The notes under the pieces were generated by a model. It did no database searches. It saw only the letters and a list, made by a program, of their open reading frames with translations, and had not been told where the DNA came from. From positions 288,001 to 352,000 of the forward strand of contig CBDFIQ010000001.1 of the NCBI GenBank assembly GCA_965248195.1: a stretch of 64,000 nt of DNA, in the 5' to 3' direction. Both the position numbers and the translations under genes were made by a program. This stretch comes from Longimicrobiales bacterium. Its GTDB lineage: Bacteria; Gemmatimonadota; Gemmatimonadetes; Longimicrobiales; Gaopeijiaceae. Shown here in pieces: positions 1 through 64,000 of this stretch (within the stretch, counting starts at the first letter, position 1; each line of letters opens with the position of its first letter).

Positions 1-1461
1 GCCGAAGTACGGGTAGTCCGACCCGGCCGATGGGGTCACCTTGAAGCCCAGATTGAGAAACGGATACCAGTTCTCGACCCTCAGCCGGCCCCCTTGCAGC
101 ACCTCGATGAAGTCGACCAAGTCGAACGGCACGTCGAGCGCCAACCCTCGCGGGCCGTTGAATAACGCCCCGTAGTGTGCGTAGCCGGACACGCCTCCCT
201 GGCTGTGCGACTCCTCGAACACTCTGTTGTAGGAAAAGTACTGATCGGCGGATAAATCGATCCACTCTGGGTTGTTAAGGTGGATGGTATGGCCCCGCTG
301 GGTGGTCCGTGGCCCCTCCTGTCCTGAAACGATCATGTGCCCGTCGCGCAGGAACCTGCCGGCCTCACCCCACGCAGGCTGCCGATAATACGTTGTCACG
401 ATGTTGCCCATCTCGAGAAGATTGCCGACGTGGATATCCTCTGCGGCGACCATCCCCCAAACGTTCATGTCGTTCACTTGATCCCGCGCGAGGTGTAGGT
501 GATCGTCGCCCGAGTACCAGCCCCGCTCCGGCTGGTTCGCGTACCGCTGCATGGATATCGTGACCGTTGTCGTCTGATTCGGAACGATATCGACGCTGCT
601 CTGGTGGAGGCGGTACTCCAATCCCTTGCTGGCCACGAGCTCGTACGATCCAGCAGGCACGTCTGCTTCGTAGCTCCCATCAACGTAGAAAATCTGACGG
701 TTCGCTGATGGCCACATAATGCGACCTGATACCCACAACAGGCGGGTCTCATCCGAATAACGATGCATGAGAAGCGATTCGCTCGATGGCAGCGGCGTCC
801 GACCCGTCGCATCGTAGAGGCCCAGCCGCGCCGGGACCGGCGCACCCGTCTGCCCGTCCACTACGGTGATTCTGATCGTGCCGCTCTGAGACGGAGGCGG
901 CGTCGTGCCGCTGCGTGTCACGCTCAGGTCGCATAGGGTGATCCCTCCACGTGCACCGATGGCAAGATCCGTGTCGAGAATGCCGAGTCCGGCGAACCGC
1001 GTGCGGTCCAAAGAAACAGTGACCTCTCGGAGCGTCGCGCCAGGCTCCGGAGTGATGGCCGTCCCGCCGTATCCCTCTCCACTGTTACGGTCCCACGCGA
1101 CCCTGAAGGGCTGTGTGAACGCCGGCGCATAGGTAACCGTCACCTCGACCGGTTCATCGATGTCGAAGGCGTAGTCGTCGTCCACATCGAACGCGAACAG
1201 ATCGCCGAACAGGCACGACATTCCGTCGACGGTGGTCAGAGCCGTCGCAACCTTACTGCCGTTCAGACCGAGCTCAGACCTGTTGACCCCCAGGACACGC
1301 GTGATATTCTGTTTCGGCCACGACAGGACCTCCACCCGCCGCGCCTCCTCACCATGCGCGAGCAGACCCCCCGCCACCATCATTCCGCTCATCGCTACCA
1401 CGACAAGAGTCGCCCAGATACGGCCCCGACCGTACCGGTTCACTAATCCGATCGATCTCAT
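1..1461 (-). CDS. CehA/McbA-family (PHP-like) metallohydrolase, secreted; 3' end runs off the window
   Basis: Not in the ORF track because it has no stop in the window. Manual translation from ATG at 1461 (RBS GAGGGGAG) stays open to base 1: hydrophobic N-terminus, GWYSGDDHLH, SGQEGPRTTQRGH, GGVSGYAH, WYPFLNLGFKVTPSAGSDYP. Confidence 0.8.
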   Translation of the reverse strand, partial: MRSIGLVNRYGRGRIWATLVVVAMSGMMVAGGLLAHGEEARRVEVLSWPKQNITRVLGVNRSELGLNGSKVATALTTVDGMSCLFGDLFAFDVDDDYAFDIDEPVEVTVTYAPAFTQPFRVAWDRNSGEGYGGTAITPEPGATLREVTVSLDRTRFAGLGILDTDLAIGARGGITLCDLSVTRSGTTPPPSQSGTIRITVVDGQTGAPVPARLGLYDATGRTPLPSSESLLMHRYSDETRLLWVSGRIMWPSANRQIFYVDGSYEADVPAGSYELVASKGLEYRLHQSSVDIVPNQTTTVTISMQRYANQPERGWYSGDDHLHLARDQVNDMNVWGMVAAEDIHVGNLLEMGNIVTTYYRQPAWGEAGRFLRDGHMIVSGQEGPRTTQRGHTIHLNNPEWIDLSADQYFSYNRVFEESHSQGGVSGYAHYGALFNGPRGLALDVPFDLVDFIEVLQGGRLRVENWYPFLNLGFKVTPSAGSDYPYFG

Positions 1462-1726
1462 CGAACTCTCCCCTCAGCCAGAGTGATCCCACCTTACTCG
1501 ACCACGCAACTCAGCGAGTAACCGCTCGCCAACGTGGGTACTCGAACCCCTCCGGCTCGACTGGGATTGATCCGTGACCCAGGACGGCGACGCCCGTCGC
1601 GTGCTGCCCCTCGCGTGCTGCCAGGAGAGTCACAGTGAATCGAACTGAGTCGCGAGGTTGGTATGAACTCCCACCTGGTGTCCGGAGCTAGGTCCCGGTG
1701 CCGATGAGATGCATCGGCCGTCGCAT

Positions 1727-1756
1727 CCCCGACCGGCTCCTCCGAGCCGGTCGGGG
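1727..1756. terminator. 13-bp GC-rich hairpin downstream of susD
   Basis: CCCCGACCGGCTC-ctcc-GAGCCGGTCGGGG perfect stem about 50 bp after the susD stop; no clear U tract. Confidence 0.55.
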
Positions 1757-1803
1757 GGTATCAAAACACGACAGTGACTGAGCCGCCACGGGCCGCCATC
1801 CCT

Positions 1804-3450
1804 CTACAAATGCGGAACCTGGTCACCGGGATTGCCCCCGAGCGAGCCGAGCCCGGTGCAACCGCTCGCTTGCGCATTTTCCCCACCACGGGCCCCCCAG
1901 AACGTGTTTCCTTGGTATTCAGTACCGTCCCACAGCTGGCGCACCCCACCCCGAAGCTGATAGCCTTGCAGCCGCGTTATTCCTTGCTGCCTGGGGAACC
2001 ACAGGACATCGGTGTTCTGGATCTTCGTCGACCAGTATCGTCCCCCCAGGTTGAAGAATTGTCTGCGACGCTCTTCGAGCGTCATCGCGCGAGTGGCGTC
2101 GGCGTCGCCCAAGAGCGTTGCCAGATACGCGCCCGAGATCTGCGGTAAGCCGCTATCGGCCCGTAGCACGTTGACCAAGTCGATAACACCCTGGAGGTTA
2201 CCCATTTCGTGCAACTCGTAGTCGGCCCGGATTAGCGTCAGCTCCTGCCAGCTCATATATGGGATGTCAGCGTCGTCCCCCGTGTACGTGTTGGGAACCT
2301 CGCCCGGCTCCGGGCCCGCAATCGTTGCCTTGAAGTGCTTGACCCTAGTGTCCTCGACGGCGGTGCTGCCAGGAATCGGCGTTGGGGGGGCACCAAGGTC
2401 CCGGAACTCCTCCGCCCAGCGCACTGGCAGGTTGCCGGCCTCGAGCGTCCGCCCGTCCGGTTCAATGCCGAGAAATATCCATCCCGTGAACGGTATTGGC
2501 GAAGTCCACTGCAGACCCGTGGCTGGGTTTGGATCAAAAAACGCCGGGTTCCACCACGTGATCATACCGTTCAGCGCGGACCAGCGTCGAATCGTACCGG
2601 TGATGTGGATCTTGTTCCTCCGCGTCGGCCCGGTGTCCCGTGTCACCCAGGCAGTGAAGTCGGGATCCGCATTCAACACGGCGAGGGCGGCGGCGTTTGC
2701 ACCCGTCAGATCGTCGCTCGCCCATAGGATCCTAGCACGGATGGCCTCCGCCATGTTTTGGGCGCTCGAGGCGGCGCCGAACGGCATCGCGAAGTCGCCA
2801 CCTGCCCCGGCGATGTGCGTGGTCGCCCTGTTTAGCCAGGCGCCAGCAACATCCATCACCTCAGGTGGCGTCATGAGGTCGCTCCCGTCGATCCCCACCT
2901 CGCAGAAGAACTCCCCGAGATGGGCCAGGGAAGCCGCAATGTAAATCGCGCTGATCGCGGAGAGCCTCTCGCCCTCCACCCCAAGCGACCACTCGTTCTG
3001 GATCCGGTCGTACACGCCTTGCGCCGCTCCTTCCGACGTTACCGTCTTCCCAGACGGGGTCATCAGGGCCGGGTCGTTCGACAGCAACGCACGCGCACCC
3101 GTGATTTGGTCGAAGAAGGACGTGTCAAGATCGCTCGCGTCGCAGTCGCCAGTGCTGGGCGATTCGTTATAGAGGGCGTACGTGCGGAAATTCCCGGCCT
3201 GCGGATCCCACATGTCCTCGAAGCCTCCTGCGGACTGCCCCCACGCCGAGTACCCACACTCGAAGAGCGCGATGCCCGAGTTGACCTGAAGCTCGGCCGT
3301 GCCGGGGTCGCCGATCGCCGCATCGGTCAGGAGGTGGGGTAACTCGACTTCGAGCAGGTCCTCGCAAGCGGCCAATGCCCCCAGCAACGCCGCCAAGAAC
3401 ACCACGTGACCGCATCGAGCCACCAATCTAACTCGCATAGTCTGTCGCAT
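1804..3450 (-). CDS. RagB/SusD-family nutrient-uptake outer-membrane lipoprotein
   Basis: Lipobox LAAC; SusD-like C-terminus (WQELTLIRAD, VNVLR, EERRRQFF..GGRYW); directly follows susC. Start 3450 has RBS GAGGGTG; 3474 (TAATG overlap) is an alternative. Confidence 0.8.
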   Translation of the reverse strand: MRQTMRVRLVARCGHVVFLAALLGALAACEDLLEVELPHLLTDAAIGDPGTAELQVNSGIALFECGYSAWGQSAGGFEDMWDPQAGNFRTYALYNESPSTGDCDASDLDTSFFDQITGARALLSNDPALMTPSGKTVTSEGAAQGVYDRIQNEWSLGVEGERLSAISAIYIAASLAHLGEFFCEVGIDGSDLMTPPEVMDVAGAWLNRATTHIAGAGGDFAMPFGAASSAQNMAEAIRARILWASDDLTGANAAALAVLNADPDFTAWVTRDTGPTRRNKIHITGTIRRWSALNGMITWWNPAFFDPNPATGLQWTSPIPFTGWIFLGIEPDGRTLEAGNLPVRWAEEFRDLGAPPTPIPGSTAVEDTRVKHFKATIAGPEPGEVPNTYTGDDADIPYMSWQELTLIRADYELHEMGNLQGVIDLVNVLRADSGLPQISGAYLATLLGDADATRAMTLEERRRQFFNLGGRYWSTKIQNTDVLWFPRQQGITRLQGYQLRGGVRQLWDGTEYQGNTFWGARGGENAQASGCTGLGSLGGNPGDQVPHL

Positions 3451-3473
3451 GATTTTCACCCTCGCCGGATCCA

Positions 3474-6400
3474 TTAGAACGTCATCCGAAGCGTGAGGTT
3501 CACGCTGGACAGTGGCGGCATCTCCCACCAGCCGCCAGATCCGCTGAGATCCCTTGGGCTGCCGAATTCAGGGTCCGTGATCTTGACGCCGTAGATGTGG
3601 GTTTGCGCCCGCCAGATCGTCCACAGGTTGCGGGCGGACAGCGACAGACTGGCTCGCGACACGCCCCGAAGCCACGACTCTGGAAGCTCATAGCGCGCGC
3701 CGACCTCGCGGAGCTTCCAGAAGTCCGCTTTGAACAGAGTCTTCTCGTGACTTGAGCTCGTGGAGTTGAGAGCGAAGGAGGAAGCCCAGAGCGGGTCGTC
3801 TTCGGTCAGGGCGACTTGGGTTTCTGTGTCGATGTGGGCCCACGCCTTGCCATCCTCTCTGCCCCATCGGCCGTATTGGCCCTCGGCCAACGCGAAGATC
3901 TGAAGCGTGTTGTCGAGCAAGCTGATACGCGGCGCCAGGCTAAACGAGTATGGTGCAAACGCCCTGCCTGACCAGATGTACTGCCGTCCACCGCAGGGAG
4001 CCACCTCCCCGCCCTCCAAATTGCCGTACTTGCTGTTCTCCAAAATCTGCTCTTGCGTCAGGTTCGGGTCGTCCCGGTCAAAGGGGCCCAGGAAGATTCC
4101 CATGTCACACATCGCACTCATATTCCGACCGTACACGTTCGTGAGCGACCCCGCGGGATCGAACTCCGCGCTCACCACCTTGGCCCTCACGACATTACTC
4201 GGAAACGGCAAGCCGATCTGGCGGCCGTTGCTCTAGCGGGCCACGGCCGGGTCATCCAGCTCTTTGATCTCGTTGTTCGTGTAGTCGGCCATCACGTCCA
4301 AGTCGATGGAGATCGCAGAGCTCGTGTAGAGCCGGGCGTGGAGCTGTGCTTCCCAGCCCCAGTTGTCCAATCGGCCGAAGTTCCGTTGGACCGAACCGGG
4401 AATCCCGAAGCTTCCAAGGACCGGCACGCTTAGCAGTAGATTTTCATCCTTGCGCCAGTAGTGCGTAAACTCCGTTGCCAGCCGATCGTCGAAGAACGCC
4501 GCATCGAACCCCATCTCGAGCTCTGTGCTCACTTCCGGCTCCACGCCCGAGTTGCCAGGGCTCTCCGGCTGGATCGCCGAGACCCCACGCGGGCCCGGAA
4601 TCGCGGAAAAGGTGTTGAATCCGGCGATCGCGGTAGGTTGGCGACCCGCTCGGCCCCAGGCACCGCGAACGCGCAGGGAGTTCATAAAATCGAAAGCCCA
4701 GAAGTCCTCCTCCGACACCACCCAGGTGCCCGAGACCTTCGGATACGTACGGGCCGGCGCGTCCGCTCCGAAAGTCGAGTTGTCGTCGAAGCGTAGCGCG
4801 CCCGTCACAAAGATTCGGTCATTCCATCCCACCTCTTCCTGGACATAGAACCCCAGTGATTTGTCCTCGACGTTCTCATAAATCGTCGCGAGGGTCGCCG
4901 GCGCGACTTGGTTGATCGTGGTGGACACGGGCGAGGCAAAATCCCGGCCCTCCAACTCGATCTTGTCCAGACGGTTCACATAGTACTGCGCACCGAACGA
5001 TGAGTTGGACGACCAGCTGTCGCTCAAGGTGAGCCTGGCTGTAAGCGAGTAGTCGAAGGTCTCGGCGGTCGTGACCGGCCGTTGGTAGTTCAGTTTGCCC
5101 GTGGTCGTCGCGCCGAAGGTGGGCAGCCACTCGTCCGTGAACTCCTTAAGGTGATCCGGGACCACGTTCTGATGGACCCGGAACAGCGAGTTGTTGATGT
5201 CCCAGCCCTTGTCGATGCCGATGATCAGTCGGGACGAAATGGTCCCCGTCACGTCCATGGGCAGAGAAAACGAGCCCGACTGAAAGTTCGCCGTCGCCGA
5301 GCCCGTGAAGCGGGTATAGTCACGCGTTAGCTCGATGTTCTCGTGGTCTGTTGGAAGACGCTCCTGGAAGCCGCCCAAACGCGGGTTCGAGCCCGGCGTG
5401 CCGAACGGGCGGTTGGTGTCCAAGAAATAGCCATGGGACCAGATCATATCCTGCCAGATCCCGCGCTCACGTTCCACGGCATCCCCGAACCGTGTAAAGC
5501 CGTCCGTAAAGCCTGTCGAAAAGCCCACCGTGAAGAACTCACCAAGGTTCACGCCCAAGTTAGCTCGGATTTGGTACTTTTCGTCCCGGTTGAATTGGGT
5601 GAAACCTTGGTCGTCGGTGTAGCCCGCAGACGCGAAGTATCGGATCGTCTCGCCCCCGCCCCGAATGTCCGCCTGGTACTCCCGGGAAGAACCGTTCGAG
5701 TAGAGGTTCTCGGTCGGCCACGGGAAGTAGCCCTCACGAATGTAGCGAGTCCCCTCGTCGTACATGTTGTACGCCTTAAGGTCGTTGCGGTCAGTACAGC
5801 CGTACGTTGGAAAAGCCGGACAATAGTAGAGGTCGCCAAGCCGGCCAGCAGGGTCAGACATGTAGTTCGTGCCCTCGCGCACAGAGAGGCTGAACTCTGG
5901 CGCACCCTCTCGACCCTTCTTCGTAATGATCTGGATCACCCCTGCTGACGCCTCCGTGCCGTACAGGCTCGCCGCTGCAGGACCTTTGATGATCTCGATA
6001 CTCTCGATATCAGAAGGATTGAAGTCGTTGAGCACGTTCACCTGTGCGCCGCGGCTGAGCTCCGGACCGGCGTGGGTTTCGTTGTTGACCCGGATGCCGT
6101 CCACGTAGATGAGCGGCTGGCTGCGATCAAGGTCGAAGCTGCCCGTGCCACGCAAGCTCATCGGTGAGCCGGTCCCCACGTTCCCAGCCAAGCGCGAGAA
6201 CCTCACCCCACCCCCAGCACGGCCCGACAGCAGATCCTGAAAGTTTCTGACCGGAACCTGCTGCGCGATGTCGCCCACGTCCACCGTCATAACCGAGTTT
6301 CCAAGCGTGCGTCGCTGGGTACCGCCGGGGGTGCCCGTGACGATGATCTCGTCGAGCTGCAGCGCTTCTTCAGTCATAGCGAAATTCTGCTCGACGGTTT

Positions 6401-6705
6401 GACCGCCACCGACCGAAACCTGCGCCTCTGTCGTCCGGTACCCGATGCGGCCCGCGCTGAGTGTGTGGATGCCCGCGGGCACGTTTTGGAGACAGGTAGC
6501 GGCCGTTCTGTTGCGTCAGGCCGCCCAAGTCCAATGCGGAGATGAAGACCTGGACTGCCGCCAACGGCTGCCCGGTCTGCGAGTCCAGTACCCGACCAGT
6601 GACCGTACCGCCCTGCTGCGCGCCGATACTCGGCACTACGAGGAGGAAGGCCGTCACCAGGACGCCGAACCCACTCAGCACTCTCGAACCCAATCCTGTT
6701 TTCAT
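3474..6705 (-). pseudogene. SusC/RagA-family TonB-dependent receptor, interrupted by a frameshift (~6492) and an in-frame TAG (4233-4235)
   Basis: Three ORF pieces join into one protein: signal peptide + GTVTGRVLD domain (ATG 6705, RBS GGGGGAG), plug (PLIYVDG, DIESIEIIKGPAAASLYG), barrel ending in C-terminal F. Removing one base at ~6492 restores RYL-LQNVPAG; the 4211 piece is in frame with the 6482 piece across the TAG. Confidence 0.85.
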
Positions 6706-6784
6706 AACTCCCCCTTTGGTTGAACCACTCACACGCAACGGTCCGGGAGTGGGCCTCCTCATCCTCGCTGCCACCGCTCGTGTA

Positions 6785-6810
6785 CCAAGCCAAGCAAGCA
6801 AGCAAAAAAA
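6785..6810. repeat. short (CAAG)-type repeat plus A7 tract upstream of susC
   Basis: ccaagccaagcaagcaagcaaaaaaa, about 80-105 bp upstream of the susC ATG. Confidence 0.5.
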
Positions 6811-6851
6811 TCGCCGTGATGATGCGCAGCGCAAGTCAGCACCGCAAGCCT

Positions 6852-7073
6852 GAACGCTGTTAAGAAATCGTAGCCACAGCTGGAGCACCGGGCGCGAGCG
6901 AAGCCGTGCGCCAAAATACCGCAGCGGAGATAGGCCCGGAAGTCGCGCTCGACCCACGAAGGGACGCTGTCTCCCATGCGATCCGCCTCGGTGGCTTGCG
7001 CGAGGAAAGTCTCGAGGTGATGTTGGACCAGCGGGTAGAGCGGTGTCTGGGTAGGGCGGCGGCGGTAGACGGG
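6852..7073 (-). mobile_element. IS91/ISCR-family transposase remnant (N-terminal zinc-binding domain only)
   Basis: Translates PVYRRRPTQTPLYPLVQHHLETFLA...VERDFRAYLRCGILAHGFARARCSSCGYDFLTAF; similarity ends where the conserved SCK and the HUH domain should follow. Confidence 0.85.
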
Positions 7074-7308
7074 CCCAGGGCTCGGCGCCGTGGGCGGATG
7101 GGGTGGGTGTGATCGAGGGCTGACTCGTACACGGCGTGAGGTGGAGTGAATCCCGGACGGTGAGGCGGGTCCCGTGGCATCAACATAGCTGGACGGGACG
7201 ATGGCTCTGCGGCCCCAGGGATCGCCTCCCTTCGCCGCGCCGGGAAGAAAACCGCTTTAGCGCACACGCGGGGGGCAACTCCCAAAAGCCCAATTTGCGG
7301 AGGTCCGC

Positions 7309-7581
7309 ATGCAGCAAGTTCCCACCCGCCCGGATCCGCCGACCGACGAGGAGCTGAACGCGTACATTCTCACGCGCTATGCGCTTCTTGGGATCGACAT
7401 CTCCGTACTGCCCGAGTCGGATGAAGACGCGCCGATGGATCAGGAGCGCCTTCTCCGAAACGCCAGATCGATTCTTCGCCAGGACGTCACGGCTGCCGAC
7501 TTCGACATCGATCCGCAATTCCACCTGCCCGTGCCGTATCCCGCTCCCCTCACGGCGTGGACGGAGGAGGAATCACGATGA
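7309..7581 (+). CDS. small acidic protein, possible GatC/AtzG-like amidase partner
   Basis: 90 aa, RBS GGAGGT, stop overlaps the amidase start (ATGA). Confidence 0.65.
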   Translation: MQQVPTRPDPPTDEELNAYILTRYALLGIDISVLPESDEDAPMDQERLLRNARSILRQDVTAADFDIDPQFHLPVPYPAPLTAWTEEESR

Positions 7582-9146
7582 GTGATGCGACTTCACGGGT
7601 CGACGTTCCCCAGGACGAGAGGGTTTCGCGTCGCTGGTTCGTCAATCGCATGGCGTGGGCCTCCTCCGCAGCCGCGATGGGTTCCCTGCTTTCGAGGGTG
7701 CCCGTCTGGGCGAGTGCCAGGGGTCCCGTTGTAACCGCGGAGGCGTTCGCGACGGACGTGCGTCTTCAGTCTGTCAGTGATCTCACCAGGCTCACGATGT
7801 CCGAGTCGATGAGCCTGATGCGTGCCGGGACCCTCGCGCCCGCGGATCTGGTCAACGCTTACGTGGACCGGATCGAGGCGTTCGACGGCATCTACGAGGC
7901 CTACGCGGACCGACCTGATCGGGAGGACCTGCTGGCCCAGCTGGACGGAACGCCTGACGGCGAGCAGCGCTCGCCACTCAGGGGGATGTGCCTGGCCCCG
8001 AAGGACAACTTCTACACGTCCGATCTGCTCACTGAAGGAGGGTCGCTCGTCTTCGAAGGCTTCCAACCCGACTACGACGCCACCGCGGTCGCCCTCATGC
8101 GGGCCGCAGGCGGTCTCATCGTCGGGAAGGGGCAGATGGGGAACCTGGCCGGAGGTCGCGCCCGAGTGTACGGCACCACGACACCCACCACGCGCAACGC
8201 GTGGAGTCCGGATGACGGGCGCTACAGCCCTGGCGGCTCGTCCTCGGGGCCTGCAACGGCAGTTGCGGCCAGGCTCGCGGTGGCGGGCCTCGGCACCGAG
8301 ACGGGTGGCTCGGTGATGGGGCCCGGCAACGCACAAGGACTCACCTGCATCAAGCCGACGTTCGGACGCATCTCCCTGCACGGCGTGATCCCTCTGAGCT
8401 ACACACGGGATCACGTCGGGGTAATGGCCCGTGACGCGAAGGATGCGGCGATTCTTTTGCAGGTCCTGGCTCAGCCCGACGCTAGCGACGCAAGGAGTCT
8501 CGGACTCCCTGCCGCGCCAAACTACGCACTGGCGGCCACGGCTTTCGGAGGGGATCGCCCGCGGGTTCGGTGGCCCACTCGCGTAGGCATCTGGCCCGAG
8601 TATCTGTCGGGCGACAACGAGCGCGTAAACGAGCTGCGTGGGGCCTTCATCAGCGAGCTCGAACGGAACCCCTCGGTGCAAATCGTGCCGGCGGTGACGC
8701 TCCCGGATCAGTGGGAGGAGCTGACGGAGGAGCCCCTTGGCGGGTCGCATGGCGACCCGACGGCGTTCTTCATCGAGCACCTGCGAAAGGACGTCCGGAA
8801 CTTCGCCGACCGGCTTCCTCGCTTCCTCAACGGGATGCTACAGAGCGCGGACACCTACGTGAAGGTGCAACAAGCGCGCAATCTGCTGCTGAGCAGGATG
8901 CTGACGCAGCTCTTCAACCAGTGTGATGTGGTCCTGACCACCGAGACTGGGGCTTTCGACGGTACGGGAATTCCGTTGATGTGCATGCCGATCGGTTTCG
9001 ATACCGACACCGATACGGGGAAAACCGTGCCCCGCGGCGTCGTCATGGCCGCACCGCCGTTCGGAGAAGAACGCTTGTTCGCAGTCGCCGCCGCATACCA
9101 GGCGATCACCGATTTCCACCAAACCTACGCGGCCGATCCCCCCTAG
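7578..9146 (+). CDS. amidase-signature family enzyme with twin-arginine signal
   Basis: KDN, PGGSSSG, GTETGGS (Lys-cisSer-Ser triad), KPTFGRIS; N-terminal SRRWF; RBS GGAGGAGG. Confidence 0.9.
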   Translation: MSDATSRVDVPQDERVSRRWFVNRMAWASSAAAMGSLLSRVPVWASARGPVVTAEAFATDVRLQSVSDLTRLTMSESMSLMRAGTLAPADLVNAYVDRIEAFDGIYEAYADRPDREDLLAQLDGTPDGEQRSPLRGMCLAPKDNFYTSDLLTEGGSLVFEGFQPDYDATAVALMRAAGGLIVGKGQMGNLAGGRARVYGTTTPTTRNAWSPDDGRYSPGGSSSGPATAVAARLAVAGLGTETGGSVMGPGNAQGLTCIKPTFGRISLHGVIPLSYTRDHVGVMARDAKDAAILLQVLAQPDASDARSLGLPAAPNYALAATAFGGDRPRVRWPTRVGIWPEYLSGDNERVNELRGAFISELERNPSVQIVPAVTLPDQWEELTEEPLGGSHGDPTAFFIEHLRKDVRNFADRLPRFLNGMLQSADTYVKVQQARNLLLSRMLTQLFNQCDVVLTTETGAFDGTGIPLMCMPIGFDTDTDTGKTVPRGVVMAAPPFGEERLFAVAAAYQAITDFHQTYAADPP

Positions 9147-9149
9147 GTT

Positions 9150-10106
9150 CTAGCCTTCGAACGCCGGGACCCGTACGAGCACGTAGGTAATGTGCCCGCC
9201 ATCCGGCACCAGATAGGCGTGAGGGGTTCTGGCCGGAATGTGGAGCACATCGCCGGCAGCCACGGGATATCGCGACCCCCCGTTAATTGAGGAGCCAGGG
9301 GCGTTCGACCGGCCGATCATCTCCCCGCCCACCAGCATGGTCCCCTCCCCGCTTTGTACAAACACGACATCGATAATGTCGTCGTGGAGCTCGGGCCTTC
9401 CGTCCCCATCCCGACGAATGAATCGAAAACGATGCGACGCGCCCCCCCGGCCGTAATCGGCCAGAGTCTCCCGGGCGGAATCGTCCGGACCCACCCTGGT
9501 CGCAAGGGTCGCATTCCGCCGTACCAGTTCCCTAGGCGTCCACATGCCGAATCCTGGCGGGTTTAGCCGAGGTGCCGCCCCGTCGGGATCAGCCACTACT
9601 TCGCCAACGAATACCGGGTTTCGCACCAGCACATACGTAACGTGTCCGCCATCCGGCACCAGATAGGCGTGAGGAGTCCCGGCCGGAATTCGGAGTATGT
9701 CGCCGGCAGTCACGGGATACCGATAGCCACCGTTGATCGCCGTGCCAACATCGCCCGTGCGGCCAAGCATTTCGCCGCCCACCCGCAGGGTCCCCGCCCC
9801 GCTCTGTATGTATACGACGTCGTCGATGTTGTCATGCAGCTCCGGCCTTCCGTCTCCATCTCGACGAATGAACCGGAAGCGATGTGATCCGGACGGGGTT
9901 ACGTAGTCGGCAAGAGTCTCCCGGGCGGAATCATCCCGCCCCACCCTGGTCCCGAGAGCGGAATTCCGCTCTTCCAGCTCCGAGGTGTCCCACATGATGA
10001 ATCCAGGCGGATCGGCCTGAAGGTTCGGCGCGAGAACAAGAGCAACCGCCAAGAAGGCAGGTGGCACCATGATGAGGGCACTCCTTATCAAGTTTTGGCC
10101 ATGCAT
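9150..10106 (-). CDS. secreted tandem-cupin protein
   Basis: Signal peptide followed by two near-identical ELHD...QSG.GT...GD.L.IPA.TPH units; start 10106 or 10070. Confidence 0.8.
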   Translation of the reverse strand: MHGQNLIRSALIMVPPAFLAVALVLAPNLQADPPGFIMWDTSELEERNSALGTRVGRDDSARETLADYVTPSGSHRFRFIRRDGDGRPELHDNIDDVVYIQSGAGTLRVGGEMLGRTGDVGTAINGGYRYPVTAGDILRIPAGTPHAYLVPDGGHVTYVLVRNPVFVGEVVADPDGAAPRLNPPGFGMWTPRELVRRNATLATRVGPDDSARETLADYGRGGASHRFRFIRRDGDGRPELHDDIIDVVFVQSGEGTMLVGGEMIGRSNAPGSSINGGSRYPVAAGDVLHIPARTPHAYLVPDGGHITYVLVRVPAFEG

Positions 10107-10275
10107 CTTGCAGCGTCGCCGATAGTAGTCCGCGTGCAGAGGGCTCGCAATGTATACCACCGCCCTCGTCCCCCGAGGGCACCGACCAACATCCTTGCTT
10201 GGGCGAACGGCCAGGGCGTACGTTGGCCCCGCATTATCTCGTGAGGCGATCGTCCCCGGTCCATATGGAAAACGC

Positions 10276-10992
10276 ATGAGGGTTTCACACAGCCGATGGA
10301 CGATCGCCACGCTGCTCACCGTGGTCGCCAGCTCGGCCTGTGGTGGCGCCAGATCGGGAGTGGAGACGCCCCCGTCTCCGGCTGCGGTTTCGACCGCCGA
10401 GCTCGAGGCGCTTTACCTCGCCCGCTCCGACAGCGCCCGCATGCGATTCACCGAGGCGGACGTCGATTTCATGACCGGCATGATCAGCCATCACGCCCAG
10501 GCGCTCGAGATGGCGGGTCTCGCTCCCACGCGTGGGGCCAGCCCCTCGGTGCAGATCCTGACAGCCCGCACCATCAACGCTCAGCGAGACGAGATCACCT
10601 TGATGCAGCAGTGGCTCCGGGATCGCGGGCAGGCCGTTCCCGAGGTTTACACCGAGGGAGTCGACTCGACGGTGCGGGTGCCAGATGACGGGATGTTCAT
10701 GCCGGGGATGCTGACGGGTCAGCAGATGGGGGAGCTCGACGCAGCGAGGGGGCCGGACTTCGACCGCCTCTTCCTTACTTATATGATTCAACACCACGGA
10801 GGGGCCGTGATCATGGTTCACGACCTCTTCGCCACCGACGGCGCGGCGCTCGACGAGGCGGTCTTCAAGATCGCTTCCGACATCCAAGTGGATCAGACTA
10901 CCGAGATCGTGCGGATGGAGCGCATGCTGACCGAGATCGCTCGAATGGAGCGCAATCCAGGGGCGTTGCCCGCCAAGGGTCGGCTCCCTTGA
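10276..10992 (+). CDS. DUF305-family (ferritin-like) lipoprotein
   Basis: SSAC lipobox; ADVDFMTGMISHHAQALEMA and FDRLFLTYMIQHHGGAVIM. Confidence 0.88.
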   Translation: MRVSHSRWTIATLLTVVASSACGGARSGVETPPSPAAVSTAELEALYLARSDSARMRFTEADVDFMTGMISHHAQALEMAGLAPTRGASPSVQILTARTINAQRDEITLMQQWLRDRGQAVPEVYTEGVDSTVRVPDDGMFMPGMLTGQQMGELDAARGPDFDRLFLTYMIQHHGGAVIMVHDLFATDGAALDEAVFKIASDIQVDQTTEIVRMERMLTEIARMERNPGALPAKGRLP

Positions 10993-11027
10993 CTCACAGA
11001 CAGCCACTCTTTTTCCAGGACGTCCTC

Positions 11028-13043
11028 ATGACCTGCAAGCTTCCCGCGCACCAGCGCACCCCGTGGACAGTTGCTTACCACTTCTTGGCACTCCCGCTCG
11101 CTGCGGGCGTGCTTGGTCTGGCCGGCTGCGCCTCTGGCTCTGCCCCTTCGGGGACAGCCTCCGTGGCGCCCTCAGTGACGCTCGCCCGCACGGCAGCAGA
11201 GACTGCGCCGAGCCCCGACCCCCGTGTCGGCCTCGAGGCGGGGCTCTTCGATGCCGAAGAGGCGATATGGAACTTGAGCTTGATGTCGGCAACGCCACCC
11301 CCGCAGGACTTCGTGGGCATGACGAACTCCGACCTGGCCTTCAAGGATGACTACGCCATTCAGGGCAACTACAACGGCATCCAGGTGTGGAGCATCGAGG
11401 ATCCCCGACAGCCGTTGCTGGTGACGGGCTTTGTCTGCCCGGCGTCGCAAAGCGACGTCTCGGTCTACGGCGACCTTCTGTTCGTGTCCGGTGAGGGACT
11501 CGGCGGCCGGCTCGACTGTGGCACCGAGGGAGTCGACGAGTCCGTGAGCCCGGACCGCCTTCGTGGCATCCGGATCTTCGACATCAGCGACATCCGCAAC
11601 CCCGAGTACATCGCCAACGTGCAGACCTGCCGCGGGTCGCACACGCACACGGTGCTCAAGGACCCGAACGACGACCAGAACGTGTACGTCTACGTCTCCG
11701 GATCCTCGATGGTGCGTCCTGCCGAGGAGCTGGCCGGATGCTCCGGCGCTCCGTTGGACGAGGACCCCAATTCCGCGCTCTTTCGGATTGAGGTCATCAG
11801 AGTGCCGCTCGCCAATCCCGAGCAAGCTGCCATCGTGAGCTCGCCCCGGATCTTCACCGGCCTCGTCGCGCCCCCGGTCCATGGCCTGGCGCCTGACGAC
11901 CTCGCCGCCCTCGAGGAGGCGCGGGCGCGGGGTGCTTTCATCGCCGAATTCCCCGATGAACCGCAGATATTGCCGGACCCGCAGGTCGCGAACCTCCTAG
12001 CACAAGTCGTGGCCCGGCGCGGGGGCAGCGGCGCCGCGACGGCGGCGGACACCGTCGCCCTCCGCGCTTTCCTCGACGAGATAGTCGCTCAGCAGGCCGA
12101 CGCCGGTCCCGGCGCCGGTCCTACGCAGTGCCACGACATCACGGTGTACCCGGCGATTGGAGTGGCCGGCGGCGCTTGCGGCGGCTACGGGTTCCTCATC
12201 GACATCAGCGATCCCATCAACCCGGAGCGTATCGGGGCCGTCAGCGACGAGAACTTCGCCTACTGGCACTCGGCGACGTTCAACAACGACGGCACCAAAG
12301 TTCTCTTCACGGACGAGTGGGGAGGCGGAGGCGGGCCGAAGTGCCGCGCTAGCGATCCCACAGAGTGGGGTGCCGACGCGATCTTCACACTCGAAAACGG
12401 GCAGATGGAGTTCCAGAGTTACTACAAACTGCCCGCCCCGCAGACGCCAGAGGAGAACTGCGTGGCGCACAACGGCTCGCTGATCCCCATCCCGGGCCGC
12501 GACGTGATGGTACAGGGGTGGTACCAAGGAGGCATCTCGGTCTTCGACTGGACCGATCCAGGGAACCCGGTCGAGATCGCGTTCCACGACCGTGGGCCGC
12601 TGGACGCGACCCGCATGAGAATGGGCGGGAGCTGGTCGGTCTACTGGTACAACGGCGTGATCGTGAGCTCGGAGATCGCCCGTGGACTCGACATCTTCGA
12701 GCTCACGCCGAGCGCTCTCCTGTCGCAGAATGAGATCGACGCCGCCAAGTCGGTCAGGCTCGACTACCTGAACGCGCAGGGCCAGCCCCAGTTCGTCTGG
12801 CCGGCCACCTTCGCCCTCGCGGGAGCGTACCTGGACCAGCTCGAGCGGTCCGAAGGGCTGCCGGCGTCGCGGATCGAGTCCACGCGGCGGGAGCTCGCTG
12901 CTGCCGAGAGCGCCTCGGGGGCCGCGCGGCGGGGGGCGCTCGCCAGGATGGCCGACGAGCTGTCGGGTGAGGCCAGTGAGTCGCGCGACTCCGCCAGGGT
13001 GCGGATGCTGTCGGCGACCCTGCGGGAATTGGGGTCTCCGTGA
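11028..13043 (+). CDS. LVIVD-repeat beta-propeller lipoprotein
   Basis: LAGC lipobox; NSDLAF, GIRIFDISD, TCRGSHTHT, QCHD, AYWHSATF, NCVAHNGS; follows DUF305. Confidence 0.8.
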   Translation: MTCKLPAHQRTPWTVAYHFLALPLAAGVLGLAGCASGSAPSGTASVAPSVTLARTAAETAPSPDPRVGLEAGLFDAEEAIWNLSLMSATPPPQDFVGMTNSDLAFKDDYAIQGNYNGIQVWSIEDPRQPLLVTGFVCPASQSDVSVYGDLLFVSGEGLGGRLDCGTEGVDESVSPDRLRGIRIFDISDIRNPEYIANVQTCRGSHTHTVLKDPNDDQNVYVYVSGSSMVRPAEELAGCSGAPLDEDPNSALFRIEVIRVPLANPEQAAIVSSPRIFTGLVAPPVHGLAPDDLAALEEARARGAFIAEFPDEPQILPDPQVANLLAQVVARRGGSGAATAADTVALRAFLDEIVAQQADAGPGAGPTQCHDITVYPAIGVAGGACGGYGFLIDISDPINPERIGAVSDENFAYWHSATFNNDGTKVLFTDEWGGGGGPKCRASDPTEWGADAIFTLENGQMEFQSYYKLPAPQTPEENCVAHNGSLIPIPGRDVMVQGWYQGGISVFDWTDPGNPVEIAFHDRGPLDATRMRMGGSWSVYWYNGVIVSSEIARGLDIFELTPSALLSQNEIDAAKSVRLDYLNAQGQPQFVWPATFALAGAYLDQLERSEGLPASRIESTRRELAAAESASGAARRGALARMADELSGEASESRDSARVRMLSATLRELGSP

Positions 13044-13996
13044 ACATCGGTTTTCATCTCAGGAGTAGCCAACTCTTGGGTCCAACGGGCCGCCTGTTCG
13101 CCGTGAGTCTTGGAGTGATGCCATGGATTGCGGCCTGCGCTGGCGGCAACGCCGCTAAGAAGGTCCTCGTCATCGGACTCGACGGCATACGTGTCGACAT
13201 TCTCGCTGAGACTACCACACCCAACATCGACAGACTGATTGCCGAGGGTTTCTTCGACGACCAGGCCCGCACCAATGTGCGGACCGTGAGCGGCCCCGGG
13301 TGGTCGAGCATGCTCATCGGGGCACGCACCGACAAACACCTTGTGAGCAGCAACAACTTCACCGGGAACGACTACGCAACCTACCCCGATTTCCTCACCC
13401 GACTCGAGCAGGTGGATTCGAGCTTCAACACGTTCGCGGTCGTCGATTGGGCGCCACTGGGCACGACCGCATCAGGCGGTCCGTTGTTCGGCGACGCCAT
13501 CGACGAGCTGCTCTTCTTCAACGCTGGTGCAGAGGGATACGCCCGGGCGGATTCGCTGTCGGTCGATGCCGCCGTGGTGCGGCTTGAGACTGGGGATATC
13601 GACGCGGCGTTCGTCTATATCGGTGACACCGATCAAGTGGCACATGCCACCAGTACGTACGCGCCGGAATACAAGACCGCCATCGAGGTGGCAGACGTGC
13701 TCGTCGGTCGGCTCGTTGCCGCGATCCAAGCCCGGCCTACCTACGCTGACGAAGACTGGCTCATTCTAATGTGTACCGACCACGGGCGAACCGACGAGGG
13801 GGGACACGGCGGAGACTCGGACAAAGAGCGGACAATTTTCTTCCTCGCGCACGGTCCTTCGGTTGTTCGAGAACCGATCGAGACTACACCCAACATTGTC
13901 GACATTGCCGTGACCGCATTGACACACCTTGGAGTGGAGATCGATCCAGCGTGGAATCTGGATGGAAGGTCAGTCGCCTTGGGAGGTGAGAGGTGA
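13040..13996 (+). CDS. alkaline phosphatase superfamily (nucleotide pyrophosphatase/phosphodiesterase-like) lipoprotein
   Basis: VLVIGLDG, TVSGPGWSS, DQVAH, TDHG, GGHG; IAAC lipobox; GTGA overlap, start uncertain. Confidence 0.85.
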   Translation: MNIGFHLRSSQLLGPTGRLFAVSLGVMPWIAACAGGNAAKKVLVIGLDGIRVDILAETTTPNIDRLIAEGFFDDQARTNVRTVSGPGWSSMLIGARTDKHLVSSNNFTGNDYATYPDFLTRLEQVDSSFNTFAVVDWAPLGTTASGGPLFGDAIDELLFFNAGAEGYARADSLSVDAAVVRLETGDIDAAFVYIGDTDQVAHATSTYAPEYKTAIEVADVLVGRLVAAIQARPTYADEDWLILMCTDHGRTDEGGHGGDSDKERTIFFLAHGPSVVREPIETTPNIVDIAVTALTHLGVEIDPAWNLDGRSVALGGER

Positions 13997-14026
13997 GGGG
14001 TGAGGGGTGAGGGGTGAGAGGGTGAG
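13985..14026. repeat. heptamer tandem repeat (GGTGAGR) x~6
   Basis: GGTGAGA GGTGAGG GGTGAGG GGTGAGG GGTGAGA G GGTGAG, spanning the phosphatase stop. Confidence 0.85.
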
Positions 14027-14048
14027 CCTCCAGCCACCAGGAGGAATC

Positions 14049-14456
14049 ATGAGAGCGTTCAGCTCAAGCATTGCACTCGTCGCGCTACTGGTGTCGGCGC
14101 CCACGGACGGAGCGGCACAGGCGGACCTCGCGGGAGACTGGGTCATCGAGATAACGAGCGAGGCCGGCGAGCCCCAGGTTCGCTTGCGGGTCGAAATCGC
14201 CATGCTGCAGGACGGTCGATTGCTGGGGGGGACAGGCCTCGCAGGCCCCAACGAACTCCCCGAGATGACGGGCTCGATCGAGGGGTCAACTGTCCAGCTT
14301 TTCTGGGCCACCGACTTTGAGGGGACGCCCGTCGACTTCCACTTCACCGGCACCGCCACGGAGGATGGCATGTCCGGATCAGTTGTCGTCGATTTTGGAG
14401 AGGGCGGCGTCTCCCAGAGCAACTGGACCGCAACAAGAGCCGGACCTTTGGCATAG
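14049..14456 (+). CDS. small secreted beta-rich hypothetical protein
   Basis: RBS AGGAGG, signal peptide ending AAQA, LAGDW...WTATR. Confidence 0.75.
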   Translation: MRAFSSSIALVALLVSAPTDGAAQADLAGDWVIEITSEAGEPQVRLRVEIAMLQDGRLLGGTGLAGPNELPEMTGSIEGSTVQLFWATDFEGTPVDFHFTGTATEDGMSGSVVVDFGEGGVSQSNWTATRAGPLA

Positions 14457-14471
14457 GGTACGCCCTCGACA

Positions 14472-14963
14472 TCACGTACCCCCGTTCTGCATGAGACCCA
14501 AGCTGAACAGCAGTGCGGCGACCATCGCGGCGGCCGTCCGAACGTGGTTCCACATTGTCCACCGGCCCAGGTAGTGCTCCCACACGTCACGGGCGGCGGG
14601 GTCGGTGGCGGACACAGCGGCCAACTGGTCGTTCAGGGGAACGTTCCCGAGCACGGTGACGAGGAAGGTGCCCACGAGGTAGAAAAGCGCCCCGCCCAAG
14701 AAGAAGACCGCGGAGGGACGACCCCAGCCTGCCAAGGCGAGCCCACCCGCGCCGAGCGACACCACGGCCGTTCCCATGAACGCACCCAGAAACGAAGGGT
14801 TGAGCACGACGACGTTGATCGACTGCATCGCGCCGATGCCCTCAGCAGGGGGCACGCGCGCCAAGGCCTTCATCACGAAGCTCGAGAACGCAAAGAAGAT
14901 CCCGCCCACCAGGGCGGAGCCTAGCAGGGCCGTCGTCCCGACGACCGGTATGAGCTGGTCCAT
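14472..14963 (-). CDS. DUF1772/anthrone oxygenase-family membrane protein
   Basis: GGIFFAFSSFVMKAL, AMQSIN, NVPLN, WTMWNHVRT. Confidence 0.88.
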   Translation of the reverse strand: MDQLIPVVGTTALLGSALVGGIFFAFSSFVMKALARVPPAEGIGAMQSINVVVLNPSFLGAFMGTAVVSLGAGGLALAGWGRPSAVFFLGGALFYLVGTFLVTVLGNVPLNDQLAAVSATDPAARDVWEHYLGRWTMWNHVRTAAAMVAALLFSLGLMQNGGT

Positions 14964-14983
14964 TCCCCAACCTCCTTTCGAAG

Positions 14984-15829
14984 TCATGACGGTACGTCCC
15001 ACACGCCCGCAGCGGCGGTCTGGCGTGCAAACTCGGCGAAGTCCCGCGGCTCGCGACTCAGCGCTCGACGGACGCCGTCGGCCAGGTAAGCGTTCCGACC
15101 GTCGAGGACGGTGGCAAACAGATAGTTCAGCAGCCACAAGATGTCCTCTGGAAGGCCCGCCTCGGCCACGCCAGCCGCGAACGCCTCGGGCGGTATCTGG
15201 ATATATCGAATCGTGCGTCCGGTGGCCTGAGCGATCTCGTCCACCGCTTCAGCGAACGTGAGGAGTCGGGGCCCGGTGAGTTCGTAGATCTGGCCCGCGT
15301 GGCCGTCTTCGGTCAGCGCGGCGACGGCGACATCGGCGATGTCGTCCACGTCGACGAACGGCTCCGGGACGTCACCGGCGGGAAGCGTGATCTCGCCCGC
15401 GAGCACCATGTCGAGGAACTCTCCTTCGGAGAAGTTCTGGCAGAACCAGCTGGCGCGAACGACGGTCCACGCGACCTCCGGACGCTGGATGATCAGCTCG
15501 CACAGCTGCGCCTCTTCCTCCCCTCGACCCGACAGGAGGACCAGCCGCCGGACGCCGCGCTCGACGGCTCGCTCGACGAAGGCGCGGATGGCGTCGGTCG
15601 CTCCGGGGATGGCGAGGTCGGGGGCGTAGCTGATGTAAGCCGCGGTAACTCCATCGAGCGCGGCTTCCCACGTGCTCTCGTCCCCCCAGTCGAAGCGCGG
15701 ATCGCCGCCCCTCGACGCGACGCGCGTAGGCACGCTACGGTTCGCCAGCCGCTCCACGACGCGCCGGCCAGTCTTGCCGGTCCCGCCCAGAACGAGCGTG
15801 AGTCCTTCGGACCGTGTGGTGCTGTTCAT
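14984..15829 (-). CDS. NmrA-like NAD(P)H-binding atypical SDR
   Basis: LVLGGTGKTG, LLSGRGE, WFCQNFSEG, FVDVDDIADVA. Confidence 0.9.
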   Translation of the reverse strand: MNSTTRSEGLTLVLGGTGKTGRRVVERLANRSVPTRVASRGGDPRFDWGDESTWEAALDGVTAAYISYAPDLAIPGATDAIRAFVERAVERGVRRLVLLSGRGEEEAQLCELIIQRPEVAWTVVRASWFCQNFSEGEFLDMVLAGEITLPAGDVPEPFVDVDDIADVAVAALTEDGHAGQIYELTGPRLLTFAEAVDEIAQATGRTIRYIQIPPEAFAAGVAEAGLPEDILWLLNYLFATVLDGRNAYLADGVRRALSREPRDFAEFARQTAAAGVWDVPS

Positions 15830-15974
15830 GTCGTTCGACCTCCTCTGATACCGCTGACACCGCGTGATCGGGGTCCACTCGGAAAAGACCTTTGAAATCC
15901 TTATCCCTTGTCAGCGCTGAACTCCGATCTGGGCAGAAGCAGCTCCCGGGTGGGGAGGCGCGCGCTGGCAGCGA

Positions 15975-16144
15975 AACCCATCTTGTCTATTAGATGAGTG
16001 AAGCGTTCGTCGCTCCTTATCAGGCCCAGAAAACCAAAGGACGGAACAGAAATGAGTAGCGCCGAGTGCCTGCATGAGAGCCGTGTACCCGACCCCATCC
16101 GTGAACATCGCGGCTGAAAGACGACGTGGCTGTTCCTCGGTCAT
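15975..16144 (-). pseudogene. relic of an adenylate/guanylate cyclase-TPR protein (extreme N- and C-termini only)
   Basis: MTEEQPRRLSAAMFTDGVGYTALMQ (class III cyclase start) joined out of frame to ...LGLIRSDERFTHLIDKMGF (typical tail of these proteins). Confidence 0.7.
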
Positions 16145-16301
16145 GCGGGGAACATGCGTCTAAGGCGTATTGAGCGGCAAGCGTGTCGCACGCTACCCGG
16201 ATCGTACCCAACGGGCTACGATGCCATCAACAGCGGTACGAATCCTGCGGCAGGTGTCATGGACGATGGTAACACTCACTCGGGGTGGAGGCTCGACGAC
16301 C

Positions 16302-16892
16302 GTGTTTGACAAGACGATCAAAGACCGGGAAGTCACAGGACGGGAGCGGAACACCGCTGACACAGGGGGGAGCGTCTCACTAATCTCGAAGGAGATGCAC
16401 ATCAAGGGGCACTGTGAGACAGACGGCCAGTTGCGAATAGAGGGGAAGATCTCGGGCAACGTCACCGCACACGGCATCGAGTTGGCGGCGTCGGGCTCGG
16501 TAAAAGGAGACGTCATCGCAGCCGAAAAGGCCAAGTCGGACCAGGTCTTCATTATCAGCGGTCTGGTCACCGGCGCCGTCCACGCGCCTCAGGTCGAAGT
16601 GCTACAGGGTGGCAAGGTGCACGGCGGAATCGTCGCGGACGAGGCCGTCATCCACGGGCAGGTGCGCGGCGGAGTTCTAGCGCGGAGCCGGCTAGCCCTC
16701 GAGGAGACGGCCGAGGTCGAGGGCGATGTCCACGCCCGTCGTCTGGCGCTCAAAGACGGGGGACAGGTGAACGGCAACATCCACATGGGAGATCGCGCGG
16801 ACGTCGGGTCCTCGGGTAAAGAGCCTGCGCCCGTCGCAGACCCGGTCGAAGCTGAGGACGAGGGCCTGGTTTCGGCGAAACCCGTCACTTAG
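16302..16892 (+). CDS. bactofilin / polymer-forming cytoskeletal protein
   Basis: SLISKEMHIKG..LRIEGKISGNV, G.V.G repeats, GGQVNG; GTG start (MFDK) with RBS GGAGG; upstream starts possible. Confidence 0.88.
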   Translation: MFDKTIKDREVTGRERNTADTGGSVSLISKEMHIKGHCETDGQLRIEGKISGNVTAHGIELAASGSVKGDVIAAEKAKSDQVFIISGLVTGAVHAPQVEVLQGGKVHGGIVADEAVIHGQVRGGVLARSRLALEETAEVEGDVHARRLALKDGGQVNGNIHMGDRADVGSSGKEPAPVADPVEAEDEGLVSAKPVT

Positions 16893-16936
16893 GCCACGGC
16901 GGGGCCTGGCGATCCGGAGTCGGATGTAGCTACGTC

Positions 16937-18139
16937 ATGACCGAGCCCAACCCGATCGACGCAACCACTCTCGCTGAGCACTATACACGCTTTCGCGTCG
17001 CGGAGCGCCTGCTGATCACAGGTCACTCGCACCAAGCGTGGCCCGACGTCTCCTTTGAGGCTCAGCAACAGGCATGGCTCGACGCCGCACGGCATGTGGA
17101 TCGGAAATGGGCCTTCGCCGAGGTAAAGGCCGAGCGGTATCGAGAGACCCTCGCCGCGCTGCTCGACGACCAAGCCGGTTTCGTGGCCCTCGGACGAAGC
17201 ACGCACGAGCTCGTCACCCGCGTCCTTTCCGCCCTCCCCCTGGCCGCAAGACCGCGTCTGGTCACGACGAACGGTGAGTTTCACAGTATCCGACGCCAGC
17301 TCGATCGTTTGTCCGAGGAGATGGTCGAGGTCGTCAAGGTCGCGGCTCTTCCGGCCTCCACGCTGGCCGAGCGGCTGATCGTCGAAGTGAACGATCGCAC
17401 GGCCGCGGTGCTCGTATCGCACGTGCTCTTCCAGAACGCCCATATCGTTCCGGGGCTGGGTGGCGTCCTGGAGGCCTGTGAGAGGGTCGGCGCCGAGCTG
17501 CTGGTGGACGCATATCACTCCACCAACGTGGCCCCTCTCTCATTGCCCGAGGAGGGGCTCGATGGCGCCTTCGTCGTTGGGGGTGGCTACAAGTACATGC
17601 AAATGGGCGAGGGGAACTGCTGGCTGAGATTCCCGCGGGACTGTCGGCTCCGACCGGTCCTCACGGGCTGGTTCAGCGAGTTCGCTACACTGGCTGACGA
17701 CAAGACGGCGAGTGGGAGGTCGGACCGGGAGAGCCGCGTCACATACGGCGAGGGTCCCACCCGCTTCGCCGGCGCGACATACGACCCCACCAGTCACTAT
17801 CGAGCCGCCGCGGTTTCGGATTTCTTCGCAGAGCAGGGCCTCACCCAAGACCGCCTGCGCGCCTGCAGCCAGTACCAGATTGGACTCCTCGCTGCCGAGA
17901 TCGACACGCTCGATCTCGATCCGGCTGTGGTGGACCGAGACCGTTCGGTGCCTTTGGAATCGCTCGGCGGATTCCTCGCTTTGAGTTCTCCGGAGGCTCC
18001 CCGTATCACGGCCGCCTTGGCGGAGCGTGGCGTACACGTCGACCGCCGAGGTAATGTTCTCCGGCTCGGTCCGGCACCCTATCTGACGGATGAGCAGTTG
18101 CAGGAGGCCGTGAGTACGCTGGGGGAAGTGTTGGCCTGA
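16937..18139 (+). CDS. kynU: kynureninase-like PLP enzyme (class V aminotransferase fold)
   Basis: GHSHQAWPD, DAYHS, GGGYKY, TGWF, RFAGATYDP, LRLGPAPY. Confidence 0.8.
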   Translation: MTEPNPIDATTLAEHYTRFRVAERLLITGHSHQAWPDVSFEAQQQAWLDAARHVDRKWAFAEVKAERYRETLAALLDDQAGFVALGRSTHELVTRVLSALPLAARPRLVTTNGEFHSIRRQLDRLSEEMVEVVKVAALPASTLAERLIVEVNDRTAAVLVSHVLFQNAHIVPGLGGVLEACERVGAELLVDAYHSTNVAPLSLPEEGLDGAFVVGGGYKYMQMGEGNCWLRFPRDCRLRPVLTGWFSEFATLADDKTASGRSDRESRVTYGEGPTRFAGATYDPTSHYRAAAVSDFFAEQGLTQDRLRACSQYQIGLLAAEIDTLDLDPAVVDRDRSVPLESLGGFLALSSPEAPRITAALAERGVHVDRRGNVLRLGPAPYLTDEQLQEAVSTLGEVLA

Positions 18140-18264
18140 GGCACCGCGCAGCGTCAGAGCGGTAGACGGTCCCGTTTGCGTTGTGTGCCTATCGTGTGCC
18201 GCGTATGCTATCCGTTCAAATGATGACTCCACTTCGGGTAACTTTCATGAAGGACGGTATCCGT

Positions 18265-20295
18265 ATGTTGAGGATGACCTGCGTGCTGATGCTTCTCACC
18301 GTGGCTCCGGCCCTGGCCCAAGATTATACGATTGTCGCAGTCAGCCACACCGACAACAAAGTGTCAGAGGTCGATCCGCGCACGGGGGAGATCCTCAGGG
18401 AGTTCGTGGTACCGGGTGAGTGGTTTGGAGAGACCCATGAGGGCGCCGTCAGTCCGGATGGCAGGACAATTTACGTGTCGGTGCCCTACGCGAAGCAGGT
18501 CATCATTCTGGACTTGGATACCTTCGCGGAAAAAGGGGCGATCGAATCCGAATACTTTTCGCGGCCTTCACAAGTACGAGGGTTTGCGCGAATAGGGCGG
18601 CGCGAATCGACTTCCAGCGACCCTCATGGTGTGGCGCTCAACAGCGACGGGAGCAAGCTGTACATCACGGTCGAGCATGCGGAAGTGCCCGGTGTAGTGG
18701 TCTACGACGTCGAGGCCGGGACCGTCAAGAAGATCGACACGGTGATCGCGGGCAACTATCTGTGGGTCCATCCGCGCACTGACAAACTCTACTTTCCGAC
18801 TCGTAATGACCGCGTAGTCGTCATCGATACGAAGACTGACCGGATTCTCAAGGTCATCCGGCTCCACGAAGGTAGCCGTCCTAACGGGGTCGACTTCGGA
18901 GGCCCGAACGACGAAGTGTGGGTCAATGGGGATGGAGACGGCTCGGTAACCGTCATTGACTCGACCACCGACGAGGTGATCATGGTAATCCAACCCCGCA
19001 TCGCGGGGGCAGGACGCGTCGCCGTCTCACCAGACGGCCGGTTCGCGGCCGCGACACACGGTCCAGAGGTGTCCATCATCGACACGCGGACGAAAGAGAT
19101 CGTGGCCAACCTGAAGATCAGTCCGAATGACAGAGGGCATGGCTTCCCACTGTTCTCACCCGATAGCAATACGCTGCACGTGATGAACGAACTCTCGGAC
19201 GATATGGTGACGTTCGATATGGAGACGATGAGGCAGGTTGGCGCCCGCACCCCGATCGGTGGTGCGGTCTTCGGTGGTGGTATTCGCCTAGCTCCGGCCG
19301 CCGCCCAGTCCAATCCGTATCGGCAGGTCGAGGCACCGATGCCCCCGGCGCACCTGAATGGAGGAGAATGGGGGGAGATGATTCAGGTGCGTGTGGGTCC
19401 CGAGGGCAACGTCTTCGTTCTGCATCGATGTTTCAAGGTCGTGCTGGGAGATCCTGGAGTGGCTCCGGGGCACTCCGACGGCCTGAGCGCCGATTGTTTT
19501 GGGAGGTGGGCCCCTCATCCGCCGATCTTGAAATTCGCCCCGTCAGGCGAGTTCCTGGCGGGCTTCGGCGTCGGATTGTTGGGCAGACCTCACGGCTTCG
19601 CTGTGGACCACGAGGGAAACATGTGGGTCACCGATGTCGGTCTTGTCCCAAACCAGATGGGCGCTGTCGTTGTGAAGCTCAGTCCGGGCGGGGAAGTCCT
19701 GATGACGCTCGGCACCCCCGGTGTCACTGGGCAAGGTCCCGACACGTTTAATCGGCCAAGCGGGGTCGCTGTGGCCCCAAACGGCGAGATCTTCGTCACG
19801 GATGGGGAAGGCCCCAACAACCGGGTGGTGAAGTTCACTAGTGAAGGTCGCTTCATAAAGGCATGGGGCTCGACGGGATCGGAGCCCGGTAACTTCAGCA
19901 GCCCCCACGACCTCGCGATCGATTCCCGCGGGCGAGTGTTCGTTGCCGACCGGGGAAACAGTCGAGTCCAGATCTTCGACCAGGACGGAAACTTCCTCGA
20001 CCAGTGGAGAAATTTTGGCCGTCCCAGCGGGATCTTTATCAACAGAGAGACGGACGTGCTCTATACGACCGACTCACAATCGAACTCCAGGAACAATCCG
20101 GGTGTCCGCAGGGGAATCTACATTGGGAGCGCCATAACCGGTGAGGTCACGTATTTCATTCCGGATCCCGACCTCGCCATCGCTGACCGGACCCGAATCT
20201 CCGGCGCTTCGGGCGTGGCGGCAGACGCCACGGACACCGTCGTGTATGGGGCGGACGTGGCCCCATGGCAGTTGCGAAAATATATCAGGCCTTAG
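18265..20295 (+). CDS. secreted fusion: YncE/YVTN-like beta-propeller + NHL-repeat (PAL-like) propeller
   Basis: Signal peptide; SPDG/VIDT repeats; after RLAPAAAQ come NHL repeats (FNRPSGVAVAPNGEIFVTDG, PHDLAIDSRGRVFVADRGNSRVQIFD). Confidence 0.85.
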   Translation: MLRMTCVLMLLTVAPALAQDYTIVAVSHTDNKVSEVDPRTGEILREFVVPGEWFGETHEGAVSPDGRTIYVSVPYAKQVIILDLDTFAEKGAIESEYFSRPSQVRGFARIGRRESTSSDPHGVALNSDGSKLYITVEHAEVPGVVVYDVEAGTVKKIDTVIAGNYLWVHPRTDKLYFPTRNDRVVVIDTKTDRILKVIRLHEGSRPNGVDFGGPNDEVWVNGDGDGSVTVIDSTTDEVIMVIQPRIAGAGRVAVSPDGRFAAATHGPEVSIIDTRTKEIVANLKISPNDRGHGFPLFSPDSNTLHVMNELSDDMVTFDMETMRQVGARTPIGGAVFGGGIRLAPAAAQSNPYRQVEAPMPPAHLNGGEWGEMIQVRVGPEGNVFVLHRCFKVVLGDPGVAPGHSDGLSADCFGRWAPHPPILKFAPSGEFLAGFGVGLLGRPHGFAVDHEGNMWVTDVGLVPNQMGAVVVKLSPGGEVLMTLGTPGVTGQGPDTFNRPSGVAVAPNGEIFVTDGEGPNNRVVKFTSEGRFIKAWGSTGSEPGNFSSPHDLAIDSRGRVFVADRGNSRVQIFDQDGNFLDQWRNFGRPSGIFINRETDVLYTTDSQSNSRNNPGVRRGIYIGSAITGEVTYFIPDPDLAIADRTRISGASGVAADATDTVVYGADVAPWQLRKYIRP

Positions 20296-20301
20296 CGCCG
20301 G

Positions 20302-21156
20302 CTAATTGCCCCTCGTTGCTGTCATGGCCTCCCGGATCGCCCTGACCGTGACGTCGGTTCGGAACTCGATGAGGCGGCGGCCGTGCTCGATCGTCTTTTC
20401 GGCGGGCAGAATGCTGATTCCGTTGATCGATGCCTTGCCGGCCTTGATTCGCTGCTCCAGCCGGACATGCCGCGGATCGTCGTTCATGATGATCGACGTG
20501 ATGTAATAGTCGTCGTGGAGTCCTTCGAGGCGAGGATCCTCGTCGACACCCAGGACATCCCGTTGGTAGGTCACCACGTCGTCGTAGTTGTAATACTCGG
20601 GGATGTGGTAGATTCCGGTGGAACCGCCCCGCCACGCTGTGGAAAGTGCGTCGGCCACCGCTGCCATCGGCCCCCGATTACCCCCGCTGTCGCCCATGAG
20701 TATGATGTTTCGGAAGCCCTGAGACTTCAGGCTGGTGGCCATGTCGGTCAGCATGGCCTGGTACGTCGCCCGAGACAGCACAACGGTCCCCGGAGAGCGG
20801 CTGCTGCCTGGATTGCCCGGCTCGAGGGTCACAATGGGCGCGATCAACGCGTCACCGAGCCTCCTCGCTATCGACTCGCCCATGACGCTCAGCACGTGAT
20901 TGTGCTTCCCGGTGGTGAGGTACGGGCCGTTCTCCTCGATGCCGCCCGTCAGGATCAAGGCGGTCGTTTTCCCTTCCGCTAATGCGTCTCGGACTTCCAT
21001 CATGGTGAGCTCTTCGATCCAAACGTTGTCGAGAGCTTCGATGGGGCGCGGCATGTTCATTACGTCGAGCAGACCCGGCTCTTGGGCTGTTGCGGTGGTC
21101 GCTCCACCACTGAACGCGAGAATCAACAGCGGCGCCACACAGGACGATCTCTTCAC
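20302..21156 (-). CDS. secreted creatininase-family protein
   Basis: IEELTMMEVRDA, GGIEENGPYL..GKH, GDSGGN; signal peptide; GTG start with RBS AGGAGG. Confidence 0.85.
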   Translation of the reverse strand: MKRSSCVAPLLILAFSGGATTATAQEPGLLDVMNMPRPIEALDNVWIEELTMMEVRDALAEGKTTALILTGGIEENGPYLTTGKHNHVLSVMGESIARRLGDALIAPIVTLEPGNPGSSRSPGTVVLSRATYQAMLTDMATSLKSQGFRNIILMGDSGGNRGPMAAVADALSTAWRGGSTGIYHIPEYYNYDDVVTYQRDVLGVDEDPRLEGLHDDYYITSIIMNDDPRHVRLEQRIKAGKASINGISILPAEKTIEHGRRLIEFRTDVTVRAIREAMTATRGN

Positions 21157-21401
21157 GGAACCCCTCCTCGATCTTTACGGAAGCGACTTTCCTGCAATCT
21201 GACTCATCAGTTTCGTGGCCACAAGCTCACCTCTAGCCCCTCTCGTGCCGACCGGACCGCCTTCTGGTCGACCCGTACCGCCCTCTTGCCGACCCGCTTC
21301 GAGGAAAGGTCGGAATCCCGTGCGTTTTTGGCGGTGAACGGTGGCGACTTCCACAAGGTATCGGGCCACACCTGGCGAAACCGGCGCCTTCGTGGCATCA
21401 T

Positions 21402-21430
21402 TTGACACTGAACGCCTCGACCTGGATTTT
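21402..21430 (+). promoter_or_regulatory. candidate sigma70 promoter of the tandem DUF1592 operon
   Basis: TTGACA-N17-GATTTT (weak -10), about 110 bp upstream of ATG 21540. Confidence 0.35.
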
Positions 21431-21539
21431 GGAAGGGTCGGTACGGCGGTTGAAAAGCGGTCGGAAAGGCAAGCGGTTGGGACGTCTGCAGCTTGAAGAC
21501 GAGCGCGGACCTCAGCATGTGACGGAGGGCCATACAAGA

Positions 21540-24134
21540 ATGAAGAGACTCAGTGCCGCTGTGGTCGTTGTCCTGCTCGTTCTCGCGGGTCGCACCCCGG
21601 TCCTCGGCTCCACGCTGAGCCAGCAGGGAGTGATCGGGCCGTCCGCCATCCGCGAAGCGACCGACACCTCCCCTTCCAACGCCTTGGACGGAGCAGTCGA
21701 GGCGTATTTGGCGGGTTTCTCTAGTCGGGAAGTGGTGTTGGCTGCCGCCCCCCCGAGGACAGGCGGCACGGTGGGCGGGGAGCTCCGAGGTCGCGGGGCG
21801 GAGGTGCGCTCAGGGCTGGAGATTTCGGCCGTTACCCTGACCGATGTGGTACGTCAATACTGCGTGGTATGCCACAACGACGGGATGTTGACGGGGAACC
21901 TGACGCTGTCGGATTTCGACGTGGAGCGGGCGGCGGAGCGGGCGGAGACGGCGGAAAAGATGATCGTGAAGCTTCGGGCCGGGATGATGCCTTCTCCTGG
22001 GGCGCCCCGGCCGAGTCCGGACACGCTGCTGGCGCTGGTGGAGACTCTGGAGAGCGTGATCGACGCGGCGGCGGCTCTGGATCCGAATCCGGGGCGGCGA
22101 ACGTTCCAGCGGTTGAATCGTGCGGAGTATTCGCGCTCGGTGGAGGATCTGTTGGGGCTGAAGGTGGATGCGGGGGATTACCTGCCGCTGGATACGAAGA
22201 GCGCGAACTTCGACAACATCGCGGACGTTCAGATGTTGTCACCGACGCTGATGGCGGCCCACTTGACGGCTGCTGCCCAGATCAGCCGCCTGGCTGTTGG
22301 CGACGCCAATGCTCCGGTCGGCTCGAGGACGTACACGAATCCCGGGTACGTCACGCAGTGGGATCGCGTGGAGGGTGCGCCGCGGGGGACCCGTGGTGGA
22401 ATCTCCGTTGTCCACAACTTCTGGGCTGACGGTGACTACATCTTCAAGCTCGCCTTCGAGCACACGACGACGGGGGAGTTCTACGGAATGACAACGGACT
22501 CCGGCGAGCAGATCGAGGTCTCCGTCGATGGTGAGCGAGTGGCGCTTTTGGAAGTCGATAAATGGATGCATACCCGGGACCCCAACGGGGTCAACATGGA
22601 GACCGAGGCCATTTTCGTACGGGCGGGGCCGCATAGGGTGACCGCGGCATTTGTACGGAACTTCGAGGGGCTCATGGAGGACTTGATGTCGCCTCACGAT
22701 TGGTCCCTCGCCGACCGGCAGATCGGCGTCCGAGGCTATGGCGTAACGGCTCTGGCGCACTTGAAGGATCTCGTCATCAACGGCCCCCATAACCCCACGG
22801 GTGTTTCGGAGACACCGAGCCGGCGCAAGATCTTCACCTGTCGCCCCACGTCGTCGGCCGAAGCCAGGCCGTGCGCCGAGGAGATCATCGGCCGCCTTGG
22901 CGCGCAAGCATTCCGGAGGGCCCTCACACCGGGCGAGCTCGACAACTTGATGATGTTTTTCGAGGAGGGAGGGGAGCCCGGGGGCTTCGAGATGGGTATC
23001 AGAACGGCCCTGCAAGCCATTTTGGCGAGTCCGGACTTCGTGTTCCGGTTCGAGGAGCGCCCGAGTGACGTCGAGCCGGGAGAGAGCTACCGGATCGACG
23101 ATCGCGATCTCGCCTCGCGCCTCTCGTTCTTCCTCTGGAGCAGGCCGCCGGACAGCGAGCTGATGTCCGTGGCCGAACGGGGGGAGCTCTCCGATCCCGA
23201 AGTGCTGGAGCGACAGGTCCGCCGGATGTTGGAGGACCCACGTTCGGAAGCGTTGGGTCCTAGATTCGCCGGCCAGTGGCTCCGACTCGAAGACCTCGAC
23301 AAGGTTCATCCAGACCGGCTCTTGTACCCCGACTTCCACCAGCAGCTCGCGGATGGCATGCGGCTGGAGACGGAGATGTTCTTCAACAGCCTGGTCCGGG
23401 AAGACCGGAGCATGCTCGATCTCTTCAACGCCGACTACACGTTTCTCAACGAGCCTCTCGCCAGACACTACGGAATTTCTGGCGTGACCGGGGAAGAGTT
23501 CCGGCGTGTGACGTACCCGGACGACAAGCGAAGGGGCCTATTTGGGCATGGAAGCGTGCTCACGCTGACTTCGCACGCGAACAGGACGTCGCCCGTACTC
23601 CGCGGTAAATGGGTCATGGAGGTTCTGCTCGGCACCCCGCCGCCGCCACCACCACCCGGCGTGCCGGATCTGGACCAGACGGAAGTCATAAGCGACGGCC
23701 GAATGCTCACGACGCGCGAGCGTATGGAGATGCACCGCACCAACGTGGTGTGCAGCTCCTGTCACAAGTTCATGGATCCCATCGGGCTGGCACTCGACAA
23801 CTTCGACGTCACGGGACGATGGCGGATCAGAGAGAACGGGGTGCCGCTGGACACGCAGGGGGAGCTCTACGACGGGACCCCCGTGACGAGCCCCGAGGAT
23901 CTACGTCAGGCGCTCCTGCGGCGGCCGATCCCGCTGGTCCGAACATTTACGGAAAACCTGATGGCTTATGCCCTCGGCCGTCGAATCGAGTATTATGACA
24001 AGCCCACGATTCGAGCGATCACGGCCCAGGCCGAGGCCGACGACTACCGCATGTCTTCCTTCATTTTGGGGGTGGTCAAGAGCGGTGCATTCCAGATGAG
24101 CAGGGTCGAGACGACGGTGCAGACGAGTCCGTAG
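21540..24134 (+). CDS. DUF1592/1588/1585/1587/1595-domain diheme cytochrome c protein, copy 1
   Basis: Signal peptide; CVVCH and CSSCH heme motifs; RLNRAEY, LASRLSFFLWS, RTSPVLRGKW, LMAYALGR. Confidence 0.92.
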   Translation: MKRLSAAVVVVLLVLAGRTPVLGSTLSQQGVIGPSAIREATDTSPSNALDGAVEAYLAGFSSREVVLAAAPPRTGGTVGGELRGRGAEVRSGLEISAVTLTDVVRQYCVVCHNDGMLTGNLTLSDFDVERAAERAETAEKMIVKLRAGMMPSPGAPRPSPDTLLALVETLESVIDAAAALDPNPGRRTFQRLNRAEYSRSVEDLLGLKVDAGDYLPLDTKSANFDNIADVQMLSPTLMAAHLTAAAQISRLAVGDANAPVGSRTYTNPGYVTQWDRVEGAPRGTRGGISVVHNFWADGDYIFKLAFEHTTTGEFYGMTTDSGEQIEVSVDGERVALLEVDKWMHTRDPNGVNMETEAIFVRAGPHRVTAAFVRNFEGLMEDLMSPHDWSLADRQIGVRGYGVTALAHLKDLVINGPHNPTGVSETPSRRKIFTCRPTSSAEARPCAEEIIGRLGAQAFRRALTPGELDNLMMFFEEGGEPGGFEMGIRTALQAILASPDFVFRFEERPSDVEPGESYRIDDRDLASRLSFFLWSRPPDSELMSVAERGELSDPEVLERQVRRMLEDPRSEALGPRFAGQWLRLEDLDKVHPDRLLYPDFHQQLADGMRLETEMFFNSLVREDRSMLDLFNADYTFLNEPLARHYGISGVTGEEFRRVTYPDDKRRGLFGHGSVLTLTSHANRTSPVLRGKWVMEVLLGTPPPPPPPGVPDLDQTEVISDGRMLTTRERMEMHRTNVVCSSCHKFMDPIGLALDNFDVTGRWRIRENGVPLDTQGELYDGTPVTSPEDLRQALLRRPIPLVRTFTENLMAYALGRRIEYYDKPTIRAITAQAEADDYRMSSFILGVVKSGAFQMSRVETTVQTSP

Positions 24135-24181
24135 GGACGGTAACGCGAACTGAGCTAAGACAGCACACGAGGAGGCAGAAG

Positions 24182-25576
24182 ATGGATTTTATTACGGGCA
24201 GGCACATTTCCCGCCGCGAGGTCCTTCGCGGTCTAGGCGCTACGGTGGCACTCCCCTTCCTCGACGCGATGGTTCCTGCGGGGATACGTGGTGCGACGGC
24301 CCGTGCCGCGGTCGCTACCGATCAAACCCGCCTGGTCGCCATCGAGATGGTGCACGGCGCGGCCGGGAGCAACCAATACGGTGCCTCCAAGCACCTGTGG
24401 GGCCCCGCGAAGGTCGGCCGTGACTTCGATCTGACGCAGGGTTCCTTGAGCTCGCTCGAGCCCTACCGGGACTATCTCACGATCATCAGCAACACGGATG
24501 TCGAGGGGGCGGAAGCGATCACGGCACCCGAGATCGGCGGCGACCACTTCCGTTCGAGCTCCGTATTCTTGACGCAAGCCCATCCCAAGCAGACCGAAGG
24601 CTCGGACGTCCTTGCCGGAACGTCGCTCGACCAGTTTTACGCCAAGCGATTCGGTCAGGATACGCCCATCCCTTCGATGCAACTGTGTATCGAGAACATC
24701 AACCAATCGGGTGGTTGTGCGTATGGATACACCTGCGTGTACACGGACTCGATCAGCTGGTCGTCGCCCACCGAGCCGCTTCCCGTGATCCGTGATCCCA
24801 GGGTCGTATTCGAGCAGCTTTTCGGAGCCGGCGGCACGTCCGAAGAGCGTTCTCTTCGGAGAAGGACCGACCGAAGCATCCTCGATTGGATCACCGGCAG
24901 GGTCGGGCAGCTCAGGCGGAACTTGGGGCCCGCCGACCGGGAGCGGTTGGAGGGGTACCTGGATGACATCCGTGAGATCGAAAGGCGGATCGAGCGCATC
25001 GAGGAGTACAACGCCAGTGGTGAGGTGAGGGAGATACCCGAGGCGCCGGCCGGTGTCCCGGATTCCTTCGAGGAGCACGTCAAGCTGATGTTCGACATGC
25101 AGGTGCTGGCCTTCGAGTCCGACCTGACTCGTGTCTTCTCCCTAAAAATGGGACGCGATTCCTCGGCCCGGGTCTTTGCGGAGAGTGGGGTCGACACGCC
25201 GTTCCACCCCGCGTCGCACCATGGCGGGAACGAACAAGCGATCGAGGAATTCGCTCTCATCAATCGCTACCACGTGAGCATGATCCCGTACTTCCTCGAC
25301 AAGCTGAAGAACACGATGGACGGCGACACCAACTTGTTGGACAAGTCGATGATCATCTATGGATCGCCGATGGGCGACCCCAACCTCCACAACCACAAGC
25401 GTTGTCCGCTCTTCGTGGTCGGCGGTGCCAACGGGAAGCTCGACGGTAACCTGCACCTCAAGGCGCCCGACGGTACGCCCATGGCGAACGTAATGCTCTC
25501 CATGTTGCAAAAGCTGGGGTTAGAAGACATGGAACGCTTCGGCAACAGCACCGGGGAGTACTCTTTGACCATCTGA
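24182..25576 (+). CDS. DUF1552 (HxxSHH) protein, copy 1
   Basis: SRREVLRG..ALPFLDAM Tat-like N-terminus; GGCAYGYTCVY; HPASHH; HNH. Confidence 0.92.
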   Translation: MDFITGRHISRREVLRGLGATVALPFLDAMVPAGIRGATARAAVATDQTRLVAIEMVHGAAGSNQYGASKHLWGPAKVGRDFDLTQGSLSSLEPYRDYLTIISNTDVEGAEAITAPEIGGDHFRSSSVFLTQAHPKQTEGSDVLAGTSLDQFYAKRFGQDTPIPSMQLCIENINQSGGCAYGYTCVYTDSISWSSPTEPLPVIRDPRVVFEQLFGAGGTSEERSLRRRTDRSILDWITGRVGQLRRNLGPADRERLEGYLDDIREIERRIERIEEYNASGEVREIPEAPAGVPDSFEEHVKLMFDMQVLAFESDLTRVFSLKMGRDSSARVFAESGVDTPFHPASHHGGNEQAIEEFALINRYHVSMIPYFLDKLKNTMDGDTNLLDKSMIIYGSPMGDPNLHNHKRCPLFVVGGANGKLDGNLHLKAPDGTPMANVMLSMLQKLGLEDMERFGNSTGEYSLTI

Positions 25577-25622
25577 CGGGGCTGTTCAGAAACTCAGCCA
25601 CCCAATTGAGAGGCACGAGCCC

Positions 25623-27449
25623 ATGCGGCAGGAACAAGACAGACGTGGCGCACGCTTGAGCGTGATGGGGACGCTGCTGGTCAGCGTGCTGTTTTTCGGT
25701 GCGACCCCCCCGGACTCACCGGTGGCCGACGCGGCGATGAGAGGCGACGTCGCGGCTGTTCGGGCGCTGCTCCAGGACGGCGCCGACGTGAACGCGGCCC
25801 AAGGCGACGGGATGACCGCCCTACATTGGGCGGCGGAGGCGGGTGATTTGGAGATGGTGGGGATGTTGCTCTACGCCGGGGCCAACGTACAGGGGGTGAC
25901 GCGGCTCGGTGACTACACTCCACTGCATCTGGCCAGCAAGGCGGGTAATGAAAGGGTCGTTGCCGGTCTTCTCGAGGCGGGGGCTGATCCGAGTGCCTAC
26001 ACGACCACGGGTGAAGTCACGCCACTTCATTTCGCCGCAGTATCGGGCAGTGCGGCCTCGGTCGAGGTACTCCTCGGTCATGGCGCAGCCGTGAATGTAA
26101 GAGAGTCCGTTCGAGGGCAGACGCCCCTGATGCTGGCCGCGGGGCTCAACCGGGTCGAAGCCGTTCGGGTGCTTCTCGAGAACGGGGCGGACCCTTCGCT
26201 CCGCACGGAGGCCATCGATATTCCGGCACGCGATCGTGCGGACCGGGAGAGCTCGGCGCGGCGTGACGAGGTCATCGCAGCGTTCAAGGAGGAACAGGCC
26301 CCGGGCGATCTGGGTTGGCAACCCGACTCCAGGCAAGTGCAGGCCGCGGTTAGTGCGGCCTGGGCGATAGGTGGGGCCGAGCTCGTGGAGGATGATCCTC
26401 CAGAGAATGCCGAAGAGGCGGAGGATGATCGACCGGACTATGACCGCCAAGCCGAGGCCAGATACGCTTCTTACAGTGACAATGTGGGGGGTCTAGGTGG
26501 GTTCACGGCGTTGATCCACGCCACCCGAGAAGGCCACGTGGAATCCGCGATGGCCCTTCTGGACGCCGGCGCGGACATCGACCAACCGAGCGAGGGAGAT
26601 CACTCGAGCCCGCTCCTGATCGCCGTGATCAACGGCCACTTCGATCTGGCGGTGCTTCTGTTGGATCGGGGTGCGGACCCCAACCTGGCCAGTGACCTCG
26701 GCGCAACGCCTCTTTTTTCAGCCTTGAACGTGCAGTGGGCTCCGAAAGCCCGATATCCTCAACAGAACGCTTACAAGCAGCAGCAGGCGGTCTATCTCGA
26801 CGTCATGGAAGCCCTGCTCAAGGCGGGAGCCGACCCTGACGTGCGCCTTTCGAAGCATCTTTGGTATATGAGTTACACGTTCGATCAATTGAACGTGAAC
26901 ACGACGGGAGCGACGCCTTTCTGGAGAGCCGCCTACGCCACCGACGTGCCGGCCATGCGCCTTCTGATGGACCACGGTGCGGATCCGAACGTTCCGACCC
27001 AGATGGTGCCGTCGCGAAGGCGCCGTCCGGATCAGCTAGAGGACCTCTCAGGGTTGCTGCCTGTTCCGCTAGGGGGCGCGGCTGTGTACGCGATCCATGC
27101 GGCTACGGGGGTGGGCTACGGCGAGGGCTTCGCCGGGAACGCCCATCGGCACGTGCCGGATGCCTGGCTTCCGGCTGCGAGGTACCTCATCGAGGAGCTC
27201 GGTGCGGATGTGAACGCACGGGATCTAAACGGATACGCGCCGCTTCACCATGCCGCCGCGCGGGGGGATAATGAGTTGATTCGCTACCTCGTTGAGCAAG
27301 GTGCCGACGTGATGCTCGTGAGTAGGAAGGGGCAGACGACCGTAGACATGGCCAACGGTCCCTGGCAGCGGATCCAGCCGTTTCCCGAGACCATGGCGTT
27401 GCTCGAAAGCCTCGGCGCCGTCAACAACCACAACTGTGTGTCCTGTTGA
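25623..27449 (+). CDS. secreted ankyrin-repeat protein with C-terminal CxxC, copy 1
   Basis: GMTALHWAA / YTPLHLA / GQTPLMLAA repeats; ends NNHNCVSC. Confidence 0.92.
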   Translation: MRQEQDRRGARLSVMGTLLVSVLFFGATPPDSPVADAAMRGDVAAVRALLQDGADVNAAQGDGMTALHWAAEAGDLEMVGMLLYAGANVQGVTRLGDYTPLHLASKAGNERVVAGLLEAGADPSAYTTTGEVTPLHFAAVSGSAASVEVLLGHGAAVNVRESVRGQTPLMLAAGLNRVEAVRVLLENGADPSLRTEAIDIPARDRADRESSARRDEVIAAFKEEQAPGDLGWQPDSRQVQAAVSAAWAIGGAELVEDDPPENAEEAEDDRPDYDRQAEARYASYSDNVGGLGGFTALIHATREGHVESAMALLDAGADIDQPSEGDHSSPLLIAVINGHFDLAVLLLDRGADPNLASDLGATPLFSALNVQWAPKARYPQQNAYKQQQAVYLDVMEALLKAGADPDVRLSKHLWYMSYTFDQLNVNTTGATPFWRAAYATDVPAMRLLMDHGADPNVPTQMVPSRRRRPDQLEDLSGLLPVPLGGAAVYAIHAATGVGYGEGFAGNAHRHVPDAWLPAARYLIEELGADVNARDLNGYAPLHHAAARGDNELIRYLVEQGADVMLVSRKGQTTVDMANGPWQRIQPFPETMALLESLGAVNNHNCVSC

Positions 27450-27491
27450 GTCCTAGTCACAGCTGGTTGTGAAGGCCGGAGGCCGAGCATC

Positions 27492-30062
27492 ATGAAGACA
27501 CTGAGTGCTGCGCTGATCGGGATCGCGCTTCTTCTGGTAGGTGGAACGGCCGACACCGGTTGGGCTCGACAGGAGCCGGGAGTGCGTGGCGCTCTCGTGA
27601 CGGCCGGCTCTGCCCAGGGTGTGGCCACCCCTCCCCAGTCATCCGCAGTGATGGTCGAGCAGTATTTGGCGACTCGGGCGGGTGAGGGTCTTCGTGGGGT
27701 CGCGCCGGCCGGAGTCGCTCCGCTCGTCATCCCCCCCGAGGACCTCAACGGAGTCCTTCGGCAGTACTGCGTGGTTTGCCACAATGACGTGATGCTGACG
27801 GGGAACCTCACCCTGTCTGAGTTCGACGTGGCAGACACTCCACGGCTGGCGCAGACGGCCGAGAAGATGATCGTGAAGTTGAGGGCGGAGATGATGCCCC
27901 TCCCGGGCGCCCCGCGGCCGAGCTCGGACACGCTCCTGGCGCTTGTCGAGACGCTGGAGACGTTGATCGACGAAGCGGCGGAGGCCTATCCGAATCCGGG
28001 AATCCGGACCTTTCAGAGGCTGAATCGGGCCGAATATGAGAGCTCGATCCAGGATCTCCTGGGGCTCGACATCGACGCGGCGGATTACCTGCCGCTAGAC
28101 ACGAAGAGCGCCAACTTCGACAACATCGCGGACGTGCAACTGCTCTCCCCGACGTTGCTGAACTCCTATCTGGCCGCTGCTGGCGAGGTGAGCCGCTTGG
28201 CGCTCGGTTCTGCAGACGCCTCGGCGAGCGAGGCGACCTACACGGTTTCCCGATTGGCTTCGCAGAGAGAGCAGGTGGAGGGGGCGCCACGTGGCACCCG
28301 AGGTGGCCTCTCTCTGGTGCACAACTTCCCGGCAGACGGTGAGTATCTCTTCCGGGTTTCGTTCCACCACGAGACCACCGGCACCCTCTTCGGCAACGGT
28401 AGGGCGGCGCTCCATACGGCCGAGGCTCCCGAGCAGCTCGAGATCTCCATCAACGGGGAGCGCGTAGCCCTGCTCGAGGTCGGTCGCTGGATGCAGGCGT
28501 CGGATCCCGACGGCGTAAACCTGCGTACCGGCCCCATCCACGTGCGTGCGGGTCCGCAGCGGGTTTCGGCCGCATTCATCCAGAGATTCGAGGGACCTCT
28601 CCAAGATCTGCTGTCTCCGCACGATTGGTCCTTGGTGAGCACGAGCATCGCCGACTCATACGGGTTTCAGAGCTTGCCCCACCTACGGGATCTGGCCATC
28701 AACGGTCCCCACAACCCTACGGGCGTCTCGGAGACGACCAGCCGCCGAAAGATTTTCACCTGTCGTCCGACGGCGCCCGACGAGGCGAAGCCCTGCGCCG
28801 AAGAGATCATCTCAAGCCTGGGCGGTCGGGCTTTCCGGAGACCCCTCACCGACGACGAGCTCGGTGACCTGATGGGCTTCTACGAGATCGGCGGGGAGGA
28901 CGGGGGCTTCGAGTCGGGCATCAGGCAGGCGCTGGAAGCTATCCTGGCGAGTCCCCGTTTCGTGTTCCGCTTCGAGGAGCAACCCGCCGATGTCGAGGCG
29001 GGTGAGAACTACCGGATCAGTGACCTGGCCCTGGCCTCGCGCCTGTCGTTCTTCCTTTGGGGCACGCCCCCGGGTGAGCACCTCAGGGCGCTCGCCCTTG
29101 AAGGCCGACTCTCCGATCAGGTCGTTCTCGAGGAGCAGGTCCACCGAATGCTGGCGGACCACCGGTCGGAGGCCCTGGGCTCGAGGTTTGCAGCGCAGTG
29201 GCTCCGCTTGTCGGATCTGGAGAAGATGAATCCGGACGTGCGAGAGTACCCCGACTTCGACGAGTCCCTCAAGGCCTCGTTGTTTCGCGAGACGGAGCTG
29301 TTCTTCAACAGCATTGTCCGCGAAGACCGGAGCGTGTTGGACCTGTACACCGCAGACTACACGTACGTCAACGAGCGTCTTGCCAAACATTACGGCATGT
29401 CCGACGTCACGGGGCCGCACTTTCGTCGAACGCAGTACGCTGACGACCAGCGCAGGGGTTTGCTGGGACATGGGAGCATTCTGATGCTGACCTCCCACGC
29501 GGGCAGGACCTCACCGGTGCTTCGTGGCAAGTGGGTCATGGAGGTGCTTCTAGGCACGCCGCCCCCACCGCCCCCGCCGGGTGTGCCGGACCTGGAGGAG
29601 ACCGACGACGTGGAGGATGGCCGGTTGATCACGACGCGCGCACGGATGGAAGAGCATCGCGCGAACCCCGTGTGCAGCTCCTGTCACAAGTTCATGGATC
29701 CCATTGGGCTGTCACTCGACAACTTCGATGCCACTGGCAGGTTTCGCATCAAGGAAAACGGTGTTCCCCTCGACACCCGCGGCGAGATGTACGACGGAAC
29801 TCCTTTGACGAGTCCTGAGGATCTACGACAGGCGCTGCTGGCGCGCCCGATTCCATTGGTCCGGACGTTCACGGAGAATCTCATGGCCTACGCCCTCGGC
29901 CGGCGGGTCGAGTACTACGACCAGCCGACGATCAGGGCGATCGCCGAGCAGGCGGGAGCCAACGGCAATCGCATCTCGTCCTTCATCTTGGGAGTCGTGA
30001 ACAGTCCGGCGTTCCAGATGAGCAGGGGAGAGGCCGAGTTTGCGGAAGAAAGCGGAGGATGA
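27492..30062 (+). CDS. DUF1592-family diheme cytochrome c protein, copy 2
   Basis: Same motifs as copy 1 (CVVCH, CSSCH); RBS GGAGG. Confidence 0.92.
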   Translation: MKTLSAALIGIALLLVGGTADTGWARQEPGVRGALVTAGSAQGVATPPQSSAVMVEQYLATRAGEGLRGVAPAGVAPLVIPPEDLNGVLRQYCVVCHNDVMLTGNLTLSEFDVADTPRLAQTAEKMIVKLRAEMMPLPGAPRPSSDTLLALVETLETLIDEAAEAYPNPGIRTFQRLNRAEYESSIQDLLGLDIDAADYLPLDTKSANFDNIADVQLLSPTLLNSYLAAAGEVSRLALGSADASASEATYTVSRLASQREQVEGAPRGTRGGLSLVHNFPADGEYLFRVSFHHETTGTLFGNGRAALHTAEAPEQLEISINGERVALLEVGRWMQASDPDGVNLRTGPIHVRAGPQRVSAAFIQRFEGPLQDLLSPHDWSLVSTSIADSYGFQSLPHLRDLAINGPHNPTGVSETTSRRKIFTCRPTAPDEAKPCAEEIISSLGGRAFRRPLTDDELGDLMGFYEIGGEDGGFESGIRQALEAILASPRFVFRFEEQPADVEAGENYRISDLALASRLSFFLWGTPPGEHLRALALEGRLSDQVVLEEQVHRMLADHRSEALGSRFAAQWLRLSDLEKMNPDVREYPDFDESLKASLFRETELFFNSIVREDRSVLDLYTADYTYVNERLAKHYGMSDVTGPHFRRTQYADDQRRGLLGHGSILMLTSHAGRTSPVLRGKWVMEVLLGTPPPPPPPGVPDLEETDDVEDGRLITTRARMEEHRANPVCSSCHKFMDPIGLSLDNFDATGRFRIKENGVPLDTRGEMYDGTPLTSPEDLRQALLARPIPLVRTFTENLMAYALGRRVEYYDQPTIRAIAEQAGANGNRISSFILGVVNSPAFQMSRGEAEFAEESGG

Positions 30063-30128
30063 TGATGCAGGGGTGCACGGCGTTCGAGTCTGCATGACCG
30101 TAGAGGAGGAACAGAGGAGGCGTTGACA

Positions 30129-31523
30129 ATGGAGTTCATCACAGGAAAGCACATCTCCCGCCGCGAGGTTCTGCGCGGTCTAGGCGTGACGGTTGCGTTG
30201 CCGTTCCTGGACGCGATGATACCCGCGGGGAGGTTGTGGGCTAAATCAGGTATGGCCGCTGCGGCCGACCCCACGCGCCTGGTGTGCATCGAGATGGTGC
30301 ACGGTGCAGCCGGATGCAACGAATGGGGAGCTACCCAGAACCTGTGGTCACCGGCCAACGTGGGCCGTGACTTCGACCTCTCGCCCACGAGCATCGCACC
30401 GCTCGAGCCGTTCCGGGACTATCTGACCATCATCAGCAATACGGACGTGCAGGGAGCCGAGGCCGAGATACCCAAAGAGATCGGCGGGGATCACTTCCGC
30501 TCGAGTGCCGTGTTCCTTACGCAGGCCCATCCCAAACAAACCGAGAGCTCGGACGTCGAGGCAGGTGCCTCGCTGGACCAGCTCTATGCAAACCGGTTCG
30601 GCCAGGACACGCCCATTCCGTCCATGCAGCTCTGTATCGAGACCGTGGATCAAGCAGGTGGATGCGCTTACGGGTACTCCTGCGTGTATACGGATACGAT
30701 CAGTTGGGCGGCGCCCGACGAGCCTCTTCCAATGATTCGGGATCCTCGGATCGCCTTCGACCAGCTTTTCGGCGCCGGGGGCAGTGCGGAGCAGCGAGCC
30801 GCACGCCGGCGGAGCAGCAGTAGCATTCTCGACTGGATCACGGATGACGTGGCTCAGCTGAAGAGGGGCCTGAGGCCGAGCGACAGGCGGCGCATGGACC
30901 AGTATCTGGAGAACATCCGCGAGATCGAGCGACGGATCCAGGGGATCGAAGCGTACAACGCGAGCGGTGAAGTGCGGGAGTTGCCAGAGGCGCCTGCCGG
31001 CGTGCCGGATTCGTTCGATGAGCACGTCCGGCTGATGTTCGACTTGCAGGCTCTGGCGTTCGAAGCGGATATGACACGCGTCTTCTCGTTCAAGATGGGG
31101 CGCGATGCTTCGTCGCGGGTTTACCCGGAAAGTGGCTCCGACAAGCCGTTCCACCCCGCGTCCCATCACGGAGGCAATCCCGAGGCGGTCCTCGAGTTCG
31201 CCCAGATCAACCAATACCACGTCGGCTTGGTGCCGTACTTCCTCGAGAAGCTGCAGAACACGATGGAGGGGGACGGCACGCTACTCGACAAGACCATGAT
31301 CATCTACGGGTCTCCCATGGCTGACGGGAACCTTCACAATCACAAGCGTTGTCCGCTCTTCGTGGTGGGAGGTGCGAACGGCCAACTCGAAGGCAACATG
31401 CACCTCTCGGCTCCGGCCGGAACGCCGATGGCGAATGTAATGCTGAGCCTCATGCACAACCTGGGCCTCGACGACATGCAAAGCTTTGGTGATAGCACGG
31501 GCGAGTTCCCGTTGACGATCTGA
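30129..31523 (+). CDS. DUF1552 (HxxSHH) protein, copy 2
   Basis: SRREVL; GGCAYGYSCVY; HPASHH; RBS GAGGAGG. Confidence 0.92.
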   Translation: MEFITGKHISRREVLRGLGVTVALPFLDAMIPAGRLWAKSGMAAAADPTRLVCIEMVHGAAGCNEWGATQNLWSPANVGRDFDLSPTSIAPLEPFRDYLTIISNTDVQGAEAEIPKEIGGDHFRSSAVFLTQAHPKQTESSDVEAGASLDQLYANRFGQDTPIPSMQLCIETVDQAGGCAYGYSCVYTDTISWAAPDEPLPMIRDPRIAFDQLFGAGGSAEQRAARRRSSSSILDWITDDVAQLKRGLRPSDRRRMDQYLENIREIERRIQGIEAYNASGEVRELPEAPAGVPDSFDEHVRLMFDLQALAFEADMTRVFSFKMGRDASSRVYPESGSDKPFHPASHHGGNPEAVLEFAQINQYHVGLVPYFLEKLQNTMEGDGTLLDKTMIIYGSPMADGNLHNHKRCPLFVVGGANGQLEGNMHLSAPAGTPMANVMLSLMHNLGLDDMQSFGDSTGEFPLTI

Positions 31524-31576
31524 CCGGGACGTCGCCCAGAAGACCTTCGGAGGAACACGGGAGGGGCACACGCTAT

Positions 31577-33394
31577 ATGTCGGACGGAAAAGCGAGAAGC
31601 GGACTACACGTTCACGTGATCGGGGCCCTGTGCCTCACCACCTTGCTCTGGACAGCGCACGCGGAGACGCCCGTCGCCGATGCCGCCATGCGTGGCGAAA
31701 TCGAAGTGGTGAGGGCGTTGCTGAAGCAGGGTGCGGATGTGAACGCCGCACAGGGGGACGGCATGACGGCGCTCCACTGGGCGGCGGAGAACGGGGATGT
31801 CGAGATCACGGCGATGCTCATCTTTGCCGGAGCCAACCTGGAAGGGGGGACCCGCCTGGGTGACTACACACCGCTGCACCTGGCCAGTAAAGCCGGGCAG
31901 GGGCCGGTGGTCGAGACGTTGTTGGGGGCCGGTGCCGACCCGAATGCCAGGACGTCGACAGGTGCCGCGACGCCCCTCCATTTCGCCGCCGCCGCCGGCA
32001 ACACAGAGGCTGTAGCAGCCCTGGTCGACCACGGTGCGGTGATGGACGCAAGGGAGTCCCAGTGGGGACAGACGCCCCTGATGTTCGCGGCGGCGTTCGA
32101 CCGGGTCGAGGCCGTGAACATGCTTCTGGAGCGTGGCGCAGACCTCACGATCACGGCGAAGGTCGTGGATATCATTGAACGCGAAGCCGAGGATCGGATC
32201 GCCCGCGCACGTCGCAACACGCTTCAGGTAGCGCTCCAGTCGACCCAGCAGCAGGGGGCCGAACCGCCGTCGCGTCCAGGTGCCGCGGCCGAGCCGCGTC
32301 GCGCGGCGGAGGAGCCGGCCCGGGGGCAGGGCGCCTATCCGAGCGAGCGGCCGGGGCCTACACAGGGGGCGCCGCAAGAGACGCCACTCCTCCCGGATGA
32401 GATCGATCCCCTTTCCTACGCCGACCTGGTGGGCACACACGGGGGTCTTTCGGCGCTCCTCCTCGCGGCTCGAGAAGGCCATGTCGAGTCCGTACGGGCT
32501 CTACTGGACGCTGGCGCCGACATCGATGCGTTGGGTGCGGGCGACCATACGAGTCCCATGCTGATGGCTGCGGTCAATGGCCACTTCGATTTGGTGGAGC
32601 AGCTCTTGGAGTGGGGAGCGGATCCGAATTTGGCGAGCGACGCGGGTGCCACGCCGCTCTATGCGGTGCTCAACATGGAGTGGGCGCCCAAAGCGCGTCA
32701 TGCACAGCCGGTCGACTATCGGCAGCAGGAGGTGGCCTACCTGAATTTGATGGAGATGCTGCTGGAGGCTGGAGTGGACCCCAATGTTCGACTGAAGAAG
32801 AACCTGTGGTACACGACGTACGGTCGGGACATGTTGGGTGTGAATCGAACGGGAGCGACGCCGTTTTGGCGTGCCGCCCATGCGACGGACGTCGCGGCCA
32901 TGCGCCTGCTTCTGGCCTACGGTGCGGATCCGAACATCCCGACCCAGGTGGTGCCCTCCCGAAGGGGCCGTCGGGATCAGCTAGAGGACCTGTCAGGGAT
33001 GCTGCCAGTTCCGGTCGGCGGGCCCGCAGTGGCCCCGATCCTCGCGGCCTCGGGCGTGGGGTATGGTCAGGGCTACGCAGGCAACACGCACCGGCATGTG
33101 CCGGACGGATGGATTCCGGCTGTGACGTTCCTCCACGAAGAGCTCGGTGCCGACGTGAACGCAAGGGATCATGACGGCTACTCTCCGGTCCACCACGCTG
33201 CGGCCAGGGGTGACAACGAGCTGATCCTCTACCTGGTCTCGCAGGGCGCCGACGTGACGTTGGTGAGCCGGCGAGGGCAGACCACCGTCGATATGGCGAA
33301 CGGCCCCGTGCAGCGTATCCAGCCGTTCCCCGCGACGATCGAGCTCCTCGAGAGCCTGGGCGCCATCAACAACCACAACTGTGTGTTATGCTGA
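31577..33394 (+). CDS. secreted ankyrin-repeat protein with C-terminal CxxC, copy 2
   Basis: Ankyrin repeats; ends NNHNCVLC. Confidence 0.92.
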   Translation: MSDGKARSGLHVHVIGALCLTTLLWTAHAETPVADAAMRGEIEVVRALLKQGADVNAAQGDGMTALHWAAENGDVEITAMLIFAGANLEGGTRLGDYTPLHLASKAGQGPVVETLLGAGADPNARTSTGAATPLHFAAAAGNTEAVAALVDHGAVMDARESQWGQTPLMFAAAFDRVEAVNMLLERGADLTITAKVVDIIEREAEDRIARARRNTLQVALQSTQQQGAEPPSRPGAAAEPRRAAEEPARGQGAYPSERPGPTQGAPQETPLLPDEIDPLSYADLVGTHGGLSALLLAAREGHVESVRALLDAGADIDALGAGDHTSPMLMAAVNGHFDLVEQLLEWGADPNLASDAGATPLYAVLNMEWAPKARHAQPVDYRQQEVAYLNLMEMLLEAGVDPNVRLKKNLWYTTYGRDMLGVNRTGATPFWRAAHATDVAAMRLLLAYGADPNIPTQVVPSRRGRRDQLEDLSGMLPVPVGGPAVAPILAASGVGYGQGYAGNTHRHVPDGWIPAVTFLHEELGADVNARDHDGYSPVHHAAARGDNELILYLVSQGADVTLVSRRGQTTVDMANGPVQRIQPFPATIELLESLGAINNHNCVLC

Positions 33395-33448
33395 TACGGG
33401 CGCTGCTCAACCGTCGAGGCCGGGGATACCGAGCCTGACAAGGCCGGG

Positions 33449-34114
33449 TTACTGATTCGCTTCTCCGGCCCGTATCTGGAGGACTTCGATCGTGGCACCC
33501 TGCGGGCAAAGTGTCGAATCGGCGATGCCCCCCTCGACGACGACGCGGTCTCCAGCCTCGAAGCCCGAGAGGTCCCCCACCAGGGTGTAGAGCACACCCT
33601 CGTCGGTCAGCAATCCGGGCACCGGGCAATCCCCGACTCCGTTCGTGATCCGACCTTGCCTCTCCACCGTTCCATCCGGAGTGAGCACGAAGAACTCGTC
33701 CGACACAGCGATCGGGATGAAGTAGAAGTCGAAGACGATGAAAATGTGAGTCAGGTCGGGTTGCGTCCAGGACGGGACGGTCACCGTCAAGGAGAGCTCA
33801 CCCCTATCGTTGGTCATGGCCTGGCCGATCTCCTCGAAGCCCACTTCGGTGGCCCCAATGCCGATCCGTACCGGGGTGATCGCCGGCATGCCGGTCGCGC
33901 TGAGGGTGACGACCGTTCCGGCTCGCCCGCTTCGTGGAGAGAGGGTCTCGATCCGGCGAGACACGGCGTGCAGAGAGCTTTCCAGGGGATTGGGCGTCTG
34001 GGCGGCCACCTCCCGGCCCGGCCCGAAGCCCAAGACGATCCCCACGGCCGCGATCGCGACGACGGATAGAGGGCTCCCATCCCGGCGCCAAGGATTTACC
34101 TTATTGATCCGCAT
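33449..34114 (-). CDS. secreted protein, Ig-like N-domain + DUF5818-like C-domain
   Basis: Signal peptide; LSPRSGRAGTVVTL; C-terminal GDC..L.TDEG..Y.L.G...GDRVVVEG...CPQG; start uncertain. Confidence 0.6.
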   Translation of the reverse strand: MRINKVNPWRRDGSPLSVVAIAAVGIVLGFGPGREVAAQTPNPLESSLHAVSRRIETLSPRSGRAGTVVTLSATGMPAITPVRIGIGATEVGFEEIGQAMTNDRGELSLTVTVPSWTQPDLTHIFIVFDFYFIPIAVSDEFFVLTPDGTVERQGRITNGVGDCPVPGLLTDEGVLYTLVGDLSGFEAGDRVVVEGGIADSTLCPQGATIEVLQIRAGEANQ

Positions 34115-34284
34115 GAGTCTTCTCCGTCGCTTCTGGGCCTCTCGGGCCGAATCCATGCTGGCACCCCGGAATATAGGACGCCATCATCGGAGGACGATAG
34201 GGAGGGGACGACCCTTCGGTTTTCCGTTCCTGAAACCCCGGACAACTCGCTGTGTAGTCTCTCGGACACGCCATGGAGGTCTCA

Positions 34285-35091
34285 ATGAAAACACGCAGCG
34301 CGGTATACGGGCTGTTCCTGGTATTCGTCAGCGCGGGGCTCTCGGCCCAAGAGCGGCCCAATACGATGTTCCTCGAGGAGCTCACGTGGACCGAGGTGCG
34401 CGAAGCGATCGACAACGGCACCACGACGATCATCGTACCGACGGCCGGGACGGAGCAGAACGGACCGCACATGGTGCTCGGGAAGCACAAGTTCATCATC
34501 AACCACACGTCCGACCTCATCGCCCGCGAGCTGGACAACGCGCTCGTGGCTCCTGTGGTCACGTACGTGCCCGAGGGATCTGTCGAGAACATCGGCGGCC
34601 ATATGCGCTATGCGGGGACGATCACGCTCCCGAACGAGTACTTCATGAAGCTGCTGGAGTACGCGGCGCGGAGCCTGGCGATCCATGGCTTCACCGACAT
34701 CGTCTTCATCGGCGACAGCGGCGGAAATCAGGGCGGAATGCGGGACGTATCAGCCATGCTCAACGAGGAGTGGGCGGGCGAGCCGGCTCGAGTCCACTTC
34801 GTAGGAGACTACTACTCCGCTTCACGCACGGAATTCCGGGAATGGTTGATGGAGGAGCACGGTGAGACCGACGAGACGATCGGCGGCCACGCCGGGATCA
34901 GCGACACGTCGCAGCTCCTCTACGTCGCGCCCCAGCACATCCGAGGGGACCGGCTGGCTCCCCTCGGTGGTGGCGAAGGCAGCGGGGTCTCGGGCGATCC
35001 CACGAGGGCATCGTTCGAGCGGGGCCGGAGGGGGATCGAGGTCAAGGTCGAAACGGCGCTGCGGCAGATCCGGGAGCTCATGCGAGGGTAG
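34285..35091 (+). CDS. secreted creatininase-family protein
   Basis: LEELTWTEVR, GTEQNGPH..GKH, GDSGGN, GHAGISDTS, GDPTRAS; RBS GGAGGT. Confidence 0.9.
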   Translation: MKTRSAVYGLFLVFVSAGLSAQERPNTMFLEELTWTEVREAIDNGTTTIIVPTAGTEQNGPHMVLGKHKFIINHTSDLIARELDNALVAPVVTYVPEGSVENIGGHMRYAGTITLPNEYFMKLLEYAARSLAIHGFTDIVFIGDSGGNQGGMRDVSAMLNEEWAGEPARVHFVGDYYSASRTEFREWLMEEHGETDETIGGHAGISDTSQLLYVAPQHIRGDRLAPLGGGEGSGVSGDPTRASFERGRRGIEVKVETALRQIRELMRG

Positions 35092-35145
35092 GGTGCATCG
35101 CGCCAGGCGGCCTACCAGCCCCGGGGGTGCTGGAGCGTAGCGACG

Positions 35146-35391
35146 CTAGTCGTTATGAGCCTGCTCGTACTTCCGCTGCTCGATCACGCGCTCCGTCGCT
35201 TGGGCCTTGTCACGCTTCTTCGCGGCTCTCATGCTCATGGCCCTCGTGGACGATGAGTGGACCCTCGGTAGGGAGAGCAACCGCTTGAGATCCTGGCTCT
35301 GGCAGGAGGGGCACTCAGGCTCTGTGTCTCCCCGGACCAATGTCTCGAACTCATGCCCGCACGCTTCACAGGAGTACTCGTAGATCGGCAT
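35146..35391 (-). CDS. FmdB-family zinc-ribbon protein
   Basis: MPIYEYSCEACGHEFE...CPSC. Confidence 0.9.
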   Translation of the reverse strand: MPIYEYSCEACGHEFETLVRGDTEPECPSCQSQDLKRLLSLPRVHSSSTRAMSMRAAKKRDKAQATERVIEQRKYEQAHND

Positions 35392-35502
35392 TTATTCCTC
35401 CATTTGGACCCCCTAATGTTCCACGAAAGACGGGCACCGGGCAAGCTCTCGACGTGATGGAGGTCCTCCTTACGGGCGTCGATCCGCGCGTTTCATTGAG
35501 GA

Positions 35503-36012
35503 TCAGTCCCTGCCGGGGTCGATCCGCACGATGGTGTAGATAATCGACTCTGGAATCTCGGAGAAGTAGTGCGGCGTGCCCGCTGCGATGATGATAATGT
35601 CGCCCTCGGCGACCTGACGGGTCACCGCACCTTCCATGCCGTTCCCCGTCCACCCGGGCCCCGACGTCCCGGGTCGGCGAGCCGTGCTCCCACTCCCACG
35701 GGGCCGCGGATCGATCAGGCGCCCGCCGGTGACCATTGTGCCTGAGCCTTCCAGGACGGTGTAGACCTCGGTGACTTCGCTGTGGATCGTGCCGGCGACG
35801 ACGTTCGCCGCCCGGCCCCGAGAAACGACAGCGACGCTGACATCATACCCGCCCACATCGAGGGTCCGTATCGGCGTGTCAATGATGCCGGGCACGATCT
35901 CGATCGCGTTCTCCAAGGTGGCTTGAATGTCGCCGGCCGTCACATCGACCGCCGGGATGGATGTCGAGCCCGCCTGCGCTAGCACGAGCAAGGCTCCAAG
36001 AATGTTCGACAT
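35503..36012 (-). CDS. secreted cupin-domain protein
   Basis: IHSEVTEVY.VLEGSGT..TGG, GDIIIIAAGTPHYF. Confidence 0.8.
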   Translation of the reverse strand: MSNILGALLVLAQAGSTSIPAVDVTAGDIQATLENAIEIVPGIIDTPIRTLDVGGYDVSVAVVSRGRAANVVAGTIHSEVTEVYTVLEGSGTMVTGGRLIDPRPRGSGSTARRPGTSGPGWTGNGMEGAVTRQVAEGDIIIIAAGTPHYFSEIPESIIYTIVRIDPGRD

Positions 36013-36201
36013 GGCCCCTCCGTTCCTTGTTCACGACGACCTTACGCATCAAACTCGATCGACCGGATTATAGGTGGAGAGCCGTTGTCGCGCAGCCTTT
36101 GAAGGCTGGAGTCCACCCCCATTCACTCACCGCCGGCCATCCACACATGCGCTCGTCCGACCCTTGCATGGGCAGACGGCAAGCGTTCACCTTGAGTCAC
36201 C

Positions 36202-37185
36202 ATGTTTGTGCCTGAGGCCTTTCCGATCGCTCTGCTCATGATGATCACCAGCATGATTTGCTGGGGATCGTGGGCAAACACCTACAAGCTGACCAAGGGC
36301 TATCGGTTCGAGCTGTTCTACTGGGACTATGCGATCGGGATCTTTCTGATCTCTGTGGTCCTGGCGCTGACGCTCGGCTCGATGGGGTCGACGCCCGAGG
36401 GTTTCTTCCTCAACGTGCGTCTGGCGGACCCGTCCAACGTCGCGTACGCCATGGTCGGCGGGGTGATCTTCAACGTGGCCAATCTGCTGCTCGTAGCGGG
36501 AATCGAGCTCGTCGGGCTGGCGGTGGCGTTTCCCGTGGCGATCGGCATCGCGCTCGTGGTCGGCGTCGTCCTCAGCTACGCCGTTCAGCAGACCGGCGAT
36601 CCGTGGCTGCTCGGACTGGGAGTCTCCCTCGCCATCGTGGCCGTCATCATGGACGGCCAGGCGTACGCCAGGCTGAGCGCCCAGCGTCAGGTCGTTCCGC
36701 GGAAGGGCATCATGGTATGTCTCGTGTCGGGGCTTCTGATGGGATTGTTTGCACCCTTTGTGACGAGGGCGCTCACGGCCGGGGAGCCCTTGGGTCCGTA
36801 CAGCATCGCGGTGTTCTTCACGCTTGGTGCCTTGCTCTCGTGCTTCATCGTGAACGTGTACTTCATGAGGCATCCGATTGCCGGCCCGCCAGTGACGTTC
36901 GGTGACTACGTGTCGGCTCGGCCCGTCGACCACGGCCTCGGGATTCTGGGTGGGGCCGTCTGGGGCGTCGGAACCGTCTTCAATTTCGTCGCGGCGAGCC
37001 TGGTCGGAGTGGCGATCGCGTATGCGATCGGCCAGGCGGCTCCGATGGTCGCCGCGGCATGGGGCGTCTTCGTATGGAGCGAGTTTCGGGGGGCTCCACG
37101 CAGCTCCTGGCTGTATCTGGGTGCGATGTTCATCCTGTACCTTCTGGCCATCGTTGTCATCTCGCGGGCGTACCTGGCCGGATGA
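36202..37185 (+). CDS. DMT-superfamily transporter (GRP sugar / ureide permease-like)
   Basis: About 10 hydrophobic segments; CWGSWANT, RFELFYWDY, GQAAPMVAAAWGVFVW.EF. Confidence 0.85.
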   Translation: MFVPEAFPIALLMMITSMICWGSWANTYKLTKGYRFELFYWDYAIGIFLISVVLALTLGSMGSTPEGFFLNVRLADPSNVAYAMVGGVIFNVANLLLVAGIELVGLAVAFPVAIGIALVVGVVLSYAVQQTGDPWLLGLGVSLAIVAVIMDGQAYARLSAQRQVVPRKGIMVCLVSGLLMGLFAPFVTRALTAGEPLGPYSIAVFFTLGALLSCFIVNVYFMRHPIAGPPVTFGDYVSARPVDHGLGILGGAVWGVGTVFNFVAASLVGVAIAYAIGQAAPMVAAAWGVFVWSEFRGAPRSSWLYLGAMFILYLLAIVVISRAYLAG

Positions 37186-37217
37186 ACGGATGTCGAGAAC
37201 GAGGGCATGATGTGACG

Positions 37218-38255
37218 ATGAAGCTTGGGCGTGTGCTCTGCCTGACGGCGCTGGTGGTGTCCATGGATACTGGAGGCGCGGTTGCTCAGCAGCACAGGGT
37301 GATCTTCGACACCGACTTTGCGGTCCCTCCGCAGGACGATGGGATGGCGCTGATCTTGGCGTTGCACTCCCCGGAGATCGAGATCCTGGGCCTCACGACG
37401 GTCGCGGGGAACTTCAGCATGGAGCGCGCCACCAGCGATGTGCTTCGGGTGCTCGAGATTGCTCAGCGGACGGACATCCCCGTGTATCGCGGGGCCGACA
37501 TGCCGCTCGTTCACGAGAAATCGGACTACGCCGCGCTCGTTTGGGGCGAGTGGTGGTCCGACGAGCCACCGCCGCCACCGCCGGGTGGGTTTGCCACGAA
37601 GCAGGCCGAGGCGATCGGAGCTGCCGAGTTCATCGTGCAGACGGTGAAAGCGCATCCAGGTGAGATCACGATCCTGGCGATCGGGCCGCTCACGAACGTC
37701 GCGATGGCGATCAGACAGGCGCCGGATATCGCACCCAACGTGAAGCAGATCGTGATCATGGGTGGCGCCATCGCCCGGCTGCCGGACGGGCACGGCAACG
37801 TCACGCCAAACGCCGAGTTCAACTTCTGGGTAGACCCGGAGGCCGCTCGCGCTGTGCTCAGGTCCGGCATTCCGATCGTCCTCTCGCCGCTCAACGTCTC
37901 GCGGAAGACGGGCCTGACGAAAGAGTGGTACGAGCGGATGGCCGCCACGGATACGCCGATCACGCGCCTCATCCGAGCGACGATGGGGCCGCGGTTCGAG
38001 AGCCGTCCGGACGCGAGTGAGCTCATGTACGACCAGGTCGCCGTGGCCAGTTTGATCGACCCGTCCCTCGTCACGACGCGCGAGCTCTACGTGGACGTCG
38101 ACGATACGCCGGGCCTCAATTACGGCGTGTCGGTCGGCGGCGATCAGATCTGGCCCGGGGCAGAAGGGGCGCAGCGCATGAGCGTGCAATACGACCTCGA
38201 CTGGGAGCGCTTCATCACCATGTTCGTCGAGCGTGTCACGCGCCCCATCCCTTAG
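37218..38255 (+). CDS. nucleoside hydrolase (IU-NH family) with predicted signal peptide
   Basis: IFDTD....QDD, TTVAGN, IGPLTNVA, MGG, GNVTPNAEFNFWVDPEAA. Confidence 0.9.
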   Translation: MKLGRVLCLTALVVSMDTGGAVAQQHRVIFDTDFAVPPQDDGMALILALHSPEIEILGLTTVAGNFSMERATSDVLRVLEIAQRTDIPVYRGADMPLVHEKSDYAALVWGEWWSDEPPPPPPGGFATKQAEAIGAAEFIVQTVKAHPGEITILAIGPLTNVAMAIRQAPDIAPNVKQIVIMGGAIARLPDGHGNVTPNAEFNFWVDPEAARAVLRSGIPIVLSPLNVSRKTGLTKEWYERMAATDTPITRLIRATMGPRFESRPDASELMYDQVAVASLIDPSLVTTRELYVDVDDTPGLNYGVSVGGDQIWPGAEGAQRMSVQYDLDWERFITMFVERVTRPIP

Positions 38256-38273
38256 CATAGGTGCCAGGAGCGA

Positions 38274-39236
38274 ATGAGCCGTTCGCCACGTATCGCTGTC
38301 GTCGGGAGCGCGAACGTCGATCTTACGACGTTGGTTCATCGCTTCCCGAAGCCGGGCGAGACCGTCTTCGGAAGGGAGTTTCATCTCGGGTTCGGCGGGA
38401 AAGGAGCCAACCAGGCTGTAGCGGCGCGCCGGTGCGGTGCGGACGTCCAGATGGTGGCGCGGGTGGGGGATGACCTCTTCGGGCCCGCGACCATCGAGCA
38501 CATCGATGCAGAAGGGATCGACACCACGCACGTCGAAGCGATCGCGAACACGTCGACCGGCGTCGCGCCGATCCTGGTGGACGACACGGGACAGAACTCT
38601 ATTCTCGTGGTCAAGGGTGCGAACGACCTGCTCATGCCCGGCGACGTCGACCGCGCAGCCGAGGCCCTCTCGCAGGCCGACTGCATCGTTTTGCAGCTCG
38701 AGATTCCACTGGAAACCGTGTACCACACGATCGAGCTGGCACGGTCACATGGTATTCGTTGCATCCTGAACCCTGCTCCGGGGCAGCCCTTGGACCTGGC
38801 GCGCATCGCATCGGTCGACTATCTGATCCCGAACGAGAGCGAAGCAGAAGAGATCGGTGGCATGGCCGTGCAGAGCAGCGGGGACGCAGCGGCGTGCGCA
38901 GCAGGGCTTCTTGATCGGGGCATTCAACGGGTCGTCATCACCCTCGGTGCGCAGGGCGCGCTGGTTGCGGGAAGCGACGGCACACGAGTCGTGCCGCCCT
39001 TTGAAGTCGAAGCGATCGACACGACCGGTGCCGGAGATGCGTTCATCGGCAGCTTCGCGACGTTCCTCGCCGAGGGCCGATCAGAGGGAGACGCACTCGA
39101 GCAGGCGAGCCTTTATGCTGCACTCTCCACGACCCGGGTCGGCACGCGTGAGGCGTTTCTCGACCGGGCGGCGTTCGAGAAGGAGCGAGAGAGACGGCAG
39201 GGAGACACGGAGGCAAGCGCGCGAGCGGGGTCCTGA
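38274..39236 (+). CDS. rbsK: ribokinase
   Basis: GSANVD, GGKGANQAVAA, LQLEIP, NPAP, PNESE, DTTGAGDAF. Confidence 0.9.
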   Translation: MSRSPRIAVVGSANVDLTTLVHRFPKPGETVFGREFHLGFGGKGANQAVAARRCGADVQMVARVGDDLFGPATIEHIDAEGIDTTHVEAIANTSTGVAPILVDDTGQNSILVVKGANDLLMPGDVDRAAEALSQADCIVLQLEIPLETVYHTIELARSHGIRCILNPAPGQPLDLARIASVDYLIPNESEAEEIGGMAVQSSGDAAACAAGLLDRGIQRVVITLGAQGALVAGSDGTRVVPPFEVEAIDTTGAGDAFIGSFATFLAEGRSEGDALEQASLYAALSTTRVGTREAFLDRAAFEKERERRQGDTEASARAGS

Positions 39237-39306
39237 CGCATACGAATGGCGAACACCTAGGGGAGTGTGGCTGCATGCCACCGAACGTTTCGAGGAGGAT
39301 AGTCCT

Positions 39307-41022
39307 ATGAGAAATCGAGCCGTCTTGACGGCCGTCGCGCTGGCCATGGTAGTGGGGTTGGGACTCACGATCGACGAAGTGGCCGCTGCGCAGTCTGGGC
39401 CGGTGACCGACGAGATGCTGCGCAACCCGGATCCCGACGACTGGCTGATGATGCGGCGCACCTACGATGCGCACAGCTTCAGCCCCTTGGATCAGATCAA
39501 CCGGGACAACGTGCAGGACTTGGAGCTCGTGTGGGCGTGGGGGATCGAGAAGACTCTGATTCGCGTGGATGATCAAGTCGGGCCGATCGTCCACGACGGC
39601 GTCATGTATCTGTCTATGCCCGGCGGCTTGGTGCAGGCTCTTGATGCCGCTACGGGCGACTTCCTTTGGGAGTTTCGCCACCCGATGACGGGTCGCTTCG
39701 AGGGACGACCCGGGGGGATTCGAGGCGGACTCGTGCTCTATGGGGACAAGGCCTACGTGCACACTGCGGACGGAAAGTTAGTAGCCATCAACACCGCTGA
39801 CGGCAGCCTGGCCTGGGAGAGTACGGTCTTCAACCCGGAGGACCGCTACTCCATCTCGAGCACCGGGATAGTCGTGGACGGAAAGATCCTGTCTGGTGTG
39901 CGTTGCGGCGGATTCGGGGTGAACCGCTGCTTCATTGTCGCGCATGACGCGCAGACTGGTCGGGAACTGTGGCGAAGGTACACGACCGCCGCTCCGGGAG
40001 AGCCGGGAGGCGAAACATGGGCCGGCCTCGACCTGATCTTCCGGGCTGGTGGTGATCCCTGGATGACGGGCACCTACGACCCGGAGTTGGACCTCATTTT
40101 CTGGGGCGCAGCCCAGGCCAAGCCCTGGCATCGCGTGAGTAGGGAGACGGGGGACTCCGAGCTTCTGTACACGAGCTCTACTCTGGCGCTCGATCCCGAC
40201 ACAGGCGAGATCGAATGGCACTACCAGTACGTCCCCGGTGAGAGCTTCGACATGGACGAGCACTTCGCCTTCATAAACGTCGACGTCGAAGGACGCGAGT
40301 CCGGCTTCATGATGGGAAAGCACGGCATCCTGTGGGAAGTCGATCGGGAGACCGGCGAGCTGATCCGAGCGAGTGACACCGGCCTGCAGAACCTCGCGGA
40401 CATCGATCCCGAGACAGGGTTCGTGGGCTACCGGCCGGGCATGGTCGCGCCGATCGGTGAGAGTGTCTTCATGTGCCCCAGTCTGTCGGGGTTCAAGACC
40501 GCACGGGAGATGGCCTACAACCCGCTGACGCAGGCATTCTATATCCCCATGTCGCTCAACTGTGCACAGCAAGGTTTTGTCGAGATGGCGTATGTGGAGG
40601 GCGGCGGGGGTGTGGGTGGCTGCTGCCGAGTCGCGGAGTTCCACCCCGACTATCCCGGAATCCTTGGACAGCTGCTCGCCATGGATGTCAACGGCGAGGA
40701 GCTCTGGGCGCATCGGCAGAAGGCTCAGCTGAGCAGCTCGGTCATGAGCACGGCGGGCGGCCTGGCCTTCGTTGGTGACACCGAACGCTACGTCCGTGCT
40801 TTCGACACCGAGACGGGGGAGGTTCTATGGCGGACCCGCCTCACCACGAAGATTTCCGGGTGGCCGATGAGTTATGGTGTGGATGGGCGACAATACATCG
40901 CGATCATAACGGGTCTGGATGCGCACGGTTGGATTGCCAGGGTCGCACGACCTCTGCAGCCCGAAATCGTATGGCCGCTGGCTGGAACAGCGGTGTTCGT
41001 GTTCGCTCTGCCGGAAGACTAG
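39307..41022 (+). CDS. PQQ-dependent dehydrogenase-like beta-propeller, secreted
   Basis: DWLM.RRTY...FSPLDQIN, ALDAATG..LW Trp-docking repeats, WMTGTYDP, YGVDGRQYIA, VFALP; the 38857 start overlaps rbsK and is rejected. Confidence 0.88.
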   Translation: MRNRAVLTAVALAMVVGLGLTIDEVAAAQSGPVTDEMLRNPDPDDWLMMRRTYDAHSFSPLDQINRDNVQDLELVWAWGIEKTLIRVDDQVGPIVHDGVMYLSMPGGLVQALDAATGDFLWEFRHPMTGRFEGRPGGIRGGLVLYGDKAYVHTADGKLVAINTADGSLAWESTVFNPEDRYSISSTGIVVDGKILSGVRCGGFGVNRCFIVAHDAQTGRELWRRYTTAAPGEPGGETWAGLDLIFRAGGDPWMTGTYDPELDLIFWGAAQAKPWHRVSRETGDSELLYTSSTLALDPDTGEIEWHYQYVPGESFDMDEHFAFINVDVEGRESGFMMGKHGILWEVDRETGELIRASDTGLQNLADIDPETGFVGYRPGMVAPIGESVFMCPSLSGFKTAREMAYNPLTQAFYIPMSLNCAQQGFVEMAYVEGGGGVGGCCRVAEFHPDYPGILGQLLAMDVNGEELWAHRQKAQLSSSVMSTAGGLAFVGDTERYVRAFDTETGEVLWRTRLTTKISGWPMSYGVDGRQYIAIITGLDAHGWIARVARPLQPEIVWPLAGTAVFVFALPED

Positions 41023-41087
41023 GGCTACTTGGTTCGAGGAGGGTGGGCGGAGGCCCTTTCAGGGTAAACCACAGAAGGTGAGGAGTC

Positions 41088-42332
41088 ATGAACGTGAAGG
41101 TGCCCAGGAACCGTATGGTAGTCGCTGCCGTGGCGGTGAGCTTGGTCGTAGTGGGCTGTGAGTCAGGCGGTACGGGCGATGCCCCAGGCACTGCGGGAAC
41201 GCCCGGGACGCAGGGCACCGGGAACTACCCTCCTGATGCGTCCGGACCGCAGGTACCGGCCGGCGTGGCGCAATTCGCAGTAGACCCGTTCTGGCCGCAG
41301 CCACTGCCGGATAACTGGATCTTGGGGCAGGTCGCCGGCCAGTCCGTGGACAATGACGACAACGTGTGGATCATCCACCGGCCTTGGAGTGCCCAGGCTA
41401 TGAACGCAGGCTCCACCCCACTGCAAACGACGCGTGATCAGACCTGGGGCCACGATCCTCTCTTGAGCCTTTGCTGCGTCACCGCCCCACCGGTCATCGC
41501 GTTCGACCCGCAGGGGAAAGTCATTCACGCGTGGGGTGGCGACAGTCCCACCGGTGAGTATCAGTGGTTCAACGGTGAGCACGGGATTCACGTCGACCAC
41601 AACAACTTCGTGTGGGTCGCGGGAAATGGTGCGAATGACCACCACATGTTGAAGTTCACGAGGGACGGGGAATTCGTTCTTCAGATCGGGACGGTTGGGG
41701 AGAGCGAAGCGAGTAACGATCCGAACTCCCTCAACGGGGCCGCGGTCATGGAGGTGGACCCTGAGACGAACGAGATCTACGTGGCCGACGGTGGTCGCCT
41801 GGTCGTCTTTGACGCGGAGACGGGAGAGTTTCTCAGGCACTGGGGAGCCTATGGGCAGCCGCCCGTTGACGGGGACACAGGCCGCCCGAGCCCGCGGGAC
41901 CCCAACGCGCCGCCGAGCCGCACCTGGAGCCGGCCGGTGCATGGGATGGCGATCTCCGACGACGGGCTTGTATTTGTGGCAGACCGTCCCAACAACCGGA
42001 TTCAGGTTTTCCAGAAGGACGGGTCGTACGTGACCGAGACGGTCCTCCAACCGCAGACTTTCGGATTGGGATCGACGGACGGTGTGGAGTTGGATCCTTT
42101 GGATAGCGAGCGGCGGTTCATCTATGTTCCGGATGCGATGGACAACAAGATCTGGACCCTCGATCGCGAGACGCTGGAGGTGGTCTACTCCTGGGGGCGC
42201 GGGAGAATACAGCCCGGCCAGTTCGACTGGCTGCATTACATAGCCTTCGATTCCCAAGGAAATATGTATACCGGCGAAGTGCAGACCGGGCATCGGATCC
42301 AGAAGTTCGTGCGGCTCAACGGGGCACCATGA
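41088..42332 (+). CDS. NHL-repeat beta-propeller lipoprotein (PAL-like)
   Basis: VVGC lipobox; DPFWPQPLP..WILG, EHGIHVD, VHGMAIS..VADRPNNRIQVF, LHYIAFD. Confidence 0.85.
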   Translation: MNVKVPRNRMVVAAVAVSLVVVGCESGGTGDAPGTAGTPGTQGTGNYPPDASGPQVPAGVAQFAVDPFWPQPLPDNWILGQVAGQSVDNDDNVWIIHRPWSAQAMNAGSTPLQTTRDQTWGHDPLLSLCCVTAPPVIAFDPQGKVIHAWGGDSPTGEYQWFNGEHGIHVDHNNFVWVAGNGANDHHMLKFTRDGEFVLQIGTVGESEASNDPNSLNGAAVMEVDPETNEIYVADGGRLVVFDAETGEFLRHWGAYGQPPVDGDTGRPSPRDPNAPPSRTWSRPVHGMAISDDGLVFVADRPNNRIQVFQKDGSYVTETVLQPQTFGLGSTDGVELDPLDSERRFIYVPDAMDNKIWTLDRETLEVVYSWGRGRIQPGQFDWLHYIAFDSQGNMYTGEVQTGHRIQKFVRLNGAP

Positions 42333-42415
42333 CCGCCAAAGGCCTCGCGTTCATGGCCAACCGGTGACCCGCTACAGGAAATCCGCGGAATCGGACCCGA
42401 TTGGCGGCAACGCGC

Positions 42416-42445
42416 TTGACATCCCTCAGCGCCCGCTTCTACGTT
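42416..42445 (+). promoter_or_regulatory. candidate sigma70 promoter of DUF1592 operon copy 3
   Basis: TTGACA-N18-TACGTT, about 60 bp upstream of ATG 42507. Confidence 0.55.
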
Positions 42446-42506
42446 GCTTATTGCTTAAGGTTCAGAATCGACGGGCTCCGTAGAGGGTGCCTGTCTAGGA
42501 GGCAGA

Positions 42507-45098
42507 ATGCGGTTCATCAGGCCGATCGGCCGACAGATGTCAAGGAACCGCTCGCGAGCTGGATACGCGTCGAGCTACGCGCTCCTGCTGAGCACTGGGA
42601 TCGTGGGAGCGTTCCTGTGGGGTGCCGACGGATCGCTCCGGCAGGCGCAACCGGCCCAGACGCAATTGGTGCCCGCTCCCGGGCTCGATGTCGTCCAGCC
42701 GGGACTCCATCAGCAGAATCAGCAGGCGATTGATGTTCAGGCGGTCCTGGACACATACTGCGTCGTCTGTCATAACCCGAGACGAGGCACTGCCACCTTC
42801 GCGTTCGACACGCTGGACGCGTCGCGCCCGGGCACCCATCCCGCAACGTGGGAGAAGGTGGTTACGAAGCTTCGGACGGGCACGATGCCACCTGGCGGGA
42901 GGCGGCGGCCCGATCCGGAGACGTATGCGGCCGTGGCTGGCTGGTTGGAGACGGAGCTCGACGCCGCGTGGGCGGCCGATCCGTATCCAGGCAGGATCAA
43001 CGCGCTCCACCGCTTGAACCGCACCGAATACAACAACGCCATTCGCGACCTGTTGGCGCTCGATATCGATGTGAGAGAGCTGTTGCCCGGGGACGAGACG
43101 GCGGACGGCAGCTTCGACAACATCGCAGCGTCCCTCACGATTTCCACGGCCCATTTGGAACGATACGTATCGGTGGCCCGTCAGGTCACGCGTCTGGCGA
43201 CGGGCCTGCCCCCGGTAGGGGCGGATTTCAAGATCTTTCGAGTCGACGAGCTCCTGAAACAGACTGATCTGATGGGCGAAGATCTGCCGCTGGGATCTCG
43301 CGGTGGCATGGCCGTCCGCCATCAATTCCCGGCCGATGGTGAGTACCTCATCAAGGTCAACCTGACAGCGAATTATGCGGACTACCTCAAGGGGATGGGG
43401 TGGCCGCAAGAGATCGAGTTTCGCGTCGATGGCGAGCTGATGGGCCGGTTTACAGCGGGAGGGGAGGCCTTGGAATTCCGACCCGCCCCTGCCAGCTACG
43501 AAGGCGCCGGTCAGCCTGGGTTCGAGGGCGACTGGGAGTGGGAAGCGTACATGCAGGGCGCGGCGGACGATCACTTGGAGGTTCGCACCTTCATCACGGG
43601 CGGACCCCATGTCGTCGGAGTCGCATTCCCCATGTACATGTGGGAGCCGGAGGCCCTCCTCCCGCAACCGCCGCTGCGGGAGTGGGGGAAGACGTTGAAG
43701 GATGACGCCAGGTACATGGACTATCAGGGCGTGAACGATCTCATGATCGAAGGCCCCTACCAGATCTCCGAATCGACGGGCGATTCTCCCAGTCGTCGGG
43801 AGATCTTCGTCTGTAAGCCGGAGGCCGAAACGGAGGAGCCGGCCTGCGCTGCGAGAATTATCGAGCGGATGGCCCGGCGCGCCTTTCGGCGACCGGTCAC
43901 GGGCGAGGACCTCCAGAAGTTGATGGAGTTCTTCGATCAGGGTAGGCAGGATGGGCAGAGCTTCGACGCCGGCATTCAGTTCGCCCTCGAGCGGATGCTG
44001 GTCGACCCGGCTTTTCTGCTCCGTGTTTATCGGGATCCGCCGTCGCAGGCCACCCCCGACCCCTATCGCCTCAGCGACCTGGAGGTCGCCTCGCGGCTGT
44101 CTTTCTTCCTGTGGAGCAGCATTCCCGACACAACCCTGCTCGACCTGGCGGAGCAGGGGAGGCTTTCGGATCCCCCTGTTCTGAGACAGCAGGTGCTGCG
44201 AATGTTGGCTGATCCACGAGCCGCAGATGCGCTGACGCAGGGTTTCGCCAGCCAGTGGCTGAATTTGCGCGTCCTCGCCGACAAGGTAGCCGATGAGGAC
44301 CTATATCCTGTGTTCGACCACAATCTGCTGGAGGCGATGCGGCTCGAGACCGAAATGTTCGTCACCAGCACGATCAGCGAGGACCGGAGCGTCCTCGACC
44401 TCTTGAGGGCGGACTACACGTTCGTCAACGAACGGCTGGCACGCCATTACGGTATTCCCGACGTCTACGGCAGCCGCATGCGGCGGGTCACCCTCCCCAA
44501 CCTCCAGGAGCGCGGCGGATTGCTCGGGCAAGGCGCGCTGTTGGCGCTCACGTCGTATCCAAACCGGACGTCGCCCGTTCTGCGAGGCAAATGGCTGCTT
44601 GATAACATTCTGGGTACGCCCGTGCCGGCGCCCCCGGCTAGTGTAAACACCGATATCGAGGACGAGAGGTTTTCTCCAACCGCAACCATACGCGAGCGCA
44701 TGGAATCACACCGGACCGATCCCGTGTGCGCCACGTGCCATTCGGTCATGGATCCGCTCGGTTTCGCGCTGGAGAGCTTCGATGCCGTTGGGGCTTGGCG
44801 GACCAGAGACGAAAAAGGCCATCCGGTCGATGATTCCGGCGTCTGGCCGAGCGGTGCGGAGTTGGATGGATTTGCGGGTCTGCGCGCGATGTTGCTGGAT
44901 CAGAGCGACCAGTTCGTCAACACGGTGACCGCAAAGCTCATGACTTACGCTCTGGGGCGCAGACTCGAGTACTACGATCGGCCCGTGGTGCGCAGGATTG
45001 TGAGCGACGCGGAGGCGGACGAATACCGCTGGTCCTCGGTCATTGTCGGAATTGTCGAGAGTCCTGGCTTCTTGATGCGGGCACGCTTGACGCAATAA
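42507..45098 (+). CDS. DUF1592-family diheme cytochrome c protein, copy 3 (divergent)
   Basis: CVVCH and CATCH; RLNRTEY, ASRLSFFLWSS, RTSPVLRGKW, LMTYALGR. Confidence 0.92.
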   Translation: MRFIRPIGRQMSRNRSRAGYASSYALLLSTGIVGAFLWGADGSLRQAQPAQTQLVPAPGLDVVQPGLHQQNQQAIDVQAVLDTYCVVCHNPRRGTATFAFDTLDASRPGTHPATWEKVVTKLRTGTMPPGGRRRPDPETYAAVAGWLETELDAAWAADPYPGRINALHRLNRTEYNNAIRDLLALDIDVRELLPGDETADGSFDNIAASLTISTAHLERYVSVARQVTRLATGLPPVGADFKIFRVDELLKQTDLMGEDLPLGSRGGMAVRHQFPADGEYLIKVNLTANYADYLKGMGWPQEIEFRVDGELMGRFTAGGEALEFRPAPASYEGAGQPGFEGDWEWEAYMQGAADDHLEVRTFITGGPHVVGVAFPMYMWEPEALLPQPPLREWGKTLKDDARYMDYQGVNDLMIEGPYQISESTGDSPSRREIFVCKPEAETEEPACAARIIERMARRAFRRPVTGEDLQKLMEFFDQGRQDGQSFDAGIQFALERMLVDPAFLLRVYRDPPSQATPDPYRLSDLEVASRLSFFLWSSIPDTTLLDLAEQGRLSDPPVLRQQVLRMLADPRAADALTQGFASQWLNLRVLADKVADEDLYPVFDHNLLEAMRLETEMFVTSTISEDRSVLDLLRADYTFVNERLARHYGIPDVYGSRMRRVTLPNLQERGGLLGQGALLALTSYPNRTSPVLRGKWLLDNILGTPVPAPPASVNTDIEDERFSPTATIRERMESHRTDPVCATCHSVMDPLGFALESFDAVGAWRTRDEKGHPVDDSGVWPSGAELDGFAGLRAMLLDQSDQFVNTVTAKLMTYALGRRLEYYDRPVVRRIVSDAEADEYRWSSVIVGIVESPGFLMRARLTQ

Positions 45099-45135
45099 GC
45101 GATCAACCGGTTCCATGGCATAGGAGATGAGAGGA

Positions 45136-46479
45136 ATGACATTCATCATTGGGAAACCACTATCTCGTCGGACTGTCCTGCGGGGCGTCGGAGCGGCGTT
45201 GTCGTTGCCATTCCTGGAAGCCATGTCGCCAACCAGGTTCGGTCTGCGCGGGCAGGTCCCCGCCAAGCCCACACATCGGTTTCAGACGATCTATGTGCCG
45301 AACGGGATGGCCATGGAGTACTGGACCCCACAGGAAGTGGGAAGGCACTTCGAGCTTTCACCCGTCTTGGAACCGATGGCGCCGTTCAAGGACCAGATGT
45401 TGGTGCTCTCCGGCCTCGATGGGACCTGGCCCGCCAACCACGCCGGGGCATCGGGGTCGTTCCTGACGGGCACGACACGTGGGGGGCGGAACAATACCGA
45501 AACTTTGGCGGACGTCTCGATCGACCAGTTGCTGGCGAGGGAATTCGGACGGGAGACGCAGGTCGCGTCACTCGAGCTTTCGATGGACAAACCGGCCAAC
45601 GCGGGGGTTTGCGATCTCACCCTGAATTGTGTCTACACGCATACCCTTTCGTGGCGTAGCCCCACGCAGCCGTTGCCGATGGAGTCCAACCCGCGGGCGG
45701 TGTTCGAGCGGCTGTTCGGCGACAGCGGCAGCACGGAGCGGGGGGCGCGGGAAAGGCGGCTGCGACAGCAACGGAGCATCCTGGACTCGGTGAGGGATGA
45801 GGTGGCGGCTCTCAAGAGGGAGCTTGGGCCGCAGGACAACCTGAAGATCGATGAATATGCAGAGGCGGTCCGTGACGTCGAACGGCGCATTCAAAAGGCC
45901 GAGGAACAGATCGACCTCGAGCTGCCGTTCTTCGATGCGCCCCAAGGCGCCCCGACTTCGTATGAGGAGCACATGGAGCTGATGTTCGACTTGCAGCTCC
46001 TGGCCTTCCAGGCTGACCTGACGCGGGTCAGCTCATTCATGCTCGGCAAGGAACAGAGCGCTCGACCGTACCCGCAGATCGGCGTGCCCGACGCGCACCA
46101 CCCGCTGTCGCACCACAACAACGTCCCCGAGCTGATCGAGCGAATGTCGAAGATCAACCGGTATCACATCGAGTTGGTCTCCCGGTATTTAGGGAAGCTT
46201 CGCGAGACGCCCGATGGTGATGGCTCGCTTCTGGACCACATGACGATCCTGTATGGGGCCGGCATTTCCAACAGCACGCGGCATTCGTCCCTGGACCTGC
46301 CCGTGATGTTGCTCGGCGGCGGGAGCGGACGCCTCGACGGCGGCCGGCATCTCAGCTATACCGACTCACCCGTGTTGGCGAACCTGCACGTCACCCTGCT
46401 GGACAAGCTCCACATGCCGCTCGATCGGTTCGGGGGCAGCACCGGCCGACTCGAGATCGATACGCTGGCCGAGTTGTAG
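45136..46479 (+). CDS. DUF1552 (HxxSHH) protein, copy 3
   Basis: LSRRTVLRG..LPFLEAM; GVCDLTLNCVY; HHPLSHH. Confidence 0.92.
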   Translation: MTFIIGKPLSRRTVLRGVGAALSLPFLEAMSPTRFGLRGQVPAKPTHRFQTIYVPNGMAMEYWTPQEVGRHFELSPVLEPMAPFKDQMLVLSGLDGTWPANHAGASGSFLTGTTRGGRNNTETLADVSIDQLLAREFGRETQVASLELSMDKPANAGVCDLTLNCVYTHTLSWRSPTQPLPMESNPRAVFERLFGDSGSTERGARERRLRQQRSILDSVRDEVAALKRELGPQDNLKIDEYAEAVRDVERRIQKAEEQIDLELPFFDAPQGAPTSYEEHMELMFDLQLLAFQADLTRVSSFMLGKEQSARPYPQIGVPDAHHPLSHHNNVPELIERMSKINRYHIELVSRYLGKLRETPDGDGSLLDHMTILYGAGISNSTRHSSLDLPVMLLGGGSGRLDGGRHLSYTDSPVLANLHVTLLDKLHMPLDRFGGSTGRLEIDTLAEL

Positions 46480-46484
46480 GGACT

Positions 46485-47969
46485 ATGTGGATGACACCCA
46501 GGCGGTCATGCCTGACCTTACTCGGGCTGGCTCTGATCCTCATCGGGGCCGATGGGAGTGATCACCCGCTGGTCGACGCGGCGAAGAACGGTGACAGGGT
46601 CGCGCTGCAGACGCTCTTGAACGAAGGAGCCGACGTCAACGCGCAAACGGCTGACGGTTCCACCGCTCTCCTCTGGGCGAGTTACAGGGACGATCTCGAG
46701 AGCGCAGAGCTCCTGATTCGCGCCGGCGCTGACGTGAACATCGGCAATGATCTCGGCGCAACGCCGATCTGGGCTGCGAGCCGAAACGGCAGCGCGGCCA
46801 TGGCCGACGAGTTGTTGGCGGCGGGAGCAGATCCCGACGCGCCGCTGTTGCTCGGCGAGACGCCGCTCGTCACGGCCTCTCGCTCGGGTAACCCCGAGGT
46901 CGTCAGGATGCTGCTCGAGAAGGGCGCCGACGTGAACGCCCGTGGGGCCCGCGGCCAGACGCCACTCATGTTCTCGGCGGCGCAGCGACACCCGGACGTC
47001 GTGAGGGTCTTGCTGGAGCACGGTGCGGACGTTCATGCCGTATCGGATTCCTGGAGCCAGTTGATGGCCCAGAGCCCGCATTCTCACCCCGAGCATCAGG
47101 CCTGGGTCCAGCATGGGGGCAACACCGCGCTGATGTTCGCCGCTCGGGTGGGCGATCTCGAGTCCGCAAAGCGCCTCGTGGCCGCCGGCGCCGACGTGGA
47201 CGCACCATCCGCCTGGGGCTCCACGCCGTTGGCCATCGCGACGTACGCCGACTTTGGAGAACAGTTCCTGATCCGGGAGCAGACCACCAGGCAGCTGGTA
47301 TACTTCGATCGCGATCAGATCCTCCCTGGGCAATTCGGCGAATTCGTAGAGTTTCTGCTCGAGCGGGGCGCCGACCCGAACGCGGGAGCCCACCGCTTCA
47401 CCCCGCTGATCGCCGCGGTCCTGCGTCAGAACGAGAAGACAGTGGAGCTCCTCCTTGCCCACGGCGCGGATCCCGATCTCCTGCTCGGGGATTTCACGCC
47501 GCACCAACGCGGATCGACCACGGATTTCTATCTTCACAAGTCATGGGTGGGAGCCACTCCACTCTGGCTTGCTGCGCGTTTCAGCACCCCGCCAATCGTG
47601 CGCCGCCTGCTGGAGCACGGAGCCGATCCGTTGTTCGTGCATCACGGCGTGTACTACGGTGGGGGTCAGGGCGGCGTTCTGTCTCCACGACAGGAGGAGA
47701 TTACCACGACTCTGATGGCAGCGGTCAAGATGGGTACCGGGAGGGCGTGGACTGTGGTGGAGGCTGATGAGGCGAGGGTGCTGGACACCGTCAAGCTGCT
47801 GGTGGAGGCTGGTGTCGATCTTGATGCCGTCGGCAATGCACGAAATCGGGGCGTAGGTGGAGCGACCACGGCACTCGAGGCCGCGATCATCCTGGAGTAC
47901 GACTCGGTCGTGGAGTTTCTCGTCGGGGAGGGCGCCGTCACGGCGGCTGCGCCCGGTTCCTTTCGGTGA
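46485..47969 (+). CDS. secreted ankyrin-repeat protein, copy 3 (no terminal CxxC)
   Basis: GSTALLWAS, GATPIWAAS, GQTPLMFSA, GNTALMFAA repeats. Confidence 0.92.
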   Translation: MWMTPRRSCLTLLGLALILIGADGSDHPLVDAAKNGDRVALQTLLNEGADVNAQTADGSTALLWASYRDDLESAELLIRAGADVNIGNDLGATPIWAASRNGSAAMADELLAAGADPDAPLLLGETPLVTASRSGNPEVVRMLLEKGADVNARGARGQTPLMFSAAQRHPDVVRVLLEHGADVHAVSDSWSQLMAQSPHSHPEHQAWVQHGGNTALMFAARVGDLESAKRLVAAGADVDAPSAWGSTPLAIATYADFGEQFLIREQTTRQLVYFDRDQILPGQFGEFVEFLLERGADPNAGAHRFTPLIAAVLRQNEKTVELLLAHGADPDLLLGDFTPHQRGSTTDFYLHKSWVGATPLWLAARFSTPPIVRRLLEHGADPLFVHHGVYYGGGQGGVLSPRQEEITTTLMAAVKMGTGRAWTVVEADEARVLDTVKLLVEAGVDLDAVGNARNRGVGGATTALEAAIILEYDSVVEFLVGEGAVTAAAPGSFR

Positions 47970-48916
47970 GGCCTGTCGGCGGCAAGCCCCAGTGGTTGAT
48001 ATCTCTTGGCTTGGTCGTTCTGTGTGGAGTAAGCTCTGCGCGAGCTGAGAGCACCGAAGCGCCCGCGGATGATGCGGCCCAGGATCAAGCGTCCGGCGGC
48101 GGCTATCAGATGGTCGAGGATTGGATTACCGGGCCGGAAGACATCGGCGGAGTGTCCGGGGTAACCACCGATGATGAAGGTAACATCTACGCATTCAGGC
48201 GCGACGCCAACAATGTCTGGAACCTCGATCCGGCGGGTAAGCTGGTGAAGGAGTGGGGCCAGGACATCGCCATGTGGACGCATGCCATCCGCGTCGACCA
48301 CGAAGGATTTATTTGGACCATCGACGGGCAGGGCCATCAGGTCAAGAAGTGGAGCGCTGACGCGAGCAAGCTCCTGATGACCCTCGGCAGCTACGACGTT
48401 GCCGGGGACGGACCCGACACGTTCAACCGGCCTACCGATGTGGCTGTCGCTCCGAACGGCGATTTCTTCGTGTCGGATGGGTATGTCAACACGAGAGTGG
48501 CCAAGTTCGACAGGACCGGTCGGTTCATCAAGGACTGGGGCGGGGCGGGCACGGAACCGGGCCAGTTCAACACGGTCCACAGCCTCACCATCGACTCGCG
48601 GAGTCGGGTGTTAGTAGCCGATCGCGAGAATAGCCGGGTGCAGATTTTCGATCTTGAGGGCAATTTTTTGGACCAGTGGACCCACCTGGGTACCCCCTAC
48701 GCTTTGTTCCTCACCCAGGATGACCGGCTCTTTGTCGCTGATGGCGTCAACGCCAAAGTGTGGATCGCCGACGCCGGCGACGGGACGCTCCTGGGTACGA
48801 TCGAGGGAACAGAAGGCATCCATTGGGTCGCCGTGGACCCGGCTGGGAATGTCTATGCCGCCTCGAACCGAAGCCACTATTTGAGGAAGTACTCGAAAGT
48901 GGGGGCGACGCACTGA
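47966..48916 (+). CDS. peptidyl-alpha-hydroxyglycine alpha-amidating lyase (PAL)-like NHL protein
   Basis: WTHAI, DGYVNTRV, TVHSL, ADREN, GIHWV; signal peptide; GTGA overlap with ankyrin copy 3. Confidence 0.85.
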   Translation: MRPVGGKPQWLISLGLVVLCGVSSARAESTEAPADDAAQDQASGGGYQMVEDWITGPEDIGGVSGVTTDDEGNIYAFRRDANNVWNLDPAGKLVKEWGQDIAMWTHAIRVDHEGFIWTIDGQGHQVKKWSADASKLLMTLGSYDVAGDGPDTFNRPTDVAVAPNGDFFVSDGYVNTRVAKFDRTGRFIKDWGGAGTEPGQFNTVHSLTIDSRSRVLVADRENSRVQIFDLEGNFLDQWTHLGTPYALFLTQDDRLFVADGVNAKVWIADAGDGTLLGTIEGTEGIHWVAVDPAGNVYAASNRSHYLRKYSKVGATH

Positions 48917-48958
48917 CAGCTGTCGCATGCGGCAGCGACCGCTGAGTGCAACAGCCTA

Positions 48959-49001
48959 CGGAGCGTACGTACGATCACACCTCAAACGTACGTACGCCCC
49001 G
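48959..49001. terminator. imperfect 17-bp inverted repeat between convergent NHL genes
   Basis: CGGAGCGTACGTACGAT-N9-AACGTACGTACGCCCCG (2 mismatches); no U tract. Confidence 0.55.
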
Positions 49002-49023
49002 CACAGAAGCGTAACGTGCGAAC

Positions 49024-50073
49024 CTACGGACGCACCCGCATGTACTTTCGGAGTTGCCGCGGCCGAGGTTCCCCTCCGTACATGTTACCGTCGCGATCCA
49101 CCGCGACGAACTCCGCCCCGTTCCCCGCGGTGTCACGGGGATCCGCCCAGGGGAAGCGGATGAACTCGGTCACCCAACCCGTCTCGATCTCCCCGATCCG
49201 AATCCCCATTTCCCAGCCCGGGTTCTGCACGTCGTCGGATTCGGAGTCTGCCACGTAGATCAGCCCGTTACTGTCGAATGCAATTCCGCTGGGGCGCCCG
49301 AATTGGGTCCAGGTGGCGATGTGATTCCCCTGCTGGTCGAAAATCTGGATGCGGCTGTTGCTCCGATCTCCCACGAAGACCCGCCCGCTCGGGTCGATGT
49401 CGATGGCGTGGAGCGAACGGAACTCGCCTGGGCCGTACCCGGTCTGTCCCCAGGACATCAGGAACTCCCCGCGGCGGTTGAACTTTACCACACGGTTGTT
49501 GCCGTTGCCGTGGCCGTCCGCGACGAAGATGTCCCCGTTTTCCGCAATGGCGACGTCGCTCGGGGAGGTAAAGTGATTCCGGCCACCACCCTCCTCTCCA
49601 CCCGTGCCCAGGATCATGAGCACCTCGCCGCGCCCGCTGAACTTGATGACCCGGTGGCCCCGGTCGTCACCTTCGGGAATGTTCCCCGAGCCCACGCCGT
49701 CCGTGACCCACACATTGCCGTCAGAATCTACGTCGATCCCGTGCGGCCAGATGAACAACCCGCCTCCGAAGCTCTCCACCATGTTGCCGTCGGGATCGAA
49801 TTTGAGGACCGGGTCTAGATCGGAGTCGCGGCACTCGTCTCCGAACCTTTCAGCCCCCGCATCGCAGCGGACGACCGCCCAGACATGCCTCCCATCCGGA
49901 TCGATGGTGGCCTTGCCCACAGCGCCCATCTCCCTTCCACCCGGCAGCTTCGCCCAGCCGTCGACTATTGCGTACCGATTCGATGAGTTCTGAGCGACGG
50001 CCTGTTCGGTCGAAGCAATCAGAGTGATGCCGAGCAACGCGGCAATCCACATAACGGATCTAGGAATCGACAT
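49024..50073 (-). CDS. PAL-like NHL-repeat protein, secreted
   Basis: WPHGI, DGHGNGNNRVVKF, SLHAI, GDRSNSRIQIFD, FGRPSGI; RBS GAGAGGTG. Confidence 0.88.
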   Translation of the reverse strand: MSIPRSVMWIAALLGITLIASTEQAVAQNSSNRYAIVDGWAKLPGGREMGAVGKATIDPDGRHVWAVVRCDAGAERFGDECRDSDLDPVLKFDPDGNMVESFGGGLFIWPHGIDVDSDGNVWVTDGVGSGNIPEGDDRGHRVIKFSGRGEVLMILGTGGEEGGGRNHFTSPSDVAIAENGDIFVADGHGNGNNRVVKFNRRGEFLMSWGQTGYGPGEFRSLHAIDIDPSGRVFVGDRSNSRIQIFDQQGNHIATWTQFGRPSGIAFDSNGLIYVADSESDDVQNPGWEMGIRIGEIETGWVTEFIRFPWADPRDTAGNGAEFVAVDRDGNMYGGEPRPRQLRKYMRVRP

Positions 50074-50273
50074 GATGTCACCTCTCACTTCGGCGTGGTC
50101 CAAGGGACCCTGGTAAGGAGCGTCTAAACGCGTCGGTGTCACGCGCGCGCAAGAGAAGCCCCGCAGGACTCCTCGCTAGGGGGAACCGTACGCGCCGGGG
50201 TTTTCCGGGGCAAGGGTAGAAGGGGTGGGAGCCGAGGTATTCGCGCAGAGCCGTCGCCACGATAGCTTGATGA

Positions 50274-51113
50274 ATGCCCATTCCCATTCGTGAGCGCGGC
50301 TACCGTCATCCGGAGCTCCTGACGGAGACCGTTTGGCTCGCCGGTCACCTGTCCGATCCGACGGTTCGCGTCGTCGATGCTCGGTCTGACGAGGACTACG
50401 CTCGCGACCACGTTCCCGGTGCCGTTCACCTTGATGGCTACACCCTCGGCGGCCTGCGCACAGGGTCCGCGATGCCAGAGCCCGAGGCCTTCGCTCACCT
50501 GGTCGGGGAGCTTGGAATCGACGAGCACACAAAGGTCGTCGTCTACGACGCGGGCGGGCCACCGACGGCGGGAATCGTCGTCTGGGCGTTCCTCTATTAC
50601 GGCCATCCCGATTCCTCTTTGCTCGATGGTGGGTTGACGAAGTGGACCGCCGAGGGGCTATCACTTTCCAACGACGCCCCGGCCCACGAACCCAAGACGT
50701 TCGCAGCTCGCCTAGCAGGGGGCGTCTACTGCTCCCTGGACCAGGCCAAGGCCGCCGTCGATGACGACGGCGTCGTCTTCTGGGACGTGCGCGGCGTCGG
50801 CGAGTTCGAGGGGACGAAGAAGGGGTGGAATGCTCCGCCCCGGCTCGGGCACCTGCCGGGGGCCATCCACTTGGAGTGGGCCGAGCTTTTCGATTCTGAC
50901 AACGGGACGTTGAAGCCTGCCGCCGAGCTCACCACGCTCCTCGGGGCCAAGGGGATCACACCGCAAGCCAAGGTCGTTTCCTACTGAGGAGGCGGTGCGC
51001 GGGCGGGTCTCGCGGCGGTTGTCCTGAAGATCCTGGGTTACGCCCGGGCATCGAACTACGCCGGATCCTTTAACGAATGGGCCAATCAGCCTGACACCGA
51101 AGTGGAGCGCTGA
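50274..51113 (+). CDS. two-domain rhodanese/sulfurtransferase, probable selenoprotein (Sec at codon 238, TGA 50985-50987)
   Basis: HVPGA, VVVYD, LDGG..KW, GHLPGA; the frame continues past TGA as VVSY-U-GGGARAG...LGY...NYAGSFNEW to a TGA at 51111-51113. Confidence 0.88.
50988..51024 (+). promoter_or_regulatory. putative bacterial SECIS hairpin
   Basis: Upper stem CGCGGG/CTCGCG (50998-51014) with loop CGGGT starting 17 nt after the UGA; imperfect lower stem GGA...TCC; folded by eye. Confidence 0.6.
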
Positions 51114-51186
51114 CGCAAAACAGCGATGGCCGGAGGCGATCCCACCCCCGGCCACCCCGACCCCGCTGGTATACCTAGCTTGGACG

Positions 51187-51795
51187 TTACGTACCGAACG
51201 TTTCGAAGTTTGACGCCTCCAGCCCGCAGATCTTCCCAGTGATGTCACTGCTGTTGCCTGACTCACCGGTGACGACGGAGAATGTCACATCAAAGGCGCA
51301 ACTGCCGGTGCGCCCGTCGCTCGACGTGAAGCTGAATCCCCCCTTCTCCATCCCGCTCACCGTCAGAGAGCCTTCCGAAGAAGTCATGTCGAGAACGACT
51401 TTGATCTCAGGGGCTCCATCAAGCGTGAACGTATTCTCGTCATCGCCGACCACGCATCCGTGCGGATTCAAACTCACATCCATTGTGATATCCATGTCGA
51501 ACGTCTCGTCGTTGATGCTGCCCGATATCGAGCCGCTCATCTCGAGGTTTCCCGACTCGCATGGAACGGACTCGTCGAAACTCTCGTCGACGGAAATCGC
51601 GGCCTGGGCGGGTGGGGCCTGCGCCGCGACGCCGACAGACTCGAACGCCGAACCCAACGCAGCCATGACGACGGCGACTTCGGCGGCTGTGAGCTCGTCG
51701 CCGGAAGTGACGCCGGTGGGGTCGTCGCTACAGGCGACAACTGTGAGGGCCACGGCGGTAGTCAGCCCAATGAAATTCCTGGATATTTTGCGCAT
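51187..51795 (-). CDS. hypothetical lipoprotein
   Basis: MRKISRNFIGLTTAVALTVVAC lipobox; beta-rich with four further Cys; RBS GAGGA. Confidence 0.8.
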   Translation of the reverse strand: MRKISRNFIGLTTAVALTVVACSDDPTGVTSGDELTAAEVAVVMAALGSAFESVGVAAQAPPAQAAISVDESFDESVPCESGNLEMSGSISGSINDETFDMDITMDVSLNPHGCVVGDDENTFTLDGAPEIKVVLDMTSSEGSLTVSGMEKGGFSFTSSDGRTGSCAFDVTFSVVTGESGNSSDITGKICGLEASNFETFGT

Positions 51796-51844
51796 GCTAT
51801 TACGTTTCCTCGATGACCCTCGAGCCGCACCCGGGAATCGGGAG

Positions 51845-53219
51845 GGTAGTGTCCCTAGATTTGTGTAAAAGCGGATAAGCTGGACAGGAGGGAAAGAAAA
51901 ACGGAAGCTCCTCTGTTGTTGTTCACTGTCACATGAACCCGGGAGTCCGGGTCTGCAGAGCAGGCTCGGAACCGGAGAGGAGCTTCCGATGCAAGAGATT
52001 GTGGAGATCGGTCGGGCCACGCAAGACGAGCTACGCGATGATTTGCGCGAGCTGTTTCAAGGCGCGATCCGGCTGACGCTCGAGATGGTGCTGGAAGAGG
52101 AGCTGAAGGCCATGGTAGGTGCACGCCGCTTCGAGCGGGTGGGAAGCCGGAAGGACCATAGGAACGGCACATACCTGAGGCGGCTGCTGACGAGCCTGGG
52201 GCAGATCGAGGTCGCCATGCCCCGGAGCCGGGACAACGGTTCGCCGGCCGACGTGATCGGCCGCTACCAGCGCAGGAGCCCCGAGCTCGACGAGATGATG
52301 GTCGAGGCGTATGTGAGCGGCGTGTCACAGCGCAAGATGGGCGACGTCACCGAGGCGCTGATGGGCGAGCGTGTTGGGCGCTCGACGGTGAGTCGTGTGG
52401 CAAAACGGCTCGACGAGGCCGTGGAAGGCTGCGCCGTGCGCCGATCGAGGGGCCTCACCCCTATCTGTACCTGGACGCCACGTTCTTGGACGCCCGCTGG
52501 GCCCGCAAAGTCGAGAACGTGAGTGCGCTCGTGGCGTATGCAGTGGGCCCTGAGGGTCACCGACGGCTCCTGGCCGTCACGCTGGGCGCTGAGGAGTCGC
52601 AGCAGAGCTGGTCGGAGCTCCTCGAGCAACTCCAGGACCGCGGCCTCGGCGGTGTCGAGCTCGTGATCGCCGATGAGCACGCAGGCCTGGCAGCTGCGGT
52701 CCGCCGCTTCCTGCCCGAGGCACGCCGTCAGAGGTGTACGGTCCATCTGCAGCGTAATGTGGGGGCGAGGGTCCCCCACCGCCTACGCAAGCGCGTGGCG
52801 CGTGAGGTCTCGGTGATCTTCCAGACATCCGGACTCGCCGAGGCGAAGAAGCTCCTGGGCGAGTTCGGCGCACGCTGGAAGAAGGAGCTGCCCGAGGCCG
52901 TGGAGGTCCTGGAGCGGGGCTTCGGGGCAGCGACGCAGTTCTACGCGTTCCCCGAGGCGCACTGGCCCCGGCTGCGTACCACCAACAGCCTCGAGCGGCT
53001 GCACGGCGAGATCAAACGCAGGATCAAGGCCGCCGGCGCCTTCCCGGACCGGGCCAGCGCCCTCAGGCTCATCACGGCCGTCGCACTCAGGACCACACAC
53101 GTCTGGGGCGACCGGCGTTACCTCGACCTCTCACTCCTCCAGAAACAGGAGGTCGCCCAAGCAGCCTAGCCGAAGGCGAGGAGCTTCCTCCGCTTTTACA
53201 CACAAATCGGGACTTGACC
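51845..53219 (+). mobile_element. IS256-family insertion sequence (1375 bp)
   Basis: Imperfect terminal IRs GGTAGTGTCCCTAGATTTGTGTAAAAGCGGA / revcomp GGTCAAGTCCCGATTTGTGTGTAAAAGCGGA; 9-bp direct repeat AATCGGGAG at 51836-51844 and 53220-53228. Confidence 0.95.
51989..53169 (+). pseudogene. IS256 (Mutator-family) DDE transposase, frameshifted at ~52427
   Basis: RNGTY.R.L.T, YVSGVS.R, then shifted frame YLYLDA, IADEHAGL, QRCTVH, RTTNSLER; one base missing in GAA GG CTG. Confidence 0.9.
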
Positions 53220-53340
53220 AATCGGGAGCCCACTCGCAGAGGGTCGAAGCTCTAATAGAAGATTAGGAAGCCACAGGGCCCTGGGGCCAGAAGTTTTTTT
53301 TGGGGGGAATTTTGGGAGGAAGAGGTAGCGGCGGAGGCTC

Positions 53341-53741
53341 CTAGCGGGGATCTAGCCGAACAAAGTACCTCGGCGCAAACCCGGTCAAAATTCGGAACGC
53401 TATGCCAGTGCTGTTTTCGCTATTAACACGATCGTGCTCTTCATCGGTTACGGGTATTGCCAGGTAGCCCTCCTTCTCACCGTCCAAGGCCACCTGCACA
53501 CTCGGATTCTCTAAGGCTTGTTTGTACCAGGCTCGGGCCAGTGGTTAGCCGCCACGTAGAGCCGGCCATTACTTTCGAGGCGAGCCAGGACTCGGTCGTT
53601 TGTGGTGCCATCCTCCGCCGTGGTGGTGATAACCAGCGTCCCTTGATCTGTGGGCTGGAAATAGCCGAGCAAGGACTCGAACGCCACGATGATCCCTACG
53701 TAAACGAGGAACAATTTCGCGATTAGCTTTACGGCTTTCAC
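53341..53741 (-). pseudogene. membrane-anchored DDN/DUF385-like (split-barrel) protein, frameshifted at ~53536
   Basis: N-terminal TM, TLVITTT...LYVAANHW then shifted frame RAWYKQALENPSVQV...RYFVRLDPR-stop; adding one C to CCC restores the frame. Confidence 0.65.
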
Positions 53742-53995
53742 TCTGGGACTCCTAGGGCGTGTATTAGCGGCCTTTTAGGGCTGTATTCAGGGGAGTGCCG
53801 GGATCGGACATGGGTGCCTCGAGGCCACGGGAGCGTGGCGGTCATGATACGACCTGGCAGGTGTTCGCGCACACCGTGATGGGTTGTCATCGGACAACAT
53901 TTGCTCCGATCGCAGCCCCGACCCAGGTTGAGGGTCATCGGCAGGCATTACTGCCGATCGTGCCTCCACACACACGCGACCGTTGGAGTTGACCC

Positions 53996-56413
53996 ATGGT
54001 TTTCCATCGCCCGCCTCTGGTCTACGCCCTAGCCTTGATCGCTCTTGCGGCAGTGATTGCCCCCGCCCTCACGGCCCAAGACGGGTACCGGCTCCCGCCC
54101 CAGGAGATCGTCGACATTCTGGATGCGCCCCAAGCCCCGGGTGTGGCAGTGAGTGGCGATGGCAACTGGTTGATCCTGAGTCATCGGCGCAACATGCCCT
54201 CCCTGGCCGACCTGTCCCAACCGATGCTGTGCATCGGAGGGCGGCGCATCAACCCGGCCACCAACGGTCCGTTCAACCCCAGCCTCACGACCGGCTTTTC
54301 CATCATGAAGGTGACAGACGGCTCCCAGAGAAGGGTTGCGCTGCCGCACGAGGACGGCTGGGTCGGAGCGTCCATTTCGCCCAACGGTGAGAGTTTCTAC
54401 ATGACTCGGGCGACTTCTGAGGGAATCGAACTCTGGCTGGGTGAGGTGGAGTCTGCAACAGCCCAGCAGGTGTCGGGCGTTCGGTTGAACGCGGCCCGGG
54501 GAGGCGCCTGCAGCTGGATGCGTGATTCGCAGCAGTTGCTCTGCCACTTGGTGAACCCCTCTCGGGGCCCCGCACCGGTGGAACCCATGGTGCCGTCTGG
54601 CCCCATCATCCAGGAAACGTCAGGGATGTTGGGAGTGATCCGGACCTATCAGGATCTCCTCAAGACGCCCTTCGACATCGTGTTGTACGACTACTACATG
54701 ACCTCGATTCCGACCCTTGTTGACGTCGGCACCGGAAGGACTACACGGGTGGCACGTCCAGCGATCTACGCTTCTTTCTCTCCGTCGCCCAGTGGAGACT
54801 ACTTCTTGGTTCGAGAGCGGGTAAAGCCCTACTCCTACCTGGTGCCCGATGGCCGCTTCGGGGAGAGGATCTCCGTCGTCGCTAAAGACGGAGATTTGGT
54901 TCGCGAGCTGCCCAGCAAGTCGCTGCAGGAGGCCATCACCATCGGAGGGGTGCAAGCTGGACCCAGGAGCTTCGCATGGATGGGGGGTGATTCAAACACC
55001 CTCACCTACCTCGAAGCGCTGGACGGGGGCGATCCCCGCACCGACGTGGCGCATCGCGATCGACTCATGCGACTGGCGTTGGGGGGGAGTCCCCAAGAAG
55101 TGCTGCGCACGGAATTCCGCTTCGCCGGCCTATCGATATCCGGGAGAGGAACCGGTTTTCTGTCCGAATTTGATCAACCGACGCGAGCCCGCCGACTCTG
55201 GCGGGTGCCCATGGACGACACCTCTGCCAAAGAGCTTCTTTGGGAGAGGAACTCTGAAGATCGCTACGGTGATCCAGGAACCCCGGTGACGATGTTGGAC
55301 GACGAAGGCCACCGCCTCGTACACCAAGATGGCGATTGGATTTTCTTGAGGGGAGCCGGAGCGTCGGATCAGGGAGACCGGCCCTTCCTGGACCGCTACA
55401 ATATTGAGACCGGAGAGTCAGAGCGGCTCTGGAGGGCGGGAGCCGACAGCTACGAGACGTTGGTTGCGGTGCTGGACGACGACGCCACTCGCATCTTGAC
55501 CCGTCATGAGTCCAAGACACAGCCGCCCAACTATTACGTTCGGGACCTGAGCGATGGCCAACGCACAGCCTTGACCCATTTCGCGGATCCTCATCCTCAG
55601 CTTTCGGGAATCGAGAAGCGGTTCGTCACCTACGAGCGCAACGACGGGGTTCAGCTGTCCGCCACGCTCTTACTCCCCCCGGGGTACCAGGAAGGCCAAC
55701 GACTCCCTGTGGTGGTCTGGGCCTACCCCCGGGAGTATTCCAACGCAGACGTGGCGGGCCAGGTCCGAGGCAACCCCAACCGGTTCACCCGCATCACTGG
55801 TTATTCCCACCTGTTCTTTCTGACCCAGGGGTACGCCGTGTTCGATGCCGCCACCATGCCCATTGTCGGTGGGAATCTGGCCAACGACACCTACGTGGAG
55901 CAGTTGGTGGCGTCGGGGCAGGCAGCGGTGGACAAATTGGTGGATATGGGGGTGGGGGATCGCGATCGAATCGGAATCGGAGGGCACAGTTATGGGGCCT
56001 TCATGACGGCCAACATCCTGGCCCATTCCGACGCATACAGAGCCGGTATCGCCCGCAGTGGGGCCTACAATCGGACGCTGACGCCCTTCGGCTTTCAGAA
56101 CGAGCGCAGGACGTTCTGGGAGGAACCGGAAGTCTACTTCAACATGTCGCCTTTTATGGCTGCCGACCAAGTGAACGAGCCTATCCTGATGATTCATGGG
56201 GTGGCAGACAACAACTCGGGTACCTTCCCGATCCAGTCCGAACGCATGTATGGTGCCCTCAAGGGGCATGGCGCTACCGCACGCCTCATCATGCTACCGA
56301 ACGAGAGTCACGGGTACCGTGCAAGGGAATCGATAATGCACACGTTGGCCGAAATGGTGGAGTGGTTCGATCTGTATGTGAAGAATGCCGAGCCCAGGAG
56401 CATTACGTTCTAG
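53996..56413 (+). CDS. S9-family (prolyl oligopeptidase clan) serine peptidase, secreted
   Basis: GGHSYG nucleophile, HG.ADNNSGT, LPNESHGY; N-terminal propeller; signal peptide. Confidence 0.92.
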   Translation: MVFHRPPLVYALALIALAAVIAPALTAQDGYRLPPQEIVDILDAPQAPGVAVSGDGNWLILSHRRNMPSLADLSQPMLCIGGRRINPATNGPFNPSLTTGFSIMKVTDGSQRRVALPHEDGWVGASISPNGESFYMTRATSEGIELWLGEVESATAQQVSGVRLNAARGGACSWMRDSQQLLCHLVNPSRGPAPVEPMVPSGPIIQETSGMLGVIRTYQDLLKTPFDIVLYDYYMTSIPTLVDVGTGRTTRVARPAIYASFSPSPSGDYFLVRERVKPYSYLVPDGRFGERISVVAKDGDLVRELPSKSLQEAITIGGVQAGPRSFAWMGGDSNTLTYLEALDGGDPRTDVAHRDRLMRLALGGSPQEVLRTEFRFAGLSISGRGTGFLSEFDQPTRARRLWRVPMDDTSAKELLWERNSEDRYGDPGTPVTMLDDEGHRLVHQDGDWIFLRGAGASDQGDRPFLDRYNIETGESERLWRAGADSYETLVAVLDDDATRILTRHESKTQPPNYYVRDLSDGQRTALTHFADPHPQLSGIEKRFVTYERNDGVQLSATLLLPPGYQEGQRLPVVVWAYPREYSNADVAGQVRGNPNRFTRITGYSHLFFLTQGYAVFDAATMPIVGGNLANDTYVEQLVASGQAAVDKLVDMGVGDRDRIGIGGHSYGAFMTANILAHSDAYRAGIARSGAYNRTLTPFGFQNERRTFWEEPEVYFNMSPFMAADQVNEPILMIHGVADNNSGTFPIQSERMYGALKGHGATARLIMLPNESHGYRARESIMHTLAEMVEWFDLYVKNAEPRSITF

Positions 56414-56430
56414 GGGCGGGAGCTGATCGC

Positions 56431-57483
56431 CTACTCGTCGAGATGCACTTCGGCGATCGCGATCCCGCTCTCGCCCGCCACGGCATATAGCAGGAAGATA
56501 CGCCCGCTGTCGGCATCCTCGAAGATCGCCGGGTCGCGTAGCTGGTTGACGTGTCCGTAAGCGGTGCTCCGGACGGAGGGCTCGAGCGGTGCGTCGGCGC
56601 CCTCCCAGTCGAACTCCGGACGCAACATTTCCACGCCGGGCGTCTCCGACCACGTCGCCCAATCGCCCGAGATGTCGATCGTGCTCAGTAGGATCCGCTC
56701 CGGGACGTGCCCCACCTGTGTCCAGAAGACGAAGAGCGTCTCGCCACGTTTCAGGAGCGCGGCGTGACGCATGTTGGGGTTGAAGAGGCGCGGCCCCTCC
56801 TCGAATCCGCCGAGAGGGTCCCGAGACCGGTAGAACTGCCCGGGCATCGACATGATGTAGGTGTACCCCTCATGCTGAAGCGCCCTCATATACGTCCGAC
56901 CGAGGGGTTCGGACCTCGCCTCGAAGCGAATGCCGTCGCTGGACGTGGCCACGCGTGAGCGTTGCCGGCTCACCCCCTCGAGCCCGTGAAAATACATGAC
57001 GATGCGGCGATTCTCGTCGTCGACGTGTACGTCGGGCGATGCGATGTGGGGGGTCGTCGCCTCGACGAAGCGGTCGTGTCCCAGCGAGGATGGCGCCGCC
57101 CGGAGTCGCGCCGCCTGTTCCGGCTCCACCTCCGGCGGATCCGTCAGGAAGTGTGAATCGGCGATCTGCAAGCTTCCGGGAGGATGGATATGCCAGGGAC
57201 CCAGCAGGTCGTCGGCATACGCCAGCCTGATATACCTCCCTTTGTGGTCGGCAAAGTAGAGATAGTAGGCCCCGAGCCGATCCTCGACCCATTCGGGGAC
57301 GCGAATCAGCGAGGGGCCCTGGATATTCTCTCCGATGCTCGGATGCAAGGCGGGCGTGATGATCGGCACGTCGAGCAGTCGTTCGACGCGCACCCGGGTG
57401 GTGGTCGCCTGGGCCCCGAGCCCCGTCTGCGCCCCGAGCCCGACGATCCCGCACGCCAGTGCGACGGTCCAACCTCGAGTCAT
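56431..57483 (-). CDS. secreted hypothetical protein, glycosidase-like five-bladed propeller suspected
   Basis: Signal peptide; NIQGPSLI, YYLYFADHKG, HIASPDV, QLRDPAIF. Confidence 0.6.
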   Translation of the reverse strand: MTRGWTVALACGIVGLGAQTGLGAQATTTRVRVERLLDVPIITPALHPSIGENIQGPSLIRVPEWVEDRLGAYYLYFADHKGRYIRLAYADDLLGPWHIHPPGSLQIADSHFLTDPPEVEPEQAARLRAAPSSLGHDRFVEATTPHIASPDVHVDDENRRIVMYFHGLEGVSRQRSRVATSSDGIRFEARSEPLGRTYMRALQHEGYTYIMSMPGQFYRSRDPLGGFEEGPRLFNPNMRHAALLKRGETLFVFWTQVGHVPERILLSTIDISGDWATWSETPGVEMLRPEFDWEGADAPLEPSVRSTAYGHVNQLRDPAIFEDADSGRIFLLYAVAGESGIAIAEVHLDE

Positions 57484-57529
57484 CGTTTGTGCGCCGAGAG
57501 CAGTCTCACCGCCGCGAGACACCGTAGAC

Positions 57530-57940
57530 TCAGACCTGACTCGGGGCGCCCCTTCCCAGCGACCAGCCTATGGCCGCACCGCCGATCCCGAAGACGATGG
57601 CCGTGATGAACGGATCGATGAACGACATTGCCGAGGTGGGGAGCGTCGTCATCGAGTAGAATCCCAGGCCGATCGCGATCGAAAGCAAGAAGCCGACGAT
57701 CGCTGCAACCTTGAATCCGGCTCCCGGCGTCGATCCGCCGGGCGACCCGCCGATGATCACGCTCAGCAAGGCGGCCCACACGAACTGGGTCAGGACGAGC
57801 CAGAGCCAGAGCGGCGTCTCCCGATCGATGACCGTCACTGGATAGGCGTTGGCCAACGCCAGTCCGTAGACGAGGAATCCGACCGCGAAGAGAGTCACCC
57901 CACCCACAACAGTGGCGGTCAAGAAGCGTTGCGCACCCAT
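57530..57940 (-). CDS. small 4-TM membrane protein (DUF1761-like)
   Basis: Four hydrophobic segments; RBS GGAGG; resembles the ORF at 63706-64000. Confidence 0.7.
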   Translation of the reverse strand: MGAQRFLTATVVGGVTLFAVGFLVYGLALANAYPVTVIDRETPLWLWLVLTQFVWAALLSVIIGGSPGGSTPGAGFKVAAIVGFLLSIAIGLGFYSMTTLPTSAMSFIDPFITAIVFGIGGAAIGWSLGRGAPSQV

Positions 57941-58234
57941 TGATGCCTCCTTGCTCGAGCGGATATGAGCGGATCGAACATGGCGGACAAGATGGGGCCA
58001 ACGCGTGTTGGGCGGCAAGCAGTCGGTTCTCCACGCGCTCCCTCAACTCCCCCCCTGAGGCATGATGTCTTTCGCCCGGTCGCCCGTCAGGCGAGAGGGC
58101 GGCCCGTCGGGCAGCGTACGGCGCCACGACGAGGATATCGGATCGCATCAGAGCGCCCGCAGCCGTTAGGGTGGGTGGGTTCTAGCGGGCCGCGCGAATT
58201 GGTGTACTCTGTAAGGCTTTAACGCCCCTGGGTC

Positions 58235-60454
58235 TTGCTGCCACGAATCGTGACTCTAACACACCGGAGTGGCTGGTTACACAGATTCTTGTTGACCAGC
58301 CTTTTGTTTGCATCGACCGCGATGTGTGCGGCCGCGCAGGTGTCTCCGGCACCAGACGTCAACGCGCACCGCCTTCCTCCCGGGGAGGCATCCGTCCTCC
58401 GTGTCGACGGCCTACTGGACGAGGCCGCTTGGCGCGATGCACCGATGGCATCCGGGTTCAGGCAGCAAGAGCCGCTCGAAGGAGAGCCCGCGACCGAAAT
58501 CACCGAGGTCCGAGTCCTCTTCGACGACGCCACGCTCTACGTGGGCGTACTGGCCCGAGACCGCTCTCCTGATGAGGTGATCGCCCGCATTCTTCAGCGG
58601 GACAAGCTCATGGAGCTGGGCTTCGAGGCAACGCCGGAATTCACGAGTGACGACGCCGTCGTGATCGTCCTCGATCCGTTCCACGATCACCGGAACGCCG
58701 TCGTTTTCGGCACGAACCCGAACGGTGCCGAGTTCGACGCGCTCATAACGGACGAAGGTCGCGAGTTCAATATCGATTGGCGGGGTGTTTGGGAGGTCGC
58801 CGCACAGCGAACGCCCGAGGGTTGGTCCGCGGAGTTCGCGATCCCATTCCGCTCACTGCGTTTTCCGGAGGCGTCCGCTGAGCCGTGGGGTTTCAACGTC
58901 TACCGGATCATCCGGAGAAAAAACGAGGAGGTGCTTTGGAGCTCCTGGTCCCGCTCGAACGAGGGATTCACCCGCGTGAGCAGGGCCGGGCACATCCATG
59001 GCCTGGCCGATCTGCCCCGGGCGGGGCTGAACGTGGAGCTGAAACCGTACGTGTTGGCAGGAGGCGCCGAGGAGCGGGACTCGTTCGGCCGCTTGGACAC
59101 CGATGGGGAAATCGACATCGGACTCGATGCGAAGTACGAGGTGAGACCTGGACTGGTCCTGGACGCCACGCTCAACACCGACTTTGCCCAGGTCGAAGTA
59201 GACGATCAGCAGGTCAACCTGACGCGCTTCAGTCTCTTCTTCCCCGAGAAGCGGGATTTCTTCCTGGAGAATGCGGGCATCTTCGAGATGGGGCAGCGAG
59301 GCGTGTTCGGGGAGCCACCTCCGTTTCTCATGTTTTTCTCGAGGCGAATCGGTATTTCGGAGGACGGACCGATCCCGGTGATGGGCGGATTGCGACTCAC
59401 GGGCCGAGCCGGGCGCCAGACCGTGGGCCTCATCAACGTGGTCACGGACGCGGCGTTCGACGAGCCCCGAACGAACCACGCGATCGCCCGTGTAAAGCGC
59501 GACATCGGCGAAAGTAGTTACTTGGGCGCCATGGTCACGGATCGCCGGAGCACGGATCGTTGGAACTCGACCGGAGGGGTCGATTGGTCGTTCTGGCCTA
59601 GCTTCGGCGCCGCGACCGCAGCGAGCGGCCGGGGCGGTGAAGGGGCGGCCTACCGACTCGGCATCGATTACCAGACGGACACGTACGGAATCACCGCGGG
59701 CCACCTGGGTGTCGGCCCAGGCGCAACTGCCGAACTGGGGTTCATCACGAGGACCGATATTCAGCAGTCCGACGTTACGCTCCGCTTTACGCCGCGACCG
59801 AGAGTCCTCGGACTCCGGAGGCTCGAGTTCCAGTCGGTCAACAGGCTGGTCACCCGCTTCCGCGGGACGCTGCAGGACTTCGACGTCGGCCTATTCGTCT
59901 CACCGGAGTGGAATACCGGCGATAGGGTCGGATTCGGACTCTTCCGCGGGTTCAACAGGATCGACGAAGCGTTCGATATCGGTCAGGGCGTCATGGTCCC
60001 GGCCGATGACTACGACACCAGCCAAATCGGTTGGTTCGCCAGCTCCAGCAGAAACCGGCCGATCGCGCTGAACTCCATGGCCTTCTTACAGAATTTCTTC
60101 GGCGGTCATGTCAATTCGATCTCGAACACCATTGGCGTAAATCCGAACGCCAACCTCGAGTTGACCGTGGGTTATACGCACAACCGGGTCGATATGCCGG
60201 CGGGAGCGTTCACGGCCGATCTGGCTCGGTTCCAGGTCGGGTACTCGTTCTCGACGAGGCTCGTCGCCAACGCGCTGGTGCAGTACAACAAACGAGATGA
60301 CGAACTGTCCGTCAGCGTTCGCATCAATTTCATCCACAGGCCCGGCAGCGATCTCTTCATCGTGTTCAATGAGCAGCGCGGCAGCGCCACCTCGATATGG
60401 GACGTGAACACGAGGGCGGCCGTCGTGAAGTTGACATATTTAGCCAGGTTGTAA
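58235..60454 (+). CDS. CBM9-like sugar-binding domain + DUF5916 outer-membrane barrel protein
   Basis: VDGLLDEAAW, GWSAEFAIPFRSLRF, NTDFAQVEVD, FFPEKRDFFLE, FFSRRIG; start uncertain. Confidence 0.85.
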   Translation: MLPRIVTLTHRSGWLHRFLLTSLLFASTAMCAAAQVSPAPDVNAHRLPPGEASVLRVDGLLDEAAWRDAPMASGFRQQEPLEGEPATEITEVRVLFDDATLYVGVLARDRSPDEVIARILQRDKLMELGFEATPEFTSDDAVVIVLDPFHDHRNAVVFGTNPNGAEFDALITDEGREFNIDWRGVWEVAAQRTPEGWSAEFAIPFRSLRFPEASAEPWGFNVYRIIRRKNEEVLWSSWSRSNEGFTRVSRAGHIHGLADLPRAGLNVELKPYVLAGGAEERDSFGRLDTDGEIDIGLDAKYEVRPGLVLDATLNTDFAQVEVDDQQVNLTRFSLFFPEKRDFFLENAGIFEMGQRGVFGEPPPFLMFFSRRIGISEDGPIPVMGGLRLTGRAGRQTVGLINVVTDAAFDEPRTNHAIARVKRDIGESSYLGAMVTDRRSTDRWNSTGGVDWSFWPSFGAATAASGRGGEGAAYRLGIDYQTDTYGITAGHLGVGPGATAELGFITRTDIQQSDVTLRFTPRPRVLGLRRLEFQSVNRLVTRFRGTLQDFDVGLFVSPEWNTGDRVGFGLFRGFNRIDEAFDIGQGVMVPADDYDTSQIGWFASSSRNRPIALNSMAFLQNFFGGHVNSISNTIGVNPNANLELTVGYTHNRVDMPAGAFTADLARFQVGYSFSTRLVANALVQYNKRDDELSVSVRINFIHRPGSDLFIVFNEQRGSATSIWDVNTRAAVVKLTYLARL

Positions 60455-60502
60455 GGTCTCTCCCCGCTTCACGATCATCCTGAACATGGGGCGGTGGCCC
60501 TC

Positions 60503-61615
60503 TCACTCACGCCTGGAGTCACTCGATCCCTGCGCTTCCATTCTCTCCTCATAGCGCGCCCCGCTCAGTACGCTCGACAGACTGTAGTTCCCCTCGTGAC
60601 AAGCGTACTCGTAGAGCTTGTCGTTGAGCCTGTTGTACGGGATCACTCCTTCCCAGAGCTGGCTATAGGTCGTCGGATCGTCGATGGTAAACGCATAAAG
60701 AAACGTCTCTTCATCGACCCGCGTGAAGCGTTCGGTCACCTTCAGGTGCTCCGATGGAGAGATTCCCCGGAAAATCTGACGCGGACTGATGTTCGTGGTC
60801 TCGACCACGAGTACGTCGCCTTCCCACCGACCCCAGGAGTCGCCGAACCACGGACGGATGTGTGCAGGCAACGGCTCGGGCTCACCGAGCCGGATAATTC
60901 GCACATCGTGGACCATCTCCGCCTTGATCATCACGTAATCAGCGGTCTGTACGATGGTGTAGTTGTTGTTGTAGGCCGTGTTGGGGATCATCGGGGGTCC
61001 GGCACTGGAACCGAACGACACGATGCAACGCTCGGCGAGGGGTCTCAGCTCCGGGTGGTCGTATAGGCCGAATTGGTCCCTGAAGTCCCGGGACTCCTCG
61101 AGCCGCCGCTCGCCCTCCGGCGTGAGGGGCGGACGGCGCCCATTCGCTGGATTGGTGACCAGAGAGGTTACGTATTCGCCATCGACGATCGCTACCCGCG
61201 AGCCCCGATCCCAATAGACTTCGCTATACTCCGCGCCACTCAGTCGACGCTCATTACTCAGAGACCCATCCCCTTGGTTGTCCTCCCTTCCGCACGCGAC
61301 GGTCCCCGGGTTGGCGGGGCACCCATCTCCTGGCTGTTCGATCTCCTCGACCTCCTCCCTGGTGAACACCGGACCCCGACCCTCTTCCCGCTCAAACGGA
61401 GTGAGCGTCACGTTGGTCCAGTTCCCCTGGAGGTCCGGATGTCCGTCGGGGGTCCTGGGGATTTCCCACTTTCCGGCGTCGGCGGCTGGAGCCTGCGCCG
61501 CCGCGGTCGAGACGACGCCGGGCGCCGCGGTTGAACAGAGAACGGCTAGAAGTAGGGCAGAGTAACGCGACATCACTTCATGGCCTCGATTAACCACCGC
61601 CATACGAACGCTCAT
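60503..61615 (-). CDS. conserved secreted hypothetical protein
   Basis: Signal peptide; PRTPDGHPDLQGNW, ERC, GDSWGRWEGDVLVVET, YEYACHEGN; start 61615 (RBS GGAGGT) or 61573. Confidence 0.8.
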   Translation of the reverse strand: MSVRMAVVNRGHEVMSRYSALLLAVLCSTAAPGVVSTAAAQAPAADAGKWEIPRTPDGHPDLQGNWTNVTLTPFEREEGRGPVFTREEVEEIEQPGDGCPANPGTVACGREDNQGDGSLSNERRLSGAEYSEVYWDRGSRVAIVDGEYVTSLVTNPANGRRPPLTPEGERRLEESRDFRDQFGLYDHPELRPLAERCIVSFGSSAGPPMIPNTAYNNNYTIVQTADYVMIKAEMVHDVRIIRLGEPEPLPAHIRPWFGDSWGRWEGDVLVVETTNISPRQIFRGISPSEHLKVTERFTRVDEETFLYAFTIDDPTTYSQLWEGVIPYNRLNDKLYEYACHEGNYSLSSVLSGARYEERMEAQGSSDSRRE

Positions 61616-61819
61616 TTCGACCTCCATTCCCACGTGATCCACGACACTGACCGGCACACCTGTCAAATAGCCCTCCGACCGTTCAGGACGCAAGTCAGTT
61701 CGGCACCCGCTCCCGCGGCTCTTCGAACCAGTTGAGCACGACCCCGCTCTTGAAATCCGAGTGACTTCACGAGATATCATCCCAGGCCACTGACCACACC
61801 CAACCATCTGGAGAACTCA

Positions 61820-62311
61820 ATGCTCAACCACGTGACTTATCTCTACGGATTCAACCTCCGCTACGCGGAAAGGCTCGTGAAGGACCTGTCGACCGAGCAG
61901 ATGGCCGCGCAGCCCGGCGGCGTGATCAATCATCCGGCCTGGTCGCTCGGCCATCTCGTGATCTCGGCCGACCACCTCGGCCAGCTGTTGGGACTCGAGT
62001 CGAACCCGCCGGAGGGTTGGAGCAAGACCTTCAAGACCGGCGGGGAGCCGTCGGGCGACGCGTCGGTCTATCCGAGCAAAGAAAAGCTCCTCGGAGCGCT
62101 CCAGGAGCAGCATGCCAGGAACGCCGAGGCGGCGAAGAACTTCGATACCTCACGGTTCGCGGAACCCCATCCGAACGAAGGGACACGGAAATATTTCCCC
62201 ACGCTCGGGGACCAGGTCATCTTCCTGATGACGTCGCACGAGATGGACCACCTGGGACAGATCGCCGCGTGGCGTCGTGCGATGGGTCTTGGTCCGGCGA
62301 CAAGAGCCTGA
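61820..62311 (+). CDS. DinB/YfiT-family protein
   Basis: NHPAWSLGHL and HEMDHLGQ His triad. Confidence 0.88.
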   Translation: MLNHVTYLYGFNLRYAERLVKDLSTEQMAAQPGGVINHPAWSLGHLVISADHLGQLLGLESNPPEGWSKTFKTGGEPSGDASVYPSKEKLLGALQEQHARNAEAAKNFDTSRFAEPHPNEGTRKYFPTLGDQVIFLMTSHEMDHLGQIAAWRRAMGLGPATRA

Positions 62312-62369
62312 GCCCCGCTCGTGCTCTTCAGCACGAAACCGAGACGTTCAAAGGCTAAGTTCAACCCTT

Positions 62370-63128
62370 CTAGTTCCGGCGAAACGGAACGAACCGGACC
62401 GTAATGTCGTCACGTATCTCCACCTCACCTCCGGGCAGCTTCTCGACCACCCTCAGGATCTGGAAGGAGAGCGAATCACCTACCGGGATGATCATCCGGG
62501 CCCCAGGCCTCAGCTGTTCGATCAGTGGCTCGGGGACGTGCTCGGCCCCCGCCGTGACGAGGATTCCGTCGAACGGGCTCTGCTCGGGCCATCCGAGGTA
62601 CCCGTCACCGGCTCGGACAACCACGTTCGAAACTCCAAGTCGCTCGAGCCGGTCGGCTGCTGAGCGCGCCAGCTCCGGAATGATCTCGATGCTGTAGACT
62701 TCGGAGACCAATTCGGCCGCAACCGCCGCCTGGTACCCCGAACCGGTTCCGATCTCCAGTATCCGGTCGTCCGGCTCCAGCTGAACGAGTTCGGTCATCA
62801 ATGCGACGATGTAGGGCTGTGAAATCGTCTGCTGGAACTCGATCGGCAGCGGCGTATCATTGTAGGCGAAGGCCCGATATCGCTCGGGGACGTACTCGTG
62901 ACGGGGGACCCGCGACATGGCCTCGAGAACCCGGGCATCGGTGACTCCACGCGCCTCGATCTGTTCTACCACCATCTGGCGTCGTGCCTGCTCGAAGTCG
63001 ATGGCCTGTCGGGGGCGAGCGGAGGCGGTGGCCTGTCGGGGGCGAGCGGAGGCGGTGGCTTGATCCGGCGACGGGCGCCCGCACGACACGTTCAGAGCGA
63101 TCATGAGGGTAAGAAGCAGTTTCTTCAC
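62370..63128 (-). CDS. pcm: protein-L-isoaspartate O-methyltransferase
   Basis: QTISQPYIVA, LEIGTGSGYQAA, GDGYLGW, PFDGILVTAG, VRFVPF. Confidence 0.93.
   Translation of the reverse strand: MKKLLLTLMIALNVSCGRPSPDQATASARPRQATASARPRQAIDFEQARRQMVVEQIEARGVTDARVLEAMSRVPRHEYVPERYRAFAYNDTPLPIEFQQTISQPYIVALMTELVQLEPDDRILEIGTGSGYQAAVAAELVSEVYSIEIIPELARSAADRLERLGVSNVVVRAGDGYLGWPEQSPFDGILVTAGAEHVPEPLIEQLRPGARMIIPVGDSLSFQILRVVEKLPGGEVEIRDDITVRFVPFRRN
63002..63059. repeat. perfect 27-bp tandem duplication inside pcm
   Basis: TGGCCTGTCGGGGGCGAGCGGAGGCGG x2, encoding QATASARPR x2. Confidence 0.95.
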
Positions 63129-63330
63129 GCGAGTTCCTCGTGGGGGGTGAAGGTTCTGCGAAACCCCTCTTATACCTCACCCGATCGTGACCGTTCACTT
63201 AACCGTGTCCAGGGTCGTAGCTCTCCTTTCGCTGTTGCCCAGTCCGATTCTGTGCCTCACGTTATCCCGACCCGCGACCGGCCTCTTGGATCGGCCATGC
63301 TCCCCGCCCACGAGGATCGCATCAGGCCAG

Positions 63331-63681
63331 ATGAGCAAACGCCCTAAGCGACTGGGGAAGGAGGCCAAGGAACCCCCCTCCCCGCCCCCCACCCTAACGG
63401 GCATCGCCCAACTCCTCAGCGAGATGCAAGTCGCCACGCTCGACTTGCACCGCTACACGGCAGATCAGGCTCGGCTACGCGTGCGGGACTTTCTCACGAC
63501 CCACTCCCGCATCTCGGCTGAAGGGGTGGTGCACATCATCACCGGCAAGGGCACGGGCTCGGAGGGAGGCGCCGTGCTGTTCGAGGTCGTGCGAGACATG
63601 CTCGACGACGAGGCGGCTGACCATGTGGACCAGTACGCGGGCATGCTCGGAGGAGGAGGCTGGGTGGTACGGGTCAAATGA
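63331..63681 (+). CDS. Smr/MutS2 C-terminal domain protein
   Basis: TLDLH..T...A, VHIITGKGTGS, terminal GG.G..VV. Confidence 0.85.
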   Translation: MSKRPKRLGKEAKEPPSPPPTLTGIAQLLSEMQVATLDLHRYTADQARLRVRDFLTTHSRISAEGVVHIITGKGTGSEGGAVLFEVVRDMLDDEAADHVDQYAGMLGGGGWVVRVK

Positions 63682-63705
63682 GCCTTCGAGCTAGAAGACT
63701 CTACC

Positions 63706-64000
63706 TCAGCCCTCAGTCGAAGCCGCTTCCCTACCAGCGCCGCCTCCGCTCACGGCACCGATCGCCGCGCCAGCGATGCCCGTGCGGATGAGCTCGACGA
63801 CCGGATCCGCCAGTTGTCCCGTGAGCGTGAAGAAATTGAAGTTGGCGTAAATAAGCAGGTCCGCACCGAGCCAGAAGAGGAAGCCGACGAGGGCACCGGT
63901 CTTGAGGCCGTCCATCGCCGAAGATCCACCGGACCAGCCGATCGCCAAGGTGACGACCATCGCGATCGAGAGTGTGCCCACGACACCCGCCCACAGGATG
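63706..64000 (-). CDS. small membrane protein (DUF1761-like), 5' end outside the window
   Basis: Frame open to the window edge; G.K..A.VGFL, DP and GAAIG shared with 57530-57940. Confidence 0.65.
   Translation of the reverse strand, partial: ILWAGVVGTLSIAMVVTLAIGWSGGSSAMDGLKTGALVGFLFWLGADLLIYANFNFFTLTGQLADPVVELIRTGIAGAAIGAVSGGGAGREAASTEG

Follow-up and report, generated by a model that had tools for sequence, protein, structure and literature searches.

A tandem-domain rhodanese with a predicted selenocysteine at its catalytic site in a genome of the Longimicrobiales

The closest described relative of the gene reported here is a selenocysteine (Sec)-containing 'Rhodanese-related sulfurtransferase' (COG2897/SseA), which was predicted from the Sargasso Sea in 2005 (PMC1088965), was also reported from GOS (PMC2398784) and Olavius symbionts (PMC1976440), and stands in review tables as 'rhodanese-like form 4' with the motif UxxG (PMC13188914, Table 1; the entry is also in PMC9312934). 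The rhodanese rows of the first of these reviews cite prediction papers, with no assay noted there. In the literature we searched, most subscription journals lying outside it, neither an assay or biochemical study of a Sec rhodanese nor a paper on the selenoproteins of SAR202 was found. A preliminary description of the locus, made from its letters alone, had called Sec rhodanese-like proteins predicted and poorly characterised; predicted they have been since 2005, and going by the review tables they form a catalogued family rather than a loosely predicted one.

The gene described here adds a member to this predicted kind and is not a new kind of system. It shares with the published family the two-domain SseA-type build, Sec at the position of the catalytic cysteine, the motif UxxG (here U-G-G-G), a SECIS element just downstream and an occurrence among marine bacteria. 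The match to form 4 is one of motif and family description, not of the sequences MQG53192.1 and MCY3690685.1, neither of which is among the cluster members listed; the subfamily of our gene is defined by U-[GQH]GGAR at about 45-90% identity. The COG2897 assignment was made from SseA-type matches, and no NCBIfam selenoprotein model covers the protein.

The gene lies in a window of 64,000 nucleotides (the whole stretch of DNA that was analysed) of contig CBDFIQ010000001.1, from an assembly of 4.86 Mb in 2 contigs that is 91.8% complete. As the preliminary description had noticed, the open reading frame at 50274-50987 on the plus strand encodes 237 residues and stops at a TGA after VVSY, beyond which the frame runs on through another 41 sense codons to a TGA at 51111-51113. 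The in-frame TGA at 50985-50987 is thereby codon 238 of a 279-residue protein, with the following features:

50274..51113, plus strand: full gene, a 279-residue tandem-domain rhodanese (sulfurtransferase) with predicted Sec238 (translation, Pfam, structure alignments, AlphaFold, Foldseek)
50547..50549, plus strand: Asp92 (VVVYDAGG), at the catalytic-residue place of the inactive N-terminal rhodanese domain, a role we presume from tandem rhodaneses in general (near-invariant in the alignment)
50730..50732, plus strand: Cys153 (YCSL), the second conserved cysteine (invariance in aligned homologues)
50985..50987, plus strand: in-frame UGA at the catalytic-cysteine position, predicted Sec238 (TGA/Cys pairing in homologues)
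50985..51002, plus strand: active-site loop of six residues, U-G-G-G-A-R, with loop-end Arg243 (translation, structure alignments)
51048..51080, plus strand: C-terminal rhodanese signature ASNYAGSFNEW, present on read-through only (short regex pattern, alignments)

Several observations indicate that the part beyond the TGA belongs to the protein. The Pfam Rhodanese score rises from 86.3 bits for the truncated product to 120.1 bits for the read-through protein, and the C-terminal signature of rhodaneses, written as a short regex, matches the read-through protein only. By such patterns the 237-residue product is devoid of the catalytic residue, the active-site loop and the C-terminal signature, whereas the read-through protein has what marks a tandem-domain rhodanese of the COG2897/SseA type: two domains, the catalytic residue in the C-terminal one, and both signatures. 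The preliminary description had placed the UGA exactly at the catalytic cysteine, and indeed it aligns with the Cys of the loops CQTHHR (PDB 1e0c), CRIAER (1uar) and CRIGER (8k55). A single-sequence structure prediction reached a pLDDT of 36 and was set aside; the AlphaFold model of the read-through protein made from the alignment has a pLDDT of 92.9, and its best Foldseek match is 1e0c (TM 0.86). Compared with A. vinelandii RhdA (1e0c) and the Thermus rhodanese (1uar), the protein has the same fold (TM 0.86-0.87, 34% identity), a six-residue loop that ends in Arg and the same C-terminal signature; it differs from them in having Sec for Cys and an uncharged loop, UGGGAR, in place of CQTHHR and CRIAER, and 1e0c has no equivalent of Cys153. 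With E. coli SseA (NF008557) it shares the two-domain fold and differs in lacking the CGSGVT loop of E. coli SseA-type 3-mercaptopyruvate sulfurtransferases. Residues C/U238, G241 and R243 are invariant in 38 aligned proteins.

The homologues carry either TGA or Cys at the site in every set that we compared, which is the pairing that the preliminary description had proposed to look for. Among 30 genome loci of 42-86% identity (records labelled Deltaproteobacteria and Myxococcales, Gemmatimonadota, Acidobacteriota, Chloroflexota and Binatia), the equivalent of codon 238 is TGA in 26 and TGC in 4. Metagenome loci, of which 80 were kept from 112 and 79 could be mapped, hold 61 TGA and 18 Cys codons. 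Within the class of one Dehalococcoidia host, 155 of 251 genomes gave a strong match, one of the genomes in the tally being flagged as unpublished; a single TGA interrupts many of these matches, and the 30 loci fetched from this search have TGA (27) or TGC (3) at the same codon. At the protein level, 103 of the best 120 of 417 clusters end at the preceding Tyr, 16 are full-length with Cys and 1 is a fragment; nine further representatives of 50% clusters, which share 37-42% identity, likewise stop immediately ahead of the site, and the nearest 90% cluster has 11 sequences, the window's own included, of which 10 terminate at that Tyr. On the homologues compared, neither a nonsense mutation nor a sequencing error can account for this pattern. 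The gene is real, and gene callers routinely cut it short; the UGA at 50985-50987 is almost certainly a genuine Sec codon at the catalytic site. Variants are listed at 50984 and 50990 and none at 50985-50987 among the 40 listed of 287 differences, which come from assembled contigs.

The source genome encodes Sec machinery, in agreement with the earlier expectation that selA, selB, selC and selD would lie elsewhere in it. All four were found: selA scores 524 bits, selB has winged-helix domains, selC is a tRNA-Sec(UCA) gene, and selD itself has an in-frame TGA (HGAG-U-ACK). Of the candidates from a crude genome-wide scan for UGA read-through, 12 were examined. Six belong to known selenoprotein families, namely two formate dehydrogenase alpha subunits, an OsmC-like protein, an AhpC/TSA protein with UxxC, a DUF3179 protein and an ArsM-like methyltransferase; the other six are unsupported, being ordinary genes that end at or start after the TGA, or family-less. 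With selD, the likely Sec codons from the scan and candidate inspection are:

G000:C2:2783465 and C2:1603136: the two formate dehydrogenase alpha subunits (FdhA)
G000:C1:691320: SelD
G000:C1:8018: OsmC-like protein
G000:C2:481813, minus strand: AhpC/TSA protein, UxxC
G000:C2:3336645: DUF3179 protein
G000:C2:2501274: ArsM-like methyltransferase

Two related family-less frames (G000:C1:384333 and C2:555292, both minus strand) have good coding scores on either side of a TGA after VEES; this pair probably represents adjacent genes in one frame, not Sec. A weak tRNA-Sec model match of 106 nt (G000:C2:1579976-1580081; 41 bits, below the cut-off) lies 4.3 kb from the true selC and drew no ARAGORN call. 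Among the hosts of the 30 genome loci, selA is present in 30 of 30 and selB in 27, and the four hosts of Cys forms have both; the selA count is less surprising because the gene is common in the source's own family (72 of 100 genomes).

Two explanations dispense with Sec altogether. A nonsense pseudogene or sequencing error, by which TGC became TGA in a genome under a heavy insertion-sequence load, would be in keeping with its 103 near-identical IS256 copies and with the upstream frame breaks found in 4 of the 30 homologous genome loci. Yet homologues of five phyla, some as low as 37% in identity, have the same TGA, the 41 codons beyond it are conserved while varying synonymously, and the nearest cluster ends at the same Tyr in ten of its eleven sequences; the TGA at the same codon in genome, metagenome and Dehalococcoidia-class loci refutes this reading, and we regard it as very improbable. 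Scarcely credible is a genome-wide reassignment of UGA to Trp, Gly or Cys, or read-through by another route, for which the in-frame TGA itself is the sole support: tRNA-Sec is the only tRNA with a UCA anticodon found in the genome, the gene itself terminates in TGA, at a place where TAG, TAA and TGA all occur in homologues, and homologues have Cys at the site and never Trp or Gly. The tRNA set and the gene's own TGA stop thus exclude genome-wide reassignment.

The SECIS of E. coli fdhF is an in-frame hairpin that starts 11 nt after the UGA and bears a G in its apical loop. The preliminary description had pointed to a hairpin 11 nt downstream of the rhodanese UGA with a G-rich loop containing GGTCT, as in fdhF. 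The position stands, since the stem does begin at 50998, 11 nt after the TGA; the loop does not, for the loop that covaries is CGGGU, with one conserved G:

50998..51014, plus strand: predicted bacterial SECIS, a 6-bp stem of 50998-51003 with 51009-51014 and a 5-nt loop at 51004-51008, CGGGU (RNAalifold consensus, covariation, frozen synonymous sites)

Two registers compete here: register A, in which nucleotides 11-16 after the UGA pair with 22-27 to give CGCGGG-CGGGU-CUCGCG, and register B, GCG-GGUCU-CGC. For 57 close genes, register A has 2 compensatory pairs, both from one divergent lineage, and register B has none. In a set of 52 genes (29 of the 57 close ones plus 23 distant Dehalococcoidia-class genes), RNAalifold returns register A as the consensus, with 91% of cells paired as against 24-60% for slid registers, and with double changes in 4 of 6 pairs (61 such cells, a count that related sequences inflate, the compensatory changes coming from few lineages). 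The G at nucleotide 18 after the UGA (51005) is invariant in the 52 genes, and of 68 four-fold-degenerate sites across 23 full-length TGA genes, the three that are invariant are those of codons +4, +6 and +8 after the UGA. Register B, 95% paired in close relatives without covariation, falls to 84% with the distant genes, which is chance level (393 of 500 shuffles as high), and was rejected. The likeness of its loop to fdhF did not survive either, GGT at codon +7 occurring in only 38 of 69 distinct TGA genes. Thus the window hairpin resembles the fdhF SECIS in being in-frame, in starting 11 nt after the UGA and in having a G in the apical loop, and differs from it in that GGUCU is unconserved among the rhodaneses, where the loop on the covarying stem is CGGGU in our gene and, for most relatives, a triloop of GGC/GUC. 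For some of the close relatives register B gives the better fold, and one fdhA of the source genome has a GGUCU loop at nucleotides 19-23 after its UGA.

Folding energy was considered as proof of a SECIS in the window copy and discarded, being no better than chance. Dinucleotide-shuffle tests, with windows starting one base into the TGA or later, gave z from +0.55 to +1.67 in three of four windows and -1.08 in the fourth; the hairpin, at -8.4 kcal/mol, has a z of +0.56 against synonymous recodings, for which the mean z is -1.25 in TGA genes (n=57) and -0.13 in Cys genes (n=20). The evidence for the hairpin, as far as sequences can give it, is therefore its conservation and covariation, not its stability. 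The constraints reported for bacterial SECIS elements are a loop of 3-9 nt, a stem of 4-16 bp, a G in the first two loop positions, a spacing of 16-37 nt and an MFE of at most -7.5 kcal/mol (PMC13188914). Checked by hand, the hairpin lies within them (5-nt loop, 6 bp, G in second place, 16 nt from UGA to loop, -8.4 kcal/mol), marginally so on spacing and energy; an Rfam search of the window returned no match. Given the codon, the machinery and the conserved covarying hairpin, all of which are observed, we infer that the UGA is actually recoded: the in-frame hairpin, which spans nucleotides 11-27 after the codon and has its apical G at nucleotide 18, would bring SelB with Sec-tRNA(Sec) to it.

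At codon +6, just past the active-site loop (Ala244), 66 of 69 distinct TGA genes encode Ala (GCG), and all 20 of the subfamily's 20 Cys genes encode Gly; Ala is retained by one Cys gene of greater distance. The Dehalococcoidia-class sample is very rich in sister Sec-rhodanese subfamilies (L168-L194), with U-QGGIRAAH, U-QGGGRAAH or U-QAGIR, and the hairpin is the same in 23 of 23 of their distinct genes, its triloop being GGC/GUC.

What would the enzyme do? Judging by its fold and loop, it is most likely a ping-pong sulfurtransferase, in which the Sec238 selenolate would attack a sulfane-sulfur donor (thiosulfate, polysulfide or persulfide) held by the loop-end Arg243 and by Arg173, forming an enzyme Se-SH intermediate from which sulfur would be passed to a thiol, sulfite or cyanide acceptor. 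For yeast RDL2, the transfer of sulfane sulfur reportedly depends critically on a loop-end Arg (PMC8533005). Sulfur transfer is the probable main job of the Sec238 rhodanese, though by no means an assured one, and the Sec sulfur or selenium transferase envisaged in the preliminary description gains support from a genome with Sec machinery and homologues with TGA. The best NCBIfam match, NF008557 (3-mercaptopyruvate sulfurtransferase), scores 125.5 bits against a cut-off of 250. No conserved neighbours pointing to a substrate were found in the marine clade.

A genuine selenoprotein might instead deal with selenium or with toxic oxyanions, its task being to bind, reduce or hand on Se and not to transfer sulfur. 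In vitro, selenium can be loaded onto Cys rhodaneses (PMC9369223), soil relatives lie near genes for chromate transporters (26 loci in that cluster), glyoxalase-family proteins (12 loci) and multicopper oxidases (10 loci), there is a weak match to ExtH (NF040901), the rhodanese of a selenite/tellurite operon, which at 49.2 bits lies below the cut-off of 200 and comes without the ext operon context, and selA is present even where the rhodanese is a Cys form. We nevertheless hold this role to be rather unlikely: the transporter context is confined to the soil clade, some of the links being to reading frames on either strand, and no sel gene is found among the recurrent neighbours or near the rhodanese in the source genome. 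Alternatively, Sec238 could be the reducing residue of a thiol-type oxidoreductase, with persulfides, disulfides or peroxides as substrates and a selenenylsulfide to Cys153 as the recycling step. Most characterised selenoproteins are described as redox enzymes (PMC13188914), and Cys153 is invariant in the 38 aligned proteins, present by pattern in all of the best 120 of 417 clusters and in 21 of the 30 Dehalococcoidia-class loci, and replaced by Ala in 1e0c. Cys153 is, however, also kept in Cys forms and missing from the other 9 of the 30 loci, all of them Sec forms, and the topology of rhodaneses would put it about two strands from residue 238; we find this alternative unlikely. A broader proposal, improbable as a whole, is that of an old, widely distributed selenoenzyme clade, frequent in Dehalococcoidia, whose genes moved from phylum to phylum together with their SECIS. 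It would have undergone at least four reversions from Sec to Cys in Sec-making hosts, would have its Ala244 dictated by the SECIS, and would be a persulfide/polysulfide reductase working with Sec238 and Cys153 rather than a classical rhodanese. Taken separately, the reversions to Cys are quite probable and a new reductase chemistry is not likely. The natural Sec/Cys pairs of 73-81% identity (the window protein against P0003 and P0006) make the role of selenium in sulfur transfer directly testable.

The distribution of the gene is patchy. Of 301 genomes in the host's order 2 have the subfamily, and in 100 genomes of the host's family it was not found at more than 39% identity; yet the rhodanese shares 71-86% identity with genes in records of four phyla and has homologues across five. 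This combination of rarity in the order and high cross-phylum identity suggests repeated horizontal transfer, with bin contamination as a possible contributor. The window gene's own subclade contains two named records, both Gemmatimonadota.

For the history of the Sec site, a quick tree was built from 51 rows (37 of 89 rows plus 14 Dehalococcoidia-class loci) after removal of the Sec column and ten SECIS-coded columns. Five Sec/Cys changes are required by its starred branches, four groups of Cys genes falling within a Sec-bearing clade, and the AU test rejects trees that gather all Sec genes (p 6e-7) or all Cys genes (p 8e-8) in one clade; it does not separate placement of the four closest Cys genes inside the marine Sec group from placement beside it (p 0.20). 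Because the Sec genes share one homologous hairpin, the simplest reading is that Sec was gained once and reverted to Cys several times, which depends on a weakly supported root. A change from Sec to Cys has been called rare in bacteria by a 2026 review (PMC13188914), and the repeated Sec/Cys switches seen here bear on that statement. Hundreds of database entries for this protein are truncated and catalytically dead (103 of the best 120 clusters), and the sulfur-transfer capacity of marine and soil bacteria is mis-annotated as a result.

In the window the rhodanese gene is solitary: its two neighbours, an NHL-repeat gene and a reading frame that lacks annotation, are both on the minus strand, and an IS256 element is nearby. 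Upstream, at 41088-50142, lie a cluster of NHL beta-propeller genes, a gene with PSD/cytochrome domains, a DUF1552 gene and an ankyrin-repeat gene. Searches of the window for tRNA genes and sigma-70-type promoters returned none. Just after the stop lies one further element:

51125..51156, no strand assigned: 14-bp GC-rich hairpin with a T-tail on the minus strand

This hairpin probably terminates the convergent gene, and perhaps both genes. The window copy does not have the GGAG ribosome-binding site found before the starts of most close relatives; at 50263-50274 there is no Shine-Dalgarno sequence, an in-frame stop directly precedes the ATG, and TAGCTT stands 5 nt before it. Among 1108 starts of the genome the leaderless TANNNT motif peaks at 6 nt before the ATG (26, as against 9 at 5 nt). 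A leaderless start is thus possible on sequence grounds, and expression of the gene is uncertain because GGAG is missing and TAGCTT sits one position off the genomic peak. A related contig skips 53 nt in the 50263-50274 region. An RNA library was tried as evidence of expression and put aside; pieces of relatives in it cover the gene and not its flanks, which does not show expression.

The IS256-family element, at about 51900-53220, has 103 near-full-length copies in the genome, at least 99.4% identical and 100 of them with an open transposase frame, which marks a very recent burst; the copy in the window misses one G and is frameshifted. It was dismissed as a vehicle of transfer, given the 103 copies in the genome and a locus (L122) that has the rhodanese and the downstream gene with an empty site; by this comparison of loci, the nearby IS256 arrived after the rhodanese gene.

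The source genome also has three Cys two-domain rhodaneses, so the Sec rhodanese is an addition to them. Two of the three, with loops CRSGMR and CQSGVR, flank a Sulf_transp (YeeE/YedE-type) sulfur-transport gene (L211:1404-4741; G000:C2 at about 2575.9-2579.2 kb), a locus that is likely a thiosulfate uptake unit. In the soil clade (L084, L130-L164) the rhodanese, Sec or Cys, is often near chromate-transporter, glyoxalase-family and multicopper oxidase genes. Elsewhere in the source genome, 17 tRNA genes lie on one strand in an array of about 2.2 kb (G000:C1:1071378-1073597).
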